A stretch of DNA of 64,000 nt from a virus, in the IMG/VR virus record IMGVR_UViG_3300025108_000024, positions 1 through 64,000 of that record; one strand, given 5' to 3'. The translations under genes and the position numbers were made by a program. Each line of letters starts with the position of its first letter. The first letter of the stretch is position 1. Below the pieces are notes generated by a model that worked only from the letters and a program-made list of their open reading frames with translations, searched no databases and had not been told where the DNA came from. This document shows, one piece after another, positions 1-64,000 of the stretch.

Positions 1-1892
1 TTACCTGAATTATCTGTTAATTTTGTAGTAATTTTATCATCACCTACAAACTGAACTTCTGCTTGATCTAATACTGGTCCTAATGCTGTACCATCTTTAA
101 CTGTCCAACTAGACATGCTACCTACAGTAGGGAAGTCTTTTAAATTACCTGCACCATCTATATATTCAGTATCATTTCCTGCCCATGTAAGTGATATTGA
201 TGGTGTAGTAGTTGCATCTGCTACTGCTACATCTAAAGCATCACCTGCAGTTGAAGCTTCAACTAAAGTTACTGTTCCTGCATTACCTCCTGGGATTGTT
301 GCCCAATTTCCGTCTTGTCTTAAAAATTGTCCTTCAGTTCCTCCGTTTAGATTTAATTCTATTGTTCCGTTATCTGTTACAGGAGAGTTTGCAACTTGGA
401 AAGCTGCAATATCTGTACTTAAACCAACACTAGTTACAGTTCCTGGGTTTCCTCCTGGAATTGCTGACCATACATTATCTTTACTTAAGAATAAACCTGA
501 AGTATCTGTACCATCTACAGCCGATAATTCTGCTGTTACAACAACATCTCCATCTACAGCACCTGTTGGTGTCATATCAATGTATGTACCATTTTGTGTG
601 TCTACTGTCTCAACTATATTTGCTGGCACACCTGGAATACCATAAACAGTACCATCTATACTTATAGAAGTTAGATCTTCTGTAGGGTTACCTGGGTTAC
701 CTATTACAATAGAGCCACCTGATCCTTCAACCCATGGCACATTAACAACTAATTGTGATGCCTCATTAAATTGTATACCATATGTTCTTAAAGGTTCAGC
801 ACTTACTGGAAGAGCATCTTCTACTTGAACAGTATCATCCCAAAGTTTACCCGTTCCGGTAACAGTAGATGTCATTACTGGAGAACCTAATCCTGTAAGA
901 TCTAATGTATATGTTACATCATCAGTTTGAATAATATGTCCAGCTGCATCAAATGCATAACCTCTGACATTAAACGAATCACCATTGTTTAAGTCTATTT
1001 CTTTATTTGTTCCAAGAACTGTTTGTTCTGCATGTTTTATATTTAATTCAGTATTATTAGAGCTTGGTAAAATCCAATCATCTCCTACAACTTTAAATAC
1101 ACTATCTTGAACACCATCTTTTGTCAATCCAATAAGCCCAAAAGGATCTGTTCCTGAATCAAATGGGACAATCTGATAATCAGAGCCACCAATATTTTCA
1201 TCAACATATTTAATTACGGCTAAAGTTGTAGGAATGGCATAATCAAATGGTTCTGACGCCAATCCTTCTACTGAGTTAGTGATAAGACTAATTTCCTCAT
1301 TATCCATTATTAAATTTGCATTGATAATAATGTCTTTAGTCATTAAACTTTCCTTAAATGTATTCCATAAAAGGTTAGTTGCATCCCAACCAAATGTTTT
1401 TAAACCGTTAACTGTTCCAACTGAAAAGCCAGCATCAACATCTGCTCCTTGAGTATTAAGTTCAATAATATTATCTGCTATTTCTACTATAGTAGATTCA
1501 ATAATAGTTTGTACACCGCGTACTAATAGATCACCTTCAATTTCAGTATTACCTCTTACTAACAAGTTTGCATTTACTATACCTAATTCTGCATCAGCCG
1601 ATTGACTAAACACTGAATCTATAATAGTTTGTACATCACAATTATTAGGATCTGTTGTTGAAAATACAGGTAAAGTATGTTCTGTACCTGTACCACTTAC
1701 CAAGCCTGATATAATATTACACTTTAAATCATCATACCGAATGGCATGAGGAGTCATTTTAGGTGAATATAATGGATTACCTACACTACTTGGTTTTGTT
1801 CTACCAAATTCAAAATAGTCTCTTTTTAGTTCGAGTTCTTTTTTGTCTTGTTTTCTATCTAAAAGATTTAAGACTTCTTGTATAAAGTTCAT
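1..1892 (-). CDS. Fibre-like structural protein, runs off the window edge (not in ORF track)
   Basis: Manual translation: ATG at 1892, MNFIQEVLNLLDRKQDKKELELKRDYFEFGRTKP..., with the same frame open at the window edge (...EVQFVGDDKITTKLTDNSG). G/T/V-rich beta segments such as LLVRGNTEIEGDLLVRG..IADNIIELN are typical of phage fibres. Confidence 0.8.
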   Translation of the reverse strand, partial: MNFIQEVLNLLDRKQDKKELELKRDYFEFGRTKPSSVGNPLYSPKMTPHAIRYDDLKCNIISGLVSGTGTEHTLPVFSTTDPNNCDVQTIIDSVFSQSADAELGIVNANLLVRGNTEIEGDLLVRGVQTIIESTIVEIADNIIELNTQGADVDAGFSVGTVNGLKTFGWDATNLLWNTFKESLMTKDIIINANLIMDNEEISLITNSVEGLASEPFDYAIPTTLAVIKYVDENIGGSDYQIVPFDSGTDPFGLIGLTKDGVQDSVFKVVGDDWILPSSNNTELNIKHAEQTVLGTNKEIDLNNGDSFNVRGYAFDAAGHIIQTDDVTYTLDLTGLGSPVMTSTVTGTGKLWDDTVQVEDALPVSAEPLRTYGIQFNEASQLVVNVPWVEGSGGSIVIGNPGNPTEDLTSISIDGTVYGIPGVPANIVETVDTQNGTYIDMTPTGAVDGDVVVTAELSAVDGTDTSGLFLSKDNVWSAIPGGNPGTVTSVGLSTDIAAFQVANSPVTDNGTIELNLNGGTEGQFLRQDGNWATIPGGNAGTVTLVEASTAGDALDVAVADATTTPSISLTWAGNDTEYIDGAGNLKDFPTVGSMSSWTVKDGTALGPVLDQAEVQFVGDDKITTKLTDNSG

Positions 1893-1910
1893 AATGATCT
1901 ATTTTTATTT

Positions 1911-2156
1911 TTATCTTTTTTTACCTTTGTGAAGGCCATGCTTAGCATGCTGTTTGCCTTTTTTGGTAGCTGCTCTTTTCTTTTTATTTGCTGCTGCTAA
2001 TTTAGCTTTACCTTTTTTAGTACTTTTTAATTTAGCAATAGTTTTTTTTGGTGCATAAACTTCTCCTGTTTCAGAACTCTTTTTACCTGAAGCAGTTGTC
2101 CACTTTTGCTTTGTCCATCTAGTCAGACTTTTTTGTTGTTTAGTTTTTGCCATCAC
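1911..2156 (-). CDS. Small basic protein, C-terminal half of a DUF5872-like domain
   Basis: QKSLTRWTKQKWTTASGKKSSETGEVYAPK motif; very Lys-rich; overlaps upstream gene. Confidence 0.6.
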   Translation of the reverse strand: MMAKTKQQKSLTRWTKQKWTTASGKKSSETGEVYAPKKTIAKLKSTKKGKAKLAAANKKKRAATKKGKQHAKHGLHKGKKR

Positions 2157-2367
2157 ATAATTTTACATTAATAGCTATTAATTCTTTTTCTAATGCAACT
2201 ATTTTATCTTCACACTCATTTATTAATTTTATCTTTTTTTCTAGTCTAGCTTCTATAACTACAATATCATCAGATAATTGTGCTATTTGACTATATGCAA
2301 TACCCATAGTAAATATTATACCTATGATCCAAATTATATTACCAATATTTAGTGTAAGATCTTTCAT
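2140..2367 (-). CDS. Single-TM plus coiled-coil membrane protein (holin/spanin-like)
   Basis: N-terminal hydrophobic IIWIIGIIFTMGIAY followed by heptad-rich helix; TAATG coupling to upstream gene. Confidence 0.6.
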   Translation of the reverse strand: MKDLTLNIGNIIWIIGIIFTMGIAYSQIAQLSDDIVVIEARLEKKIKLINECEDKIVALEKELIAINVKLCDGKN

Positions 2368-2579
2368 TATTTTTTAGTCTTATAGCCTCCACCGTTAGCT
2401 TTGTAACGCTTAGCAAGCATTTGAGCTTTACGTGCGGACCATTGTCCTGGTGCTCCACCTTTACTACCTGCTTTAATTCTATTAAACAAAGCTTTTCTCA
2501 TTCCAGGCTTTGTATAATTCCCAGATGAGTTGACTGTACTTTTCTTTTTAGTTGTTGTTTTTTTTCTTTTAAGTGCCAT
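2367..2579 (-). CDS. Small basic protein, N-terminal half of a DUF5872-like domain
   Basis: YTKPGMR..IKAGSKGGAPGQWSARKAQMLAKRYKANGGGY motif. Confidence 0.65.
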   Translation of the reverse strand: MALKRKKTTTKKKSTVNSSGNYTKPGMRKALFNRIKAGSKGGAPGQWSARKAQMLAKRYKANGGGYKTKK

Positions 2580-2582
2580 ATC

Positions 2583-2810
2583 TTACATTTGATTTAAATC
2601 TTCTAAAGCTTTTATTCTTGTTTCTACTTCAGAATTAATGTATTCTTTTAATTCTTTTAAAGAAACTAAATTTGTTTTCATCTCAGGTTTAGGCTTCAGT
2701 ATTTCTTTTGAAGTCTTATATCTACCAATAGGTAGTACATCTGTGTCAACAGGCTTTACTTTTTTATTTCTTGATATTAATCCTAATATGTCTTGTAATA
2801 AATTCATCAC
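2583..2810 (-). CDS. Small protein consisting of the shared MNxxxDILxL N-terminal module plus a short coiled coil
   Basis: N-terminus aligns by eye with the ORFs starting at 1892 and 4705; ends ETRIKALE. Confidence 0.65.
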   Translation of the reverse strand: MMNLLQDILGLISRNKKVKPVDTDVLPIGRYKTSKEILKPKPEMKTNLVSLKELKEYINSEVETRIKALEDLNQM

Positions 2811-2833
2811 TTAATCTTTTTATTTTTTATTGT

Positions 2834-4705
2834 TTATGCCCACAGCCACTGATTACCATCATAAAATACTGGTACCTTTAAATTTCCACCACCAACAGCA
2901 GGCTGATAATAAGTAGGTGGTACAGAATTAGTTAAATAAGTTCTCATACCTACTACAGGGCTTGTAGGTAAATTAGCAAATGTATATCCTTCTAATACTA
3001 CAACTCCTCTTAGATGTGTTTCTTCAATAGAAGTATTACCTAAAACAACCGTATTATCTCCTTTAGAGATTGCATCATTTCCTATAACTATTTGATTAAT
3101 TGAATCAACGGCTACGCTATTACTTGAAGTTGTATAAGATCCTATCATAATACAACTCTGACCAATATTGATTTCTGTACCAGCAAATTCCCCTATAAGT
3201 ATATTTCTGTCACCATTATAGCCGCTTTGTCCATTAAGTCTTGATCCTGCATTACTACCAATAATTGTATTATTTTTACCAGTTGTAAACCATTCTCCTG
3301 CTTCATAACCTAGAGCTGTATTATGTTCACTTAATATACGGTGTAATGCTTGTGTACCTACAGCTGTATTGAAACTAGATTCAACTAGATATTGCATAAC
3401 TCCATTACCAACGGCTACATTTTCGTCACCTACTAAATTATTAGTCATTGAACTCAGACCAATGGCTACATTTTGACTAGAGCTTATGCTTTTAGCCATA
3501 GCATTAGGACCAATGGCTATATTTGCACTACCAGTTTCATTTAGAGCGTGTGCATAACGACCTAAAGCTGTATTATTACTTCCAGTTGTAAGCTCTCTTT
3601 GTGCCTCATGACCCACAGCAGTATTATTTACTCCGGGCTCAATGGTGTTTTGGTTAGCACCAGAGTTAAATCCAATAAATGTATTAAATCTATTTATTGG
3701 ATCTACTATTGATATTCTACCGTGCACTTCTAAAGCCGCAGTTGTATCTGTTGCTTCGTTAGTTTCACCTATTACTACTGTATTTGAATTGTTATTGTAA
3801 ATGTCATTTCCAATAGCAGTCCATAGACCACTACCACCACCACCAGCAGCTTCAATAGTAAATGTATTACTACCGTTATCTGTTAAAGTAATGTTTGGAC
3901 CAGCTTGCATTGACACTACGTCATTAGTTGCATCTGAACCAGTTAGTGCAAAATTAATATTTCCTGCAACACCTGCAGATCCAAAGTCATATGTAGTATT
4001 ACTACCAGTACCATCTTGACCAGGTTCTCCTTGTATACCTTGTTCACCTTGAATACCCTGATCTCCTTGTGGTCCTTGTTCTCCTTGTTCTCCTTGGATA
4101 CCTTGGTCTCCTTTAGCACCGTCTTGACCGTCTTGACCGTCAGCACCGTCTTGACCAGGATCACCTTTAGGTCCTTGTGGGCCTTCACTTCCACCACCAG
4201 TACAAGTAATTTTTATTTCCTCATTTGCATCATCTATAATAATACCATCACCTGGTACTAATGATTTAAATCTTAATGATTCTCCAACCTTATCTTTATA
4301 AACACCAACTCCGCTTCCTACATTTTCAGCTGTATTAGGTTCACCTTCAGTAGAAAAAACCAATTCATTAAGATTAGTCTCAATATTAATGTTATTACCT
4401 GTAGTAGTTAATGCTCTATAAGTAACTTCACAAGGATTGCTTGTTTGTTGTTTAAAAACAAAATGTGGTTTTTTATTTCCGTTATTTGTAAGATTTATAT
4501 GAGTACATGCTTCCCCTCCACCAGGAGTACCAGTAATTAAATCTTTAACTTTAATTAGCTTTACAGACTTATAGGGAACTGGAGATGCTACACCTAACAT
4601 ATCAGGTTTCTCATGTATTCCAAGAACAATTAAGTCTTCAGGTTTAGCAGCCTTAACTATTTTTTTTCTTTTAAAGAGACTTAATATGTCAGTTAGTATA
4701 TTCAT
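2834..4705 (-). CDS. Fibre protein with collagen segment and YadA-head-like beta-roll repeats
   Basis: Gly-X-Y run GPQGPKGDPGQDG...; repeated NTAVG/NTALG/NIAIG/NVAIG units of about 14 aa. Confidence 0.8.
   Translation of the reverse strand: MNILTDILSLFKRKKIVKAAKPEDLIVLGIHEKPDMLGVASPVPYKSVKLIKVKDLITGTPGGGEACTHINLTNNGNKKPHFVFKQQTSNPCEVTYRALTTTGNNINIETNLNELVFSTEGEPNTAENVGSGVGVYKDKVGESLRFKSLVPGDGIIIDDANEEIKITCTGGGSEGPQGPKGDPGQDGADGQDGQDGAKGDQGIQGEQGEQGPQGDQGIQGEQGIQGEPGQDGTGSNTTYDFGSAGVAGNINFALTGSDATNDVVSMQAGPNITLTDNGSNTFTIEAAGGGGSGLWTAIGNDIYNNNSNTVVIGETNEATDTTAALEVHGRISIVDPINRFNTFIGFNSGANQNTIEPGVNNTAVGHEAQRELTTGSNNTALGRYAHALNETGSANIAIGPNAMAKSISSSQNVAIGLSSMTNNLVGDENVAVGNGVMQYLVESSFNTAVGTQALHRILSEHNTALGYEAGEWFTTGKNNTIIGSNAGSRLNGQSGYNGDRNILIGEFAGTEINIGQSCIMIGSYTTSSNSVAVDSINQIVIGNDAISKGDNTVVLGNTSIEETHLRGVVVLEGYTFANLPTSPVVGMRTYLTNSVPPTYYQPAVGGGNLKVPVFYDGNQWLWA
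4007..4183 (-). repeat. Collagen Gly-X-Y repeat
   Basis: About 20 consecutive GXY triplets; tandem ccgtcttga units in the DNA. Confidence 0.85.
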
Positions 4706-4708
4706 TTT

Positions 4709-4954
4709 TTATTTTTTAGTTTTTTTTGGACCACTATATACTTCACTACCCAATCGCATTGCTTTAACTACTTTATTAGACATGTCTATACCACCTCCAT
4801 AAGTCATTTTAGATAGTAATTTTTCACCACCAGCTTTCATATATCCCATGTTGTTGCGTACTTCTTTTGATAATTTAGGTAATCCTTTATTATCAAATGG
4901 TATTGCTTTTAGCTCAGCACCTGCTTTGTATTTTTTTGTTTTTCCGTATCCCAT
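4709..4954 (-). CDS. Small basic protein with four xxG[GAS]E-type motifs
   Basis: YKAGAE, MKAGGE, MTYGGG, MRLGSE. Confidence 0.7.
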   Translation of the reverse strand: MGYGKTKKYKAGAELKAIPFDNKGLPKLSKEVRNNMGYMKAGGEKLLSKMTYGGGIDMSNKVVKAMRLGSEVYSGPKKTKK

Positions 4955-4955
4955 T

Positions 4956-5102
4956 TTAATAGTCTAATGTTAATGTTGTTATTAATAAAAACACTTTTAT
5001 AGTAGTGTAATCATATTTGTCATCGGGTCTCATTATCTCCCAGCCTAAAGCTAGTCTATCATGTGGCCAATGAAATGCAATTTCTAATGTCCAATCACCC
5101 AT
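4956..5102 (-). CDS. 48-aa small protein (not in ORF track)
   Basis: MGDWTLEIAFHWPHDRLALGWEIMRPDDKYDYTTIKVFLLITTLTLDY*; start overlaps the holin stop (TAATG) and it fills the gap to the next gene. Confidence 0.75.
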   Translation of the reverse strand: MGDWTLEIAFHWPHDRLALGWEIMRPDDKYDYTTIKVFLLITTLTLDY

Positions 5103-5563
5103 TATTTTCTGTCTTGTGCACTTGTCCCATAGTAATAAGCAAAGATGTTACTAATAACAACACCTTCTACCATCCCCATAAGATGTACAAATAAATCGTT
5201 TTCTAATACAGTTGGTTCATACACCACTGCATATATAATAAACACAAAAGAGAATAGACCAACTAAACCAGTAGCAAGCATCATAAAGTCTTTACTACCT
5301 GTTTTTTTAACTTCTATCTCTCTATTTCTTGCTGAGTCTCTATCTTGAACTTCTAGTTCATACATAGACCTAACTTGTTCTAAAGCAGCTGCTTTGTCTT
5401 CTGGTGCAATTGTCTCATCTTTTTCAATAAGATTCTTTACAATACCCAAAACACCTGCATCAGGAAGTAAATCTCCTGCTACACCTAATATACTAGGAGC
5501 AATTTTAGCTAAAAACTTTCCTACTTTAGTTTCTTTGAACTTCTTTTTAGGCTTATCACTCAT
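5102..5563 (-). CDS. Holin (3TM/GTA-holin-like)
   Basis: DRDSARNRE motif, two C-terminal TM helices, FAYYYGTS ending, amphipathic N-terminal helix. Confidence 0.75.
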   Translation of the reverse strand: MSDKPKKKFKETKVGKFLAKIAPSILGVAGDLLPDAGVLGIVKNLIEKDETIAPEDKAAALEQVRSMYELEVQDRDSARNREIEVKKTGSKDFMMLATGLVGLFSFVFIIYAVVYEPTVLENDLFVHLMGMVEGVVISNIFAYYYGTSAQDRK

Positions 5564-5829
5564 TATTTTTTTGTTTTGTTTTTGCTACCGGCTGGTCTAC
5601 CCTTACGCTTTTTACCTGCAGCTGCACTTACAATATCTTTTGATTGTATTGCTGCTTCTTTAAGCTCTTGACCTACATCAGAAATTTCTTCTGATACTCT
5701 TTTAGCTCTACGTTTAGTTTCCTTAACAACAGCTATAGCCTTCTCATCTACAGTTGTTTTAGACCATACCCAGTCCCATCCTTTTTTTAATGAGAAATTC
5801 CAGATTGCACTTAATATTTTTGTGATCAT
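5563..5829 (-). CDS. Hypothetical protein with AT-hook-like basic tail
   Basis: Trp-rich amphipathic N-terminus, helical middle, C-terminal KKRKGRPAGSKNKTKK. Confidence 0.65.
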   Translation of the reverse strand: MITKILSAIWNFSLKKGWDWVWSKTTVDEKAIAVVKETKRRAKRVSEEISDVGQELKEAAIQSKDIVSAAAGKKRKGRPAGSKNKTKK

Positions 5830-5851
5830 AATTTTATTAATTAGTTTATAG

Positions 5852-5883
5852 TATAATATACAAAAAGTTTGAATCTTTTCAAA
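5852..5883 (-). promoter_or_regulatory. Putative promoter, TTTG-N19-TATATTATA
   Basis: Bacteroidota -33/-7 geometry with a variant -7 box; same motif recurs in other intergenic gaps. Confidence 0.6.
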
Positions 5884-5892
5884 ATCATACAG

Positions 5893-6201
5893 TTATAGGT
5901 TTTTCAACCTCTCGTTTTCTTTTTCTAAAAATTCAACCTTAACTCTCAGTGCATGTACCTCTGCTGTTAAAGCAAGCACCTGTTGTCTCATGTCGTCTTT
6001 CTCATTTGCACTCTTTGCAAGTAGGGACTCCATGTTCCGCACTCTTGCTTTTAAATCATCTCTATATTGCATTCCATCACTGTTTACCTTGTCAAACTTT
6101 TGTTCTTCCATCTTGGCTTTATATCTTTGAGATATAAATTGCCAAATCCCGGTAGATCCAGCAACGGTGATAATTGTTATGATTATCTCTGTTAGCTCCA
6201 T
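5893..6201 (-). CDS. Single-TM plus coiled-coil membrane protein (holin/spanin-like)
   Basis: IIITIITVAGSTGIWQFI TM segment, then long heptad repeat ending LEKENERLK. Confidence 0.7.
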   Translation of the reverse strand: MELTEIIITIITVAGSTGIWQFISQRYKAKMEEQKFDKVNSDGMQYRDDLKARVRNMESLLAKSANEKDDMRQQVLALTAEVHALRVKVEFLEKENERLKNL

Positions 6202-6268
6202 GTATAATATATTTTATAAACAAAAAGGATAGCAGATACAAAATATGTATCTTTGTACACTATCTATA

Positions 6269-6301
6269 TATAATATACAAAATCCAAGTGAGATTTTGAA
6301 A
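6269..6301 (-). promoter_or_regulatory. Putative promoter (TTTTGTATATTATA)
   Basis: Same TTTGTATATTA motif as at 5854, 38185 and 52863, upstream of the ORF starting at 6201. Confidence 0.5.
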
Positions 6302-6394
6302 CTTTAAATCTTTAATCTTTAAATTTTAAATATGAAACCAAATAATTTAACTTTTAGCCATAAAACGTAGCATGGAAATAAAATAAAACTACCC

Positions 6395-6426
6395 TTTGGT
6401 AGATTCTTCAATTTTTTGTAAATTGA
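6395..6426 (+). promoter_or_regulatory. Putative nrdBA promoter, TTTG-N20-TAAATTGA
   Basis: -33 TTTG at 6395-6398, 20-nt spacer, -7-like box at 6419-6426. Confidence 0.55.
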
Positions 6427-6432
6427 ATATAC

Positions 6433-6483
6433 ATGAAACAGCTATGGTGTCAAATACTCAATTGACATTATAGCTATTTTTTT
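6433..6483 (+). promoter_or_regulatory. Leader hairpin/terminator with overlapping 10-aa ORF (possible attenuator)
   Basis: 14-bp stem AGCTATGGTGTCAA/TTGACATTATAGCT with two G-U pairs, followed by a T run; ORF MKQLWCQILN* at 6433-6465. Confidence 0.55.
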
Positions 6484-6509
6484 CTCAAACTAAATTTAAA
6501 TATTAATAT

Positions 6510-7490
6510 ATGAACAAAGACATCTTCAAACCAAGAGTGAATATACTACCTTATGAGTATCCACAACTATTAGCTTACAAAGACGCTATCAGACATTCTT
6601 ACTGGATAGATACAGAATTTAATTTTACAGAAGACATACAAGACTTTAAGGTAACTATATCTAAAGAAGAAAAAGATGTAATCAAAAAGACAATGCTTGC
6701 TATTGCACAAATAGAAGTTAACGTTAAAACCTTTTGGGGAGACCTTTACAAGAGAATGCCTATCACAGAAGTAGGTGATGTAGGCTTTACTTTTGCTGAG
6801 TCAGAAGTAAGACATAAAGATGCCTACGCCAGGCTGCTTAGAATACTAGGATTAGAAAAAGAATTTCAATCAGTAGTTGAGGTGCCTGCAATAGAAGGTA
6901 GACTTAAGTACTTAAAGAAGTATCTAGATGGTACACGTTCTAGAGACAATAAAATGTATACTAAATCTGTATTGCTATTCTCTTTATTTATAGAGCATGT
7001 AAGCTTGTTTAGTCAGTTCTTAATTATGATGAGCTTTAACAAAGAAAAGAATGTACTTAAAGGTATATCTAATGTTGTTGAGGCTACTAGTAAAGAAGAG
7101 GAAATACATGGTAACTTTGGAGCAGAGTTAATTAACATTATCAAGAAAGAAAATCCTGAATGGTTTGATCAAGAGTTTGAAGATCTGATTGACTCAGCAT
7201 GTAGAAAAGCATATAGAGCAGAGTGTGGAATACTTGATTGGATCTTTGAGAAAGGAGAACTTAGCTTCTTACCACAGAATACAATACAACACTTTATTAA
7301 AAACAGATTTAATAACTCTTTAGATAAAATAGGTATGAAGCCTATATTTGAGGTAGATCAAGAACTATTAAAATCAGTAGAATGGTTTGACATAGAGATA
7401 ACAGGTACCAAAGAAGGAGACTTCTTTTATAAGAAAAGTGTTGACTATAATAAGAAAAGCAAGAGCATCACAGAAGATGATCTATTTTAA
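6510..7490 (+). CDS. nrdB: Ribonucleotide reductase class I beta subunit (class Id-like)
   Basis: Ferritin-like ligands E69, E99xxH102, IEHV, EEEIH; Y106; C-terminal DFFYKKSVDY. Confidence 0.95.
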   Translation: MNKDIFKPRVNILPYEYPQLLAYKDAIRHSYWIDTEFNFTEDIQDFKVTISKEEKDVIKKTMLAIAQIEVNVKTFWGDLYKRMPITEVGDVGFTFAESEVRHKDAYARLLRILGLEKEFQSVVEVPAIEGRLKYLKKYLDGTRSRDNKMYTKSVLLFSLFIEHVSLFSQFLIMMSFNKEKNVLKGISNVVEATSKEEEIHGNFGAELINIIKKENPEWFDQEFEDLIDSACRKAYRAECGILDWIFEKGELSFLPQNTIQHFIKNRFNNSLDKIGMKPIFEVDQELLKSVEWFDIEITGTKEGDFFYKKSVDYNKKSKSITEDDLF

Positions 7491-7500
7491 TAATTACATA

Positions 7501-7641
7501 ATGAATTCAGAACAAACAACAGGTAATACCCAACTAAATACAGAAAGAGGAAACTTTAATCAAAGAGTTTCTAAATTTATGATGTTGGGTAAATCTAAAA
7601 AAGTCCAGTGGGACAACAAGAGAAGAAACAGAACAATTTAA
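7501..7641 (+). CDS. 46-aa hypothetical protein between nrdB and nrdA
   Basis: ATG at 7501 after an A-rich spacer; MNSEQTTGNTQLNTERGNFNQRVSKFMMLGKSKKVQWDNKRRNRTI*; fills the gap. Confidence 0.55.
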   Translation: MNSEQTTGNTQLNTERGNFNQRVSKFMMLGKSKKVQWDNKRRNRTI

Positions 7642-7651
7642 ACAAACCAAC

Positions 7652-9277
7652 ATGGAATACAATAAATACTATTGGCTTAATGAAGATAGCCGTACATTTT
7701 TATCAAGGGGATATATATCAGAATCTCCTGAGCAAAGAATAAAAGACATAGCAATTAAGGCTGAAAAGTACTTAAACATAAAAGGCTTTGCTGAGAAGTT
7801 TGAAGATTATATGGCAAAAGGATTTTATTCTTTGTCTACTCCCGTATGGATAAACTTTGGTAAACAAAAAGGTTTACCCATAAGTTGTTACGGATCTAAC
7901 GTTGATGATAACTTAGATAGTATTTTAAATGCAGGACGTGAAATTGGAATGATGAGTAAATATGGGGGAGGTACAAGTGCTTTTATTGGCAACATTAGAG
8001 CAAGAGGAACTGAAATATCTACAGGTGGTTTTGCTGATGGTCCAGTGCACTATGCTAAGATTTATGATACTGTAGTAGATGTATGTAAACAGTCTGAAGC
8101 AAGACGTGGTGCTTGTGCAGTATACTTGCCTGTTGAGCATGCTGATATCTTAGAGTTCTTAGATATTGGTACAGAGGGTAACCCTATACAAAATTTACAG
8201 TATGGTGTTACGGTTACTGATCAGTGGATGAGTGAGATGAAGGAAGGAGATAAGAGCAAACGTAAGATATGGGCCAAGATCATTCAGAACAGAAGTGAGT
8301 TTGGATTCCCTTATATTATGTTTAAAGATAACTCTAATAATAATTCTCCTTACAAAGAACTTGGTATGGAGATCACAGCTTCAAACTTATGTTCAGAGAT
8401 TCAATTGCCTACAGATAGTTATAACTCTTTTGTATGTTGTCTTGGTTCTATTAACTTATTACACTGGGACCTTATAAAAGAAACAGATGCAATTGAAACA
8501 TATGTATATTTCTTAAACGCAGTAATGGATGAATTCATTATTAAGTCTGAGACTATGCCGGGTATGAAGAGAGCGTTTAACTTTGCTGAGAAGCATAGAG
8601 CAATTGGACTTGGTGTTTTAGGATACCACTCTTTGTTTCAGTCTAAGCTTCTTGAGTTTGACTCATTGCAAGCTAAAGGATTAAACAGTGAGATCTTTAG
8701 AACGCTTAAAGACAGAAGTGAGATTGCTTCTAGAGAGTTACATAATGAGTATGGATACACATCTCTTAGAGAAGGTTATGCTAACACTACTCTTATGGCC
8801 ATTGCTCCTACTAAGTCTAGTTCATTTATACACGGTGCTGTGTCTATGGGTATAGAGCCTATCAAGTCTAACTACTTTATTAAGGATCTTGCTAAGTCTA
8901 AGACTATTTATAAGAACCCTTTCTTAGAAAAGGAGCTTGAGAAGCATGGTCTAAATACAGACAAGACTTGGAAATCTATCTTAAAGAAAGATGGTAGTGT
9001 ACAACACTTAGATTTTCCTTCTAAAGAAGTATTTAAATCATTTGTTGAGATATCTCCAAAAGAGATTGTACTACAAGCAGCGCAAAGGCAGAAGTACATT
9101 GATCAGTCACAGTCATTAAACTTAATGATTGACCCGTCAGTATCAGCTAAAGATATTAATAAGCTTTACATGTATGCTTGGGAAGAAGGTGTAAAAACCT
9201 TGTACTATCAATTTAGTAAAAGCAGTGCACAAGACTTTGCCCGTAATATATTAGAATGTTCTAGTTGTGAGGGTTAG
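7652..9277 (+). CDS. nrdA: Ribonucleotide reductase class I alpha subunit (short, no ATP-cone)
   Basis: GLPISC, SNLCSEI active site, IAPTKSSS, DQSQSLN, KTLYY, C-terminal CSSCEG. Confidence 0.96.
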   Translation: MEYNKYYWLNEDSRTFLSRGYISESPEQRIKDIAIKAEKYLNIKGFAEKFEDYMAKGFYSLSTPVWINFGKQKGLPISCYGSNVDDNLDSILNAGREIGMMSKYGGGTSAFIGNIRARGTEISTGGFADGPVHYAKIYDTVVDVCKQSEARRGACAVYLPVEHADILEFLDIGTEGNPIQNLQYGVTVTDQWMSEMKEGDKSKRKIWAKIIQNRSEFGFPYIMFKDNSNNNSPYKELGMEITASNLCSEIQLPTDSYNSFVCCLGSINLLHWDLIKETDAIETYVYFLNAVMDEFIIKSETMPGMKRAFNFAEKHRAIGLGVLGYHSLFQSKLLEFDSLQAKGLNSEIFRTLKDRSEIASRELHNEYGYTSLREGYANTTLMAIAPTKSSSFIHGAVSMGIEPIKSNYFIKDLAKSKTIYKNPFLEKELEKHGLNTDKTWKSILKKDGSVQHLDFPSKEVFKSFVEISPKEIVLQAAQRQKYIDQSQSLNLMIDPSVSAKDINKLYMYAWEEGVKTLYYQFSKSSAQDFARNILECSSCEG

Positions 9278-9297
9278 TATTTTATTACTGGCAGAAT

Positions 9298-9336
9298 AAA
9301 AAAGAACCCCCGGCAATTACACCGGGGGTTTTTATT
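9298..9336. terminator. Bidirectional intrinsic terminator between convergent nrdA and cargo gene
   Basis: AACCCCCGG-caattaca-CCGGGGGTT stem, with an A run on the left and a T run on the right. Confidence 0.9.
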
Positions 9337-9344
9337 AATCTCTT

Positions 9345-12300
9345 TTAGTCTACGTAGAACTTTCTATTCTGATCTAGATTATCAAATCTTTTAATAGAAC
9401 TTAAGAATGGTAGTATATCAGCCCATTCTTTACCAGCTTTAAGCTTACCTTTATTTTTACCTCTTTGATAAACATAGTCTTTATCTTTAGCAAACTCTTC
9501 ATCGCTATAGTATATAGCACCCATACCTGAAGTAAATGTTACCCATAAAGCTTGTGCAAAATTTTCTAAAACACTAGCAGAAGCTATAGGATTCTTTATA
9601 AGCTGATAGGCTTGCGGTGTACCAAACCCAGGCCAGAATGCCACAAGTTCTTTTCCTGCTCTATCAACATTATATTTAGCTAAGTTTTTTAGTCTTTTCT
9701 CAATGTAACCATCATCGTCTTCATCTGGTAGCAAATCATCTAATAAACTACTTAAAGCAAATACTAAAAATACAACACCTATCTCTCCAATAGTTTGATA
9801 AGCATTTTGTATTTTCTCATTTACTCTTTTATCTACATGACCATAATCAACGCTTTCAGCAGCTTGATTTTTAAAGTCTTTTAATAATTCTTCTCTATAG
9901 TTTTTTTCTAAGTTACCTACTTGATTTAGATTCTTTAGAGAGTAAGCCATAAACTTAGCAAAAGATCTATAACGTCCTTCTGTCCATCCTAGATTTTCAT
10001 CATAATATTCACTTCTCATTCTATTTTTAAGCAATGGTGCAACCCACTTCTTAAATTGTATTGCAAGCTTTCCTAAAAAGTGGCCTTGTAAAACCATTCT
10101 ATCTGCTCTTGCATAACTACCGTGAACTCTTTTATTTACTTCTCTTATATTATTTCTAAACTGTCTTCTATAATCTGTATTCCATTCTATTTCATTACCG
10201 TCTCTATCTAAGATCTTATACTTCTTTGTATCAACCTCAATTTTCTGTGTGGTATGATTAAACGTAGAAGCATCATAAAGATTCATTTCATTTCCACCTT
10301 CATCAACAGCAGTCATAGAAGCAACCATGGCCATACCTTGCTTTGTTTGAACATTGTATTCAAATGAATCATTTAATAAATAGAACCAGTTTGCTGCCTT
10401 TTGAACATAGCTTTCACCTTCTTCCACAGCACCTGTCTCTCTTATCTCTACATCAGAATCCATCATTCTTAAAGCATCAACCCAACCTTCCCATTTAGTC
10501 ATTGGTTTCTTAGGATCATAGATACCTTTTTTACCATCAATAATATAACCTGTTCTTTTTATTTGTTTTAGTATAACCTGCTCTTTATTAAAGGCAGCGG
10601 TCATTTGTAAATATGCTTTTCTTTTATAATACTTTGCACCAATAAGTTCTAAAGTATTATTTAATCTACCAATAATTAAATTATTAATGTTACCCATCGG
10701 GTTAGTTGCAACATAAGCAAAAGAAGAGTACTGCATTAAACCATTAGTCATTTTTTCTAATGCATTTTGCGTGACATTCTCGTTATCATAGTAGACCATA
10801 CTAGCCCATTTCTTTATTCTCTTCTTAATGTTCTTTTCTATCTGATCTTCTTTGTTACCTACAGGTTTAAAATAATCTTTAGTCTTACCCACAATTTTAG
10901 CAACCATATCATTTTTGGATTTCTCTGCTAAAACCTCTCTCTTTTCAGAAACTTTTATAAATGCTTTGACTATATCATCTATAGTTGACATTACTTCATA
11001 GTTTTCTGCCATTGAATTAAATTTCAAAAGGCTTGAACCTAAATCTAAACTTAGAGTTTCTGCAGTTGCTTTATTCTCAATTCTATTTAATTGTGCTAAT
11101 AGCTTTCCTTGTTCTTCATTAAAATATTTAGCAGATACTTTTCCTTGCTTTCTTAATTCTGATAAATCTTCTATCTTTTTATTTATTGCATCTAAGTCAC
11201 TTTGTTTTCCTAAGCTTCCTGTAAAGTATATAGGAAGACTATTAACAACATCACCTTTTTCATTAGTTACAACAGTTCTAAAAGTACCTGTTTCATTAAA
11301 TATATCACTGCCTTTTCTTTTTAACTTAGCGTATGCTTTAGTAAAGAAGCTACCTTCTTCTTTTAGTCTATTAGATATATTAGATTTAATTGTTGGTATC
11401 CTACCCACCATTTGTTCTGACATACTTGGTGGCAGTTTCTCAACTAACTCTTTCATGGTAGAGACATAGAAACTATAAAATTCTTTTCTTGCTTTACCCA
11501 ATGCATCACCAGGTGTAGGATTCATGATTGAATCATACTTGCTGTTTAGCATACTTACCTTTTTGCCTTTTATAATAGCACTATCATTAGCTACTTTAAA
11601 TTTATTATTAGGTATCCACATTTGACCAGGAGTAACAACTCCAGTTGGGCTACCATCTAATTTCTGTGCAAAGTATGTGTCAATGTATTTACCGTTATTA
11701 TTTCTAAAGTTTCTCCATGCTTTTTCATTAACTGTTCTTTTCTTTTTCCATATAACAGCCCCACTTTCAGTTACAACTGGGCTTTCATATTTTGCTCTAA
11801 GCTTTTTATACTCTTCAGTGTATCTATGAAAATTACCATCTATGATATTATCTTGATCATCTGCTCTTTCTGCAGTCCAAAACCTTGCTGCTTCTTGCTT
11901 AGCCAACCAAAGATCTTTATTATATTTTAGTTGCGCGGCAGTTCCTTCTTCTGTATTATCTATTTCTAAATAAACTTTTTTATTACCATCTTCATCATAA
12001 GCTTTCTTTCTAAGTTCACTTATCATGTCATAGTATTGCTGACCTAAACGTTGAACTATAAAGCCAGTAGGTAAACCTTTCTCATTAAACTCAACCATAT
12101 AATTATATAGGTCTTGAGGTTTAGTACCAGGGTCAAGCTTAGCAAGTGTATTAGCATAATTCCTAATTATTAATTCTTTTGCTTGTGCTTTATCTAAATA
12201 CTCTTGAGCTTTAGCTTTATATATTTTATCTAACGTTGCTAATAAAGTATCTCTACTTGTTGCTAGATCACCAGTTTGATATTCAATAACACCAATGTCT

Positions 12301-15026
12301 CTAACTTGTGTTAATACTTGTTCTAAATCAGCATCATTAAATTCAGCAGAACTTACAGCCCTAACAGTTTCTTTTACAAAATTAAAAATAGAGGCATCTA
12401 TTAAACCAGTGGTAGTATCATTACCTTTAAGTTTACGCAAACGGCCTTGTAATGCCAACACTAAATTAGCCTGTGTTTTTGATAATGGAGTATTCTCCAT
12501 TGTACCTAACTCAATTAATGATCTAAACGTTTGACTGTATCTGTCAAAGTTAAGTAAGTAATTTATATAGGTTGGGTCTTTAACATTATTTGGATCTAGT
12601 ATGTAATTAGTATATTCTTTTACATCTTTTATTGCTTGTTGTATAACTCTAGTATACTCAGCCTTAATAGCATCTGGACCATTGGTAGCTGCTATTTCAA
12701 TATTACTAATTGTTTCATTAATAGATTCTATTGTGGCTTGCTTACTTTTATCTAAGCTTACACCACCTTTTATCTTTTCTAGAGCCTCTCTTCTTTTGAG
12801 TAAATCTAATTGAAAATCTTCTAATGCTTGTAAATATATATCTATCTCAGTCTGAGAATTATTATTTTCAGATTGCTTTTCTTCTTCACTTAAAAAGTCT
12901 TCATCTTGAACAGGGTTGTACTCACCGGAATTTTTTCTTTCTTCATTAATTCTAGCTTTCTGCTCATTGGTAGTTTTAGAAGGAATTAATGCATCCACCT
13001 TACCTTGCATTTCAGAATCTTTGTGATACTGTATACCTTCTATATCATATGTGCCATCAAAAGTTTTATTACCTTGCTTATCTTTATTGATGCCAACTTT
13101 AACATGAAAAGTAGATAAAGCCCCACGAGTAGACATAGTATAACCCATGTTCTCTAACATTCTTCTATACAACGCAATTTGTAAATTATGTTGTGCTCTT
13201 GTACTCAGACTTGTTGAATCTGTTTTCTGTTTTAATAAAGAGTCAGAAGCTAATGTAAATGGTTTATCGTAGTATGCAGGATCAGTCTTTAGATAATGCA
13301 TGCTTGTTTTTAAATCAATGATTTGTATTTCTCCAGCTGGTGTTATTACAAGTAAATCTGCAGTACCTGCTAAACCTTGATATGTTACCTTTTGTAGTTT
13401 TCCATCTTTATCTAATACCTCTCCGGTAATTTGCTGATCATCATAAAGTACAACTTGAGGGAGTACAATACCACCATCACCTTTTATACTCTCTAAGTGA
13501 GTTTGTAGATCTACATATACTTTTTCTACCAACTCTGATGAAAGTTCACCCATTTTTCCTTGAAGCTCTTCTATAGAAATACCTGCTGCAATACCATTAA
13601 GTATTGTATCAAAGTCTTGACCTATGGCTAAGTTTAAAGCCACTTCTTCTTCATTAAGCAAAGCACCTTTCATTGCTTTTGTAGCTGATAAATATTCACC
13701 TCCAGTCTCTACGTCATGATATGTATGATCTGAATCATCTCTTACAACAAAGTTTGATGAGTCATAAAACTCAGAGTTTTTAGATACACTTAAATCAGTT
13801 TCTGTTTTTGTAGATGAACGTGCAACATTAAACATGCGTTTAGCAACTTCTTTTTGTGGTCCTTCTACAGCCTCTTCAATTGCTTTTTTAAATGCTTTCT
13901 CGGCATCTTCATTTAAAGAGTATCTAATCTTACCTGTTCTGCGTGTCTCAAATTTAAACTGCATGCCGCTTGTGTTAAGTAACTTTGCAATATCAGATAG
14001 AGTTGCTGTGTCTTTAATATTACCAGCTCTTAGAGTTCTATTAGTTACAAATAGATTAAGATCTTTAATTACATTCTTAAACCATTCTAACAACTCTTTT
14101 ATTTTATCCATGAAACTCTTGGTAGGTTTGTTTTCATACTCTTGTCTAAAGTGTCTGACAAGTGCCTGAGTAACAAGCTCAAGGTTTCTTTCTCTTTCTG
14201 TAAATCCTTTTTCTTTAGTGTAAGCATTAAGTATTTGTTGATTAAGTTCAACAAAATTTAACTTAGCTTCTTTTAGTAAACCATTAAACAACGCAGGATT
14301 ATCTAAATATATAGAATCAATTACTGGGTGTAGTACTTCTTCTATTGCAACATCTCCTGTAATTCTACTACCAATTACATAAGCTTGTCCTTTAAAATAA
14401 AAAGACTTGACATCTTCCCATTTTGCTTTTGATTTGTATTTAGCATCTATGCCATCATATATTTCTTTTGCTTCTTTTCTGCTAACATTATTTATTGTAA
14501 GGTCAGGAAATATTCTGTCTAGGTGAGCTAATATAGCTTTAGTATTACCAGACATTTTATCCATACTTGCAGGTAAAGCATCTTGGGGTCTAAATAAATT
14601 ATCATTAATAACAAACTTAAAGGTCTTGTCTGTTTCTTGCACTTCAACAAGTTGACCAACACCAGTAGGTATATTATTTTTTTGCAACATTGTAATAATT
14701 GCTATTGCATTTCTTTTAGCTATACCTTTATTAGAAGTTCTTGTTCCTTTAATAGTGTTGTTAGCATATATACCACCTTTAAATTTACTTGCTTTTCTAG
14801 TACCAGTAATATTTGATTCCAGAGCACTTATAAAATCTTTTTTCTTAGCAGCTAACATTACTCTTCTGTCACTTCTAGTTTTTAAAGCGTCTGTTACACT
14901 TGGTATATCTTCAGTATTATTAATTCTCTGAAAAGTATTAATAATATTATCTGTATCTATATTAGTCTTGAACCTTTTCTTTAAAGCTTTATACTCTGCT
15001 GTATTTCTATTTGCACACTTTGCCAT
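9345..15026 (-). CDS. Large virion cargo/ejection protein with PD-(D/E)XK nuclease-like and degenerate zincin-like domains
   Basis: LAGTADLL..IIDLKT..LQIALY nuclease motifs; IEEVLHP..ELVTQ zincin-like motif; position directly after the RNAP as in crAss-like phages. Confidence 0.8.
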   Translation of the reverse strand: MAKCANRNTAEYKALKKRFKTNIDTDNIINTFQRINNTEDIPSVTDALKTRSDRRVMLAAKKKDFISALESNITGTRKASKFKGGIYANNTIKGTRTSNKGIAKRNAIAIITMLQKNNIPTGVGQLVEVQETDKTFKFVINDNLFRPQDALPASMDKMSGNTKAILAHLDRIFPDLTINNVSRKEAKEIYDGIDAKYKSKAKWEDVKSFYFKGQAYVIGSRITGDVAIEEVLHPVIDSIYLDNPALFNGLLKEAKLNFVELNQQILNAYTKEKGFTERERNLELVTQALVRHFRQEYENKPTKSFMDKIKELLEWFKNVIKDLNLFVTNRTLRAGNIKDTATLSDIAKLLNTSGMQFKFETRRTGKIRYSLNEDAEKAFKKAIEEAVEGPQKEVAKRMFNVARSSTKTETDLSVSKNSEFYDSSNFVVRDDSDHTYHDVETGGEYLSATKAMKGALLNEEEVALNLAIGQDFDTILNGIAAGISIEELQGKMGELSSELVEKVYVDLQTHLESIKGDGGIVLPQVVLYDDQQITGEVLDKDGKLQKVTYQGLAGTADLLVITPAGEIQIIDLKTSMHYLKTDPAYYDKPFTLASDSLLKQKTDSTSLSTRAQHNLQIALYRRMLENMGYTMSTRGALSTFHVKVGINKDKQGNKTFDGTYDIEGIQYHKDSEMQGKVDALIPSKTTNEQKARINEERKNSGEYNPVQDEDFLSEEEKQSENNNSQTEIDIYLQALEDFQLDLLKRREALEKIKGGVSLDKSKQATIESINETISNIEIAATNGPDAIKAEYTRVIQQAIKDVKEYTNYILDPNNVKDPTYINYLLNFDRYSQTFRSLIELGTMENTPLSKTQANLVLALQGRLRKLKGNDTTTGLIDASIFNFVKETVRAVSSAEFNDADLEQVLTQVRDIGVIEYQTGDLATSRDTLLATLDKIYKAKAQEYLDKAQAKELIIRNYANTLAKLDPGTKPQDLYNYMVEFNEKGLPTGFIVQRLGQQYYDMISELRKKAYDEDGNKKVYLEIDNTEEGTAAQLKYNKDLWLAKQEAARFWTAERADDQDNIIDGNFHRYTEEYKKLRAKYESPVVTESGAVIWKKKRTVNEKAWRNFRNNNGKYIDTYFAQKLDGSPTGVVTPGQMWIPNNKFKVANDSAIIKGKKVSMLNSKYDSIMNPTPGDALGKARKEFYSFYVSTMKELVEKLPPSMSEQMVGRIPTIKSNISNRLKEEGSFFTKAYAKLKRKGSDIFNETGTFRTVVTNEKGDVVNSLPIYFTGSLGKQSDLDAINKKIEDLSELRKQGKVSAKYFNEEQGKLLAQLNRIENKATAETLSLDLGSSLLKFNSMAENYEVMSTIDDIVKAFIKVSEKREVLAEKSKNDMVAKIVGKTKDYFKPVGNKEDQIEKNIKKRIKKWASMVYYDNENVTQNALEKMTNGLMQYSSFAYVATNPMGNINNLIIGRLNNTLELIGAKYYKRKAYLQMTAAFNKEQVILKQIKRTGYIIDGKKGIYDPKKPMTKWEGWVDALRMMDSDVEIRETGAVEEGESYVQKAANWFYLLNDSFEYNVQTKQGMAMVASMTAVDEGGNEMNLYDASTFNHTTQKIEVDTKKYKILDRDGNEIEWNTDYRRQFRNNIREVNKRVHGSYARADRMVLQGHFLGKLAIQFKKWVAPLLKNRMRSEYYDENLGWTEGRYRSFAKFMAYSLKNLNQVGNLEKNYREELLKDFKNQAAESVDYGHVDKRVNEKIQNAYQTIGEIGVVFLVFALSSLLDDLLPDEDDDGYIEKRLKNLAKYNVDRAGKELVAFWPGFGTPQAYQLIKNPIASASVLENFAQALWVTFTSGMGAIYYSDEEFAKDKDYVYQRGKNKGKLKAGKEWADILPFLSSIKRFDNLDQNRKFYVD

Positions 15027-15029
15027 AAC

Positions 15030-18000
15030 TTATATTATACAAGATTTAATATTATCTAAAAACTCTTCGTCACTATTGTAGTTCATATCCGGATCATTTC
15101 TCTTTGCTATGAAGTCTTCCAAAGTTACAATTTTTTGCTCTTTTAGCCTAGCCAATGCTTCTGCATTTAAGTCTATGTTTTGATTCCAAAAATCTGTAAT
15201 CTCTTTATACTCTTCACTTACGTCTGATTCTTCTGATTCTTCTGCTCCAAACAAACTATCAGCAAATGCACCCATACTTATAACAGGGGCATTACTCGTA
15301 TCAACATCTTCAGTTTCTTCAACTTCTTCAGTTTCTTCAACAGATTCAGTAAAAGATATATCTATATCACGGTCTTCTAGTTGCTGCATTGTTACTTCTT
15401 TGATTGGAACTAACTCTTCTGAATTGCTTTCAGAGAATGTATTTAAATCAATAAACAATTGATTACCTCTATAAATAACTTCAAAGCCTTTAGCTCGTGC
15501 TTCTGCTAGAACATCTTGTACTTCTTCTGAGAAGCCTATCATATCATTATCTATAAAACCACCTTCTTCATCTAGACTTGAAACAAACTCTTTAACTGTA
15601 TTATAACTAGGACGTGTAAAGAATGTACTATCAAACATAAAACCTATTGCGTTTTGGTAGATTGAACCTTGCATATCCATTTCTTCATATATACCTGCAT
15701 TACCTTCTGTAATACCTGTACTAGTATTTACAAGTTGTTGATCTTGTCTTACAGGACCATATGCTTGAACAAGCTTAAAGTATCTAGTTACTTTTTTTGT
15801 TCTGCTTCCTCTTTTAGTATCACCATTTGTAACTCTTAAAATAACCGGAAGTTCTACCACCTTAGTATTTGATCCTGACTTAACAGATATAGTTTTTACA
15901 ACAAAACCTGCCTTCTTTAGAACTCCTTCATTACTCATTAATTTATCTCTGCTTGTAAATTTCTTTGCACCTTTCTTTCCAGAATTTAAATTCTTTTTTG
16001 AAAGAGAGTCTGGTAATTTTCTTACAGTCTGTACTTTATCAGATGGAGATAAACGCACTATGCCTTTATATATATCTACAATTAATTTTTTTGAACCACC
16101 TGAAAAATCCATAGAAACTGGTAATGTCCTAATTGCAGCTTTACTTGCAGAGTTTGGATCTGACTTATCATTCATGATACCATTCTCTAAACTATAACCA
16201 AACTCTTGTCTAAGTGTTGAGTCTATATAGTTATATATTTCTCTAGAAGATTTTTTTAGATTTTTAACTTCTTCTTTTGTTAATAGGACTTTAGGAAAAA
16301 CAACCTTTTTGTTAGCATTTTTGATTTCTTCTATCTGCTCATCAAACCTTTCTACAAAGTTATTTAAATCATCCGCGTCATAAAAAGTTGTTAGATCATA
16401 TTTTAAAGTTAAACCTACTGTATTATCCATTCCTCTTAAACCGCTTGCACCTATCTCTTGTTGATTATCACTAAAGATGTAAATTTTTTCAGGATTGTTT
16501 GCAGCAATTTTTGAAGTTACTGATGTAGCAAGTGCTTCTGTTTCTTCAAACAGCTGACTATAAAGTTTTACATTTTTCTTTTCATCTAAAATACGTGCTG
16601 ATGGAGAAGACTGTAAATAACCTATTGTAAACTCATTTATTAATTGATCAAAGTTTACACCAAAGTAATTTTCAAATAAATCTTTTCTAGAATTTTTCAT
16701 CATATTAAAGACTTCTTCTGTAGACTGTGTAAAGCCATCTAAAACTTGTGGAGTAATTGCATCCAATAAGGTACCTGCTCCAAATTGTAAGCCGTCTTTA
16801 ACCATCATATAATGAATTATATGTGTAGCTTCAGTTCTTCTTTCTGAGAATAATTCCATAAAGTCAGTCTGCACTCTAAGTCTATCAAGATCACTTCTCT
16901 TACCAAAAGTGTTAGACTCTAAAGAATGAATTCCTTTTTTATTATCTAACTCTCTTGCATTTTCATTAAATGAGAATTCATTTAAAAATTCATTATTTGG
17001 AAACTCTTGTCTTAACTCATCAACCAAAGTATGTATGTTTAATGATGTACCTGCTTGTGGATATAACATTGCATTACTTAATGATGATAATGCTACAGAC
17101 TGTCCTCTTTTCTCAAGCTTATGCATGTAAGCTTTAATTGTTAAGTAGGACAATAAATCATCTGATACTTTTTGATAATCTTCACCTCCAAATATTTGAG
17201 GATTTGCAGATAAATTTAAAGCTACCGTTTTTAATATCTGATTAAATGTTTTTGTTCTACTTAAAAATATATTAGGTAGTATTCTTCCTTCAAAGTGAGA
17301 TGCAACCTTATATAAATTAAATTGCCAAGGTTTGTTCTTAACTATTTCTCTAATATCAATTGGTAATGGCGCACCTTTGTAAATAGCAGCATCAAATTCA
17401 GCATCACTTAAATCAATACCCATGTCTCTTAGGTCATTCAGTCTATCATCAAAATCAACAAAATTACGCCCAAATCCTTTTGAAAAATTCATCAAACCAG
17501 CCATATTACCAACAAAACCTTTTAAGTCATGAGCTGTAATAAATTGCTTAAGTATAGAATATAAAGCTACTGCTTGATTATATTCTAAGTCAGCAATAGG
17601 TGTGTCTGATAATTTTGGATTAGCAGCTTGTTCATATAGTATTTGATCTGTAACTCTAGTTACATCAGATTCTATACCTTCAAATGTTTTTACTAAAGAA
17701 TCCATTATATCAGTGATTCTTTTTCTTATACCTCTTCCTGCACCAATAGTAGTTTGAAAATATTCATCTCTTATGTATGCATTATTTACTAATAAAATTG
17801 AAGTCTTAATTGGTACACCTAGTTTAGTCAAAGTAGTTACTACACTAAGTGCATCTTTATTTAGACCCAGCTTTGCTGCTAAACGTTCTTTAGCATTATC
17901 TGTCATTGCCGTAATTAAAGCAGAAATTATATATTGAGTTCTTTCCCCCTTTACTTCTACTTCTACTTCCTTACCTTTTATTTTTTTCTTTATTACTCTT

Positions 18001-21000
18001 CTTTCATACTGTTCTCCAAAATTATCATAGTCAATACCGTTAAAAGATATTTGACGTATAACCTGTCCTTTTACAGAAACCTTTCTCATTTTAATTTTAG
18101 CTTCACCTAAAACATTTAAATAAAGGTTAGGTAATACAGCTGCTCCAATAGAAGCTGCTCCCTCCTTATTGTTTGAGAATGCTTTAAATTTACCAAGTAA
18201 GTTATCTACATCTAAACCGTCTTCTCTAAAAAGCTCAGCCAATTCAGGCAATTCTGTTTGTATATAATCTCTAACCTCAATTAAAGGATCTAAAACAGCA
18301 GGGTCATATGCAATAGGGTTAACACCATCTTTTGTTGAAATGGTATTACCTTCATTAGACCATAAAGCAAACTTGTAATCTAATATCTGATTATTTAAAG
18401 CAGCTTCATAAGGCATACCTTTTTTCTTTACATGTGCATCAAACTTCTTTTGTGTTGTAGGAAGATTTAATACTTTAAGTGCTCTTAAATAATCTTCTGA
18501 TAAACCTGTAAGTTCTTTAAATTCATTTAGCTCTTCTTCACTGTAAAGCATAAAGTCTTGGAAGTTCATTTTAGCTTTTTCAAAAGCATCAGCATAAATA
18601 CTTTTACCTTTTATGCCAGCTTCTTTTATGTAATGTATGTAATCTCTAAACTGATCTGTTTTAGATCTTGATAGGTCACCATACTCTACATAATTATTGT
18701 CTCCATCTTTATACCATTCTTTTATATGTGTGTATACTTTATCAATATCAAAATCCGCTCCTGATATTTCAATTAACTCTTTTGAGAATATTGCAGTTGA
18801 TCCATAAAATGCAGGTAAAAAGTCTACAAATTTAGTTGCATAAGCAGAATGTTTATCTTGAGATGGAATACGAACAGCAAATGCTTTTTGTACAACGTCA
18901 GGCATTTTAATATTAGTTCCATCAAAGTCTTCTGCTATTTCTGCAAAGTGTGCAGGTGCTAAACCTTCTGAATATCTTTGACCCGTAAAGTTACCTTTGT
19001 TGTCATACTCTTTTAAATTGTGTCTTAGTTGATCTAACACAACAACGCCTTTACCACCAGAGTTTTCTAATGCTGCTTCTAAACCTATTAGTTTACCGTC
19101 TTCATCTGCTCTTATTTGTATAGCAGGTGGGTTATCTAAAAAGTTATAATACTTCTCTCTAATTATTTCATGCTTATCAGGATTACCATTTTCATCAACA
19201 GAAAATACTCTTCTAACAACGTTAACGCCAAAGTCTGATGCAAGTGCTAAGGATAAACCAGGAGATTTTTCAGACATTGTATCTTTAGCAAAATAACTTA
19301 AGAATAATTGCTGAAAGCTTTTTTGAACCATTGGGTTATTTAAATCATAACCGTTTTCAGGATTAAAATATTCAAGAACATTGCTTGATGCCTGACTTGC
19401 TTTTAATGATTCTGATGCAAACTTTAAAAAGTTTTCTAAGTCTACCGTAAGTTTACCTTGTTGTTTGCTTAGATTAAGCTCGTTCATTCCAGCCTCAACT
19501 GTAAAGTTTGTAATAAGATTTACTTTACCAAAATATTTTAGATTAAGTCTATTGGTTGTTGCTCTGTGGTATTGTTCCCTTAATTTACCAATAGGTATTT
19601 TAGTTTCTACACCAAATGCTTTTACATAAACTTCTTCAGAATCTAAAAGCTCTGATGAAATAAGACTTTTCATCTGAGTAGGATCTGTAATTATAACTTT
19701 GTTTGATGGGTTAACTAATTGTAGACCCATAAACTCAGCCTTAAGATCTGTAGTTACAACAGCATTATCATTAGGATTAAATTCAGAAAAAGCCTCTTCA
19801 TAAGATAGAGTATTCTTTTTCATCATTTTAGATGCACTTAAAGGTGCAGCAATACCCAATGTATTATTTCCTTGCTCTTCTACTTTCTCTAATCTTAGTC
19901 TAAGATTATGTAGTTTTTCATATTGTGGTTTAGGTGTACCATCTACCTTCGTTGTTAATTCAGGGGTAAGTACTACTGCTGACATTTTTAAGAATGTCTG
20001 ACCGTCACCATATACTAATTTTAATGAATTAAATACAGCACCTTCTTTTATGTAACCTCCTTTACCAAACAGTTCTTCTGCATTAACTCTTTCACCTTTT
20101 TCAATTCTATTAATTAAATCAGCTTTTCTTGCATCCAATTGTGCAAAGCCAAATAACATGTGTCTTAATGCTTTGGTTGTTATATACATTTGAGCATCTG
20201 CTCTTTCTCCTTTACCTTTGGCGTATGTACGGTCAAACTCTGGATCAGTAAATGATATAAGGGATATGTTATCATTTGTATGGTTAACACCTAACCTTTC
20301 ATCAAATACAGGAGAGCTTGCACTTATGTGAGATGCGTTTTGCATCTTAGCTCTTTTAACTTTATCAACTGCATCCTTAAGTGATATAGCTTGATCACCT
20401 AGTATTAATTGATTTAATGCTTTTGTATTTAACCAATCATTAAAAAAGATCTGCATTAAATTATGACGTTCATTGTCTCTTATAAGATTTAACTGTTCCA
20501 TAGCAGCATCTCCTTGACGATTCCCTTCATCATTTTCAATACCGTTCTTTATATCATCAGTTATCATACTTCTCACAAGAAAGTTATCTAGAGTTTGATC
20601 AAACCTATCAAACTCTTGCATAAGTCTTTCATTCAAGACTTTATTAAACATATCTAATGACATGTTCTCACTTAAACTTTCAATTGCTTCTTCTAATGTT
20701 GCATCTGTATTTTCTATTGCAAAGGTTTCTAACGCTTCTTTATAGTTAAACTCTAAGCCACTATATTCTTCTGCCGTAAAGTTTTCTACAGGAACTAGTC
20801 TATAACCATATTTGCTTTTATTTCTTCCACTAGTTTTTTGACCACCTCTTAAAAATTCAGCAATTACTGCAGTGTCAACCCACAAGCTTACGTCACCTAC
20901 TTTAACTTTATTCTTTGTTAAATACTTTGCTTGTTCTTTCTTATCTAAACTCTCATACTCTTGTTGATTAAGAACAGCTGAACCAAGACTAGCAACAATT

Positions 21001-24000
21001 GATCCTATATTACCAGTATTAACTTCACTGATTTGACCCAAAGAAATTAATTGAAATTCTCTTTCACCCTTTTTACTTTTTACAGTAACTCTAGCATTAG
21101 AGTTTTCAACAGTCAAACCTATTGCTTGAGCTTGAGCTTGACTAACATATACATGATCTTGCTTGCCATCAATTATTCTTTGTGACGCATCATCGCTGAA
21201 TTTAGGATCATTAGCTTCAACTCTATTTTCTGCATCTTGTTGGCTTTCTAATAAAGTTGCTGTGTCATTAAACTTGTATGCACGTCCACTATAATCATCT
21301 TGAACTGCACCATTCTTAGAATTGTATCCCTCTAGTATGGCTTTGTCTTCATCTTTTTTTGCAGCCTCTCTTTGTATTCTTTTAAATTCTCTTCTAATTT
21401 CTCCTAAAAATAAAGAAGTAGTCACAGATGTTAACTCTACTTTTCCTTCTTTTACTTCAACTGTTTTAATTACTGGTAAAGCAACTAAGTCACCTGTGTT
21501 AGAAGCTTCTATAACTCTAATTAATACAGGAGCAAGAGCTGTTTCTACAACCTCCCCTTCTTGGTTTACAAACTCAACTGTTTTATTTTGTTGCTTGTAT
21601 GTTTGATATTGGGATAAATATGTATTTATTAATGTAGCTACAAATTCAGGTCCTTTTAATCCACCATATGTTTTACTAAGTTTATCAGCACCAAGACCTC
21701 CTTCATCACTTAAAGCATTTTCTGTAGAACCCGACATAAAACTTGATTTTGTACCGGCTACCCTTAACACTTGTAATCTGTCTTGTTCTGAGAGAGCTCT
21801 AAATGCTTCACTCTCTAATAAAATATTTTCTAAGTTATAACCTTCATTTGCTGTTTCTAGCTCAGATAAGAAAGAATCATCATTCATCTTACTGATCATC
21901 TTAAGGTGTAGTGTTTGTTTTTGATGAGCATAAACAAAGTTACCTTCAGGATTTAAGAAAACACTTTGACCTATTGTTTCATCAAACAATGCATTGTTTT
22001 TTGCTAGCTTTTGTAAGCGTGATTTTATACCACCTTTTCTATTAAATAAATAAGCTGAAGTTCTACGCGCTTCTTGAGTTAATTTTAGTTGTACAACCAT
22101 TTCTTCAAGTTGTGCAATTTCAATTGGTTCAGCATTTTTGTTATTAAGAATAAGAGCCTCTAATTGTGAATCTCTGTTTTCAAGATTACTAGCAATAGAG
22201 AATTGTATATATGCAGGTGAAAACTTAATACCTACTGTATCATATATATCATTAGAAAGTTTTTGTGATAACTTAGCTAAAGTTACAGCATCTTTTATTT
22301 TTGTTATATTGTCTGTATCTAAATTAAAACCAAGTGCCTGCAATGCATCCACTGCTTCATTTAAAGCAAACTGATTATCTCTTATTTTTTTATACTTCTC
22401 ATTATGTGCTTGTTTCCAAACATCTATTTGATTAGATGCATCATCTCTATTGGCAGCATTATATATTGCTATCTTTTTCCCTTTTGCTCCTAAGTTTGTG
22501 TGGTAAAATAAGTAATCAACTCTGTAGTTTTCTAAAGCAACATTAATTTCATTAAAGAAAATTTTATTTGTTACCGCATCTATAAGCTCTTCATTGGTTG
22601 ACTCCATTACAAATTCTTTTGTAAAGGTAGCACCTCCAAGCTTGTTAAATATTTTATCAACTACAGCAGCTGTTTGTACATTTCCTATTGAAAAACCAAC
22701 CATGTTTCTTAAAATACTAGAAGCATCAGTTGTATTCTTTACAGACTTAAGTAAGCCATTGTATGCACTTATATAATCAACAGGTGTATATATCTGTTGA
22801 CCATTTAATAACTTAGTATTACCAAACTCATCAGCTTCAATAATTTGTGTTGTTCCCAAGAAAGATCTAAATGCAGTAGGTAGACTATTAAATCCACCAA
22901 TCATAGATTGATCTTTATCCCATTGAGATGTGTTTCTTAAACCTTCCTCATACTCAAGTTCTTCGTTCTGATATTGCTCATTTAAAATTTGTGTATCAAA
23001 TACAGATATATATTGCATTGTTGCTTCAACTGCATTCTGTTGATACTCAATCTGTTGAGTCAATGTTTCTTTTGTTGATTCACCTATTATACCACCTAAT
23101 GCAGTATACAGTTTAAACAACTTATCTATTTGAGCACCTGACTTATCAGCATTATGTTCCCCAACAGGATTATATAAATCTCTAAAGTCTTTTATTGTGT
23201 CTATTAATACTTCTTGTCTTGATTTTCCTTTTATATCTTTTAAGACTTTTGGATCTGTAGTTGCTAATTTATTTAAATAAGCAGCTCCCATAGTTCTAAT
23301 AACTTTAGTAGCAGTATCAGGATCAACAAACTTTTCAGCAAACCCTCTTTCTAGTTCTACTTTTTCATAAGCTAACATTTTGTAAGCTTCTAATGCAACA
23401 CCCGAACTTAAACCTGTAGTAAAGTTGTTGTTTATTATACCAGCACCTTTATATTTACCAGCATCTATATTTTCAAATAAATCATTAAGTTCATTTTTTG
23501 TAAACCTACGCGTTACACCTTTGATCCACTCCAGTAATCTGTTAAAGAATGATTTTATTGTTGAAGATGTTTTAGTGCTTCTTGGGTTTTTCTTAAACTT
23601 TTCAAACTCATCAGCCATGTACTCTTCATAATATTCTCTTTCTAAAGCAGCAGCTGACATTTTTTGATACTTTGCAGCCTTGCTTCTAAACTTGCTAAGC
23701 TCAACAGTAAAGTCTTTACCTTCTGATCTAAGCTTTGCACGTGCTTCTTTCTTAGCTATTGCTAAGTATTTATTTTGTTCTTCTGTAGTTAGTAATAATC
23801 TAAACACAGAGTGGAATGCTTCATGATATCTAAACCCTTGTTCTCCCACGTATATAGTACCTCCTGTTGCAACACCACCAGCTAAATTTGTCAGGTTGGT
23901 TACAAACAGACCAACAGGTACTCCATTAACTTTTAGTCTATCAGCTATTTCACTTATATCTTTTATAGTAATAAAGTCAGGTAAATTATTTTTTGCCCAG

Positions 24001-27000
24001 TCCATAAACATCTCTATAGACTCTGTTTCTTTATTAGTAAATCCTTCAGTTATAATTTTACCTGCAAAACTATTTACAATTCTTTCTGCCTTCGTAAAAG
24101 CCTTTTTAAGTTTCTTAAACTCTGCATCCTTTCCATTTGCAGTAAATTGTATATACTCAACACCAGTAATCTCACCAGAATCTACTTTACTTTGTAGCTC
24201 ATTAGTATAATTATCTAAAGCTTCTTTGGCAGCGTTTCTTGCTTCTAATGCTTTTTCATATTCATTATTATCTGATGATTTAGTTCTTCTCTCTAATGTT
24301 GCTACTAAAGTTGATATAGTAGTATCTTTTACTTTCTTTACAACTGCTTCTCTTTTACTAAGAGAAATTCCTTTTGCAACTTTAATTGCAATTAGTTTTA
24401 AATCATCTAAAGATATTTCTTCAAAATCATCGTTTTCTAATTCATCAAACTCTTCTTGAGACATTGCATTAACACCAGCTGCATTAGGTGTTGCTTCATC
24501 TATTGCTTGATCTAATTTACTATCTTTCTTTTTACTTTCTTCAAGTGCATCTTCTTCTGCTTTTATAGTATCTGCAGCTCTTTGACCTTCTTGATAATTA
24601 ACAATATCTTCATGTGATACTTCATACTCTACATATGAAGTATTAAAAGATTCTTCTTGAAAATTAGTATTAGTAAGAAGTAGTATTGCTTGAGGTGTTA
24701 CTGTATCAGGTATGTTTTGTCTAAAGGATGCTTTGGATATTGAAAGCCCTTTCTTACTAATTTTACCATCTTTTTTAATTCCCTTTTGTAATAGTTTTAC
24801 AATACCATCAAACGTAGTATCTCCTTTTAGCTGAATAAAACTATTATGTATAGTTTTATCTGCAACAGTATCTATTATTTTAAATTCTATATTACCACGT
24901 TGATTTACTTTTAATTCTGCATTGTAGCCTGACTTCAAATAAATATAAAATGAATTCATTGTCTCACCTTCATTAAAGGTATCATTAAAAGAAACAGACT
25001 TTGTTCTTACGGTGCCATCAACATCTTCTAGATTTTCTTCTTTTGTCTTTTCTACTTGCTTGACAATTTCTTCTAAAATTTCTGATTGAGATTCCTCGGT
25101 TAATGCTCTTGCTTTTAATGGAGCAAACGCTATTGTACCGTTTGGTAGTTTTATTACAGAGTGATATCTATCAGTTTTTCTAGTCTTTTTTAGATAATCC
25201 ATTAAGGTAGTACCATTAGCAAGAGTTTTTTCTGATAACTCTTTCTGTACTTTATTTCTTAATGCTTTATGTTCATCAGAACCTACAGGATAGTTTGTTC
25301 TAATTGTTACAACTCTATTTCTTTTTTTAGTTTGAGGGTCTCTTCTATATGTATAATCTATTACAACTTGTTCTCCATCATATGTAGAGTTAGTTAATTG
25401 AGATACATTGACGTTAAAGTTTTCTGTATCATATAAATACTTCATGAAGAACTTTGTACCGTCTACAACATCTGATAAAAGAACCGAATCACCAAGCTTA
25501 ACTTTATCAAGTATGCGTTTTCTTAATACTTGTTGTTTAGCTAAAGAATATAATGCTGACTTTGGATTGTGAAAGAATTGTTTAAGTTCTGAATTAGATC
25601 TACTAAATATGTTTTCTATAACATTTCCTGACTCATCTAAAAATCTATAATTACCAGAAGGTAATTGTATAGCCATATCATTTAAAGTTACATCTTGGAA
25701 ACCTGTCTCTTCTAATGCTTTGTTTATTTTATTACGTGTCTCTGGATTAGTAAAGTTTAAATTAAAAGAGTAGTCTTCTTTTACTATTCTTATTCTTTTA
25801 TTTTCTTTTTTACTTATCTCATCCTTAAATACCTTTTTAAAATCACCAGGATTATTTTTAGTAACAGTTAATTGTATCTCTTGTAATTCTTCAGGAGTTA
25901 ATTGCTGTAATATAACCTTCAATGCTTTTTTTGCATCTTCTGTTGAAAGCTTATCTGTTATACCTAATGCATAAATACCAAGTATGTTTTTAATAGTTAA
26001 CCTTGGAGTATCTTTAGCTACTAATGTATCAGAAAAAGTTTCTTCTAGAATATTATATTCAACAAAATCTGCTGCACTTACTCTCTTAGCTGCTTTTTCT
26101 CTAGATTTAGTTGTTCTATATTTATCTATCTGATCTTCAGGTAAAATAAATAAAGTACCATCTTCTTTAACTTTAGCTGGTGTACCTAAAACAATAAATC
26201 TTCTACCGTCTTTATCTGTAACTACATCTCCGTAACGTAATGTTTTTACATTCTCACCTATACCAAAAGTAAAAGTATCTGTATCTGGTATTGTATCTAA
26301 AAGTTTTCTAAATATTTTATTTTTAGCTTCTTGTATTGTAGAGTATGAGCTTCTTATATTTTTAGGATCTATTCCCGCAGCTTCATAAAAATTTTCTGGA
26401 ACAGGGCTACCGTCTGCAAGCTCAACAACATAACCAGTTGTCTTTTGACCTTTTACATCCGTAACAACTTTTCTAATTCTTAAACCTCCTTTTGCATCAA
26501 CTATGTCCTTACGCTCCTTATTTTTTGTTGTAGCTGCTTTGCCTTCAATAAGTTCAAAAGTTAAACCAAGCGGCTCTCCCATACCAACAACAAGCTCTCT
26601 TACTGTAGGATCATCTTTATTTTCTAATATCCATTCTTTAAAACCTTCTCCAGATTTTATAGTAACACCTAAGTTATCTTGAGTTGGATCTAATGATTGT
26701 ACCCATAATGCTTTAAGATCATGTAGGATACTTGCAAGTTCTTGAGCCTCTTCAGTTTTTTGCCACTGTTCTAGAGTTAATCTTTTTTTACCAGATTTTA
26801 CTAGTTGACCATTTACCACAGCCAATCTTGATAATAAAATATTTTTAGCAAAAGAGTTTACTTTGTTATCACTGTTAATTACAGTAGCTGCTTTTTCTTT
26901 AACCTCAGCATCTTCCTCTACAGCATCTTTTATCTCTTCTGTTTCAGCATCCTCAGCTGTTGGATTAGTAAGCTCAATATAATTATTTTTAATCCTTGCT

Positions 27001-30000
27001 ACATTTATAAATTTTGCTGGATCCTGCATAGGATCTAACGGACCATACTCTGTGTTAAAGGTTTGTAAATTTTCTATATCACCAGTTGCAATAAAGTCTT
27101 CAACTTCTGATGGATCGGGTGTTATTCCTAATTCATGTAAATCATTAATGACTTGAGATACATCATCTTGATTCATTGCATCTTTAAGCTTTATTCTTTG
27201 AGTATTTACATCCTTATCTTTAAGATACTGATCTTTTATAAACTTGTAAGTTCTTTCAGTTAACTCATCAAATACAGTTGGGTTATTTAAAACCTCAACT
27301 GCTTTATCATACATTTTAGTTCTATATTGTAATTCACCATAGTCTACTATCTGTTTTACAACTTCATTAATTTTAGACTTATCAGCAAATATATTATTAT
27401 CTTCTGCTAAAAATTCAATGTATTCCGTAAAGGATTTTGTAAGCTTAGATGTTTTTCTTTTATCAAACTTCTGTGTTAGGATTCCTTCTTTTTTAGATAC
27501 CTGAGTACCCATTTGATACTTTAATCCAGAACCTTTTGTAGTAGTTTGATTATTGGCATCTGTAAAAACTTGAAAGTAGTTTTCTAATAACTCTTTCTTT
27601 TTCTTTTTCTTGTTTAATAACTCAACATCTTCTCCTTGTTCAAGATTTGCAATTTCATTAGCAAGTAGTTTTATTTCACTTCTTACACTCTGTGGGTCTA
27701 ATAATACTGTAAGATCACTTGCTGCTAGTTTAGAAACTTTAGATGATCCATCTTTACCAACTGCATATATAATATCTTCTATTGTTAATGCATCAAATAT
27801 GGATTGCATTCTCTTTTGAGAATCCATAAAAGATTGTTTAGTAAACATTTTTAAATATGTTGCATGTTCCCAAGCTTGCTGCTTGAACAGCTCTATAAAA
27901 TATTCTCTTTCTCCATACTTGTATTTATTTACAGAGTATGGATTAGGGTTATCATCTCTTTCCTTCTTATATGTTTTTTCTAAGTCATAAGACTTTTCAA
28001 CTAAAGCATTAAATTGTTTCCTTGTTTTACCGGACTTTATTTCTTTCTTTAGATGTGGATATGCTTCTGTTAAAGCTTTATCATCAAGATTAACTATTGC
28101 TTTTATTTGATCACGGAATGTATCTACCATGCCATTGTTAATAGCTTGAACTAAAGTATTAAATTCAAGAAAATCTTGATTATCTTTAAAGTCTAATCTA
28201 TCACCTTCATAATTAGCAGTTTGCATTCCTTCTGCACCTTGCTTAGCTTTAATAAAGTTTAAGCTTTCTACATCAAAAATTGATTGCCCTTTCTTAGCTT
28301 GTAAATTTAATCCTTCATTAATTGTTTTAACAAGATCATCAAGTTGCTTTTCTCTTTCTTCTCTCTTTTTTGCAAATTCTTCTTTATTAAAAACACGGTT
28401 GAATGTATCAGGTGCAACATTATATATAAGTTTGTTTCCACCACCTAATATACCACCTGTTGCAAAACCAGACATAAATACTTCAAAACCTTGTGCAGAC
28501 ATTTGACTCTGTATTGCACTATCTAAAGAAGCATTATATAAATATCTTTTATTAGCAGCTGGATCTTTTATCAAACCAGAATAATAATCAACAACACCAA
28601 CCTGCATTGCTTCTTGATAAAGTTCCTGAACACCTTCTGATATGTTACCAGCAAAAAATCTTAATGCACCCTGTGCTCCAAACCTTACATAATCACCAAA
28701 GTTATAAACCTCAGATCTCTGTCTCCAACCTTCTTTTGTCCAAAGTGATTTTTTTCTTCCTACTACATTCTCTTGTATCTTACCATTCTTTACAAACTTT
28801 TTAGTTTGCATTATTTTTTTACCAGCAGCACCAAGATTATTATCTAAAACTCTCCTAAGCCCACGGCTAAATGGAGTTACCATTGCACCAAAAGTAACTC
28901 TGTTTGTTAAATAGATTAGACCTGCATTACCTTTAAGCGTTGTAAAAGCACCAGCGGCTGCTTGTTCTTGTATATCTTTTAACTGTTTTTCTGATAAATC
29001 AGTATTACCATTTTTAAACTGTTCTATAGCCATACCATTGCTTACTAAATCATTGTAAACAAAACCAGCTTCTAACCTAGACTCATCTAATGCTAGATCA
29101 ATCATTCTCATATCTCTATAAAAACCACCAAAACCTGCAGCAGCTTTACCAAACTTACCCAAGCCATTAGCTACATCTTTTGTTCTATCAAAAGATCTTA
29201 ATGCTTGCATTGTTTCAGGTAGAAAGATTCTACCAACAACATTTTTCCCAGTTCCAAAAGCAGTCCAAAAATCTCTTGCTTTTTCTGCACTTTTTAAAGT
29301 CTTTACCATTTGGTAACCACCATTAAACATTCTACCTACAGAAGTAGCATTACCCATTTGCCTCATTGTACGAAGCATCTTTGCAAATCTTCCTGCATTA
29401 TAAACAGATCTTGCTGCAGCAGCAGTACCTGTAGCAGCCGCTGCCGCACCAGATACACCAAATGTAGCTGGAGTTGCTGCAGTCAAAGCAGCTGTTGCTC
29501 CCCACATTGCTAGCTCTTCAGCTGCAATACTACTCATAATACTTATACTGTAAGCACTATTTAAAGCAAATCTATTAAATGCACCACCAAAACCTTCAGA
29601 GCTATCATTACCTATTCTCATAGCTTCAGCCATGTCTACTGCAGCTTCTGTATCTGGATCACTGTCAAATAAATCAAAAACACCTTGGTTGTTATTGTCA
29701 AACAGGGCATCGGATAAACCAAAGAAAGAAAAACCTGGAGCAAAGTTTTTTCCAAATTGACCCATAGATCTTGAAAAGTTATCTACCCAATCAGAATTTT
29801 CATTATAAAACTCTTCATTATTTCTTGTAGGACTAAAGCCTAATCTATGATATTGAGGATGTGCATAAAAGTGATCAAAGTTTGTATTTCTAATACTAAA
29901 TGCTTCTCTTGGTTTTACATCTCTTTGTGTTGGTTTATCAAAAACTTTGTTAGCAGCAAACCAATCATCAGGATCTATTGCTGTTTGTGTTTGTGATGTA

Positions 30001-30194
30001 GCTTTATTAGTAACAGGTGATCCCATATAAGGAGCAATCGTTGTTACCATATCAAGATATTCATCATCAACTGACATCAAGTAATCAGGATCATAACCTA
30101 ATTCTAATATATCTGCTGGCTCCATTGAGGCAGAGTTGTCTACTATATTGTTAGATGTAGGTTCACTTAATGGGCTATCAAAGTTGTTCTCCAT
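15030..30194 (-). CDS. Giant virion-packaged DNA-dependent RNA polymerase (crAss-like), multi-domain
   Basis: Two-barrel catalytic motif VRIPSQ...SGADFDIDK (DFDID at 18741-18755); HEAFH zincin motif at 23811-23825; 5054 aa uninterrupted. Confidence 0.92.
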   Translation of the reverse strand: MENNFDSPLSEPTSNNIVDNSASMEPADILELGYDPDYLMSVDDEYLDMVTTIAPYMGSPVTNKATSQTQTAIDPDDWFAANKVFDKPTQRDVKPREAFSIRNTNFDHFYAHPQYHRLGFSPTRNNEEFYNENSDWVDNFSRSMGQFGKNFAPGFSFFGLSDALFDNNNQGVFDLFDSDPDTEAAVDMAEAMRIGNDSSEGFGGAFNRFALNSAYSISIMSSIAAEELAMWGATAALTAATPATFGVSGAAAAATGTAAAARSVYNAGRFAKMLRTMRQMGNATSVGRMFNGGYQMVKTLKSAEKARDFWTAFGTGKNVVGRIFLPETMQALRSFDRTKDVANGLGKFGKAAAGFGGFYRDMRMIDLALDESRLEAGFVYNDLVSNGMAIEQFKNGNTDLSEKQLKDIQEQAAAGAFTTLKGNAGLIYLTNRVTFGAMVTPFSRGLRRVLDNNLGAAGKKIMQTKKFVKNGKIQENVVGRKKSLWTKEGWRQRSEVYNFGDYVRFGAQGALRFFAGNISEGVQELYQEAMQVGVVDYYSGLIKDPAANKRYLYNASLDSAIQSQMSAQGFEVFMSGFATGGILGGGNKLIYNVAPDTFNRVFNKEEFAKKREEREKQLDDLVKTINEGLNLQAKKGQSIFDVESLNFIKAKQGAEGMQTANYEGDRLDFKDNQDFLEFNTLVQAINNGMVDTFRDQIKAIVNLDDKALTEAYPHLKKEIKSGKTRKQFNALVEKSYDLEKTYKKERDDNPNPYSVNKYKYGEREYFIELFKQQAWEHATYLKMFTKQSFMDSQKRMQSIFDALTIEDIIYAVGKDGSSKVSKLAASDLTVLLDPQSVRSEIKLLANEIANLEQGEDVELLNKKKKKKELLENYFQVFTDANNQTTTKGSGLKYQMGTQVSKKEGILTQKFDKRKTSKLTKSFTEYIEFLAEDNNIFADKSKINEVVKQIVDYGELQYRTKMYDKAVEVLNNPTVFDELTERTYKFIKDQYLKDKDVNTQRIKLKDAMNQDDVSQVINDLHELGITPDPSEVEDFIATGDIENLQTFNTEYGPLDPMQDPAKFINVARIKNNYIELTNPTAEDAETEEIKDAVEEDAEVKEKAATVINSDNKVNSFAKNILLSRLAVVNGQLVKSGKKRLTLEQWQKTEEAQELASILHDLKALWVQSLDPTQDNLGVTIKSGEGFKEWILENKDDPTVRELVVGMGEPLGLTFELIEGKAATTKNKERKDIVDAKGGLRIRKVVTDVKGQKTTGYVVELADGSPVPENFYEAAGIDPKNIRSSYSTIQEAKNKIFRKLLDTIPDTDTFTFGIGENVKTLRYGDVVTDKDGRRFIVLGTPAKVKEDGTLFILPEDQIDKYRTTKSREKAAKRVSAADFVEYNILEETFSDTLVAKDTPRLTIKNILGIYALGITDKLSTEDAKKALKVILQQLTPEELQEIQLTVTKNNPGDFKKVFKDEISKKENKRIRIVKEDYSFNLNFTNPETRNKINKALEETGFQDVTLNDMAIQLPSGNYRFLDESGNVIENIFSRSNSELKQFFHNPKSALYSLAKQQVLRKRILDKVKLGDSVLLSDVVDGTKFFMKYLYDTENFNVNVSQLTNSTYDGEQVVIDYTYRRDPQTKKRNRVVTIRTNYPVGSDEHKALRNKVQKELSEKTLANGTTLMDYLKKTRKTDRYHSVIKLPNGTIAFAPLKARALTEESQSEILEEIVKQVEKTKEENLEDVDGTVRTKSVSFNDTFNEGETMNSFYIYLKSGYNAELKVNQRGNIEFKIIDTVADKTIHNSFIQLKGDTTFDGIVKLLQKGIKKDGKISKKGLSISKASFRQNIPDTVTPQAILLLTNTNFQEESFNTSYVEYEVSHEDIVNYQEGQRAADTIKAEEDALEESKKKDSKLDQAIDEATPNAAGVNAMSQEEFDELENDDFEEISLDDLKLIAIKVAKGISLSKREAVVKKVKDTTISTLVATLERRTKSSDNNEYEKALEARNAAKEALDNYTNELQSKVDSGEITGVEYIQFTANGKDAEFKKLKKAFTKAERIVNSFAGKIITEGFTNKETESIEMFMDWAKNNLPDFITIKDISEIADRLKVNGVPVGLFVTNLTNLAGGVATGGTIYVGEQGFRYHEAFHSVFRLLLTTEEQNKYLAIAKKEARAKLRSEGKDFTVELSKFRSKAAKYQKMSAAALEREYYEEYMADEFEKFKKNPRSTKTSSTIKSFFNRLLEWIKGVTRRFTKNELNDLFENIDAGKYKGAGIINNNFTTGLSSGVALEAYKMLAYEKVELERGFAEKFVDPDTATKVIRTMGAAYLNKLATTDPKVLKDIKGKSRQEVLIDTIKDFRDLYNPVGEHNADKSGAQIDKLFKLYTALGGIIGESTKETLTQQIEYQQNAVEATMQYISVFDTQILNEQYQNEELEYEEGLRNTSQWDKDQSMIGGFNSLPTAFRSFLGTTQIIEADEFGNTKLLNGQQIYTPVDYISAYNGLLKSVKNTTDASSILRNMVGFSIGNVQTAAVVDKIFNKLGGATFTKEFVMESTNEELIDAVTNKIFFNEINVALENYRVDYLFYHTNLGAKGKKIAIYNAANRDDASNQIDVWKQAHNEKYKKIRDNQFALNEAVDALQALGFNLDTDNITKIKDAVTLAKLSQKLSNDIYDTVGIKFSPAYIQFSIASNLENRDSQLEALILNNKNAEPIEIAQLEEMVVQLKLTQEARRTSAYLFNRKGGIKSRLQKLAKNNALFDETIGQSVFLNPEGNFVYAHQKQTLHLKMISKMNDDSFLSELETANEGYNLENILLESEAFRALSEQDRLQVLRVAGTKSSFMSGSTENALSDEGGLGADKLSKTYGGLKGPEFVATLINTYLSQYQTYKQQNKTVEFVNQEGEVVETALAPVLIRVIEASNTGDLVALPVIKTVEVKEGKVELTSVTTSLFLGEIRREFKRIQREAAKKDEDKAILEGYNSKNGAVQDDYSGRAYKFNDTATLLESQQDAENRVEANDPKFSDDASQRIIDGKQDHVYVSQAQAQAIGLTVENSNARVTVKSKKGEREFQLISLGQISEVNTGNIGSIVASLGSAVLNQQEYESLDKKEQAKYLTKNKVKVGDVSLWVDTAVIAEFLRGGQKTSGRNKSKYGYRLVPVENFTAEEYSGLEFNYKEALETFAIENTDATLEEAIESLSENMSLDMFNKVLNERLMQEFDRFDQTLDNFLVRSMITDDIKNGIENDEGNRQGDAAMEQLNLIRDNERHNLMQIFFNDWLNTKALNQLILGDQAISLKDAVDKVKRAKMQNASHISASSPVFDERLGVNHTNDNISLISFTDPEFDRTYAKGKGERADAQMYITTKALRHMLFGFAQLDARKADLINRIEKGERVNAEELFGKGGYIKEGAVFNSLKLVYGDGQTFLKMSAVVLTPELTTKVDGTPKPQYEKLHNLRLRLEKVEEQGNNTLGIAAPLSASKMMKKNTLSYEEAFSEFNPNDNAVVTTDLKAEFMGLQLVNPSNKVIITDPTQMKSLISSELLDSEEVYVKAFGVETKIPIGKLREQYHRATTNRLNLKYFGKVNLITNFTVEAGMNELNLSKQQGKLTVDLENFLKFASESLKASQASSNVLEYFNPENGYDLNNPMVQKSFQQLFLSYFAKDTMSEKSPGLSLALASDFGVNVVRRVFSVDENGNPDKHEIIREKYYNFLDNPPAIQIRADEDGKLIGLEAALENSGGKGVVVLDQLRHNLKEYDNKGNFTGQRYSEGLAPAHFAEIAEDFDGTNIKMPDVVQKAFAVRIPSQDKHSAYATKFVDFLPAFYGSTAIFSKELIEISGADFDIDKVYTHIKEWYKDGDNNYVEYGDLSRSKTDQFRDYIHYIKEAGIKGKSIYADAFEKAKMNFQDFMLYSEEELNEFKELTGLSEDYLRALKVLNLPTTQKKFDAHVKKKGMPYEAALNNQILDYKFALWSNEGNTISTKDGVNPIAYDPAVLDPLIEVRDYIQTELPELAELFREDGLDVDNLLGKFKAFSNNKEGAASIGAAVLPNLYLNVLGEAKIKMRKVSVKGQVIRQISFNGIDYDNFGEQYERRVIKKKIKGKEVEVEVKGERTQYIISALITAMTDNAKERLAAKLGLNKDALSVVTTLTKLGVPIKTSILLVNNAYIRDEYFQTTIGAGRGIRKRITDIMDSLVKTFEGIESDVTRVTDQILYEQAANPKLSDTPIADLEYNQAVALYSILKQFITAHDLKGFVGNMAGLMNFSKGFGRNFVDFDDRLNDLRDMGIDLSDAEFDAAIYKGAPLPIDIREIVKNKPWQFNLYKVASHFEGRILPNIFLSRTKTFNQILKTVALNLSANPQIFGGEDYQKVSDDLLSYLTIKAYMHKLEKRGQSVALSSLSNAMLYPQAGTSLNIHTLVDELRQEFPNNEFLNEFSFNENARELDNKKGIHSLESNTFGKRSDLDRLRVQTDFMELFSERRTEATHIIHYMMVKDGLQFGAGTLLDAITPQVLDGFTQSTEEVFNMMKNSRKDLFENYFGVNFDQLINEFTIGYLQSSPSARILDEKKNVKLYSQLFEETEALATSVTSKIAANNPEKIYIFSDNQQEIGASGLRGMDNTVGLTLKYDLTTFYDADDLNNFVERFDEQIEEIKNANKKVVFPKVLLTKEEVKNLKKSSREIYNYIDSTLRQEFGYSLENGIMNDKSDPNSASKAAIRTLPVSMDFSGGSKKLIVDIYKGIVRLSPSDKVQTVRKLPDSLSKKNLNSGKKGAKKFTSRDKLMSNEGVLKKAGFVVKTISVKSGSNTKVVELPVILRVTNGDTKRGSRTKKVTRYFKLVQAYGPVRQDQQLVNTSTGITEGNAGIYEEMDMQGSIYQNAIGFMFDSTFFTRPSYNTVKEFVSSLDEEGGFIDNDMIGFSEEVQDVLAEARAKGFEVIYRGNQLFIDLNTFSESNSEELVPIKEVTMQQLEDRDIDISFTESVEETEEVEETEDVDTSNAPVISMGAFADSLFGAEESEESDVSEEYKEITDFWNQNIDLNAEALARLKEQKIVTLEDFIAKRNDPDMNYNSDEEFLDNIKSCII

Positions 30195-30217
30195 GTCTAA
30201 ATATTCTTAAAATTGGT

Positions 30218-33200
30218 TTATTTTTTATTTCTCTTATTGATAAGTGCTTGATTAGATTCAAATGTTTCCATAAGTCTAACGTTTTGCATGAAATCAGCAA
30301 CTTGCTGTATGTCAGCTCTTGTAACAGGTTGACCATATCTATCTCCATATGATTGTGGATAAACAACTTTTCTTGTTCCTAAAGTATTTGTTACAAAACC
30401 ATTTACAGCTTTAGGATCATCAGGAGCATATATCTGTTCTTCTATTGAAGTTACATAACTATCTCCGTCTTTCCAAATCTTAAATGAACCAGCTTCTGGT
30501 ACGTTTCTATAATAAGAACCTGTAAAGTCTATATCTGTATCAACTGAATTATATGTATATTGACTTTGTCCATACCCACTTACATCTTGATCTGAGTTGA
30601 CCAATACTGTTACAGTTGAATATAATTCTTTTTCTTGCTTTCCAATTATACCTGTACCTGGTGCATTATCTCCAACTAACCCTACAGATTTATTCATGGC
30701 TGTTTGATCAAATCTAATCACATAAGCACCTTGGCTTTGATCACCACCTTGAGCACCATATGCATCAATATATGTTACAGTAAACAAACCTTTCTTATCA
30801 TCAGCCGCTATACCTGCACTTAAATCCATCATACTTTGATTGACCATTTTTTGTGCTTTACTACCAGTTGCTTCTATTCTTTCATTTAAATCATCTTGAT
30901 CAACAGTCTTAACATCACCAGCTAAAAACTGAACTCCTCCAGCATTTAATTGACTAATGAAATCACTTAAAACAACTCTCTGTTCTCCCGGCATATTAGC
31001 AAGTGTTTTAGGAGATACTAAACCTGTAGTATATGTATTAGACATAAAAGCAGTTTCATCTGTCATAAGATTAGCTGAACCACCTCTCATCAAAGTATGA
31101 ATACCATATGCTTGATAACCAGGTTCTACATCTTGAGGATTATCTCCTGCTCTTGATTGATCATAATTATAGAATCCATTTAAGGTTCTATTCATTGCAT
31201 TGTATTGTCTTGAGTATGCTTCCTTAGCCGATTCTGTAGCCCACTTTTCATCAAAGTACTGTTTACCAGTAGCATATGCACCACCTCCCATACCTGGACC
31301 ATAATAGATATTAGAATTTGCATACTCCATTCTATAAAAGGTTTCATCTATACGTGTTTTATCTGTAAATTTCTTTTCACGTGCTTTTTCAACTGCTATC
31401 TTTACATATTCATCTTCAGTAAGAACTTTATTATCCTTTATTATACTAGGAGCACCATACTCCTCAATGTCTTCAATAATCTCTGGTACACCTGTTGTAT
31501 TTTTAAAATTTAACAACTTAGAATAATTCTCAGAAGCTCTTTTATTAAATTCCTTTTCTGCATTTACTATTCTACTTGCTAAACCAGATGTAGTATTTAT
31601 TTGATTTTTTATAACTAACGCATCTCTTGTAGATATACCAGGTGCATATTTTTTTCTATCTTCTTCTGTTGCAAAATTGTTTGATATGGTTTCATACTTA
31701 GAATTTAAAAAAGCTTGATTCTCTGGCTTTCTTAATATTTCTCTTGCTTCATTAATAGTATAAGCTTTGTCACCATTTGGACCCGGTATGTTAATTGTTT
31801 CAGGTTTTCCATTCATACCAAGAGATGCTTGATCTTTTTGATGAAAATATAATAAAGTTTCTATTTGATCATTTCTTACTTTATCTTGAGCATCTCCTAA
31901 CTCTGCATTTTTTTGTGCGTAAATATCAGTATCTGCATTTGGATTACCATCTGCATCTGTATTAAATGCTACATTACCTGATAAGCCACCACTAAAATTA
32001 TCTAATGCTTTTTTTATTGCTGGATCAATATAAGCACCAGCTGCCTTTAATTCATTTATTCTATTTAATCTATTCTCCTCTGCTTTAAACGCATTATTCT
32101 GAGCATCTCTAATCATATTAAGTTTATGTCTTTCTATATCTCTTTGAAAGTCATTTACCATAGGAACTCTTTTGGCTCCTTGCATAGAGTAAGATTTAGC
32201 AGCTGCTCTTAAATCATCACTAATATTCCAATTCATTAAAGAACCATAGGCTCTGTTTAAAAGACTTTCTTCATCCGTAGTAAGTTGTCCCATCTTTTCA
32301 ACCAACTCAGAATTAGCAGTAGCTTGTTCTTCTACTTCTTGTCTCTCAGTCATCACATCTAAATAAGAGTCCTTTTCTATTTGTGTTAGATTTTCTTCTC
32401 CTACTTCTTTTATTCTATTTTCATGCTTTTGTCTAAGCTCATCTAATTCTTTACTCTTTCCTTCAAACTGAAGTTGTAGTTCGTTAGCTTTAAAAGTAAT
32501 ATCAGAAATTGTGTTCTCAGCCCAAGCAACTCTACCTTCATTGATTGTAGAATATTGCCCAGCTTCAACTCCTCTTTCTGCATGTCTTCTTGCTTGTACG
32601 TAACTATCTGCAGCATATGCTTGTTGTACTTTACCATTTGTTGCTAAAGCTCTTTTAACTCTATCATATGAAGCATCATATATTAAACTACCATTTGTTT
32701 GTTTAATAATAAACTTCTTGTCTTTTGTAAAATAAAAATCTTCTGCCTCAATACCTGATTCCTTAAGATAATCTAATGCCATATCATACAGGTTGGCATT
32801 AGCTACATACTTAGGCATTGGTTTATTCATAGCTTCCTCTGGGCTTGCATTAATAAAATCATCCATTTGATAATTCATATAATCAATACCTGTCTGCCAA
32901 TATTGTTGACTAGCTTTTAAATTTGGAGCATCCAATAAACTTTGAGCCCTGCCTAATTCTCCTTTATACTTAGCAGTTCTATATATGTCTTGTTGGATTA
33001 GTTTGTTTTCTATAAATGGATTAAACACACCTTTTGCTGCATCTACATTTTTACCTATAGATAAATCCATATCTGCAATTTTATTAATAGAGGGCACAAG
33101 CTTATCAGCAAATTGATCTCTCTGTGCTTTAGTGTCTTCTCTACTCATATCGGCATAAATCACACTGCCATATAAATCATTTAATTGCTTGTAGTTGGTA

Positions 33201-33310
33201 TCATATCTATCCTGTCTTGTACTTAAAACAGCTTGAGCAAACTTAAAGTCTGGTTCAAAAGCTGTGTACTCCGGTGTATATGATTCTATTCCTGGTATAT
33301 AAGTTGCCAT
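30218..33310 (-). CDS. Large virion cargo protein preceding the RNAP
   Basis: 1030 aa, helical; N-terminal YTPEYTAFEPDF..RQDRYD pattern and position fit the first of the three large crAss-like cargo genes. Confidence 0.7.
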   Translation of the reverse strand: MATYIPGIESYTPEYTAFEPDFKFAQAVLSTRQDRYDTNYKQLNDLYGSVIYADMSREDTKAQRDQFADKLVPSINKIADMDLSIGKNVDAAKGVFNPFIENKLIQQDIYRTAKYKGELGRAQSLLDAPNLKASQQYWQTGIDYMNYQMDDFINASPEEAMNKPMPKYVANANLYDMALDYLKESGIEAEDFYFTKDKKFIIKQTNGSLIYDASYDRVKRALATNGKVQQAYAADSYVQARRHAERGVEAGQYSTINEGRVAWAENTISDITFKANELQLQFEGKSKELDELRQKHENRIKEVGEENLTQIEKDSYLDVMTERQEVEEQATANSELVEKMGQLTTDEESLLNRAYGSLMNWNISDDLRAAAKSYSMQGAKRVPMVNDFQRDIERHKLNMIRDAQNNAFKAEENRLNRINELKAAGAYIDPAIKKALDNFSGGLSGNVAFNTDADGNPNADTDIYAQKNAELGDAQDKVRNDQIETLLYFHQKDQASLGMNGKPETINIPGPNGDKAYTINEAREILRKPENQAFLNSKYETISNNFATEEDRKKYAPGISTRDALVIKNQINTTSGLASRIVNAEKEFNKRASENYSKLLNFKNTTGVPEIIEDIEEYGAPSIIKDNKVLTEDEYVKIAVEKAREKKFTDKTRIDETFYRMEYANSNIYYGPGMGGGAYATGKQYFDEKWATESAKEAYSRQYNAMNRTLNGFYNYDQSRAGDNPQDVEPGYQAYGIHTLMRGGSANLMTDETAFMSNTYTTGLVSPKTLANMPGEQRVVLSDFISQLNAGGVQFLAGDVKTVDQDDLNERIEATGSKAQKMVNQSMMDLSAGIAADDKKGLFTVTYIDAYGAQGGDQSQGAYVIRFDQTAMNKSVGLVGDNAPGTGIIGKQEKELYSTVTVLVNSDQDVSGYGQSQYTYNSVDTDIDFTGSYYRNVPEAGSFKIWKDGDSYVTSIEEQIYAPDDPKAVNGFVTNTLGTRKVVYPQSYGDRYGQPVTRADIQQVADFMQNVRLMETFESNQALINKRNKK

Positions 33311-33369
33311 AGGTCTAAATTACTAAAATTTTTTAAGTTTTAAAAGGTTTTTCATTACACTTTTAGGGT

Positions 33370-35889
33370 TTACATTAACGTAGTCCCTGTATAAAATGGC
33401 GTTGCATAAGGCTTTATTTCTTTACCATTTTTCCCTGTGGCACCATTAGCTGCATTAATTGCAGCTATCATCTCTGGAGTAATTCCCATTTGATTTGCTC
33501 TATTGCCACCAGGTACAACAGTACTTTCTGTAGCAACACCACTATCCATATACTTTAATAAGTCTCCCTTAAGACCTGATTCACCAAACTGATTATAAAG
33601 ATCTTGTATGTTTGATAAACGTTGTTGTCTTAAAGCTTCTGCATTTTGCGTTTTAGAACCTTTTATTTTTCTACCATCTGTAAAGTCTATTGCTCCACCT
33701 GCTACTGGATCAATATTAAACTGATCATAAAGACTATTTAGATTGTAAGCACGGTTTGCATTTGTTAATGCATCGGCTTGCCAATTCATAAAGTCATTCA
33801 TGTCTTTATTTTTTTCATTTAATCTTTGTTGTTGTGCTACAACAGTACCATCATATTCAAAGTCTGTTCTCTTTGCATCCTCAAGATTAAAACGTGCATC
33901 TAATTGAGCATTCATTGCTTTACCTTGATTAATTGTACCAATATTAAATTTTTTATTTCTAGCAAATACATTTGCTGCATTCTTCATTCCCATACCAGAT
34001 TGCTTTGCTAAACTAGCATCTAACCCTTGACGTCCCCCAAAAGAACCTAATACATTAGCAGCTATATTATACTTTTCATTAACATCTGCTATTTCTCTTG
34101 TTGGATCATTTAGTACATAATCAACACGTGATCTTTCTAATTTTTTTCTGAATGGTTCAAAGTAATCTCTTTTTCTTAATCCAATAGCAGCTCCTTTATA
34201 AAGGTCTTGTGTATAGAAATCCATTTCAGGTTTTCTAAAGTCTTGTATTTCTTCTGGATCATCTAACTCTTCTACTTTCTTTTTCTCTTCCACTTCCTTT
34301 TCGTAAGGATCTATTTCAAAAGTTCCTGGTAATCTAGATGATGTCCAATCTCCAAGTTTACCATCTACTCCATTAGCTGAACCTTCTCCTCCAGGGAACC
34401 CCATGTTTTTTGTCATGTCAGTTCTCATTGCAAGAAGCTGATCTTCACTCATGGCTTTATAACCCTTTTCTATTCTTTCCTTCTCTATACTTGAAACAAA
34501 CTCCGGTATATATGTATCATTAACATACTGTTGGAATGCTGCAACTTTTGGATTTCTTGCACCTGCAGGATAATCTTTTAATGAATCTACTATTTCTTGT
34601 ATTTTATCTTCTCCGTAAATAGGTCCCCACTTAGCTTGCCATGTTTCCATATTAGCAGAAGCCTTATCATAAAGACCCGTCTCTTTATCTAATCTTTGTC
34701 TACCTGGCATACTAGTAGTACCAAGCCCTGCAAAATCTACATGAATACCTTTTCCATCTAAAAGTTCAAAGTAACTTTGATCAATTGTATTTTTTCTTTT
34801 AGACTTAGGTGTTGATTTTGTAGGCTTTTTGGTTGTCTGTGCAGCAGGTGGATTTTCTTCCTCTTGTGAGCTACCGGATCCAGTAAATTGTTTCTTTATA
34901 CCTGCCAATGTTTGATCTAAACCAGTTTTTCCATTTGCTTGATATGCATCTTTTGCTTGCTGTACCAGTTTGGCTATTGTCTCGTTATTTAATGCAGCGG
35001 GTGTATTTAAAGTTATTAAAGTTTCAAAGTCCTCATCACTCTCCGGATCTCCAGCAATATCAGGTAGACTATCTTGAGCTTTTGGTAACATTTCTGCACC
35101 ATACTTAGCTGTTGGCCCTTGACCACTTCTGCTGATTAAGTCTTGCATAGCTAACATTTGAGCTTGTTGTTCTGGGCTCATACCATCAAACATTCTTTGT
35201 GCTGCTTGCTCTCTTGTTATATTTTCTACCTTTTGTGTAAATTCTATAGGATCTATTCCTTGTGACATAAGATAAGGATGAGCTGTAACAGGAACACCAT
35301 CACTAAACTGTTTCTTAGACTCTTGTCCAAAGGCTAGCTTAGATAAACTCATTTGATTTTTTTCTCTCATAAGTTCAGCACTCTTTAATTTAATGTCATC
35401 AATAAAAGGATCACTCATTGCACCAATGAATTCATTTAATTGAAACTTTTTTGATACATCTGCTGGAGTCATTTTTTTTCTAGATTCTACACCAAACTCT
35501 GCAAGCTCTTGTCTGTTGAACTTCATCTTTTGTGTATCAGAAAAAATAAATGACTGTTCTGGTAAGTACATAGGGACACCGCCACTACTATGTCTTGGAC
35601 CAGTTATATTATAAAGACCAAATTTGCCATCATCACTTAAATCTGTAAGAACTGTTTCACCACCTTCAGCTTCAAGATTTGCCATTTCTCTAGGAACAGA
35701 AGATAATGAATATCTTACACCATCACTATTGGTGCCATTAGAGTTCATACCATATCCTTCTTGAGAAGTAACTAAACCAAAATCAAACTGATCTCCAGTA
35801 GTTAAACCACCGCGTTGTAGTTTTTTTACAACCTTACCATCTTTAAGTTCAAAACCTTTGGGTAAACTATTTATTTTAATCTTTGCCAT
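33370..35889 (-). CDS. Putative virion cargo protein with EAEGGE / GPxHxxGGVP motifs
   Basis: NLEAEGGETV and ITGPRHSSGGVPMYLP motifs typical of Bacteroidota phage internal/tape-measure-associated proteins. Confidence 0.7.
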   Translation of the reverse strand: MAKIKINSLPKGFELKDGKVVKKLQRGGLTTGDQFDFGLVTSQEGYGMNSNGTNSDGVRYSLSSVPREMANLEAEGGETVLTDLSDDGKFGLYNITGPRHSSGGVPMYLPEQSFIFSDTQKMKFNRQELAEFGVESRKKMTPADVSKKFQLNEFIGAMSDPFIDDIKLKSAELMREKNQMSLSKLAFGQESKKQFSDGVPVTAHPYLMSQGIDPIEFTQKVENITREQAAQRMFDGMSPEQQAQMLAMQDLISRSGQGPTAKYGAEMLPKAQDSLPDIAGDPESDEDFETLITLNTPAALNNETIAKLVQQAKDAYQANGKTGLDQTLAGIKKQFTGSGSSQEEENPPAAQTTKKPTKSTPKSKRKNTIDQSYFELLDGKGIHVDFAGLGTTSMPGRQRLDKETGLYDKASANMETWQAKWGPIYGEDKIQEIVDSLKDYPAGARNPKVAAFQQYVNDTYIPEFVSSIEKERIEKGYKAMSEDQLLAMRTDMTKNMGFPGGEGSANGVDGKLGDWTSSRLPGTFEIDPYEKEVEEKKKVEELDDPEEIQDFRKPEMDFYTQDLYKGAAIGLRKRDYFEPFRKKLERSRVDYVLNDPTREIADVNEKYNIAANVLGSFGGRQGLDASLAKQSGMGMKNAANVFARNKKFNIGTINQGKAMNAQLDARFNLEDAKRTDFEYDGTVVAQQQRLNEKNKDMNDFMNWQADALTNANRAYNLNSLYDQFNIDPVAGGAIDFTDGRKIKGSKTQNAEALRQQRLSNIQDLYNQFGESGLKGDLLKYMDSGVATESTVVPGGNRANQMGITPEMIAAINAANGATGKNGKEIKPYATPFYTGTTLM

Positions 35890-35891
35890 AA

Positions 35892-38165
35892 TTATAATAT
35901 TTCTATATCAGCACCTGCTGCTATTAATGCAGCTAATGTATCATTATCAACTTCTATTTCTCCACCACCTTGCATTTCATCTTTATGAAGATAACCTAGT
36001 TTCTTCATTCTTTCATGATCAGCTGGTTCATTGGCTTTATATCCTTTACCTGTTTTAGGATCAAACATCATATGTGCTTCAAACTCACCACCTTTTTTTA
36101 GTTCAGCACCATATCTTGTAAGTTGTTGAGCATAAGCATCTACAAGCATATCATTTTCATTCAGACCATATTGATCTGTTGTCCCTCTTTTATTTAGTGG
36201 ATTTTCAACTGTAGCAAAAATGTCATCTGCACCAAAGCCACGTAGCTCTTTATCCCGTTTTTTTGCTTTGTTTTCTGCATATATTTCATTTGCAAGGTTA
36301 CTTGCCTTAACAAGGAAATTAGCACCTGCCCCAACGGCTTGAACTGTAGGATCGTTCTTTATAAAGTTCTGAGCCTTTTTTATACCTGTCCCTATACTTC
36401 TATTTCTTTCTACAGTTGGAGTTGTAGCTTGTAGATCTAAAGTTGCTTCAGCAGTTGCTTCATCTACATATGGGGGTGTTGTTGTTTGATCTGTATTTGA
36501 TTTTTTACCTGCTTGTAATTGAGCGTCTTTAACAATTTGAGTATCTCTTTTATAATCAGTCATGGGATTAAAGTAATTACTAAAATCCCCTGATTCTAAA
36601 ATATTTTTTCCAAAAAGACCTTGTTGTTCTTGAAAAGGTGTTGGCCCCATAGGAGAATCTGATGGTATGTTTAAATTATTTAAAAAGCTCATGTCTGGTA
36701 AACTATATTGAGCTTTTGGTAATAGTCCACCGTATTTTTTGTTTTCTAACATTTCCATGACAGACTTAGCTTTATCTTCTATAAAAGGTGCTGCTTTGTC
36801 ATTTATAAAAGACTTAGCTCCATTAACACCATTATTAAAAAAGGCTCCTAACTTAGACATTGCTTCTTCAAGATCTGATTTTGATGGAGCTTCTGGTTGA
36901 CTTGGTGTATCATTTAAATAATTGTTATAGTCTTGCTTTGCAGTACCAGTCATTCTTGTAACTGGATCTTTCATAGCCCATTCCTTAAACGTTAGTTTTG
37001 AATCAGTACTTAAAATGCTTTTGTCCTTTTCTAGAATACTAGTATTGGTATCCTCAACTGGAACTGCGTCTGTAACACCACTATAAATAAAGGGATTATC
37101 ATTACTCATAGATTTATTACCCAACATTAAATCTTTGTAGTCTGCTTTCTTATTTTCTAATTGTTCTTTAGACAATGTACTACCATCATAGCTTGATCTG
37201 TTAAGATTAAGACCTTGATCAGAATCATATTTTTTAGATGCTAGCATCATTTCTAAATCAGTAAGATCCGTGGTTTTTAAATTTTCTACTACATTATTGT
37301 ATGTATTGTCAAAATTAAGTTTCTTTTTTTGATCTTTACCTAATAGCTTGTAGTCTTCTTCACTGCTTGCATTTATTGATTCATATTTTTTAGTGTCCGT
37401 ATTAAAATCTAATAAGCTGTATTTTTGTAAATCACTATTAAACTGATCATTAGTTCTTAAAGTATTATTTGTTAAATCTGTAAAGTTTAAATTATAATCT
37501 TCAATGTTAGAACCATTGCTATTTATAGTAAATTCATTTAATGCTTCTTGGCTTCTTTTAAACCTAGCTCTTTTAGCTCCCATATCACTAAAAGCACCAT
37601 CTCTTAAACCATCTCCGTTTAAGTCTTTTGTTCCAAATAAATCACCAGCTGCATCATCTAATAACATAGCAGCTCCCATAAGATTACCTGTTGCTGCTAC
37701 AGGTGGTAAGTATAATGGTCTACGTGGTTGACCTGAACCAAAGAGAGGACCTCTTCCACTATTACCACTACCACCAAATTGCATTTGAGGTTGACTTGTG
37801 CTTTGTGCAGCTTGTTTAGCCATCTCAATAATACTTTCTTGGCTTGGAGCTTGATCATTAGGATCTTGCTGTTGCTGAGGTTGTTGAAGCTGCTGTTCTT
37901 GTTGTTGTTGTTGTTGTAAATTTTGTTTCTCTAAAATTTCTGCTGATTGAAATAAATCAACAACTGCACTTGGTGAATAACCAACTGCTTCAAGTACTTG
38001 ACTCATTTGAGAAGCCTCTACACCTTCAGCCATTAACTTAATTATAATTTCTTCAGGAGTCTGACCATCATTAGCCATCATCTTAAATTCATCATAAATA
38101 GGTTGTATAGCAACATTAATTGATTGCTGATCTCTGCTGTCTACACTTTTATTGTTTAAATCCAT
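35892..38165 (-). CDS. Putative virion cargo protein, low-complexity, with poly-Q
   Basis: 757 aa; poly-Q; five xxG[GA] motifs; DLNGDGLRD loop. Confidence 0.65.
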   Translation of the reverse strand: MDLNNKSVDSRDQQSINVAIQPIYDEFKMMANDGQTPEEIIIKLMAEGVEASQMSQVLEAVGYSPSAVVDLFQSAEILEKQNLQQQQQQEQQLQQPQQQQDPNDQAPSQESIIEMAKQAAQSTSQPQMQFGGSGNSGRGPLFGSGQPRRPLYLPPVAATGNLMGAAMLLDDAAGDLFGTKDLNGDGLRDGAFSDMGAKRARFKRSQEALNEFTINSNGSNIEDYNLNFTDLTNNTLRTNDQFNSDLQKYSLLDFNTDTKKYESINASSEEDYKLLGKDQKKKLNFDNTYNNVVENLKTTDLTDLEMMLASKKYDSDQGLNLNRSSYDGSTLSKEQLENKKADYKDLMLGNKSMSNDNPFIYSGVTDAVPVEDTNTSILEKDKSILSTDSKLTFKEWAMKDPVTRMTGTAKQDYNNYLNDTPSQPEAPSKSDLEEAMSKLGAFFNNGVNGAKSFINDKAAPFIEDKAKSVMEMLENKKYGGLLPKAQYSLPDMSFLNNLNIPSDSPMGPTPFQEQQGLFGKNILESGDFSNYFNPMTDYKRDTQIVKDAQLQAGKKSNTDQTTTPPYVDEATAEATLDLQATTPTVERNRSIGTGIKKAQNFIKNDPTVQAVGAGANFLVKASNLANEIYAENKAKKRDKELRGFGADDIFATVENPLNKRGTTDQYGLNENDMLVDAYAQQLTRYGAELKKGGEFEAHMMFDPKTGKGYKANEPADHERMKKLGYLHKDEMQGGGEIEVDNDTLAALIAAGADIEIL
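37862..37920 (-). repeat. (CAA)n poly-glutamine tract
   Basis: LQQQQQQEQQLQQPQQQQDP. Confidence 0.8.
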
Positions 38166-38184
38166 TGCCTATATAGTATAACAT

Positions 38185-38215
38185 TAATATACAAATAATT
38201 GAGGAGAATGCCTAA
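38185..38215 (-). promoter_or_regulatory. Putative promoter (TTTGTATATTA)
   Basis: Recurrent motif in the short gap upstream of the ORF starting at 38165; TTAG about 20 nt upstream. Confidence 0.55.
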
Positions 38216-41200
38216 TTATCAGTTTGTTTGATTACTTTACTTATTATATAATTTGGAACTGTCATTCCTTCTTGTTTAGCTTCTTTATAATGTTTTACAT
38301 TAAGTTTGTCATATAATTTTGCTGCACTTTTTTCTCTAGATGTACCATCATATTTACCATATATATAGTTATTGTATACACCATACTCTCCTCCTTGTGC
38401 CATGGATGACATTTCAAAAGGTGATGTATTTTCTTCAACAGCAGCAAATGATTCAGGAAATAAATCTGATCTGTAGCTATTTACCTTTTTAATATAAGAG
38501 TCAGCAGGACGTACAGATCCGGGCATTCCTTCTGGTAGTATTTGACCCATTTTAAAAGCAGCATCAGCTATGGCAGGAACATATTTATAGTTGGTTGAAT
38601 TAATATCTAATAATGTAGCATCATATAAATCTCTTAAAGCTTTTACTTCTTCACTTGAACTTCTATTATCATCTACACGCCCTGTTTTTAATAATCTGTT
38701 AGCTCCTTGATTATATGCTAAGATGGACATATTTCTAATATCAGTTTCTGTTAAACCTAATGAAGGATATTCTTTTGCATAGTCTTTAAAAAGCTCATAG
38801 TTTTTAGTTATCGTATATGTTATTGCATCTAAACCTTTATTGTCATCTTTAAGGTCTTCTACACTATTAATATCAAAATACTTTTTTGCAAAAGCGTCTA
38901 ATGAAGCAAGTTTGGTTTTACCAATACCTAATGAAATATCTTTATCTTCTTTCCCTTCAATATCATAAAATACACCTCTAGCAACATTTTTTAAAGTTCC
39001 TGTAGTAACATCATCTCTTGATCTTGGGACACTACTACCAACACCTGTTTCAACACCTGTTATACCAATAACAGTTGACTCAAGCCATTTAGGATCTACC
39101 GAAGAATTTAATATCTCAGGAATCTTTAAAGAGTTATATTTTGTTCTTTTAAATATATTTTGAAGTTGCTCAAGCCTGGCTCCTTGATACTCAACATTTT
39201 TACCATCAGAACCAGAATATCTAAATGCTAAATTTTGTATTGCTAAATCATTAACTTCTATATCTTCTATTCCATCAACATTATATCTTGACTTAATCTC
39301 AAGATTTTCATTTGGTCTTTTTATCCATCCAGTAACTAGTTCATTATATGGTTGTTGTAAAACAGAACCGTTAACATTATGTGTGATAATTGGAATACCA
39401 TCAACTACATCTGAAACAAAACCGCTATGAGTATTATGAGTTTTAGAGTTTAGTGTTTCTTGATGATGACTTGAACCATCCCAATACAAACCAACTATAT
39501 CACCTATTTTATAATCTGATGCTTTTGTTTGTTTTCTCTTTTTTACTTCTTTAGTAACTCTTTTAAGATCTGCTACTGAGTTAACATTTTGAAATGCAGT
39601 ATCATCATATATATTAAAAACAGTATTACTATTTTCACTTTTGTCCATGTTTTCAAATATGTCCCAAGCATCTTTATATTTAACACCCAACGCCTCTGTC
39701 ATTACTTCATTTCCTTCAAGTATAGTACACATACCAGCTGCACATCTTGTCTCATCTAGTTTGCTTGGTATAAAATTAAAAACTTGAGCTTGAGGATCTT
39801 CTTGCGTATTTGCTGTGTTATATGCATCCAATGCCTCTTTAGTTTGATCACCAAATTTTCCATCAATGCTACTTGCATTTCTATTAGTTAGTGTAGGGGA
39901 AAGATAACCTTCATCAACAAGTTTTTGTTGAATACCCATTACTTCTTTTTCAGTGTCTATAGAATACTTGTTATGATATCTAGATATTGCTGTAGGATTT
40001 AAATTTAAATCATCCACCATGGCTTCATGAGCCTGATATGTTTTAGGTCCGTATACACCATCTTTACCAGTTTTACCAATGTTATATCCTTTTTCTAATA
40101 ACACTTCTTGTAAATCTTCAATTTCTTTTTCACTAGCTTCACTCATATCTTTCCAACCTCTTGAATATTCATTGGACTTTTTAATAAAGTCAGCTGTAAG
40201 ATTAGGACTGTTATATGGTGTATCTACTAATTTTTCTTCTTCTGATATTTCTTGCATCAACTTTTCAAAATCAACCTCAGACATTGGCTCTGAGTTAGGA
40301 AGTAATGCTAATTTATTTAATTTGTTATTACTTATAGCTGTATTATCTTGTGCAACTCTTCTTTCATTTATAAGAGTATCATTAACTTGATTAGGATTAT
40401 CATCAGCTAAAAAGTCTAGTAATGCTGTATTTTTTTTAAAATCTAAATTAGGTGAAACATTATATCTAGGTCTAACAATTCTAGTATTATCTTGTGCTAC
40501 AGCATATCTTTCTTCACCGTTACCATATTGAAATGTTTTATATCCATTCTTAATACCTTCTTTTTCTGCAGCTTTTTTACTTTCTAAGAAACTAGCTCTG
40601 TCTCCATCAGCCTCTACATTTTTATGACCCGTTAACCATACGTCTAAAGAAGATATATTACCGTCTACAAAATCTGAAAGCTTTGTTTTTGACTCAATTA
40701 AATTTGCTAAAAATAATGCGTACTGATCTTCTGAAGATAGTTGATCAGCTGATTTAGCATTTATAATACTATCTTTTATAGTAAAGCCTTTTGCGTTTGC
40801 AACATTTTTATATCTTTTTAATGCTGTATCAAATGACTCACCTTCAAATTGAAATAAACCTCTACCAGGTCCACCTTGATATTGTTTAGCTTTTGGATCC
40901 ATTCTTGACCAAGGGCTTGATTCATGATAAGCAATTGTATCTGCTAATTGACCCCACGTATCTACTGTTCCTCCTCTAGTGTCTACTAAATAATTAGATA
41001 AAGCATTATAGTCTAATACATTAGAATTTTTAGACACTCCTGCTTTTGGTATAGGAGGAGACCTATCTATTTTATTTGGTAATACTAATTGTTGACCTAA
41101 CTTTAAATTTTCATAATCTAAATTAGGGTTAGCTTCTTTTAATGCTTCCCATGGTATTTTATTTTTATTAGCAATACCATAAAATGTATCTCCACTTGCT

Positions 41201-41514
41201 ACTTTATATTCACCCTTTGACTGAAACATTTCTATTCCTCTTTGTGCTAAAGGGACTTCAATAACATGATCTGCATCTCCGTAGTTATAGTTCTTTACCC
41301 CAGGTTTCATATCATGAACAACACCATTGTTTCCATATCCCCTAACTGGAAAATCTACACCTTCCATAGTAATATTACTTGATGGTATGATGTTATAAGG
41401 ATTGTTTACATCAGGACTATTTCTTTTATATCCTTCTGTACTAAACATTTCTGATACATGTGTTATGTATTCATTTGGTCCCCCTGGTAGCCCTATACTT
41501 TTTTTATTTGCCAT
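38212..41514 (-). CDS. Multi-domain virion peptidoglycan hydrolase (LysM, lysozyme-like, 2x PG-binding, Cys/His amidase, SLT-like)
   Basis: YKVASGDTFYGIA..ANP..LKLGQQLVLP; HES..GPGRGLFQF; DGVYGPKT and DGKFGDQT; CAAG..GDIV..HSGF; ET..AYNQG..YIKKV. Confidence 0.85.
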   Translation of the reverse strand: MANKKSIGLPGGPNEYITHVSEMFSTEGYKRNSPDVNNPYNIIPSSNITMEGVDFPVRGYGNNGVVHDMKPGVKNYNYGDADHVIEVPLAQRGIEMFQSKGEYKVASGDTFYGIANKNKIPWEALKEANPNLDYENLKLGQQLVLPNKIDRSPPIPKAGVSKNSNVLDYNALSNYLVDTRGGTVDTWGQLADTIAYHESSPWSRMDPKAKQYQGGPGRGLFQFEGESFDTALKRYKNVANAKGFTIKDSIINAKSADQLSSEDQYALFLANLIESKTKLSDFVDGNISSLDVWLTGHKNVEADGDRASFLESKKAAEKEGIKNGYKTFQYGNGEERYAVAQDNTRIVRPRYNVSPNLDFKKNTALLDFLADDNPNQVNDTLINERRVAQDNTAISNNKLNKLALLPNSEPMSEVDFEKLMQEISEEEKLVDTPYNSPNLTADFIKKSNEYSRGWKDMSEASEKEIEDLQEVLLEKGYNIGKTGKDGVYGPKTYQAHEAMVDDLNLNPTAISRYHNKYSIDTEKEVMGIQQKLVDEGYLSPTLTNRNASSIDGKFGDQTKEALDAYNTANTQEDPQAQVFNFIPSKLDETRCAAGMCTILEGNEVMTEALGVKYKDAWDIFENMDKSENSNTVFNIYDDTAFQNVNSVADLKRVTKEVKKRKQTKASDYKIGDIVGLYWDGSSHHQETLNSKTHNTHSGFVSDVVDGIPIITHNVNGSVLQQPYNELVTGWIKRPNENLEIKSRYNVDGIEDIEVNDLAIQNLAFRYSGSDGKNVEYQGARLEQLQNIFKRTKYNSLKIPEILNSSVDPKWLESTVIGITGVETGVGSSVPRSRDDVTTGTLKNVARGVFYDIEGKEDKDISLGIGKTKLASLDAFAKKYFDINSVEDLKDDNKGLDAITYTITKNYELFKDYAKEYPSLGLTETDIRNMSILAYNQGANRLLKTGRVDDNRSSSEEVKALRDLYDATLLDINSTNYKYVPAIADAAFKMGQILPEGMPGSVRPADSYIKKVNSYRSDLFPESFAAVEENTSPFEMSSMAQGGEYGVYNNYIYGKYDGTSREKSAAKLYDKLNVKHYKEAKQEGMTVPNYIISKVIKQTDN

Positions 41515-44500
41515 TATCTAATTGATAAATTTAGTTTAGTAGTAGCTAGCTTTAAAAGCATTTTTCTATCACCTGAAATTCTTCTTCTTAATAATACTTT
41601 ATTATAATAATGTCTAAATCTTTTATGTTGAGTTTCTTCCTTAGCATAATTAAGATTTGCGTTATTTAAGTCTCTAATGTATCCATTTACCTGAGTGATA
41701 AAGATATTCTGTTGAACAGTACTAAATTCACCTCTATCCATAGTCACATCCCAAAACTGATTAAATCTATATTTCTGTTCTTCTTTAGAATACAATATTC
41801 TCATATCATTAAAACCAATCACAGGATATTGTACCATAGCAAAAGGATCATTCTTAGGAGTCAAGTCTAATTTTAAAAGACCTGATACTTGTTCTGTATT
41901 ATGTATTATTGCTTCATCAAAATTAAAGTCTAAATCATGCCATCTATCATCAGCACAACCATTTAATAAATCTCCACCATATACATATGATTCAAGCATG
42001 TATTCAACACTACGTAATGTATTAACCTTGTTACCAGTATTTTCTATAATTTCAACTTCCCAAGGATAATCTTTACCGTAGTAATTAACATACTGTGCAC
42101 ATGTAGCATTGTGTCTCCATATACCACCGGTGCCATCAGACAACCTAGTCTTAGTAGTAAAGAAATGATTTATACTAGGTATTACAAGCTCAGGGTGCCA
42201 ATCATGGAAAGATATCCATGCTCTTGTTTTAGGATCATATGAAACTGTCCATGAAGCTTGTTGAAAAAATACAGGATCTCCAATTTCAATTTCAATCTCT
42301 CCACCAGTCTCAGGAAAATATATAAATGAATTAGTTATTGTATTAAATTCTACACAACCACCCTGTGGTCCTTTTGTTCTAAAAGGGTCATATCCACTTC
42401 TTCCATCATCACATAAATAACTTTCTCTAAGTTTATAATCAGTTTTAGTAAAATAAACTATGTCATAGTTAGGATCATATATTGTCTGACAACCAACACC
42501 TTTAATAGGGTTATCACTTAAAGGACTTTGTTCCAATGCTGGAAACTGTCTTATTAAAATAGAAGGAAGGTATTTATTAAACCACTGCTTCATTCCATTG
42601 TTGGCTATATTTTCTAACTTACCTGTATAATGAAATATTTTACCTTGTGCTTGAGATACAAAGAACACTCCCATTGGTGTATTTACCACACCTCGTGCAC
42701 TTTCGGATGAACCATATTCATTAGATAAATCACTATTAACAATATTTTGAAAAGGTTGATTAAATAAACCACCATCTCCTACTGTTAATTTAGTACCCAT
42801 ATCTGTTTGTAGTGTATCAACACCTTGTAACATTTTGGGTGATTGATAAGGAAAAAGAATTAAGGCTCCTGTCTTACTTATTGGTTTAATTACATTTACT
42901 TTACTTTTAAAGTCTTTATAATTATTTGGTAAGAAAACTCTCCAAAAATCTTTCTTTGCTTCAAGCTTAGCTTGTAAAGAGTATAGCAATCTTTTAGGAT
43001 AATACTGATAACAATTTTCAGCAACATACGGATCATAGTCTCTTGGCTGTACAGATCCAAATGATACTACTTGTGTTACAAATTTAGACGGACTTAGTGA
43101 CAAATCATATTTATAAAGATTGCCTTTTTTAATATGATCAGCATGAAACATTTCATCTTTATCAGTGAAACTAAATTCATCATAGTGTCTTTCGTAACTA
43201 TTATCACCCCAATCTCTTTGTGCTAAATTATACTCTGATTCTACATAAAAATCTTGAACTCCATTTACGTGAGTATACATATAAGCGTATGTCATTGCAA
43301 ATGCATGGTTAGGATCAGATCCGTTTCCAAACACTGCTTGCAGACCTGAAGCTGTACTATTTGTTCCTCTGTCTAAATAAAACAAATCATTAGGCATTGC
43401 ATTTTCAGAGTTGGTTAAACCTAATGATATAATCTCACTAGCTAACTCAGCTGTATCAAACTTTCTAGTATCCATCCAAAATCTTGGATAAGGAATATTA
43501 ACTCTTTTTAAATAGTCATAAGCAAATTCATTAGGTTGACCATTTAAGAAATCTGTAAAAATTGGCATTACCGTTTTTTCAGTAAATCTACCCACATAGG
43601 TATCACCAGAAAAAATAGGCTGTGAATTAAATTTTTGTTGAGTGCTTACGGGTTCTATTAATTCAATACAACCTCTCATATGAATTTGTTTTATACCATC
43701 TAATTGACCATATTGATTTTCAAATTCAAATTTAATTCCGCCATATAAAGCGGATATATTTCTTTTTCTTTCTTGACCTGGTCTCCTAAGATAAGTATCA
43801 CCTGTATCACTGTCTGCGTCTCCACCAATTTGATACCTAGATTTATCAACTACTGTAGGAATATCTACTTCATCTTCTGTAGCAAGTGCTACAGTTAAAG
43901 GTCTAAATAAGTTATTTATTTTATAGCCATTAAACTCTTGAAAACTACCTCCTACATAGTTTGCATTTATTGTTTTAGTTCTATATTGTTGAGAATCTAA
44001 TAACCTTTTAAATTCATAATAAAATCCATGAGAGTTGTGTTTGAAAGCAAAGTCTTGCTCTTTTACCATATTATAAAATAAATCTATAATTTCTTGTGCA
44101 CCTATTGCTATGTTTGTTCTAGCTATAATAGCAGATAAGAATACATTTATAACAGTTGGTATTGCACCTGTTGGATTTTTAATTTCATACTTTGTATTGT
44201 ATTGACCAGAATCAACCCCAGGTATAGAAGCAAATCCATTGTTTGCAACATTTTGGAGTTGTAAATTTAATTTATTAGCAAAACCACCACCACTATATAA
44301 AGACGCAATACTTGTAAGGTCACTAAGTAGTTCATTTAATAAAGCATTACCAATAGCATTTTTAGCAACTGCAACCCCCGCACCGGCTGCACTAGCAGCT
44401 ACTGATGTTAAATAACCAGTACCAGGAATTGAAGTAGCAAAACCACCTACTAAATCAGGAAATACACCCGACATCCCATTTGATAGTCCTGTATACTCAT

Positions 44501-46586
44501 AAGTCTCTTGACCTTTTACTGCAGAAATAGCATAACCAACACCAACAAGACCTGCTATCAAAGCAGCTCCATTTCTTATTAATTTATTTTGTGGGTGATT
44601 TTCTGATTTTACAAAGTAACCATTTGCTTCACCACTTAACTCACCATAAATTCTTGTTTCATAAGCATTTAAAAAAGGCTTTCTAAACATTAAATCAGGT
44701 GCGTGAAAAGTAAACACATCTTTTTTATATCCAGTTAAAGGAGCAAAAGCAGCTTTTGATTGTGTATAATTATGTTGACCATCAGTTCTATAGTTACTAT
44801 TTCCATTGTGAAAATATGTATCAGGTCTTAAATCATTGTATGGATAATTAGGATACAAACCTTTAGAACCTGTACCTGTTGTTTGACCACCTTCAGGAAT
44901 ATCATATTCCCTCATATTTCTAAGCAAGCCTTTTGCAAGAATAGATCTTTGACCCTCTCTTGATCCTCTTAATATTTCATAACCAACTATATTTTCTATT
45001 AGGTTACCATCATTGTTGACTGGAGCTTGAATGTCTTCAAACGCTACACCTAGTATTCTAATTTTAGTTGCATCAGAATTTGTTAAACGCACTTCATCTG
45101 CTGTTTCTTCCGTTGGCATTTTATGATGTCTTATAGGTAAGCCACATAAATCCTCCCAAATATCTGGTCTAATAGGATTATATTTTTCTGTTGACTCCCA
45201 ATAACCCATATCTCCATTTGCTATTAAAACACCACCATCAACAAGTGGTACATTAGTAGTCTGTAATTTCTGAGCTGTATTGTAAACTTGCCAATTTTTT
45301 TCATCAATAGATAATGCATTTAAATTTCCCGTTGCACTTCCTGTTTCATTTATAGATTGTTGAAACTGAGTAAATCCATTAGTTCTTGGTGCTCTACCCG
45401 GTATGTGATAAGATGAAGATCTTTCACCTGTATTATATATCCATCTAATAAAAAAAGCATATTGTTCATCACGCATTAAACCAGTCTTGTTACCACCTTT
45501 TAGATAATAATCTGATTCATATTCTACTATTGTCCACTTTGCTTTTATTTTATTTGCTAAAGGTTGATAATTAAAATCAAACTGTTCATAAGGACCTTTA
45601 CGTATTAGGTAATCATTTACTACAAACATAGCATCTGATTTTTCATATGCTGGATTGCGTAAAGGAATTAATTCTAAAGGTACAGTTACCAAAGAAGGAT
45701 CTATATAATCAACTTCTACAAATTGTGTTTCTGTACTGTATAAACCTATTCTTTTTGCTACTTGTGCTTCTTGATTATTAGAAAGTATTACTAACTCATA
45801 AAAATCAAATTCTTTATCTAGGTTTGATACATTGATAGATAAACCACCGCTTGTTCCCTGGTGATCAAATAATGATTGAAGATTTGAGATACCTATGTAG
45901 TCTGTTACTTTTTGCTCATTAACTGTGTATGCTATGAATGCTTGATACATTCCATTTCTTAATTGACCACCACTCTCTGCTTTTGAAAGGTTAACGCAAG
46001 GTGTGTCTAATAAAGGTGCTAATCTAATTTTTTCACAATCTAATTCTGTTGTGTCCTCATAGATAACACAGGGATCATTTCCTGAAGTTACTATTTGTTT
46101 CCATGGTACGTTGTCTATGTTTAAAACTCTAGATGGATTATTACCATCATCCCAATAAGTTGACCAAGTGCAATCAAAATTTTCTTTAGCTGCTCCTTGT
46201 ATTAAATAGTTTCTATTAAAATTAAGACAGGGTGCATTAACAATTATTTCATATTTGCACATGCTATCATCAAACCTACCTATTTCTGAATTTGTATCAT
46301 TAGTAGAATAAATAACCCATTGATCTGCATATAAGTGAATTGCTCCTATTATTGTATAAGGGGCACTACCACATTCTATATTTGCTGGTTCATTTCCCAA
46401 TGTAGCAATATCACCATCAACTGAATTATTTATAGCATTTCTTGCATGAGACCATGATTCTTTTGCTTGAAAAGAAGCATTAGTGTCTTTCACCATTCCT
46501 TTTAAAAAAGTCCTGATGTCAACACTTGACGTGTTTTGCATTCTTGGTTGTGCTGCTTGTGAGCGTGCTCTTCTTTTCTTTGCCAT
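41514..46586 (-). CDS. Tail stabilisation / muzzle protein (crAss-like)
   Basis: N-terminal KGMVKD..ARNA..GNEP beta-propeller-type start, C-terminal WTVSYD..WISFHDW; 1690 aa; position after ring proteins. Confidence 0.75.
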   Translation of the reverse strand: MAKKRRARSQAAQPRMQNTSSVDIRTFLKGMVKDTNASFQAKESWSHARNAINNSVDGDIATLGNEPANIECGSAPYTIIGAIHLYADQWVIYSTNDTNSEIGRFDDSMCKYEIIVNAPCLNFNRNYLIQGAAKENFDCTWSTYWDDGNNPSRVLNIDNVPWKQIVTSGNDPCVIYEDTTELDCEKIRLAPLLDTPCVNLSKAESGGQLRNGMYQAFIAYTVNEQKVTDYIGISNLQSLFDHQGTSGGLSINVSNLDKEFDFYELVILSNNQEAQVAKRIGLYSTETQFVEVDYIDPSLVTVPLELIPLRNPAYEKSDAMFVVNDYLIRKGPYEQFDFNYQPLANKIKAKWTIVEYESDYYLKGGNKTGLMRDEQYAFFIRWIYNTGERSSSYHIPGRAPRTNGFTQFQQSINETGSATGNLNALSIDEKNWQVYNTAQKLQTTNVPLVDGGVLIANGDMGYWESTEKYNPIRPDIWEDLCGLPIRHHKMPTEETADEVRLTNSDATKIRILGVAFEDIQAPVNNDGNLIENIVGYEILRGSREGQRSILAKGLLRNMREYDIPEGGQTTGTGSKGLYPNYPYNDLRPDTYFHNGNSNYRTDGQHNYTQSKAAFAPLTGYKKDVFTFHAPDLMFRKPFLNAYETRIYGELSGEANGYFVKSENHPQNKLIRNGAALIAGLVGVGYAISAVKGQETYEYTGLSNGMSGVFPDLVGGFATSIPGTGYLTSVAASAAGAGVAVAKNAIGNALLNELLSDLTSIASLYSGGGFANKLNLQLQNVANNGFASIPGVDSGQYNTKYEIKNPTGAIPTVINVFLSAIIARTNIAIGAQEIIDLFYNMVKEQDFAFKHNSHGFYYEFKRLLDSQQYRTKTINANYVGGSFQEFNGYKINNLFRPLTVALATEDEVDIPTVVDKSRYQIGGDADSDTGDTYLRRPGQERKRNISALYGGIKFEFENQYGQLDGIKQIHMRGCIELIEPVSTQQKFNSQPIFSGDTYVGRFTEKTVMPIFTDFLNGQPNEFAYDYLKRVNIPYPRFWMDTRKFDTAELASEIISLGLTNSENAMPNDLFYLDRGTNSTASGLQAVFGNGSDPNHAFAMTYAYMYTHVNGVQDFYVESEYNLAQRDWGDNSYERHYDEFSFTDKDEMFHADHIKKGNLYKYDLSLSPSKFVTQVVSFGSVQPRDYDPYVAENCYQYYPKRLLYSLQAKLEAKKDFWRVFLPNNYKDFKSKVNVIKPISKTGALILFPYQSPKMLQGVDTLQTDMGTKLTVGDGGLFNQPFQNIVNSDLSNEYGSSESARGVVNTPMGVFFVSQAQGKIFHYTGKLENIANNGMKQWFNKYLPSILIRQFPALEQSPLSDNPIKGVGCQTIYDPNYDIVYFTKTDYKLRESYLCDDGRSGYDPFRTKGPQGGCVEFNTITNSFIYFPETGGEIEIEIGDPVFFQQASWTVSYDPKTRAWISFHDWHPELVIPSINHFFTTKTRLSDGTGGIWRHNATCAQYVNYYGKDYPWEVEIIENTGNKVNTLRSVEYMLESYVYGGDLLNGCADDRWHDLDFNFDEAIIHNTEQVSGLLKLDLTPKNDPFAMVQYPVIGFNDMRILYSKEEQKYRFNQFWDVTMDRGEFSTVQQNIFITQVNGYIRDLNNANLNYAKEETQHKRFRHYYNKVLLRRRISGDRKMLLKLATTKLNLSIR

Positions 46587-46590
46587 GATT

Positions 46591-47472
46591 TTATCCTAAT
46601 GTAGGTCCGCTTTTAAACATATTGTAATAATTGTGGTATTGTGCTTTTCTATTTACTTCCCACATTTTTTTAAGCTCTGCAAAATCAGGGGTGTTAACAA
46701 ATGACAATGCATTATTTCTTGAAGCTCTTAATCTCCCTTCTATAAGGCCTAATTGATTACTAACATTTTCTCCATTAAAAATCATGTTTTCTAATATTCT
46801 TTGTTTTAATGCATATTCATAATATTCATTACAATATGGATGATCTAAAACTAATAGTCTTCCATCAGCATCTTCCATTGCACCTTGAAAATTAATATAT
46901 ACTTTACCGGTCTTAAAGTTTGTTTTTAAAAAACCATCTTTAATCTCTCCTACCATTTCAGACCGTACATTAATATTAGGACAATCACATGTAGCATCAT
47001 TGACGTTAGCTATACGTAAAGACTCAAAAGCAGTATAACTTCTATACTCCCCGGCTCCTACTTTTTGTACTAATTTATGGCCTGTTCCATTATCACATTC
47101 TTTTACTATACATACATCATTACACCCAGGATCTTCACATGGACCTGAGCTACCTGGAGCAGGAACATAATCTACAGCAACATCTTCTACATGTGTGCCT
47201 GATGGCATACTCTGTTGTACTGTATAGCTGCCACATATAAATGCATAATTTAAATATGCAAAATCATGTGGTAGTTTAGCTTTTCCATGCTCTATGTCTA
47301 ATACTACTTGTTTTGTTCTATGAATCCTTATTCCTAAGTCATAGTTTACTCTTGTTGCTACTTTAATCAACTGAGCAGAATCTATCATTCCATCTAACGC
47401 ATAGCTGGAAAAATCAATAGATACATCTTCCATTAAACTATCAAACGTTCTGTATTTATGTGATATTGCCAT
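46591..47472 (-). CDS. Tail ring/tubular protein
   Basis: IEHGKAKLPHDF, FKTGKVYINF, DADGRLLVLD..EYALK pattern; synteny upstream of the muzzle gene. Confidence 0.65.
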   Translation of the reverse strand: MAISHKYRTFDSLMEDVSIDFSSYALDGMIDSAQLIKVATRVNYDLGIRIHRTKQVVLDIEHGKAKLPHDFAYLNYAFICGSYTVQQSMPSGTHVEDVAVDYVPAPGSSGPCEDPGCNDVCIVKECDNGTGHKLVQKVGAGEYRSYTAFESLRIANVNDATCDCPNINVRSEMVGEIKDGFLKTNFKTGKVYINFQGAMEDADGRLLVLDHPYCNEYYEYALKQRILENMIFNGENVSNQLGLIEGRLRASRNNALSFVNTPDFAELKKMWEVNRKAQYHNYYNMFKSGPTLG

Positions 47473-48143
47473 TATCTATGTAAATTAATTTTGTTATCTG
47501 AATCTTCTGCTGGTATCTTTAGTGTATTCATCATTACAGCAAGAACCTGTTGTTCTATTTCTGCAAACAATGCTTCTGGTATATTCATCTCATGTTCATA
47601 CCTTGGCTTACAATCATCTTCTGAGTTACATAACCAATCAGATATATCATCATCAAAAACACCTTCTAGCTTTATTGCATCCCATTCTATATTTGGGAAG
47701 TATAAATAGCCGTTCAAATACCAAAAATATTTTTGATTGTTATATCTAAAAGATGTTGTTTTAGTCATAGAAGTATAAGTACCGGGATGAGTTGCTTGTA
47801 GCTCAATAGATCCATCAATAGAACTTACTGTTCTAATTAGTGGTCCCCAATAACCTTGCAACATATTAGGTAATTTAATCTTTGTACGTTTTATTGTACA
47901 TCCAGATTGTATACCTGTACACTCTGCCTCTACTTTGTCTACTTCTATTAATTCAATAAATGGGAGTGATTTCCATATTGCATTAAATTTCATAAGCTTA
48001 TTTGCACTGTCTTGTCTTCTGATTAGAAGTTGTGCAAACTTTTGTATCAAGCTATATACATATCTGTCGGTAACAAAAGCATCTTGTACTTCTGCTTTAA
48101 CTTGACCTCTTATTCTTGATATTACTGATCCTATACTTGTCAT
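47472..48143 (-). CDS. Tail ring/structural protein
   Basis: IELIEVD..EC..C..KRTK.KLP and YFWYLNGYLYF pattern; synteny in the crAss-like tail module. Confidence 0.65.
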   Translation of the reverse strand: MTSIGSVISRIRGQVKAEVQDAFVTDRYVYSLIQKFAQLLIRRQDSANKLMKFNAIWKSLPFIELIEVDKVEAECTGIQSGCTIKRTKIKLPNMLQGYWGPLIRTVSSIDGSIELQATHPGTYTSMTKTTSFRYNNQKYFWYLNGYLYFPNIEWDAIKLEGVFDDDISDWLCNSEDDCKPRYEHEMNIPEALFAEIEQQVLAVMMNTLKIPAEDSDNKINLHR

Positions 48144-48148
48144 GATGT

Positions 48149-48715
48149 TTATGTTTCAAATTCATCATAGTCCTTAAGTTTGTTATTAGTACTTTCTGAA
48201 TTTGGATCATACAGATGTGAAACTTTCATTTTGTTTTGCATCTTAATGTATTTTGTCCAGTTAGTTGGATATTCTTGTGCAACTGATCTTTTAAAATCTC
48301 TGCAGGCAACAAATGACCACAGCTCTCTATTTTTAAATCTATATTTTGTTGACCAATTTGTATAAAATATTTTACCAATGTTACCGTCCGTATTCCAATT
48401 TTTATTTCTCAGTACCTTACCATATTCATTTGATTTGGAATAATCAATGTTTACATTCTTTGCCGGTGGGCAAGTTCCTATAAACAAATAACCTAATGAA
48501 TCTGGCATTTCCACTCCGTCTCTATGTTTTATTACGCCTTCCCATAATCCTCTATTATATAATTTTATTATTTGTTTTAATTTAGTATTATTTATATTAG
48601 AGTATAATGGTCTCTTCTCTTTAAATTCTTTAAATGTTTCTTTGTTTAGTAAACCTAAAGTCTTTCTCCTATATCTAGGAGCTGTCAGATCAGGTTTTTT
48701 GAAATTACTAATCAT
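48149..48715 (-). CDS. IHF/HU-like DNA-binding protein (crAss-like structural module)
   Basis: IIKLYN..VIKHRDGVEMPDSLGYLFI and F.ACRDFKR HU-fold pattern; basic; typical position. Confidence 0.6.
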   Translation of the reverse strand: MISNFKKPDLTAPRYRRKTLGLLNKETFKEFKEKRPLYSNINNTKLKQIIKLYNRGLWEGVIKHRDGVEMPDSLGYLFIGTCPPAKNVNIDYSKSNEYGKVLRNKNWNTDGNIGKIFYTNWSTKYRFKNRELWSFVACRDFKRSVAQEYPTNWTKYIKMQNKMKVSHLYDPNSESTNNKLKDYDEFET

Positions 48716-48727
48716 AGTTTATATTAT

Positions 48728-48757
48728 TAATTTACAAAAAAAACAGCACTTATGAAA
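48728..48757 (-). promoter_or_regulatory. Putative promoter (TTTGTAAATTA)
   Basis: One mismatch to the recurrent motif, just upstream of ATG 48715. Confidence 0.5.
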
Positions 48758-48772
48758 GTTTCACGTGCTGTT
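48736..48772 (-). terminator. Intrinsic terminator after the metallophosphoesterase gene
   Basis: AACAGCAC...GTGCTGTT stem with inner TGAAA/TTTCA, followed by a T run on the minus strand. Confidence 0.75.
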
Positions 48773-48774
48773 CT

Positions 48775-50007
48775 TTAGATTGCTTGATAGGTTAATTCAC
48801 AAATGTTACCCATTATAGGGTGTTGTAGTTCTAGTTTACCGGATCTTCTATTACATACATATTTATTAGAGTAATGATAATAATCCGTTTTACCCAGACT
48901 AGGTAAAGTTTTTTCTATAAAACCTGCTGTTTCATTAGAAGTCATATATTCTACTCTTCTATCTGTATGAATGTGTCCTTTGAATAATGATCTGTTTATA
49001 GTAGCTCCCCATTGTTTGGGGTATTCACTAGCATATATTAAAGGATTATTTTTACTTCTTTTATCTCCGTGTTCAAAAGCGTTAAAGTTATTACCAAATA
49101 CATGGACTTTTCTTTCCTCATATTTAATATCCCAAACTATTTCTTTTGATTTTATAGAGTTAGCTAAAGCATGTACCAAATGAAATGAAGATAATCTGTC
49201 ATGATTTCCAGGTACATATACAATTACTAGTTCCTTACAAAAAGCTTTGATATAATTAATAGCCCAGTGCATAGCATCAAATGCCTGCATATAAGCTTCT
49301 GTTGCAGACATACAGTTATCTAGACCAGTTCCACTTGTTGTTGTACCATCAAATGTGTCCATGTTTATTAAATCACCACCTACAACAAAATACATTTTTT
49401 CTATATAGTGTGAAGTAACTGCTCTTTGTATAAGATTTTTTACTGTATCTTCAAAGTCTTTATCTATTGTATCATTACCTTCTTTTCCAAAATGAATGTC
49501 TTGTAAAGACATAACACCACATACAAGCTCTCTGTTGCTCTTTTTAATCTTTGATGATGGTATTGTATAAGTCTTAGGCTTCCATCTTTCTAGAAGCTCT
49601 TTAAATAGTTTTTCCTCTGGATTTTTAACTTGTGATACTAAAGCAGATACTCTCCAGTGATCACCCATTTGTTTATTCCAATACTGAGACAGCTTCCACT
49701 TATCAGTATCTATTTTTAGCAATTGAATTATTTCTTCTGCACTTTTAGGTTCATGATCAAAGGTACCTGATATCTTACCCTCTCCTTTTTCTAAATCTAT
49801 TGCTTCTGCTATTTCAGCATTTTTAGATGCTAAACCAAAAAACTTACGTTTTTTTCTATCTTTTTTCCTTTCAGTTTTTCTTTCTTGTAATACTTCTTCT
49901 TTAAGTTTAATGTACTCAGCTTCACTAATACCCAGTCTTTTACTACTGATAGAAGGATGCTTTTTCCATTTTAAACTTTCTTTTACTTTTTGCTTTATGC
50001 TTGCCAT
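48775..50007 (-). CDS. Calcineurin-like metallophosphoesterase
   Basis: DIHFG, GGDL, PGNHD, EHGD, GHIH motifs. Confidence 0.9.
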   Translation of the reverse strand: MASIKQKVKESLKWKKHPSISSKRLGISEAEYIKLKEEVLQERKTERKKDRKKRKFFGLASKNAEIAEAIDLEKGEGKISGTFDHEPKSAEEIIQLLKIDTDKWKLSQYWNKQMGDHWRVSALVSQVKNPEEKLFKELLERWKPKTYTIPSSKIKKSNRELVCGVMSLQDIHFGKEGNDTIDKDFEDTVKNLIQRAVTSHYIEKMYFVVGGDLINMDTFDGTTTSGTGLDNCMSATEAYMQAFDAMHWAINYIKAFCKELVIVYVPGNHDRLSSFHLVHALANSIKSKEIVWDIKYEERKVHVFGNNFNAFEHGDKRSKNNPLIYASEYPKQWGATINRSLFKGHIHTDRRVEYMTSNETAGFIEKTLPSLGKTDYYHYSNKYVCNRRSGKLELQHPIMGNICELTYQAI

Positions 50008-50028
50008 AATAAAAATTTAAAGGTTTTC

Positions 50029-50036
50029 CAAATATA
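50029..50036 (-). promoter_or_regulatory. Canonical Bacteroidota -7 box TATATTTG
   Basis: Exact TAnnTTTG about 21 nt upstream of ATG 50007. Confidence 0.6.
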
Positions 50037-50050
50037 TTAAAAATTTTTAT

Positions 50051-50082
50051 AAAAAAAAAGAAGGCCCCCGTAGGGACCTTCT
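50051..50082 (-). terminator. Intrinsic terminator
   Basis: AGAAGGTCCC-TACG-GGGGCCTTCT then a T run; cUACGg tetraloop. A second 8-bp hairpin (50091-50118) lies just upstream. Confidence 0.9.
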
Positions 50083-50126
50083 CCAACGTCAGTAGTAGAA
50101 AACCAACAAACCACTACTTCTTGTTG

Positions 50127-50714
50127 TTAAGCTAATGTACTTACTAAAATTTCTACAGAAGAACATGTTGATGCTCCTGCAATTGCAAGTATTTTAAATT
50201 TATATTCTGTGTCTGGTAATAGATTAGTTACTTCAAATGTTGTTTCTGTAGGAACTATAACTGCTGTATTTGCTTGAACCCATCCTGTTGGTGTTACAAC
50301 AGTATCAAAATAAATATTAAATCCTGTACTTAAAGAAGATATACCATCCCAAACAATTGTTAGTTTGTTATTATTCACTGCTTCTGAATAAACGTTATAT
50401 GGTGCATGATGTACATTATCTGCAGTACATGCTCCTAAACCGTTAGCAATCATTAAAGCAAATTTTTGTACAATTTGATCTAATCTTTCTCCTGATTGAA
50501 TTTTTAATAAACCAGATGCGGTCTCTATTTGAAAAGTACTACCACAATAACTTACACATTCAGTACACTGAACATCATGACACCTTTCATTTCCTGTTGT
50601 ACATAAACTGTAACCACAAGGACCAGATGGAGTTACATCTTTGCAACCACATGGTATATTAGAACAACCACAATCATGTTGTTTTATATTGTTATTATCT
50701 TCCCTATCTCCCAT
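50127..50714 (-). CDS. Cys-rich structural protein with C-terminal fibronectin type III domain
   Basis: CGCSNIPCGC..CVSYCG; LTIVWD..FNIY..VTNLLPDTEYKFKI. Confidence 0.8.
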   Translation of the reverse strand: MGDREDNNNIKQHDCGCSNIPCGCKDVTPSGPCGYSLCTTGNERCHDVQCTECVSYCGSTFQIETASGLLKIQSGERLDQIVQKFALMIANGLGACTADNVHHAPYNVYSEAVNNNKLTIVWDGISSLSTGFNIYFDTVVTPTGWVQANTAVIVPTETTFEVTNLLPDTEYKFKILAIAGASTCSSVEILVSTLA

Positions 50715-50732
50715 TTTTAATTTTTTAATATT

Positions 50733-52817
50733 TTATATAAATTCACTGTCATCAATAGTCCATGAAGTTGTTCCACCATTTGTACCTCCTGGAGACGTTA
50801 TTCTAATCCATACTACACTACTAGTTGATTGGGCTTTAGTAAAACTAAATTCAAAATGACCATCACTATGTAAACAAGTATTTGGTGTTTCACCAAAACA
50901 TTGACCAGTACCTCCTATCTGGAAGTTATTTGAACCACCTCTTGCCTGTCCATTTGGATTAGCAACTGTTTTAGAAGTTGTATTATTACAAACGATAGAG
51001 TCTATTATTTGAATTGTTACTGTTCCCGTTCCTGTCTGATCCCATTCATTTTGTCCTCCAGCATTTCCATTACCAGCACCTACATAATTAAATTGATCTA
51101 GACCTTGATAAACCCCGTTCTGTGGATTAGTAGCAGTTACACTATCACCTACATATAAAGAGTCTGCTACTACTTGTCCTAAAGCTATATCATTTGAGGC
51201 AGAGCTATATATTGCTTGTATTCTATCTGGAACACCTTGTGCATCAAACATAACACGTAATGTACCAGGACCAGTACCAACTGTAAATCCTATTAGATAC
51301 TCACCTGCATTACCTCCTGCTGTAATATTGTCACCAGGAGAAATTCCTATTGAAGGTACATTAAATGTAACAGGATTACATCCTACTTCATTACCATTTA
51401 AGCTAACAGATATTGCAACCGAATAATTTGTATCATCAACTAAATTTGTCAATTGTATTGTTGCATTTACTGGTAGACCACTTTGACTAAATGAAGTAAG
51501 TTGAGTATTATTATCTGTATTAGTAACAACAAATAAATATACTGCAGCTGTACCTAAATAATGATTAAAGGTTATGCTTGCTGTTCCAGCATTTTCATCT
51601 ATATCAACCACCTGAACATTTTCTGGACATTGTAGAGCACCTTCAGTTGTATCTGTTACTACAGCATCACATGTATCCTGACCATCTGTAATACAAAAAT
51701 TAATTGAAGTAGTTAGTGTACCTACTGTTGTTAAACTAGTATTTGTTAAATCAAAAATATAAGGTGTTGTTGTGCCTGCATAATTTACAAATGAAAATAC
51801 GTCTTGTGCTGTAACACCATTAGAATCAGTTATTGTTATTGTTGTACTTCCTCCACAATCATTCCATCCAGATGGTATAACTGATCCTTGAAAAGTTAAT
51901 TCTACACCCGTTGGATTACCTGAATTATTAACTATTATTTCAGAATCAAAATCAAAGATTATTGAATCACATACACCAGGGCAGCAATTTAATTGTATAT
52001 CTTGTATTGCTTGGTGCATATCACATATGACAATCCAAGCATTTCCCACAGCATGTGCTAGGGTTGTAGGTGAAGCTACCCATCCAGCTACACCACCATA
52101 TGTTCCTGGTGATGAAAGCATAGGTTCAGAGCTTGTTACACAGCTTGCTTGATTTACAGCATTTCCAATTAATGGAGGTGCACCTACTGCAGTTTCTAAA
52201 TCACAGTATCTCTCTTCTAAAGCTATTAATAATACAGATGCTGCTATTGTTTGATTTTCTAATATACAACTTGAAAAAACTTGAGGATCTCCTCCTCCTA
52301 TACTACAATTACCATCTGCATCTAAAACACAGTCTTCAAGAATAGTTAATCTAATTTCATGATCTGCTAATGTAACTTGAATAATTTGTACTGCTTGAAT
52401 CAAAGTACATATCTCATCAGCAAGCAGTATTGCATATTGATCTAATGGTAATGATGTAAATTGATTTCCTTGGTCATCTGTATAAGGAGATAAACAAGCA
52501 GGAAGTGGTATAATAGGTAATTGATAACCGGGCTCATCTTCTTCATCACAAATATAATCTATGATAAATTGAAGTACGTCCTTAACTGTATCTGGTTGAG
52601 ACTGTCCTGCTGGAAGCGTACATAGTAAATCTAAACCATCTAAATTTGGTTCAGGTATTACTAGATCACAAAGTTGTTGGGCAAGGGCAGCTATTACATC
52701 AGAGACTGTATCACCTGTACACAAATCAATACATGGGATATTTGGTCCTTGCCAAATAACACAATTAGAAGATATATTTGAGCACGGTGCTGTGCTGGTT
52801 TCAGTCTTTGGTAACAT
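50733..52817 (-). CDS. Cys-rich virion structural protein with FN3-like domain
   Basis: SSNCVIWQGPNIPCI N-terminus, coiled-coil HEIRLTILE, LTNLVDDTNYSV; acidic. Confidence 0.7.
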   Translation of the reverse strand: MLPKTETSTAPCSNISSNCVIWQGPNIPCIDLCTGDTVSDVIAALAQQLCDLVIPEPNLDGLDLLCTLPAGQSQPDTVKDVLQFIIDYICDEEDEPGYQLPIIPLPACLSPYTDDQGNQFTSLPLDQYAILLADEICTLIQAVQIIQVTLADHEIRLTILEDCVLDADGNCSIGGGDPQVFSSCILENQTIAASVLLIALEERYCDLETAVGAPPLIGNAVNQASCVTSSEPMLSSPGTYGGVAGWVASPTTLAHAVGNAWIVICDMHQAIQDIQLNCCPGVCDSIIFDFDSEIIVNNSGNPTGVELTFQGSVIPSGWNDCGGSTTITITDSNGVTAQDVFSFVNYAGTTTPYIFDLTNTSLTTVGTLTTSINFCITDGQDTCDAVVTDTTEGALQCPENVQVVDIDENAGTASITFNHYLGTAAVYLFVVTNTDNNTQLTSFSQSGLPVNATIQLTNLVDDTNYSVAISVSLNGNEVGCNPVTFNVPSIGISPGDNITAGGNAGEYLIGFTVGTGPGTLRVMFDAQGVPDRIQAIYSSASNDIALGQVVADSLYVGDSVTATNPQNGVYQGLDQFNYVGAGNGNAGGQNEWDQTGTGTVTIQIIDSIVCNNTTSKTVANPNGQARGGSNNFQIGGTGQCFGETPNTCLHSDGHFEFSFTKAQSTSSVVWIRITSPGGTNGGTTSWTIDDSEFI

Positions 52818-52819
52818 AA

Positions 52820-52928
52820 ATATCCTATTTTACTACTAATTAAACTAACTAGTATACTACTTTAATATACAAAAGTTTTTGTAAACAAACAAGAAGCTTG
52901 AATACTATTAAGCAGTAAAATAGGATAT
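52820..52928 (-). repeat. Inverted repeat (15 bp perfect, 18 bp with G-U) flanking a promoter motif
   Basis: ATATCCTATTTTACT at 52820-52834 is the reverse complement of AGTAAAATAGGATAT at 52914-52928. Confidence 0.85.
52863..52893 (-). promoter_or_regulatory. Putative promoter, TTG-N20-TATATTA
   Basis: Recurrent TTTGTATATTA motif with TTG 20 nt upstream. Confidence 0.6.
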
Positions 52929-52949
52929 ATTAAAAAAGTATAGTATAGA

Positions 52950-53222
52950 TTATTCTTTTACTTTTTCTATTTCTGTAATAGATCCATCAGCTAGAGATAT
53001 ATTAACATGACCATAATTGTCTTGTAATGTACTAGTGAACTTTTGCATTTCTAATTTCATTTCTGCATGATCTTGCAGTAATTCATATTTAGCTATTTCA
53101 ATGTTAGCTAAATTATTTATAGCATTTGATAAGCTTTTTTGCAATCCTTGTAAAGTTTCTAACTCACTACTTGTAATAGTTTTAGAAACCGGTGCTGCTT
53201 TTTTTGTTGATTTTTTTGCCAT
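52950..53222 (-). CDS. Small coiled-coil protein, probable fibre assembly chaperone
   Basis: Helical hairpin ending LQDNYGHVNISLADGSI, located at the end of the fibre cluster. Confidence 0.55.
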   Translation of the reverse strand: MAKKSTKKAAPVSKTITSSELETLQGLQKSLSNAINNLANIEIAKYELLQDHAEMKLEMQKFTSTLQDNYGHVNISLADGSITEIEKVKE

Positions 53223-53249
53223 GACGCATTTGATTTATTTGTTATTATA

Positions 53250-53257
53250 CAAATATA
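53250..53257 (-). promoter_or_regulatory. Canonical Bacteroidota -7 box TATATTTG
   Basis: Exact TAnnTTTG about 27 nt upstream of ATG 53222. Confidence 0.55.
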
Positions 53258-53282
53258 GTAAATTAATTTTAATTTCCTTTTA

Positions 53283-54143
53283 TTATCTTTTTCCTTCTAT
53301 ATTACACATTGCAACCCCAAATTGAGTACCATCTTCCAAAGTTACTGTAATACACATAGCTCTACTATCAACAACCCATCCTGTTATTGCTGCTGGTTTT
53401 TGACCGTCATAACTTACTTCAAATCCACCACCATCTGCACCAGCGGGTCCTTGTGGCCCTTGAGGTCCAGTTGCTCCAGTTGCTCCTTTAGTACCGTTAC
53501 TACCAGCAGGCCCTTGTGGCCCAGCAGGTCCTTGAGGTCCTGTATTACCCGTATTTCCTTTTGCTCCGGCTGCACCTGTGTCTCCCTTTGCACCTGCAGG
53601 ACCCCTTGCTCCAGCAGCTCCGGCTGCACCTGTATCTCCTTTTGACCCGGCTGGTCCTCTTGCACCAGCTGCACCATCTGATCCAGCTGCTCCAGCGGGT
53701 CCCCTAGCTCCAGCTGCACCGTCTGCCCCAGCTGTTCCTGCCGGACCTCTTGAACCTGCATCACCTTTATCACCTTTGGCTCCAGCTGCTCCATCTGTCC
53801 CAGCTGGCCCTCTAGCTCCAGCATCTCCGGTATCTCCTTTGTCACCCTTAGCACCTCTTGCTCCAGCATCACCAGTATCCCCTTTGTCTCCTTTAGCTCC
53901 AGCATCTCCTTTAGCTCCAGCATCTCCTTTAGCTCCCCTGTCTCCTTTGGCACCGTCTGATCCGTTTGTACCTGCATCTCCTTTGGCACCTGCATCTCCT
54001 TTGGCACCTGCGTCACCTTTGTCTCCTTTAGGTCCTTGGCCGCCAGTTGCACCTACAAACTGTGGAAAGTTTGCTGTGTTAAAATTACCAGTGTGTAATA
54101 CTTCATTACCACCTACTGTTGTTCCTTGTTTTAAATCTGCCAT
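53283..54143 (-). CDS. Collagen-like fibre protein
   Basis: About 70 uninterrupted Gly-X-Y triplets between short N- and C-terminal domains. Confidence 0.9.
   Translation of the reverse strand: MADLKQGTTVGGNEVLHTGNFNTANFPQFVGATGGQGPKGDKGDAGAKGDAGAKGDAGTNGSDGAKGDRGAKGDAGAKGDAGAKGDKGDTGDAGARGAKGDKGDTGDAGARGPAGTDGAAGAKGDKGDAGSRGPAGTAGADGAAGARGPAGAAGSDGAAGARGPAGSKGDTGAAGAAGARGPAGAKGDTGAAGAKGNTGNTGPQGPAGPQGPAGSNGTKGATGATGPQGPQGPAGADGGGFEVSYDGQKPAAITGWVVDSRAMCITVTLEDGTQFGVAMCNIEGKR
53430..54053 (-). repeat. Collagen-encoding tandem 9/18-nt repeats
   Basis: Repeated ctttagctccagcatctc / ctttggcacctgcatctc units; locally high GC. Confidence 0.85.
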
Positions 54144-54144
54144 T

Positions 54145-54246
54145 TTATTGTAAGTTTTGATTTAGTGAAACTAAACATTCATTTTCAGAACATCCACTAG
54201 AAGTTCCTCCACATTCAGTGCACATATATTCGTTATTATTTTTCAT
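54145..54246 (-). CDS. 33-aa Cys4 mini-protein (not in ORF track)
   Basis: MKNNNEYMCTECGGTSSGCSENECLVSLNQNLQ*; start overlaps the end of the upstream gene and the stop is 1 nt before the next ATG. Confidence 0.6.
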   Translation of the reverse strand: MKNNNEYMCTECGGTSSGCSENECLVSLNQNLQ

Positions 54247-56092
54247 TTGATACTTCTTTTATATCTATACCATGTAACTGTCCTAATGTTTGTATATCCA
54301 TAGGATCTACTTCATATATACCAGGTAAAGCCCACCATGTTTTATGTTGTCTAGTACCATTATAATAATCCAACCATCTTAAATGTATTTGATCATCTGA
54401 TTCTTTAAATCTAGATACTCTAATATTACCTCCGTTAGCTCCTACACTACCTAAAGTTTTAGTTAAATTATCTGCACTTCCATTTTCATAATTACCAAAA
54501 GCCCTACACCAATTTTTACTATAAAATTCATTTCCTTGAGCATCAGTAAACCAATGTGGTAAAAACCAATAAGCCATTAAAGACCATTTGTCCTTTTCTA
54601 TATTATAATATGCCGGATAATGTGAGTAAGGATTTGTTGTATTACCAGTGCCAGAATAAGCATATGTAGGTACTTGTGAACCATTACTTCGTGTATGCGT
54701 ACCAAAATAATTATTACCACCGGTTTTTTCTTTACAATTCATCCATATTAATCCTACATACATTTTATTAGAATCTATGTTAACATAACCTATATCATTG
54801 TATCTATTAGAATCACTTGTTAGATTTTTACCTTCATGGATAGAATATTCATTTCTTGCTGTAAGTGTCCTATCAAACCATCTTACATCTTGTGAATCAA
54901 AACCAGACCCAAGTCTTGAATCTCCTAAATTTGGTTGATTAGTTAAGTTTCTATCTGATGCCCAAAGGTTATAATATGATGTAGCATCTCCTAGCTTAAA
55001 ACCTATATGCTCTGATATATGTCTAGCTGACATTACATTATTTTGCAAACAGACTGTCTTTTTAGTTTGTGGTTTAAATCCACATCTTTGAATTTGTATA
55101 TTTCTTATAGAGGAAACACCTGTATCTATATTACTAGGCATATGATAATGACCAGTTCTTAAATATTTAGCTGCAGCGTTTCCTGTATTACTTCCACTTG
55201 CTGTATCTGCTGCTCTATCCCATCTATAAAAAAGCTCAAATGTTTCCCATTCTACAGAATAATTACTAACAGCAGAAGATCTAATCCAACCATCTGTATC
55301 TGATGCACTCCAAAAATAAGAAGTTACTTTACCACCTGCGTTTAATCTATCTAGACTAACTTTTTGTTGACCTGTCATTCTAACATATTCTCCATCATAC
55401 AAGGAGTTTCTACCTGTTTCATCTATAGTAAAATATTTATGATGAAAACCGTATCCTGTACTGGCATAGTTTATTTCAACTATGCTTTCTCCATTTGTAA
55501 TTTCTGGACCATATCCCTCAGCTCCTAGCATATCCCAATCATCAGATACTGAAAATGTTACGTAAGCTGCATCTGCACCACTTGTATTTGAGTGTAATGC
55601 TTCTTTTATAATTCCTAATCTGCTTGTTCCTATTGCAGCGTATGGATGCCTGTGAGTTGGTCCATTTGGTAAGCCTGGTAATTTAAACCAGTGGTTAGCT
55701 CTTACTAAATTCATTGCATCTGCAAGACCTGAATTAGTTCCTATAGCATCAAAAGAAGACATACAATAAATGACATTTCCTAATTCACCTGATTGTATAT
55801 CCATTAATTTTTTTGCCAAATTATCTCTCTCAAGTTCTGAACCATATACGTCATATCTTCTAATAGAAGTTACAAGCTCCATAGTACCATGATCTAAAAT
55901 TGCTAAGGATATTCCTCTACCTCCAACGTTTTCTCCTTGTTGTTTTCCTTCTCTATTTATCCAACGGATATATCCAACCCCGGTATCATTAGCATTATAA
56001 CTAGTACCTTTAACTTGGATATTAGCAACTAAGTCTCCTTGTGGTTCAGAAAACTCATTATGTTTTAATTCTCTTAAAGTTGTTAAATCCAT
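54236..56092 (-). CDS. Putative receptor-binding protein with ILEI/PANDER (GG-lectin)-like domain
   Basis: RGISLAILD..RYDVY..SSFDA..RHPYAAIG pattern, followed by W/Y-rich beta-sandwich segments. Confidence 0.65.
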   Translation of the reverse strand: MDLTTLRELKHNEFSEPQGDLVANIQVKGTSYNANDTGVGYIRWINREGKQQGENVGGRGISLAILDHGTMELVTSIRRYDVYGSELERDNLAKKLMDIQSGELGNVIYCMSSFDAIGTNSGLADAMNLVRANHWFKLPGLPNGPTHRHPYAAIGTSRLGIIKEALHSNTSGADAAYVTFSVSDDWDMLGAEGYGPEITNGESIVEINYASTGYGFHHKYFTIDETGRNSLYDGEYVRMTGQQKVSLDRLNAGGKVTSYFWSASDTDGWIRSSAVSNYSVEWETFELFYRWDRAADTASGSNTGNAAAKYLRTGHYHMPSNIDTGVSSIRNIQIQRCGFKPQTKKTVCLQNNVMSARHISEHIGFKLGDATSYYNLWASDRNLTNQPNLGDSRLGSGFDSQDVRWFDRTLTARNEYSIHEGKNLTSDSNRYNDIGYVNIDSNKMYVGLIWMNCKEKTGGNNYFGTHTRSNGSQVPTYAYSGTGNTTNPYSHYPAYYNIEKDKWSLMAYWFLPHWFTDAQGNEFYSKNWCRAFGNYENGSADNLTKTLGSVGANGGNIRVSRFKESDDQIHLRWLDYYNGTRQHKTWWALPGIYEVDPMDIQTLGQLHGIDIKEVSNEK

Positions 56093-56102
56093 TGATTTAG
56101 TA

Positions 56103-57605
56103 TTATACTGTAAATCTCATAGTTACTCCATCAAAAGAAATACCAGATCCGGCAATTCCTAAAGTAGTACCACTAAAAGTTAAGTTTGATTCTGCTTGTA
56201 CAGTTGATCCACCTGTTGCTGTAATTACTCTATTATTAGCATTTGATGTTACAGCTAAAGTATCACCAGTATCTCCCTTATCTCCCTTATCACCTTTGTC
56301 TCCTTTGTCTCCTTTTGATCCATTTGTTCCGTCTGTGCCATTTGTCCCGTCTATTCCGTCTTTTCCGTTTGTTCCGTTTGTTCCAGGGTCACCTTTATCT
56401 CCCTTATCTCCTTTTGATCCGTTAGTCCCATCAGTTCCATTAGTTCCAGGATCACCCTTGTCTCCTTTATCCCCTTTAGCTCCATCAGTTCCATTTGTAC
56501 CATCGGTACCATTAGTTCCATCTGCTCCAGGTAATCCACGTGAACCGTCTGATCCATCTGTACCATTCGTTCCTGGATCTCCTTTATCACCTTTTGCACC
56601 TTTACCTCCATCAACACCGTCAGTACCATTTGTACCTGGATCACCTTTGTCCCCCTTGGGTCCTCTTGCCCCATCTGTTCCATCAGTTCCGTCAGTCCCA
56701 TCAGTTCCTGCGTCACCCTTATCACCTTTATCACCTTTAAGTCCTCTAGGTCCAGTTTGCCAAGATGTTAAACCACTATCAGCATTATAGTCTGTATCAT
56801 TTGGTAATATTATAACACCCGGCATCCACTTTAAAGATCCTGTATCTGCATTATGTTGAGCTATCAGTAACCATTCTTCATCAGGAAGAACTGAAGCTCC
56901 ATTGTAATCAAGAACTTTAAGGCTTCCTGTATTATATGCTTTACCTGCTTGATGTACCCAATATACACCGTGCCAACTTGGAACTTGAATACCTGTATTA
57001 GCTGGAATATCTATGTGTCCATTAGTACTAAAGTTTTTACTTACAGGTATACATATAATTCTACTTGACCATTTTAATGTAGACCCAGTCCAAGTAACAG
57101 TCCCACCACCACTCATTGAGTAGTTAGCATGTGCATTCTCAATTATAGGACTAAGATCTTGATCTACCCTTGCACCAGCTTGAATACCATCTAATTTTGT
57201 TTTTAATGCTGCTGTAAAGTTTTTGGTAGTTAGGCCACCATCACCTACGGAATAAGTAGTATCTTTATCTACAGTTGTAACGCTAGATGTTGTAGCATCT
57301 GCATGTGTGAAAGTTATAGTATCATTATCTACAGATGCTGATACAATAGGATTTTTAGTCTTATCAAGTTTGTCACCAATCTGACTAGATATTGTTGTAG
57401 CAAAGTTTGGATCATCACCAAGTGCAGCAGCCAATTCATTTAATGTATCTAATGTATTAGGAGCTGAATCAATTAAATTTGTTATAGAAGTTGTTACAAA
57501 TTCTTTTGTAGCAACCGTTTTACCTAAGTGAGTCATTACATCCGTAGATGCAATTTGTTCTCCGCTTATGTTTAATTCTCTTTTAGATGGTGTAGTTGTT
57601 GCCAT
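56103..57605 (-). CDS. Tail fibre protein with collagen segment
   Basis: APNTLDTLNELAAALGDDPNFATTI fibre motif, GLTTKNFT..KTKLDGI, more than 50 GXY triplets, NNRVITATG..AESNLTF. Confidence 0.9.
   Translation of the reverse strand: MATTTPSKRELNISGEQIASTDVMTHLGKTVATKEFVTTSITNLIDSAPNTLDTLNELAAALGDDPNFATTISSQIGDKLDKTKNPIVSASVDNDTITFTHADATTSSVTTVDKDTTYSVGDGGLTTKNFTAALKTKLDGIQAGARVDQDLSPIIENAHANYSMSGGGTVTWTGSTLKWSSRIICIPVSKNFSTNGHIDIPANTGIQVPSWHGVYWVHQAGKAYNTGSLKVLDYNGASVLPDEEWLLIAQHNADTGSLKWMPGVIILPNDTDYNADSGLTSWQTGPRGLKGDKGDKGDAGTDGTDGTDGTDGARGPKGDKGDPGTNGTDGVDGGKGAKGDKGDPGTNGTDGSDGSRGLPGADGTNGTDGTNGTDGAKGDKGDKGDPGTNGTDGTNGSKGDKGDKGDPGTNGTNGKDGIDGTNGTDGTNGSKGDKGDKGDKGDKGDTGDTLAVTSNANNRVITATGGSTVQAESNLTFSGTTLGIAGSGISFDGVTMRFTV
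56264..56753 (-). repeat. Collagen Gly-X-Y repeat (GDK/GTN/GTD units)
   Basis: Alternating (GDK)n and (GTD/GTN)n blocks. Confidence 0.85.
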
Positions 57606-59380
57606 TATCTTAGTCTTTTTCTATTGTGTTTATGTTTAATGTTAGTCCTTTTTGCTGCATCATGCATAGATGAATAATTTACACTCATAGCAGAAGCCTC
57701 AACACGAAAAGGGCTTTTGTCATAAAAACCTTTAGCTGAGATCTTTACTTTTAATTGTGTCCCTGTAGAAGAAAACACGTGAGATTCATTTGATGCTTTA
57801 TCATAAGCTTCATACGTTGAACCATTATCATTAGACACTTGTACATTAACGCTACAATCAGCAGGTATAACAAATGAATCCATGTTATGTAAAAATACCA
57901 TATCAACATTTGCATTGTTTTCTAATGTAAATGTTCCATATGTTACTTCCCAATCACCTATAAGTTCATACGGATGTTGATCTTCCCTATGTATTTTAAT
58001 TGAATGACCATCTGAACCATAACCCAATCTTATCCAGTATTTACTACCATTTGCTGATTCCATTAAAACAGGTGAATGACCATAGTCACTTTGTGCAGTA
58101 CTTCCTCTACCGTTAGTAGTTGTATCTTCTTTATGACTAGATCTTCTTTTACTAGCCCAAGTTTTACCTGTACCTATGTCATGATAGCAGAAGTCCATCA
58201 TTGCCCATCCTCTATCTGCACCAACAAACATAAAATTCTTTGAACCTGGTAGCTTATCAGTAGGCGTTCCTTCTGTTTTTTGATACTTAGCTCCTACTCT
58301 TAGATAACCTGGTTGATTAACATTTGTAGTTACATTGTTTAGTGCGTTAGCTTCCATTACATTTGGAACTCCTCCGGTAAAACACGGTGTGTAATCTACT
58401 TTTAGTATATAATCATACCCTCCACACATGATGATATTTGGTTCTGAGTTAGGATTTACAATAAATAAACCAGGATCTCTGTTATAACCATTGACAGTCT
58501 TAGCCGAATTAGCTGAAGTTGTATCTTCTAAATCACACCATAATGTCTGAGGTGTGGATGTTGATGCATTTAATATTACTGTAAAACCACCATTACCTTC
58601 ATAATTCCAATAGTACATTCTATCATTTACTTCATCATAAGATAAAGAAGCACGGTAACCATTTCTATCATTGGTTGCAGAACCCTCATATTTGTATACT
58701 GAAGATTCAAGCATTTGCTGTTCTCCTGTACGCAAGTTTCTTCTTGGAAATTTTCTATAATGTCTTGCATCATGTTCACTTGCATATATCCAATCACCAG
58801 CAGCACATAAACCACCAGCATACCAGTACCCTGTTCTTCTAACATACCCGTTAGCTCTTGAATTTGTACCGGATGGATCTATAAAGTCTGTTGGATTTGG
58901 GTGTGTTGGTCTATCTTCTCTAATTACAAGACCACCATTAGTTGTACCATCTTTAGCACCTCTATAGTCAAATATAGAATAACCGTATACATTGTAACTC
59001 ATTACAACGGCTTTTCCTACGCCTTTAGCCATTGCTGCAGATTGCATGTGATTATATGTAGAACCAGTGTCTCTCCATAAAGCATGACTATCATGATATA
59101 GTTTTGTCATAGACCCATCATTGTTAAGTCTTCTAAAAGCAACACCGTCTCCCCAACCACAAGTCATTAATATATCTCCATCTATATCATATGAATTATG
59201 TCCACCTATACATCTTTCACCACCATCATATTCACCTGATCCACTATTAACAATAGCATTACTCATACCTCCCTTTTGAACAGGGCCTAACGTATGAGTA
59301 CCTTCATGGTCTGACATAAAACAACCAGTGACAACTGAAGCTGAATTTCTATCTAATATTGCGCTTGAAAATCTAGCCAT
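57605..59380 (-). CDS. Putative tail-associated beta-propeller-like protein
   Basis: 591 aa, G/Y/D-rich beta strands, C-terminal VQVSNDNGSTYE..HVFSSTGTQLKVK motif; coupled to the fibre gene. Confidence 0.55.
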   Translation of the reverse strand: MARFSSAILDRNSASVVTGCFMSDHEGTHTLGPVQKGGMSNAIVNSGSGEYDGGERCIGGHNSYDIDGDILMTCGWGDGVAFRRLNNDGSMTKLYHDSHALWRDTGSTYNHMQSAAMAKGVGKAVVMSYNVYGYSIFDYRGAKDGTTNGGLVIREDRPTHPNPTDFIDPSGTNSRANGYVRRTGYWYAGGLCAAGDWIYASEHDARHYRKFPRRNLRTGEQQMLESSVYKYEGSATNDRNGYRASLSYDEVNDRMYYWNYEGNGGFTVILNASTSTPQTLWCDLEDTTSANSAKTVNGYNRDPGLFIVNPNSEPNIIMCGGYDYILKVDYTPCFTGGVPNVMEANALNNVTTNVNQPGYLRVGAKYQKTEGTPTDKLPGSKNFMFVGADRGWAMMDFCYHDIGTGKTWASKRRSSHKEDTTTNGRGSTAQSDYGHSPVLMESANGSKYWIRLGYGSDGHSIKIHREDQHPYELIGDWEVTYGTFTLENNANVDMVFLHNMDSFVIPADCSVNVQVSNDNGSTYEAYDKASNESHVFSSTGTQLKVKISAKGFYDKSPFRVEASAMSVNYSSMHDAAKRTNIKHKHNRKRLR

Positions 59381-59534
59381 TCTTTAAGTTTTTTATTTTT
59401 TCTTCACAATGTAGTATACCTTTCTCTAGTAAAACTTTTAAAGTTAAGTCACTATTTTCTATAGAAGTTTCATTTTCTAAATCAGCTTTATATTGCTCTA
59501 ATTGCAATTCCCAATATTCTAAACTTTCTTCCAT
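59373..59534 (-). CDS. 53-aa acidic helical protein (not in ORF track)
   Basis: MEESLEYWELQLEQYKADLENETSIENSDLTLKVLLEKGILHCEEKIKNLKNG*; fills the gap and overlaps the next start. Confidence 0.75.
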   Translation of the reverse strand: MEESLEYWELQLEQYKADLENETSIENSDLTLKVLLEKGILHCEEKIKNLKNG

Positions 59535-59535
59535 A

Positions 59536-62500
59536 TTAATTATATATTACGTCAACCCAAAACTGAGTAAAGTTATCATCTTTTGATACAGCATGCATAA
59601 ATGAAGTATTTAATCCATCATATAATAGTGTAGCATTAGCCTTGCTTAAAGAACCTTTGTCAGCATGAGTTTGCCCATATAGTTTATAAGTGTTTATAAA
59701 CCTTGAGTTAATTGAAGGTTGATCCCATTGAATAAAGTGAGCTGTATTTAAAGAAACAGTATATATATTTGCTACATCATTAGTTGGTGTAGTATAATCA
59801 ATTGCTGCTGTCAAAGGATCGGAATAAATACCATTCCTCACAGCATAAACTCTATAATGTATTTTACCTGATTCTGTAAATGAGTCATCTATAACACTCA
59901 TATTCTTTGCAAAATCTTCAGGAGAAAAAACTGATATTAAACCAAAGCTACTATCATTAACAGCACTAAATACCAAATACTCATGATTAGCTTCACCAGC
60001 TTGTTCAAAGGTTACATTAATAGTATCATTTACAACACTTAATGATAAGTTAACTGGTTTAGCAGGTTTAGATATTCCTAAATTTGCAGCAGTTAACGTT
60101 CTTGTAGAATGTGATTGAATAACACCATCAGTCATATTTAACTGATCAATTACTATTGCACCACTTGTATTAATATCTGAATCAGTACCAATTATTGTAT
60201 TGAATGCTAGACTTGGTTTATTAAGTATTAAAGCATCACCGCTTGTTGCATTCCAATCTGCCTGAACATTCTTTTCAGCATCAACAGGAGCATAGGAAGT
60301 AGGAATGTTATCTGCTGTTACATTTCCTGAAACAATAAGATTTGCATTTCCATTACTAGCAGGTTTTAAAACCATTGCATCATAAAGAGTACTTCCTGAA
60401 GGTGTAAATCTCCATCTCCACCAATCATTATTATTGTCATCAGTTAAATTAAAATCAAAGTAAGTATGCGTACCATCTATAGTTGTTGTTATAGATGCAG
60501 CATCTGATGATTGTGCAGCAAATGTCAAGTTTGTAACTCCTGTTAATGAAGTATGATTGTGACTACTTGGTGCAAACGTACTAGGTTTGTTTTTTATAAA
60601 CGCATCACCTGAAGTAGCATTCCAGTCTGATTGTACGTTTTTCTCAGCATCTGTAGGTGCATGAGTTGCTTGACTATGTGTATATGCAGTATCCCAATTA
60701 GAATCTTTTCTTGTTCCTGCTCCAGTTCCACTTGCAGGTTTAGAATATATACCTTCTTTATACATTAACTTACCATCGGCAAGTATTGTGATATCTGTTT
60801 CAGTACCACCTATAACAAACGATTCACCACTACCATAAGAAGCACTATTTGAGTGACTATATTTAATATGTCCAATTTGAGAATCAGGGACATTAGTACT
60901 AAATGTAAGATTAGTAGGTTGACCATTTATTGTGGATCTTAAATTAAGTGCATCACCATTTTGTTCTATTGTTATAGCACCATTAAACGTTCCACCATTT
61001 TTAGCAGAGACAAAATCTGTAGGAATAGTTCCTGTGGCATAACCTGCATCAGCATGGTTACCCCATCCATGTGCTGTTACCCCATTAGCAACATCTGTCA
61101 CGCTAAAATCTAAACTATGATGATATCTTCTCCAATCAGACCATACAGTATTGTATCCTCTTGAATATAAGTCTCCTGTTTGAAAATGAGTTGCTAATTG
61201 ACCTGTTACATTACCACCATTACCAAAAGTAGATATAGCATAATGTTCATTTGTTGGGTTTTTAGTAGTAGGATTTATTCTTCTGCTTGAAGGTGTTTGA
61301 TAATCAGGAGTTGATCCATCACCTATTTGCTTAACAAAACCTAAGCTGTCAATACCATCTAGTTTTTCAGAGTCGGCAGCCTTAGCGTTAGATGCAAGGT
61401 AACCTCCTTTAGCGTGGTCACCCCATCCATATGCAGTAACTCCGTTAGCAACATCCGTTGTAGAAAAGTTATCTGTTGTGTGAACTTGTGCCCAGTCTTC
61501 TTGCCAAGTACCACTTCTTTTATTTCTTATATGAAGCTCTCTTTGATGAAAGTCTTCAAACATCTGAACTGCCCAATCTGATGAATCCCAATACTTAGTG
61601 GTTAGTATACCATCTGATGCTCCAACTGGATCATCTGATGCACCACTTACATCCCATATATGAATACCTGATTGTTTTACAGTATCACCATTTGCATTTA
61701 ATCTAGGGTTTAATTTTAAATATCTACCATCATGGTTGTGACTTGAAGGATCAAATGTAGTAGGTTTGTCTTCTATTTCACTCCAAGTAGGTTTATGACC
61801 TTCAGAATATAAGGCATTGCCATTATGTTTTAAAAGACTGCTTGCATTTGTAGCAAAAGCAATACCATCATTAGAATCGTTCTGTGAACTAATAACTAAA
61901 ACTGAACCACCGTGACCACCAGTGTTTTCAGTGTGACTTATATAAGCTCTATCTGAAAAATCTGTTGTGCCTTCTTTATCAAAGCCGGTGAAATCAATCA
62001 TTCTACCTTGATTAGCCGTTGTAACGTCACCTGTTAAAAGTATATTACCTTTTATACTAAGGTCACCGGTCATAGTATCTCCTGTAACATTTACATAATC
62101 AGCATCGTGATTATGAGATCCAGATGCAAAACCTTGACTACCTACCCATGTTTGTGTTGCTAAATTATCACCTGCGGATTTTGGTAATGCTTGAAAGTTT
62201 ACACTTCCACTATAATCCCAAGTCCAAGGGTCTAATGTTTGACCACCAGAATAATTACTTAATAAAAATAAACTCTGAAACTGAAAATAATCATGAGATG
62301 CATCAGTCCAATCAATATCAATCTCAACACGCATCTCGTTTTTACCATCATGTAAAGAACTAGTTGTGTGCACATTCATACCACGTTGGAAATTGGAATA
62401 AGTCCATCTGGTCTTTTCATTCCAATTAGTTCCGTCAAACGTTTCTATTTTAACATCACATGTATGATCTTTTGTGTCTGACCAAGAACCTTGCAAAACA

Positions 62501-63621
62501 AACAAAGCTGTTGTTGGCCATCCACTACTTCTATTTATAACAAATCTAAAACGCTTGTTTGCGTGTTGTAAACTAAAACCAGTTTCTTCTCTACCATCAA
62601 ATAAAACATCTAAACTTTGACTCCAAGCTTCCCAAGCAGTTCCATTCCAAAATTCAACGTCTTTATAGCTTCTAAATCTAAAAGTATCAAAAACACTATT
62701 TTCAGTAAATAAACGTAAATAGTTTGCTTGATTATAAGAATCATAAAACTGCTGTCCATCAGAAAATGAATGATACTTGTGACCTAAATATTCATAACGT
62801 CCATCTAAGTCTACTGTTTGATTTGTATTACCTGTTACAGTAAGAGTTAGTTTACCATTACTAGTACTAAAGCTAGCACCTGATAAATAATGATTTGTAT
62901 CTGTATTTGTATCTGTAGAAGTTATTGTTACTTTACCTCCAGCACCGTAGCTAAGTGAAACATTTGTTCCTCCAATAAGGTCTAATGTTCCTCCAGACTG
63001 TACGGAAGTACGTTGTACACCGTTAGTCTTTAAATTCCATGATGTATAGTTATCATATACAAGACTATCTATGTAAGACCAAATTCCCCCACTTTTAACT
63101 AAAGCACCACTATTTTGTGTAGGTACACTATTAACAATAGGCCCTATATTAACTTGACCCGTTTCTGTATCAGTTGATGTACTTATAGAAACACCATCAC
63201 CACCTACAGACTGTATAGGAGCTATATCTAATATGCTGTCATTAATATAAGTCCATATAGTTCCACTAGTAACTAATGCTGTACCCGTTTCTGTAATTGT
63301 ATTATTAAAAATAGGAGTTACAACAACCTCACCTGTATCAAGATCTGTGATTGTACTAATTGTTGTACCGTTACCCCTAACTGCTTGAACATATCTACCA
63401 TCAAGGTCAATTGTAACATCTGCAGAACCAGTTACTGTTGCAGTTAAAACACCAGTACCTGTATCAAAAGATAAACCGGAAAGAAACTTATTGCTTCCTG
63501 TTGATTGTGTTGCCCATGTTAATTGACCTGAACCATCAGTTACTAAAACTTGACCGTTGGTTCCATCTGTCATGGGGAAATAAAATTCCCCATGTTTTAG
63601 ATGTGATAGTGATTTGATCAT
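59536..63621 (-). CDS. Long modular tail fibre protein
   Basis: DGTNGQVLVTDGSGQLTW, DLDGRY, HNHD, AYGWGDHA and NVQSDWNATSGDAFIKNKP fibre repeats; FN3-like C-terminus. Confidence 0.9.
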   Translation of the reverse strand: MIKSLSHLKHGEFYFPMTDGTNGQVLVTDGSGQLTWATQSTGSNKFLSGLSFDTGTGVLTATVTGSADVTIDLDGRYVQAVRGNGTTISTITDLDTGEVVVTPIFNNTITETGTALVTSGTIWTYINDSILDIAPIQSVGGDGVSISTSTDTETGQVNIGPIVNSVPTQNSGALVKSGGIWSYIDSLVYDNYTSWNLKTNGVQRTSVQSGGTLDLIGGTNVSLSYGAGGKVTITSTDTNTDTNHYLSGASFSTSNGKLTLTVTGNTNQTVDLDGRYEYLGHKYHSFSDGQQFYDSYNQANYLRLFTENSVFDTFRFRSYKDVEFWNGTAWEAWSQSLDVLFDGREETGFSLQHANKRFRFVINRSSGWPTTALFVLQGSWSDTKDHTCDVKIETFDGTNWNEKTRWTYSNFQRGMNVHTTSSLHDGKNEMRVEIDIDWTDASHDYFQFQSLFLLSNYSGGQTLDPWTWDYSGSVNFQALPKSAGDNLATQTWVGSQGFASGSHNHDADYVNVTGDTMTGDLSIKGNILLTGDVTTANQGRMIDFTGFDKEGTTDFSDRAYISHTENTGGHGGSVLVISSQNDSNDGIAFATNASSLLKHNGNALYSEGHKPTWSEIEDKPTTFDPSSHNHDGRYLKLNPRLNANGDTVKQSGIHIWDVSGASDDPVGASDGILTTKYWDSSDWAVQMFEDFHQRELHIRNKRSGTWQEDWAQVHTTDNFSTTDVANGVTAYGWGDHAKGGYLASNAKAADSEKLDGIDSLGFVKQIGDGSTPDYQTPSSRRINPTTKNPTNEHYAISTFGNGGNVTGQLATHFQTGDLYSRGYNTVWSDWRRYHHSLDFSVTDVANGVTAHGWGNHADAGYATGTIPTDFVSAKNGGTFNGAITIEQNGDALNLRSTINGQPTNLTFSTNVPDSQIGHIKYSHSNSASYGSGESFVIGGTETDITILADGKLMYKEGIYSKPASGTGAGTRKDSNWDTAYTHSQATHAPTDAEKNVQSDWNATSGDAFIKNKPSTFAPSSHNHTSLTGVTNLTFAAQSSDAASITTTIDGTHTYFDFNLTDDNNNDWWRWRFTPSGSTLYDAMVLKPASNGNANLIVSGNVTADNIPTSYAPVDAEKNVQADWNATSGDALILNKPSLAFNTIIGTDSDINTSGAIVIDQLNMTDGVIQSHSTRTLTAANLGISKPAKPVNLSLSVVNDTINVTFEQAGEANHEYLVFSAVNDSSFGLISVFSPEDFAKNMSVIDDSFTESGKIHYRVYAVRNGIYSDPLTAAIDYTTPTNDVANIYTVSLNTAHFIQWDQPSINSRFINTYKLYGQTHADKGSLSKANATLLYDGLNTSFMHAVSKDDNFTQFWVDVIYN

Positions 63622-63643
63622 AATTAATTATTATAAATTTATT

Positions 63644-64000
63644 TTAGCATACTGCTATAATACATACTTCAAGCATTCCTGCAGGTATCATATCTGTTTG
63701 TATAACTACCTTCATTTTATCTACTTGTATTATACTGGTATGAACTACTTCTTTTATATCTGCTACTTCTACTTGACCAAATACAGGTTCTTTTGGTTGA
63801 GTTATCATCCACACTTGAACAATAATATGCTCACAGTTAAGACCATGCTCTACCGGAAGTCCTTCTTTAACAAATTCTTCAGCTTGATATTGTTTAACAA
63901 ATCTTTTAGCGGCTTGTCTATTTGCAACTAAATCACTAGCTGCTTTAGGAGTTACTGCTCTTTCAGTATCAGTACCTGCAATTGCTTCAGCACTTGTTGC
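63644..64000 (-). CDS. C-terminal part of a tail fibre-like protein (5' end outside window)
   Basis: Manual translation ATSAEAIAGTDTERAVTP (T4 gp34/gp12-type repeat)...HGLNCEHIIVQVW...LEVCIIAVC*. Confidence 0.8.
   Translation of the reverse strand, partial: ATSAEAIAGTDTERAVTPKAASDLVANRQAAKRFVKQYQAEEFVKEGLPVEHGLNCEHIIVQVWMITQPKEPVFGQVEVADIKEVVHTSIIQVDKMKVVIQTDMIPAGMLEVCIIAVC

Follow-up and report, generated by a model that had tools for sequence, protein, structure and literature searches.

A long-range helix over the start of a large crAss-like phage gene, and its probable role as a transcript-origin-dependent translation gate

In phage T4, the initiation regions of genes e (lysozyme), soc, 49 and I-TevI are sequestered in early or long transcripts, and a late promoter lies inside the structure (PMC3014915). 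Middle promoters mapped in the crAss-like phage phi14:2 have the form cTTG-N20-TAnnTTTG (Drobysheva et al., bioRxiv 10.1101/2020.03.07.982082). The phi14:2 promoters P070, P075 and P108, which we read from the genome record, have the same architecture as the internal motif described below. In T7 class II/III regions, long intergenic hairpins have a promoter in or beside them, and transcripts carry the whole or partial structure according to their origin. The hosts of crAss-like phages are Bacteroidota, whose most abundant viruses include these phages. To our knowledge, the virion RNA polymerase and a handful of mapped promoters are nearly all that is known of their gene regulation.

The window analyzed here is a stretch of 64,000 nucleotides (positions 1 to 64,000 of IMG/VR record IMGVR_UViG_3300025108_000024); the source record is 92 kb and is estimated to be 81% complete. 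The window belongs to a crAss-like phage (Crassvirales), and the host is presumed to belong to the Bacteroidota. All features described are on the minus strand. A small ORF of 90 aa (52950-53222), coiled-coil-like and with a Lys-rich N-terminus, lies upstream of the ORF proposed to be regulated, which encodes 694 aa (50733-52817), is Cys-rich and is located in a tail-fibre neighbourhood. In the 694-aa protein the N-terminal ~480 aa are conserved, there are tandem FN3-like domains, and the C-terminus is variable. Its AlphaFold2 model is of moderate quality (pLDDT 68), and only the tandem FN3-like domains are visible. Searches for the function of both proteins returned nothing from PHROGs, Pfam, PDB sequence search or the protein atlas. 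The neighbourhood and the modelled FN3-like domains make it plausible that the 694-aa ORF is a structural gene.

Relatives were sampled as 76 viral-contig loci carrying homologues of the 694-aa ORF, beside which there are roughly 420 further hits on viral contigs; the 76 loci gave 62 non-redundant leaders, and promoter motifs were counted over 65 non-redundant loci. The small ORF is syntenic in about 62 of the 76 relatives, and the common junction consists of a ~90-aa gene, a ~130-nt spacer and the large gene. Neither DNA nor protein searches found a close relative among deposited phages, and for the 694-aa gene no homologue exists in phi14:2 or elsewhere among them. The relatives form two clades, group A (which includes the window) and group B, and these were analyzed separately because their helix registers are shifted by 2 columns; RNAalifold on a single alignment of all 62 leaders recovers only the core of the inner hairpin P2. 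The closest homologues (92%, 90%, and 67% identity) were left out of the covariation alignments.

A conserved helix between the two genes

The spacer RNA forms a long-range helix, P1, in which 52928-52911 (5' arm) pairs with 52837-52820 (3' arm) in 18 contiguous pairs, including one G.U pair (G52913.U52835). This stem had been proposed in an earlier, sequence-only reading of the window, and the sequence itself, a repeat search and folding all bear it out; both arms are also found in the group A alignment. The core arms are separated by 73 nt. With mismatches, the 5' arm extends to 52906 and the 3' arm to 52842, and P1 can be lengthened to ~22 pairs in the window; the inverted-repeat search returned arms 52820-52842 and 52906-52928 (23 nt, 87%). 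The 5' arm begins 21 nt past the small-ORF stop, upstream of the internal promoter motif. The 3' arm forms the last nucleotides of the large-gene leader, and its end, U52820, is 2 nt before A52817 of the ATG, exactly where the stem had been said to end. In the minimum free energy structure, UAAU at 52932-52929 pairs with the G of the AUG (52815-52817) and with the codon that follows it.

The fold of 171 nt has an energy of -38 kcal/mol (z = -3.84), which none of 200 shuffles equalled. The duplex of the P1 arms has -23.5 kcal/mol; when the 5' region is shuffled, the value is -10.5 +/- 2.5 (z = -5.1). P1 is present in both the minimum free energy and centroid structures of the whole 463-nt bicistronic RNA, and none of nine other promoter-like sites of the same genome has comparable arms. 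The cost of opening the 694-aa ORF start (computed for positions -18 to +6) is 17.9 kcal/mol, compared to a mean of 4.96 (sd 3.34) over the 63 ORF starts of the 92-kb record, among which it ranks second for start-site occlusion. For 25 representatives, pairing each arm with its own partner gave -272.9 kcal/mol versus -174.5 +/- 13.9 with permuted partners (z = -7.1; 0 of 20,000 permutations). The fold and arm-duplex z scores, the occlusion rank and the arm permutation rule out a chance complement; P1 is real, far beyond chance. A repeated element was also ruled out, as occurrence of the arm sequence elsewhere in the window is not beyond chance. Rfam covariance models had no match at E <= 1 in 52600-53400.

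The arm sequences diverge between the clades while their complementarity is kept. In the group A alignment, 95.6% of P1 cells are paired and five pairs show compensatory change, with C-G, U-G, and U-A all occurring at one pair position. P1 in group B is short (about 12 pairs, all A/U-rich) and is 89.3% paired, versus 37-55% in slid controls; its covariation score is 0.199 versus 0.129 (0 of 500 shuffles). In most relatives, group B among them, the AUG itself lies inside P1, and RNAalifold predicts the CAUAA/UUAUG helix over the start codon unaided. Mapped on a protein tree, Watson-Crick switches arose independently at least 11 times in P1 and 14 times in P2. Variants of the G.U type outnumber those of the A.C type (25 versus 6 pair positions, p = 0.0009), which argues for selection on the sense (coding-strand) RNA, and the G.U is kept at the same position in several relatives. 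Thus, covariation in related phages and the RNA role that had been favoured from a G-U-compatible mismatch are both upheld, and P1 is maintained, as sense-strand RNA, through compensatory change. The helix is tied to the small gene, as it occurs only where that gene is upstream.

Promoter-like motifs and the inner hairpin P2

The loop of P1 contains a sigma70-like motif (52862-52892). Its -33/-35 box, TTGTTT (52892-52887), is followed after 17 nt, the last of them TG, by TATATT (52869-52864); the spacer ends in TTTTG, and the -7/-10 box is TATATTAA at 52869-52862. A promoter had been placed in this 73-nt loop, and a promoter-like motif is indeed present there and conserved in 61 of 65 loci. 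Among relatives the motif between the arms is near-invariant as cTTG-N20-TATATTA, and TTGTATATT is located 51-62 nt before the ATG in the same 61 of 65 non-redundant loci. Transcription is predicted from the motif to start near 52853-52858, giving a leader of ~35-40 nt.

The small ORF has its own promoter-like site (53244-53272), TTAAAA-17-TATAAT, which overlaps TATATTTG, matching TAnnTTTG. The sequence-only reading had placed a "canonical" promoter at 53250 and called the internal one a variant. The site is there. The labels fit the relatives better than this genome, where strict TTG-N18-21-TAnnTTTG promoters were not found upstream of genes; in relatives, the -7 box is TAnnTTTG at 45 of 55 upstream sites and TATATTA at 61 of 65 internal ones. 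Seven copies of TTTGTATAWTA occur in the genome, each intergenic and on the coding strand, and both promoter-like sites of the window carry it. Therefore, a T4-like temporal difference between them is not evident here.

A second hairpin, P2 (52881-52905), is indicated by folding and by relatives. It has 10-nt arms (52905-52896 and 52890-52881) and a 5-nt loop, and it encloses the -33 box. P2 is weak in the window (8 of 10 pairs) and strong and covarying in relatives. In group B it has an A-tract, a 9-bp stem, a 17-nt loop, the returning stem and U6, with an A/U-only stem that is 93.6% paired. P2 of the window's clade has a different register and is followed by AAAAAC with no U run. P2 stems contain 0-1 G-C pairs.

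Opening of the start site and rival explanations

The contrast between long and short leaders emerged from folding as had been proposed: opening the start in the window costs 17.9 kcal/mol with the long leader, 5.4 with the short leader, and 6.8 when the 5' part is shuffled. Across 54 loci with the small gene, the corresponding values are 9.8, 3.1, and 6.4 kcal/mol, and 8 loci without it gave opening energies of 3.6 and 3.9 kcal/mol. A/U-rich shuffles of the 5' region partly occlude the A-rich leader (6.4 versus 9.8 kcal/mol), and the predicted occlusion effect is modest in group B.

The intergenic segment 52818-52949 is best explained as a transcript-origin-dependent translation gate of the T4 e/soc/49 type, and we consider this explanation probable. 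RNA from the upstream promoter would read through the small gene, whose transcripts are the presumed source of such read-through RNA, and would carry both P1 arms. The 5' arm would pair with the large-gene leader once that leader is transcribed, leaving the initiation region double-stranded, AUG included in most relatives. In Bacteroidetes, initiation proceeds without Shine-Dalgarno pairing and is tuned by structure (PMC6847099). Because initiation in Bacteroidota dispenses with a Shine-Dalgarno sequence and is set largely by mRNA structure, P1 should block 30S binding on read-through RNA. If the internal motif fires at the predicted place, its RNA would have neither the 5' arm nor any P2, and its ~40-nt A/U-rich leader would be open and translatable. 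The amount of 694-aa protein would therefore depend on its own promoter only and be insulated from small-gene transcription. We infer from the modelled energies that long and short RNAs would differ in translation; the purpose of the gate may be timing or stoichiometry. The sequence-only reading had proposed this transcript-origin-dependent occlusion, and at the level of sequence every prediction of it held. In group B, most read-through might end at P2 and its U run, and P1 would then have little RNA to work with.

A broader reading is possible, although we think it rather unlikely. The spacer would be an undescribed dual-use DNA/RNA module, in which one stretch of ~110 nt acts as a promoter in DNA and as a two-helix (P1 + P2) insulator in read-through RNA, where the promoter's own spacer and -33 box would be folded into P2. 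The module, conserved in a large uncultured Crassvirales clade, would set the ratio or order in which the coiled-coil product of the small gene and its fibre-like partner are made, and processing or termination might act besides occlusion. If true, this would be a new cis-regulatory RNA family of crAss-like phages, beyond a T4 look-alike.

Other roles for the spacer were weighed against the gate. P1, perhaps stacked on P2, may be an RNase III-type processing site separating the two cistrons, as T7 R-sites do next to T7 promoters. With a cut there, the upstream mRNA would end in a protective 3' hairpin, and the downstream initiation region would be either freed or destroyed. RNase III cleaves double-stranded RNA of about two turns, and 18-22 pairs suffice for it; P1 in the window has 18 (one G.U), extendable to about 22. 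T7 RNase III sites adjoin promoters, and restriction of P1 to loci with the small gene upstream also fits separation of the cistrons. In group B, a gap of only 2 nt separates the 5' strand of P1 (12 pairs) from that of P2 (15 pairs), and stacking of the two could produce about 27 pairs. Processing is compatible with occlusion, but as the explanation of the spacer we consider it unlikely; no RNase III-specific sequence feature is present, group B P1 alone is too short, and occlusion predicts that the 3' arm always falls on the AUG or leader, as it does, whereas processing has no need of this. It is more doubtful still that the spacer serves the upstream gene, with P2 and its U run as a weak intrinsic terminator and P1 as a 3'-end stabiliser or back-up insulator. 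The A-tract, stem, and U6 layout of group B P2 and its strong covariation suit a terminator; the AAAAAC after P2 in the window's clade, the scarcity of G-C pairs (0-1), and the 17-nt loop in group B do not. A terminator scan found no canonical intrinsic terminator in the spacer (52818-52949), and P1 is followed by AUUUAUG or coding sequence. Any terminator at P2 would come before the 3' arm, and P1 can therefore form only in read-through RNA.

Ribosomes finishing the small ORF might instead unwind the base of the P1 stem and expose the AUG beyond it, so that read-through RNA would yield the large protein only while the small gene is being translated. The 5' arm does begin close to the stop (from ~11 nt past it in group B to 21 nt in the window), but a terminating ribosome covers ~9-10 nt past the stop and the arm is just outside its reach. 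A conserved promoter between the arms would also serve no purpose, and we regard such translational coupling as very improbable. A DNA-level element (invertible promoter, looping operator pair, or cruciform) is the least credible explanation and would be surprising. Inverted repeats do flank a promoter motif, and recombination sites evolving in concert could give the appearance of covariation. Against this, the arms enclose only 63-73 bp, G.U prevails over A.C, and in most relatives the start codon falls within the arms. The recombinase reported as absent from the window is missing from the whole 92-kb record, which has neither PF00589 (tyrosine) nor PF00239 (serine). The promoter faces the gene in all 61 non-redundant motif-bearing loci, with none inverted. 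A search for the inverted-state pattern matched no viral contig and one metagenome contig (L085), which is in normal orientation and was picked up only through the CAT-N4 that precedes the arm in its 5' flank. The invertible promoter, which had been offered earlier as the alternative, is therefore rejected given the lack of a recombinase in the 92-kb record, the lack of an inverted copy among the relatives' contigs, and the RNA-type substitution pattern.

Comparison with known systems

P1 is a covariation-supported candidate cis-regulatory RNA in Crassvirales with a simple, testable mechanism. The T4 sequestration principle dates from the 1980s; what is added here is breadth, not a new concept. 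Because the hosts initiate without Shine-Dalgarno sequences, mRNA structure should matter even more in these phages. The locus would also provide a ready-made, portable part, a promoter embedded in an insulating helix, and the junction of small gene, gate, and fibre-like gene can serve as a marker for annotating uncultured relatives.

Like T4 e, soc, and 49, the locus has a helix over the start region with a promoter-like motif immediately upstream of the start. As in those genes, long transcripts would carry both strands of the helix and the promoter's own RNA would lack the 5' strand. Unlike T4, the phage belongs to Crassvirales with a presumed Bacteroidota host, and there is no Shine-Dalgarno sequence, so that only the AUG and an A/U-rich leader are covered. 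The helix is also long-range (63-110 nt between arms) and is accompanied by a covarying P2 around the -33 box, and the promoter is a host-sigma-like variant, whereas T4 uses a gp55 late promoter.

The internal motif resembles phi14:2 middle promoters, which lie upstream of structural genes and are read by host RNA polymerase, in its cTTG-N20-8-mer box. The 8-mer differs, being TATATTA[AT] preceded by TTTTG here and TAnnTTTG in phi14:2, where a bracketing helix was neither reported nor looked for. As at T7 RNase III sites, transcripts of different origin would carry the whole or a partial hairpin; unlike those sites, the 3' arm here is locked to the start codon. Bacteroides invertible promoters share the inverted repeats flanking a promoter and the Bacteroidota-associated genome. 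This locus differs from them in having no recombinase, no inverted copies, a far shorter segment, and RNA-type substitutions.

Genomic setting of the junction

The window covers the first 64 kb of an IMG/VR virus record of 92.3 kb, a crAss-like phage. G+C content is about 32%, the minus strand carries nearly all genes, and the record encodes a CrAss_Ring_2 protein (47472-48143) and a 5054-aa ORF of a size typical of crAss virion RNA polymerases. A 132-nt spacer (52818-52949) separates a small ORF of 90 aa (52950-53222) from a large ORF of 694 aa (50733-52817), both on the minus strand. Just upstream are collagen-like tail-fibre genes with collagen repeats (PF01391; 53283-54143 and 56103-57605, minus strand), and a virion-surface role of the junction's proteins is plausible because these genes adjoin. 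Direct repeats with 9-nt periodicity at 53430-53549 reflect the G-X-Y repeats of collagen-like proteins.

Family, domain and structure-sequence database searches placed neither the 694-aa nor the 90-aa protein in a named family. In alignment A5, the N-terminal ~480 aa of the 694-aa family are conserved and cysteine-rich, with more than 20 invariant cysteines; the C-terminus is variable, with FN3 or VWA domains in part of the family. Tandem FN3-like domains are seen at about 290-550 in the AlphaFold2 model (pLDDT 68), and the N-terminal Cys-rich helical part had no match to solved folds.

Searching with a profile of the 694-aa protein gave more than 500 stretches of viral contigs, of which the best 80 loci were fetched; pattern scans added further copies. 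The gene was not found in any deposited phage. A small-ORF homologue lies directly upstream in about 62 of 76 loci, with a spacer of 125-135 nt. Conservation within the spacer is highest in the block cTTGTTTG..TTTTGTATATTATA, and TTGTATATT lies 51-62 nt upstream of the ATG in 61 of 65 non-redundant loci.

Helix P1 and its covariation

In minus-strand RNA, 52928-52911 pairs with 52837-52820 to form helix P1, which bears out the 18-bp stem proposed in the sequence-only reading: its 18 uninterrupted pairs, which include one G.U (G52913.U52835), end 2 nt upstream of the AUG of the 694-aa ORF. The arms reach 23 nt in an inverted-repeat search that allows mismatches. A 171-nt fold containing P1 has -38 kcal/mol (z = -3.84), and P1 is present in the MFE and centroid structures of the complete bicistronic RNA (463 nt). 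When the leader is folded by itself, from 52865 on, it does not outperform shuffled sequences, and its start region is weakly structured. Among ten promoter-like sites with a downstream ORF in the genome, complementary flanking arms occur only at the P1 site (arm duplex -23.5 vs. -10.5 +/- 2.5 kcal/mol, z = -5.1; z = -0.3 to 1.5 at the remaining sites). The 694-aa ORF start ranks second in predicted occlusion among 63 ORF starts. The sole start predicted to be more occluded (19.0 kcal/mol) belongs to 88598-89245 (plus strand) of the full record, outside the window; it shares 29 nt with the ORF before it, and may be miscalled or a second structured junction.

P1 is real and strongly conserved. 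Arm sequences vary between clades and complementarity is retained. In group A, the window's clade (10 sequences), 95.6% of cells are paired, compared to 38-51% with a slid partner. Two-sided changes occur at five pairs; one position is C-G, U-G or U-A across members, and another is U-A in the window and A-U in relatives. In the larger group B (44 sequences), CAUAAAUAUUUU pairs with AAAAUAUUUAUG or variants, and the helix includes the start codon. RNAalifold predicted it unaided, 89.3% of cells are paired (37-55% in slid controls), and none of 500 shuffles reaches its covariation score. Among 25 representatives with 3' arms that differ at five or more positions, pairing was far stronger for own than for permuted arms (z = -7.1, 0/20,000). 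Watson-Crick states switched at least 11 times on a quick protein tree, a count that phage recombination can inflate. Across both clades, 25 pair positions have G.U variants and six have A.C variants (p = 0.0009). Such an excess would be expected from selection on the coding-strand RNA; a DNA palindrome would lack it.

Putative promoters and hairpin P2

In the crAss-like phage phi14:2, host RNA polymerase and E. coli sigma70 holoenzyme both transcribe the mapped middle promoters (bioRxiv 10.1101/2020.03.07.982082). As read from the phi14:2 genome record (12142-12218, 19153-19229 and 47119-47151, minus strand), they are cTTG-N20-TAnnTTTG, which is the Bacteroidota -33/-7 layout with spacing fixed at 20 nt; promoter P070 has nearly no leader before the ATG. 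Between the P1 arms of the window are TTGTTT (52892-52887), 17 nt ending in TG, and TATATT (52869-52864), with a predicted transcription start at about 52853-52858. This putative internal promoter has the same frame, cTTG-N20-TATATTA[AT], with a variant -7 box. TTTGTATAWTA occurs seven times in the 92-kb record, always intergenic and on the coding strand (5864, 6281, 38195, 52873 and 53253 on the minus strand of the window; 66944 and 68309 of the full record), and probably represents the phage's main middle/late promoter family. A TTG-type box lies about 17-20 nt upstream of each copy. The sequence-only reading set a canonical upstream promoter against an internal variant. This contrast holds mainly in relatives, where the small gene's promoter is canonical TAnnTTTG in 45 of 55; at the window site, TATATTTG and TATAATA are both present. 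In sequence type, the small gene's promoter and the internal one thus usually differ.

A second hairpin, P2, surrounds the -33 box. In group B its 15-bp stem pairs the promoter spacer with the bases immediately before the -33 box and is followed by a U run; 93.6% of cells are paired, with at least 14 independent switches on a quick tree, again open to inflation by phage recombination. In the window's clade P2 has a different register (52905-52896 with 52890-52881), and in the window it is weak (8 of 10 pairs). Both P2 arms and the 5' arm of P1 are upstream of the predicted start, so these structures are possible only in RNA from upstream. Their conservation is indirect evidence that upstream-derived RNA is made and matters. 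Within the group B leader, the block GTAC-ATTATAGTAAAA is also strongly conserved (columns 126-141 of alignment A3, in L016:2371-2506 and the remaining 43 rows); it falls after the predicted start and before the 3' arm of P1. Neither P1 nor P2 accounts for this block, which may be a translation enhancer or protein-binding site.

Proposed translational gating and its alternatives

Bacteroidetes lack Shine-Dalgarno-directed initiation and use mRNA structure together with A-rich leaders to tune initiation (PMC6847099). Leaders at the junction are A/U-rich and without Shine-Dalgarno sequences. Read-through RNA from upstream would hide the initiation region of the large gene, while RNA from the internal promoter would leave it exposed. 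In the window, the predicted cost of opening positions -18 to +6 is 17.9 kcal/mol in the long (read-through) RNA; the short RNA needs 5.4, and shuffling the 5' part gives 6.8. In loci with the small gene (n = 54) the values are 9.8 (long) and 3.1 kcal/mol (short). In the eight non-redundant loci without it the promoter is kept, no helix is present, and the start is equally open in both RNAs (3.6 and 3.9 kcal/mol), a natural control in line with the covariation.

Large-gene homologues without an upstream small gene are L053, L055; L096-L098, L102, L104, L112, L115; L021, L040, L100, L109 and L114. In some, the promoter is missing and the gap to another ORF is 13 nt. In others the promoter is retained, with an upstream stop codon so close before the -33 box that the spacer has hardly any room, or none, for a 5' arm; P1 was not seen in these (energies computed for L021 and L040 only). 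As natural loss-of-helix variants, small-gene-less loci are usable as controls.

Start occlusion dependent on transcript origin, as the sequence-only reading proposed, is the best-supported explanation and somewhat favored overall; leader folding and covariation in relatives both agree with that reading, which was correct in essence. An RNase III-type processing site is unlikely, and a terminator or stabilizer role of P2/P1 is slightly less likely still. Translational coupling is improbable. Least probable is a DNA-level element such as an invertible promoter, and the preference for an RNA role was well founded: no recombinase was found in the 92-kb record, no inverted copies were found in relatives' loci or by a pattern scan of viral and metagenome contigs for the inverted state, G.U is favored over A.C, and the arms include the start codon in most relatives. 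On these grounds DNA-level readings of the inverted repeat were rejected.

The closest precedent for hiding a start region according to transcript origin is phage T4, in genes e, soc, 49 and I-TevI (PMC3014915). Our verdict from comparative sequence and folding is that P1 probably represents a member, in Crassvirales, of the T4-type transcript-origin-dependent translation gates, to which the nested covarying hairpin P2 around the promoter would be an addition.
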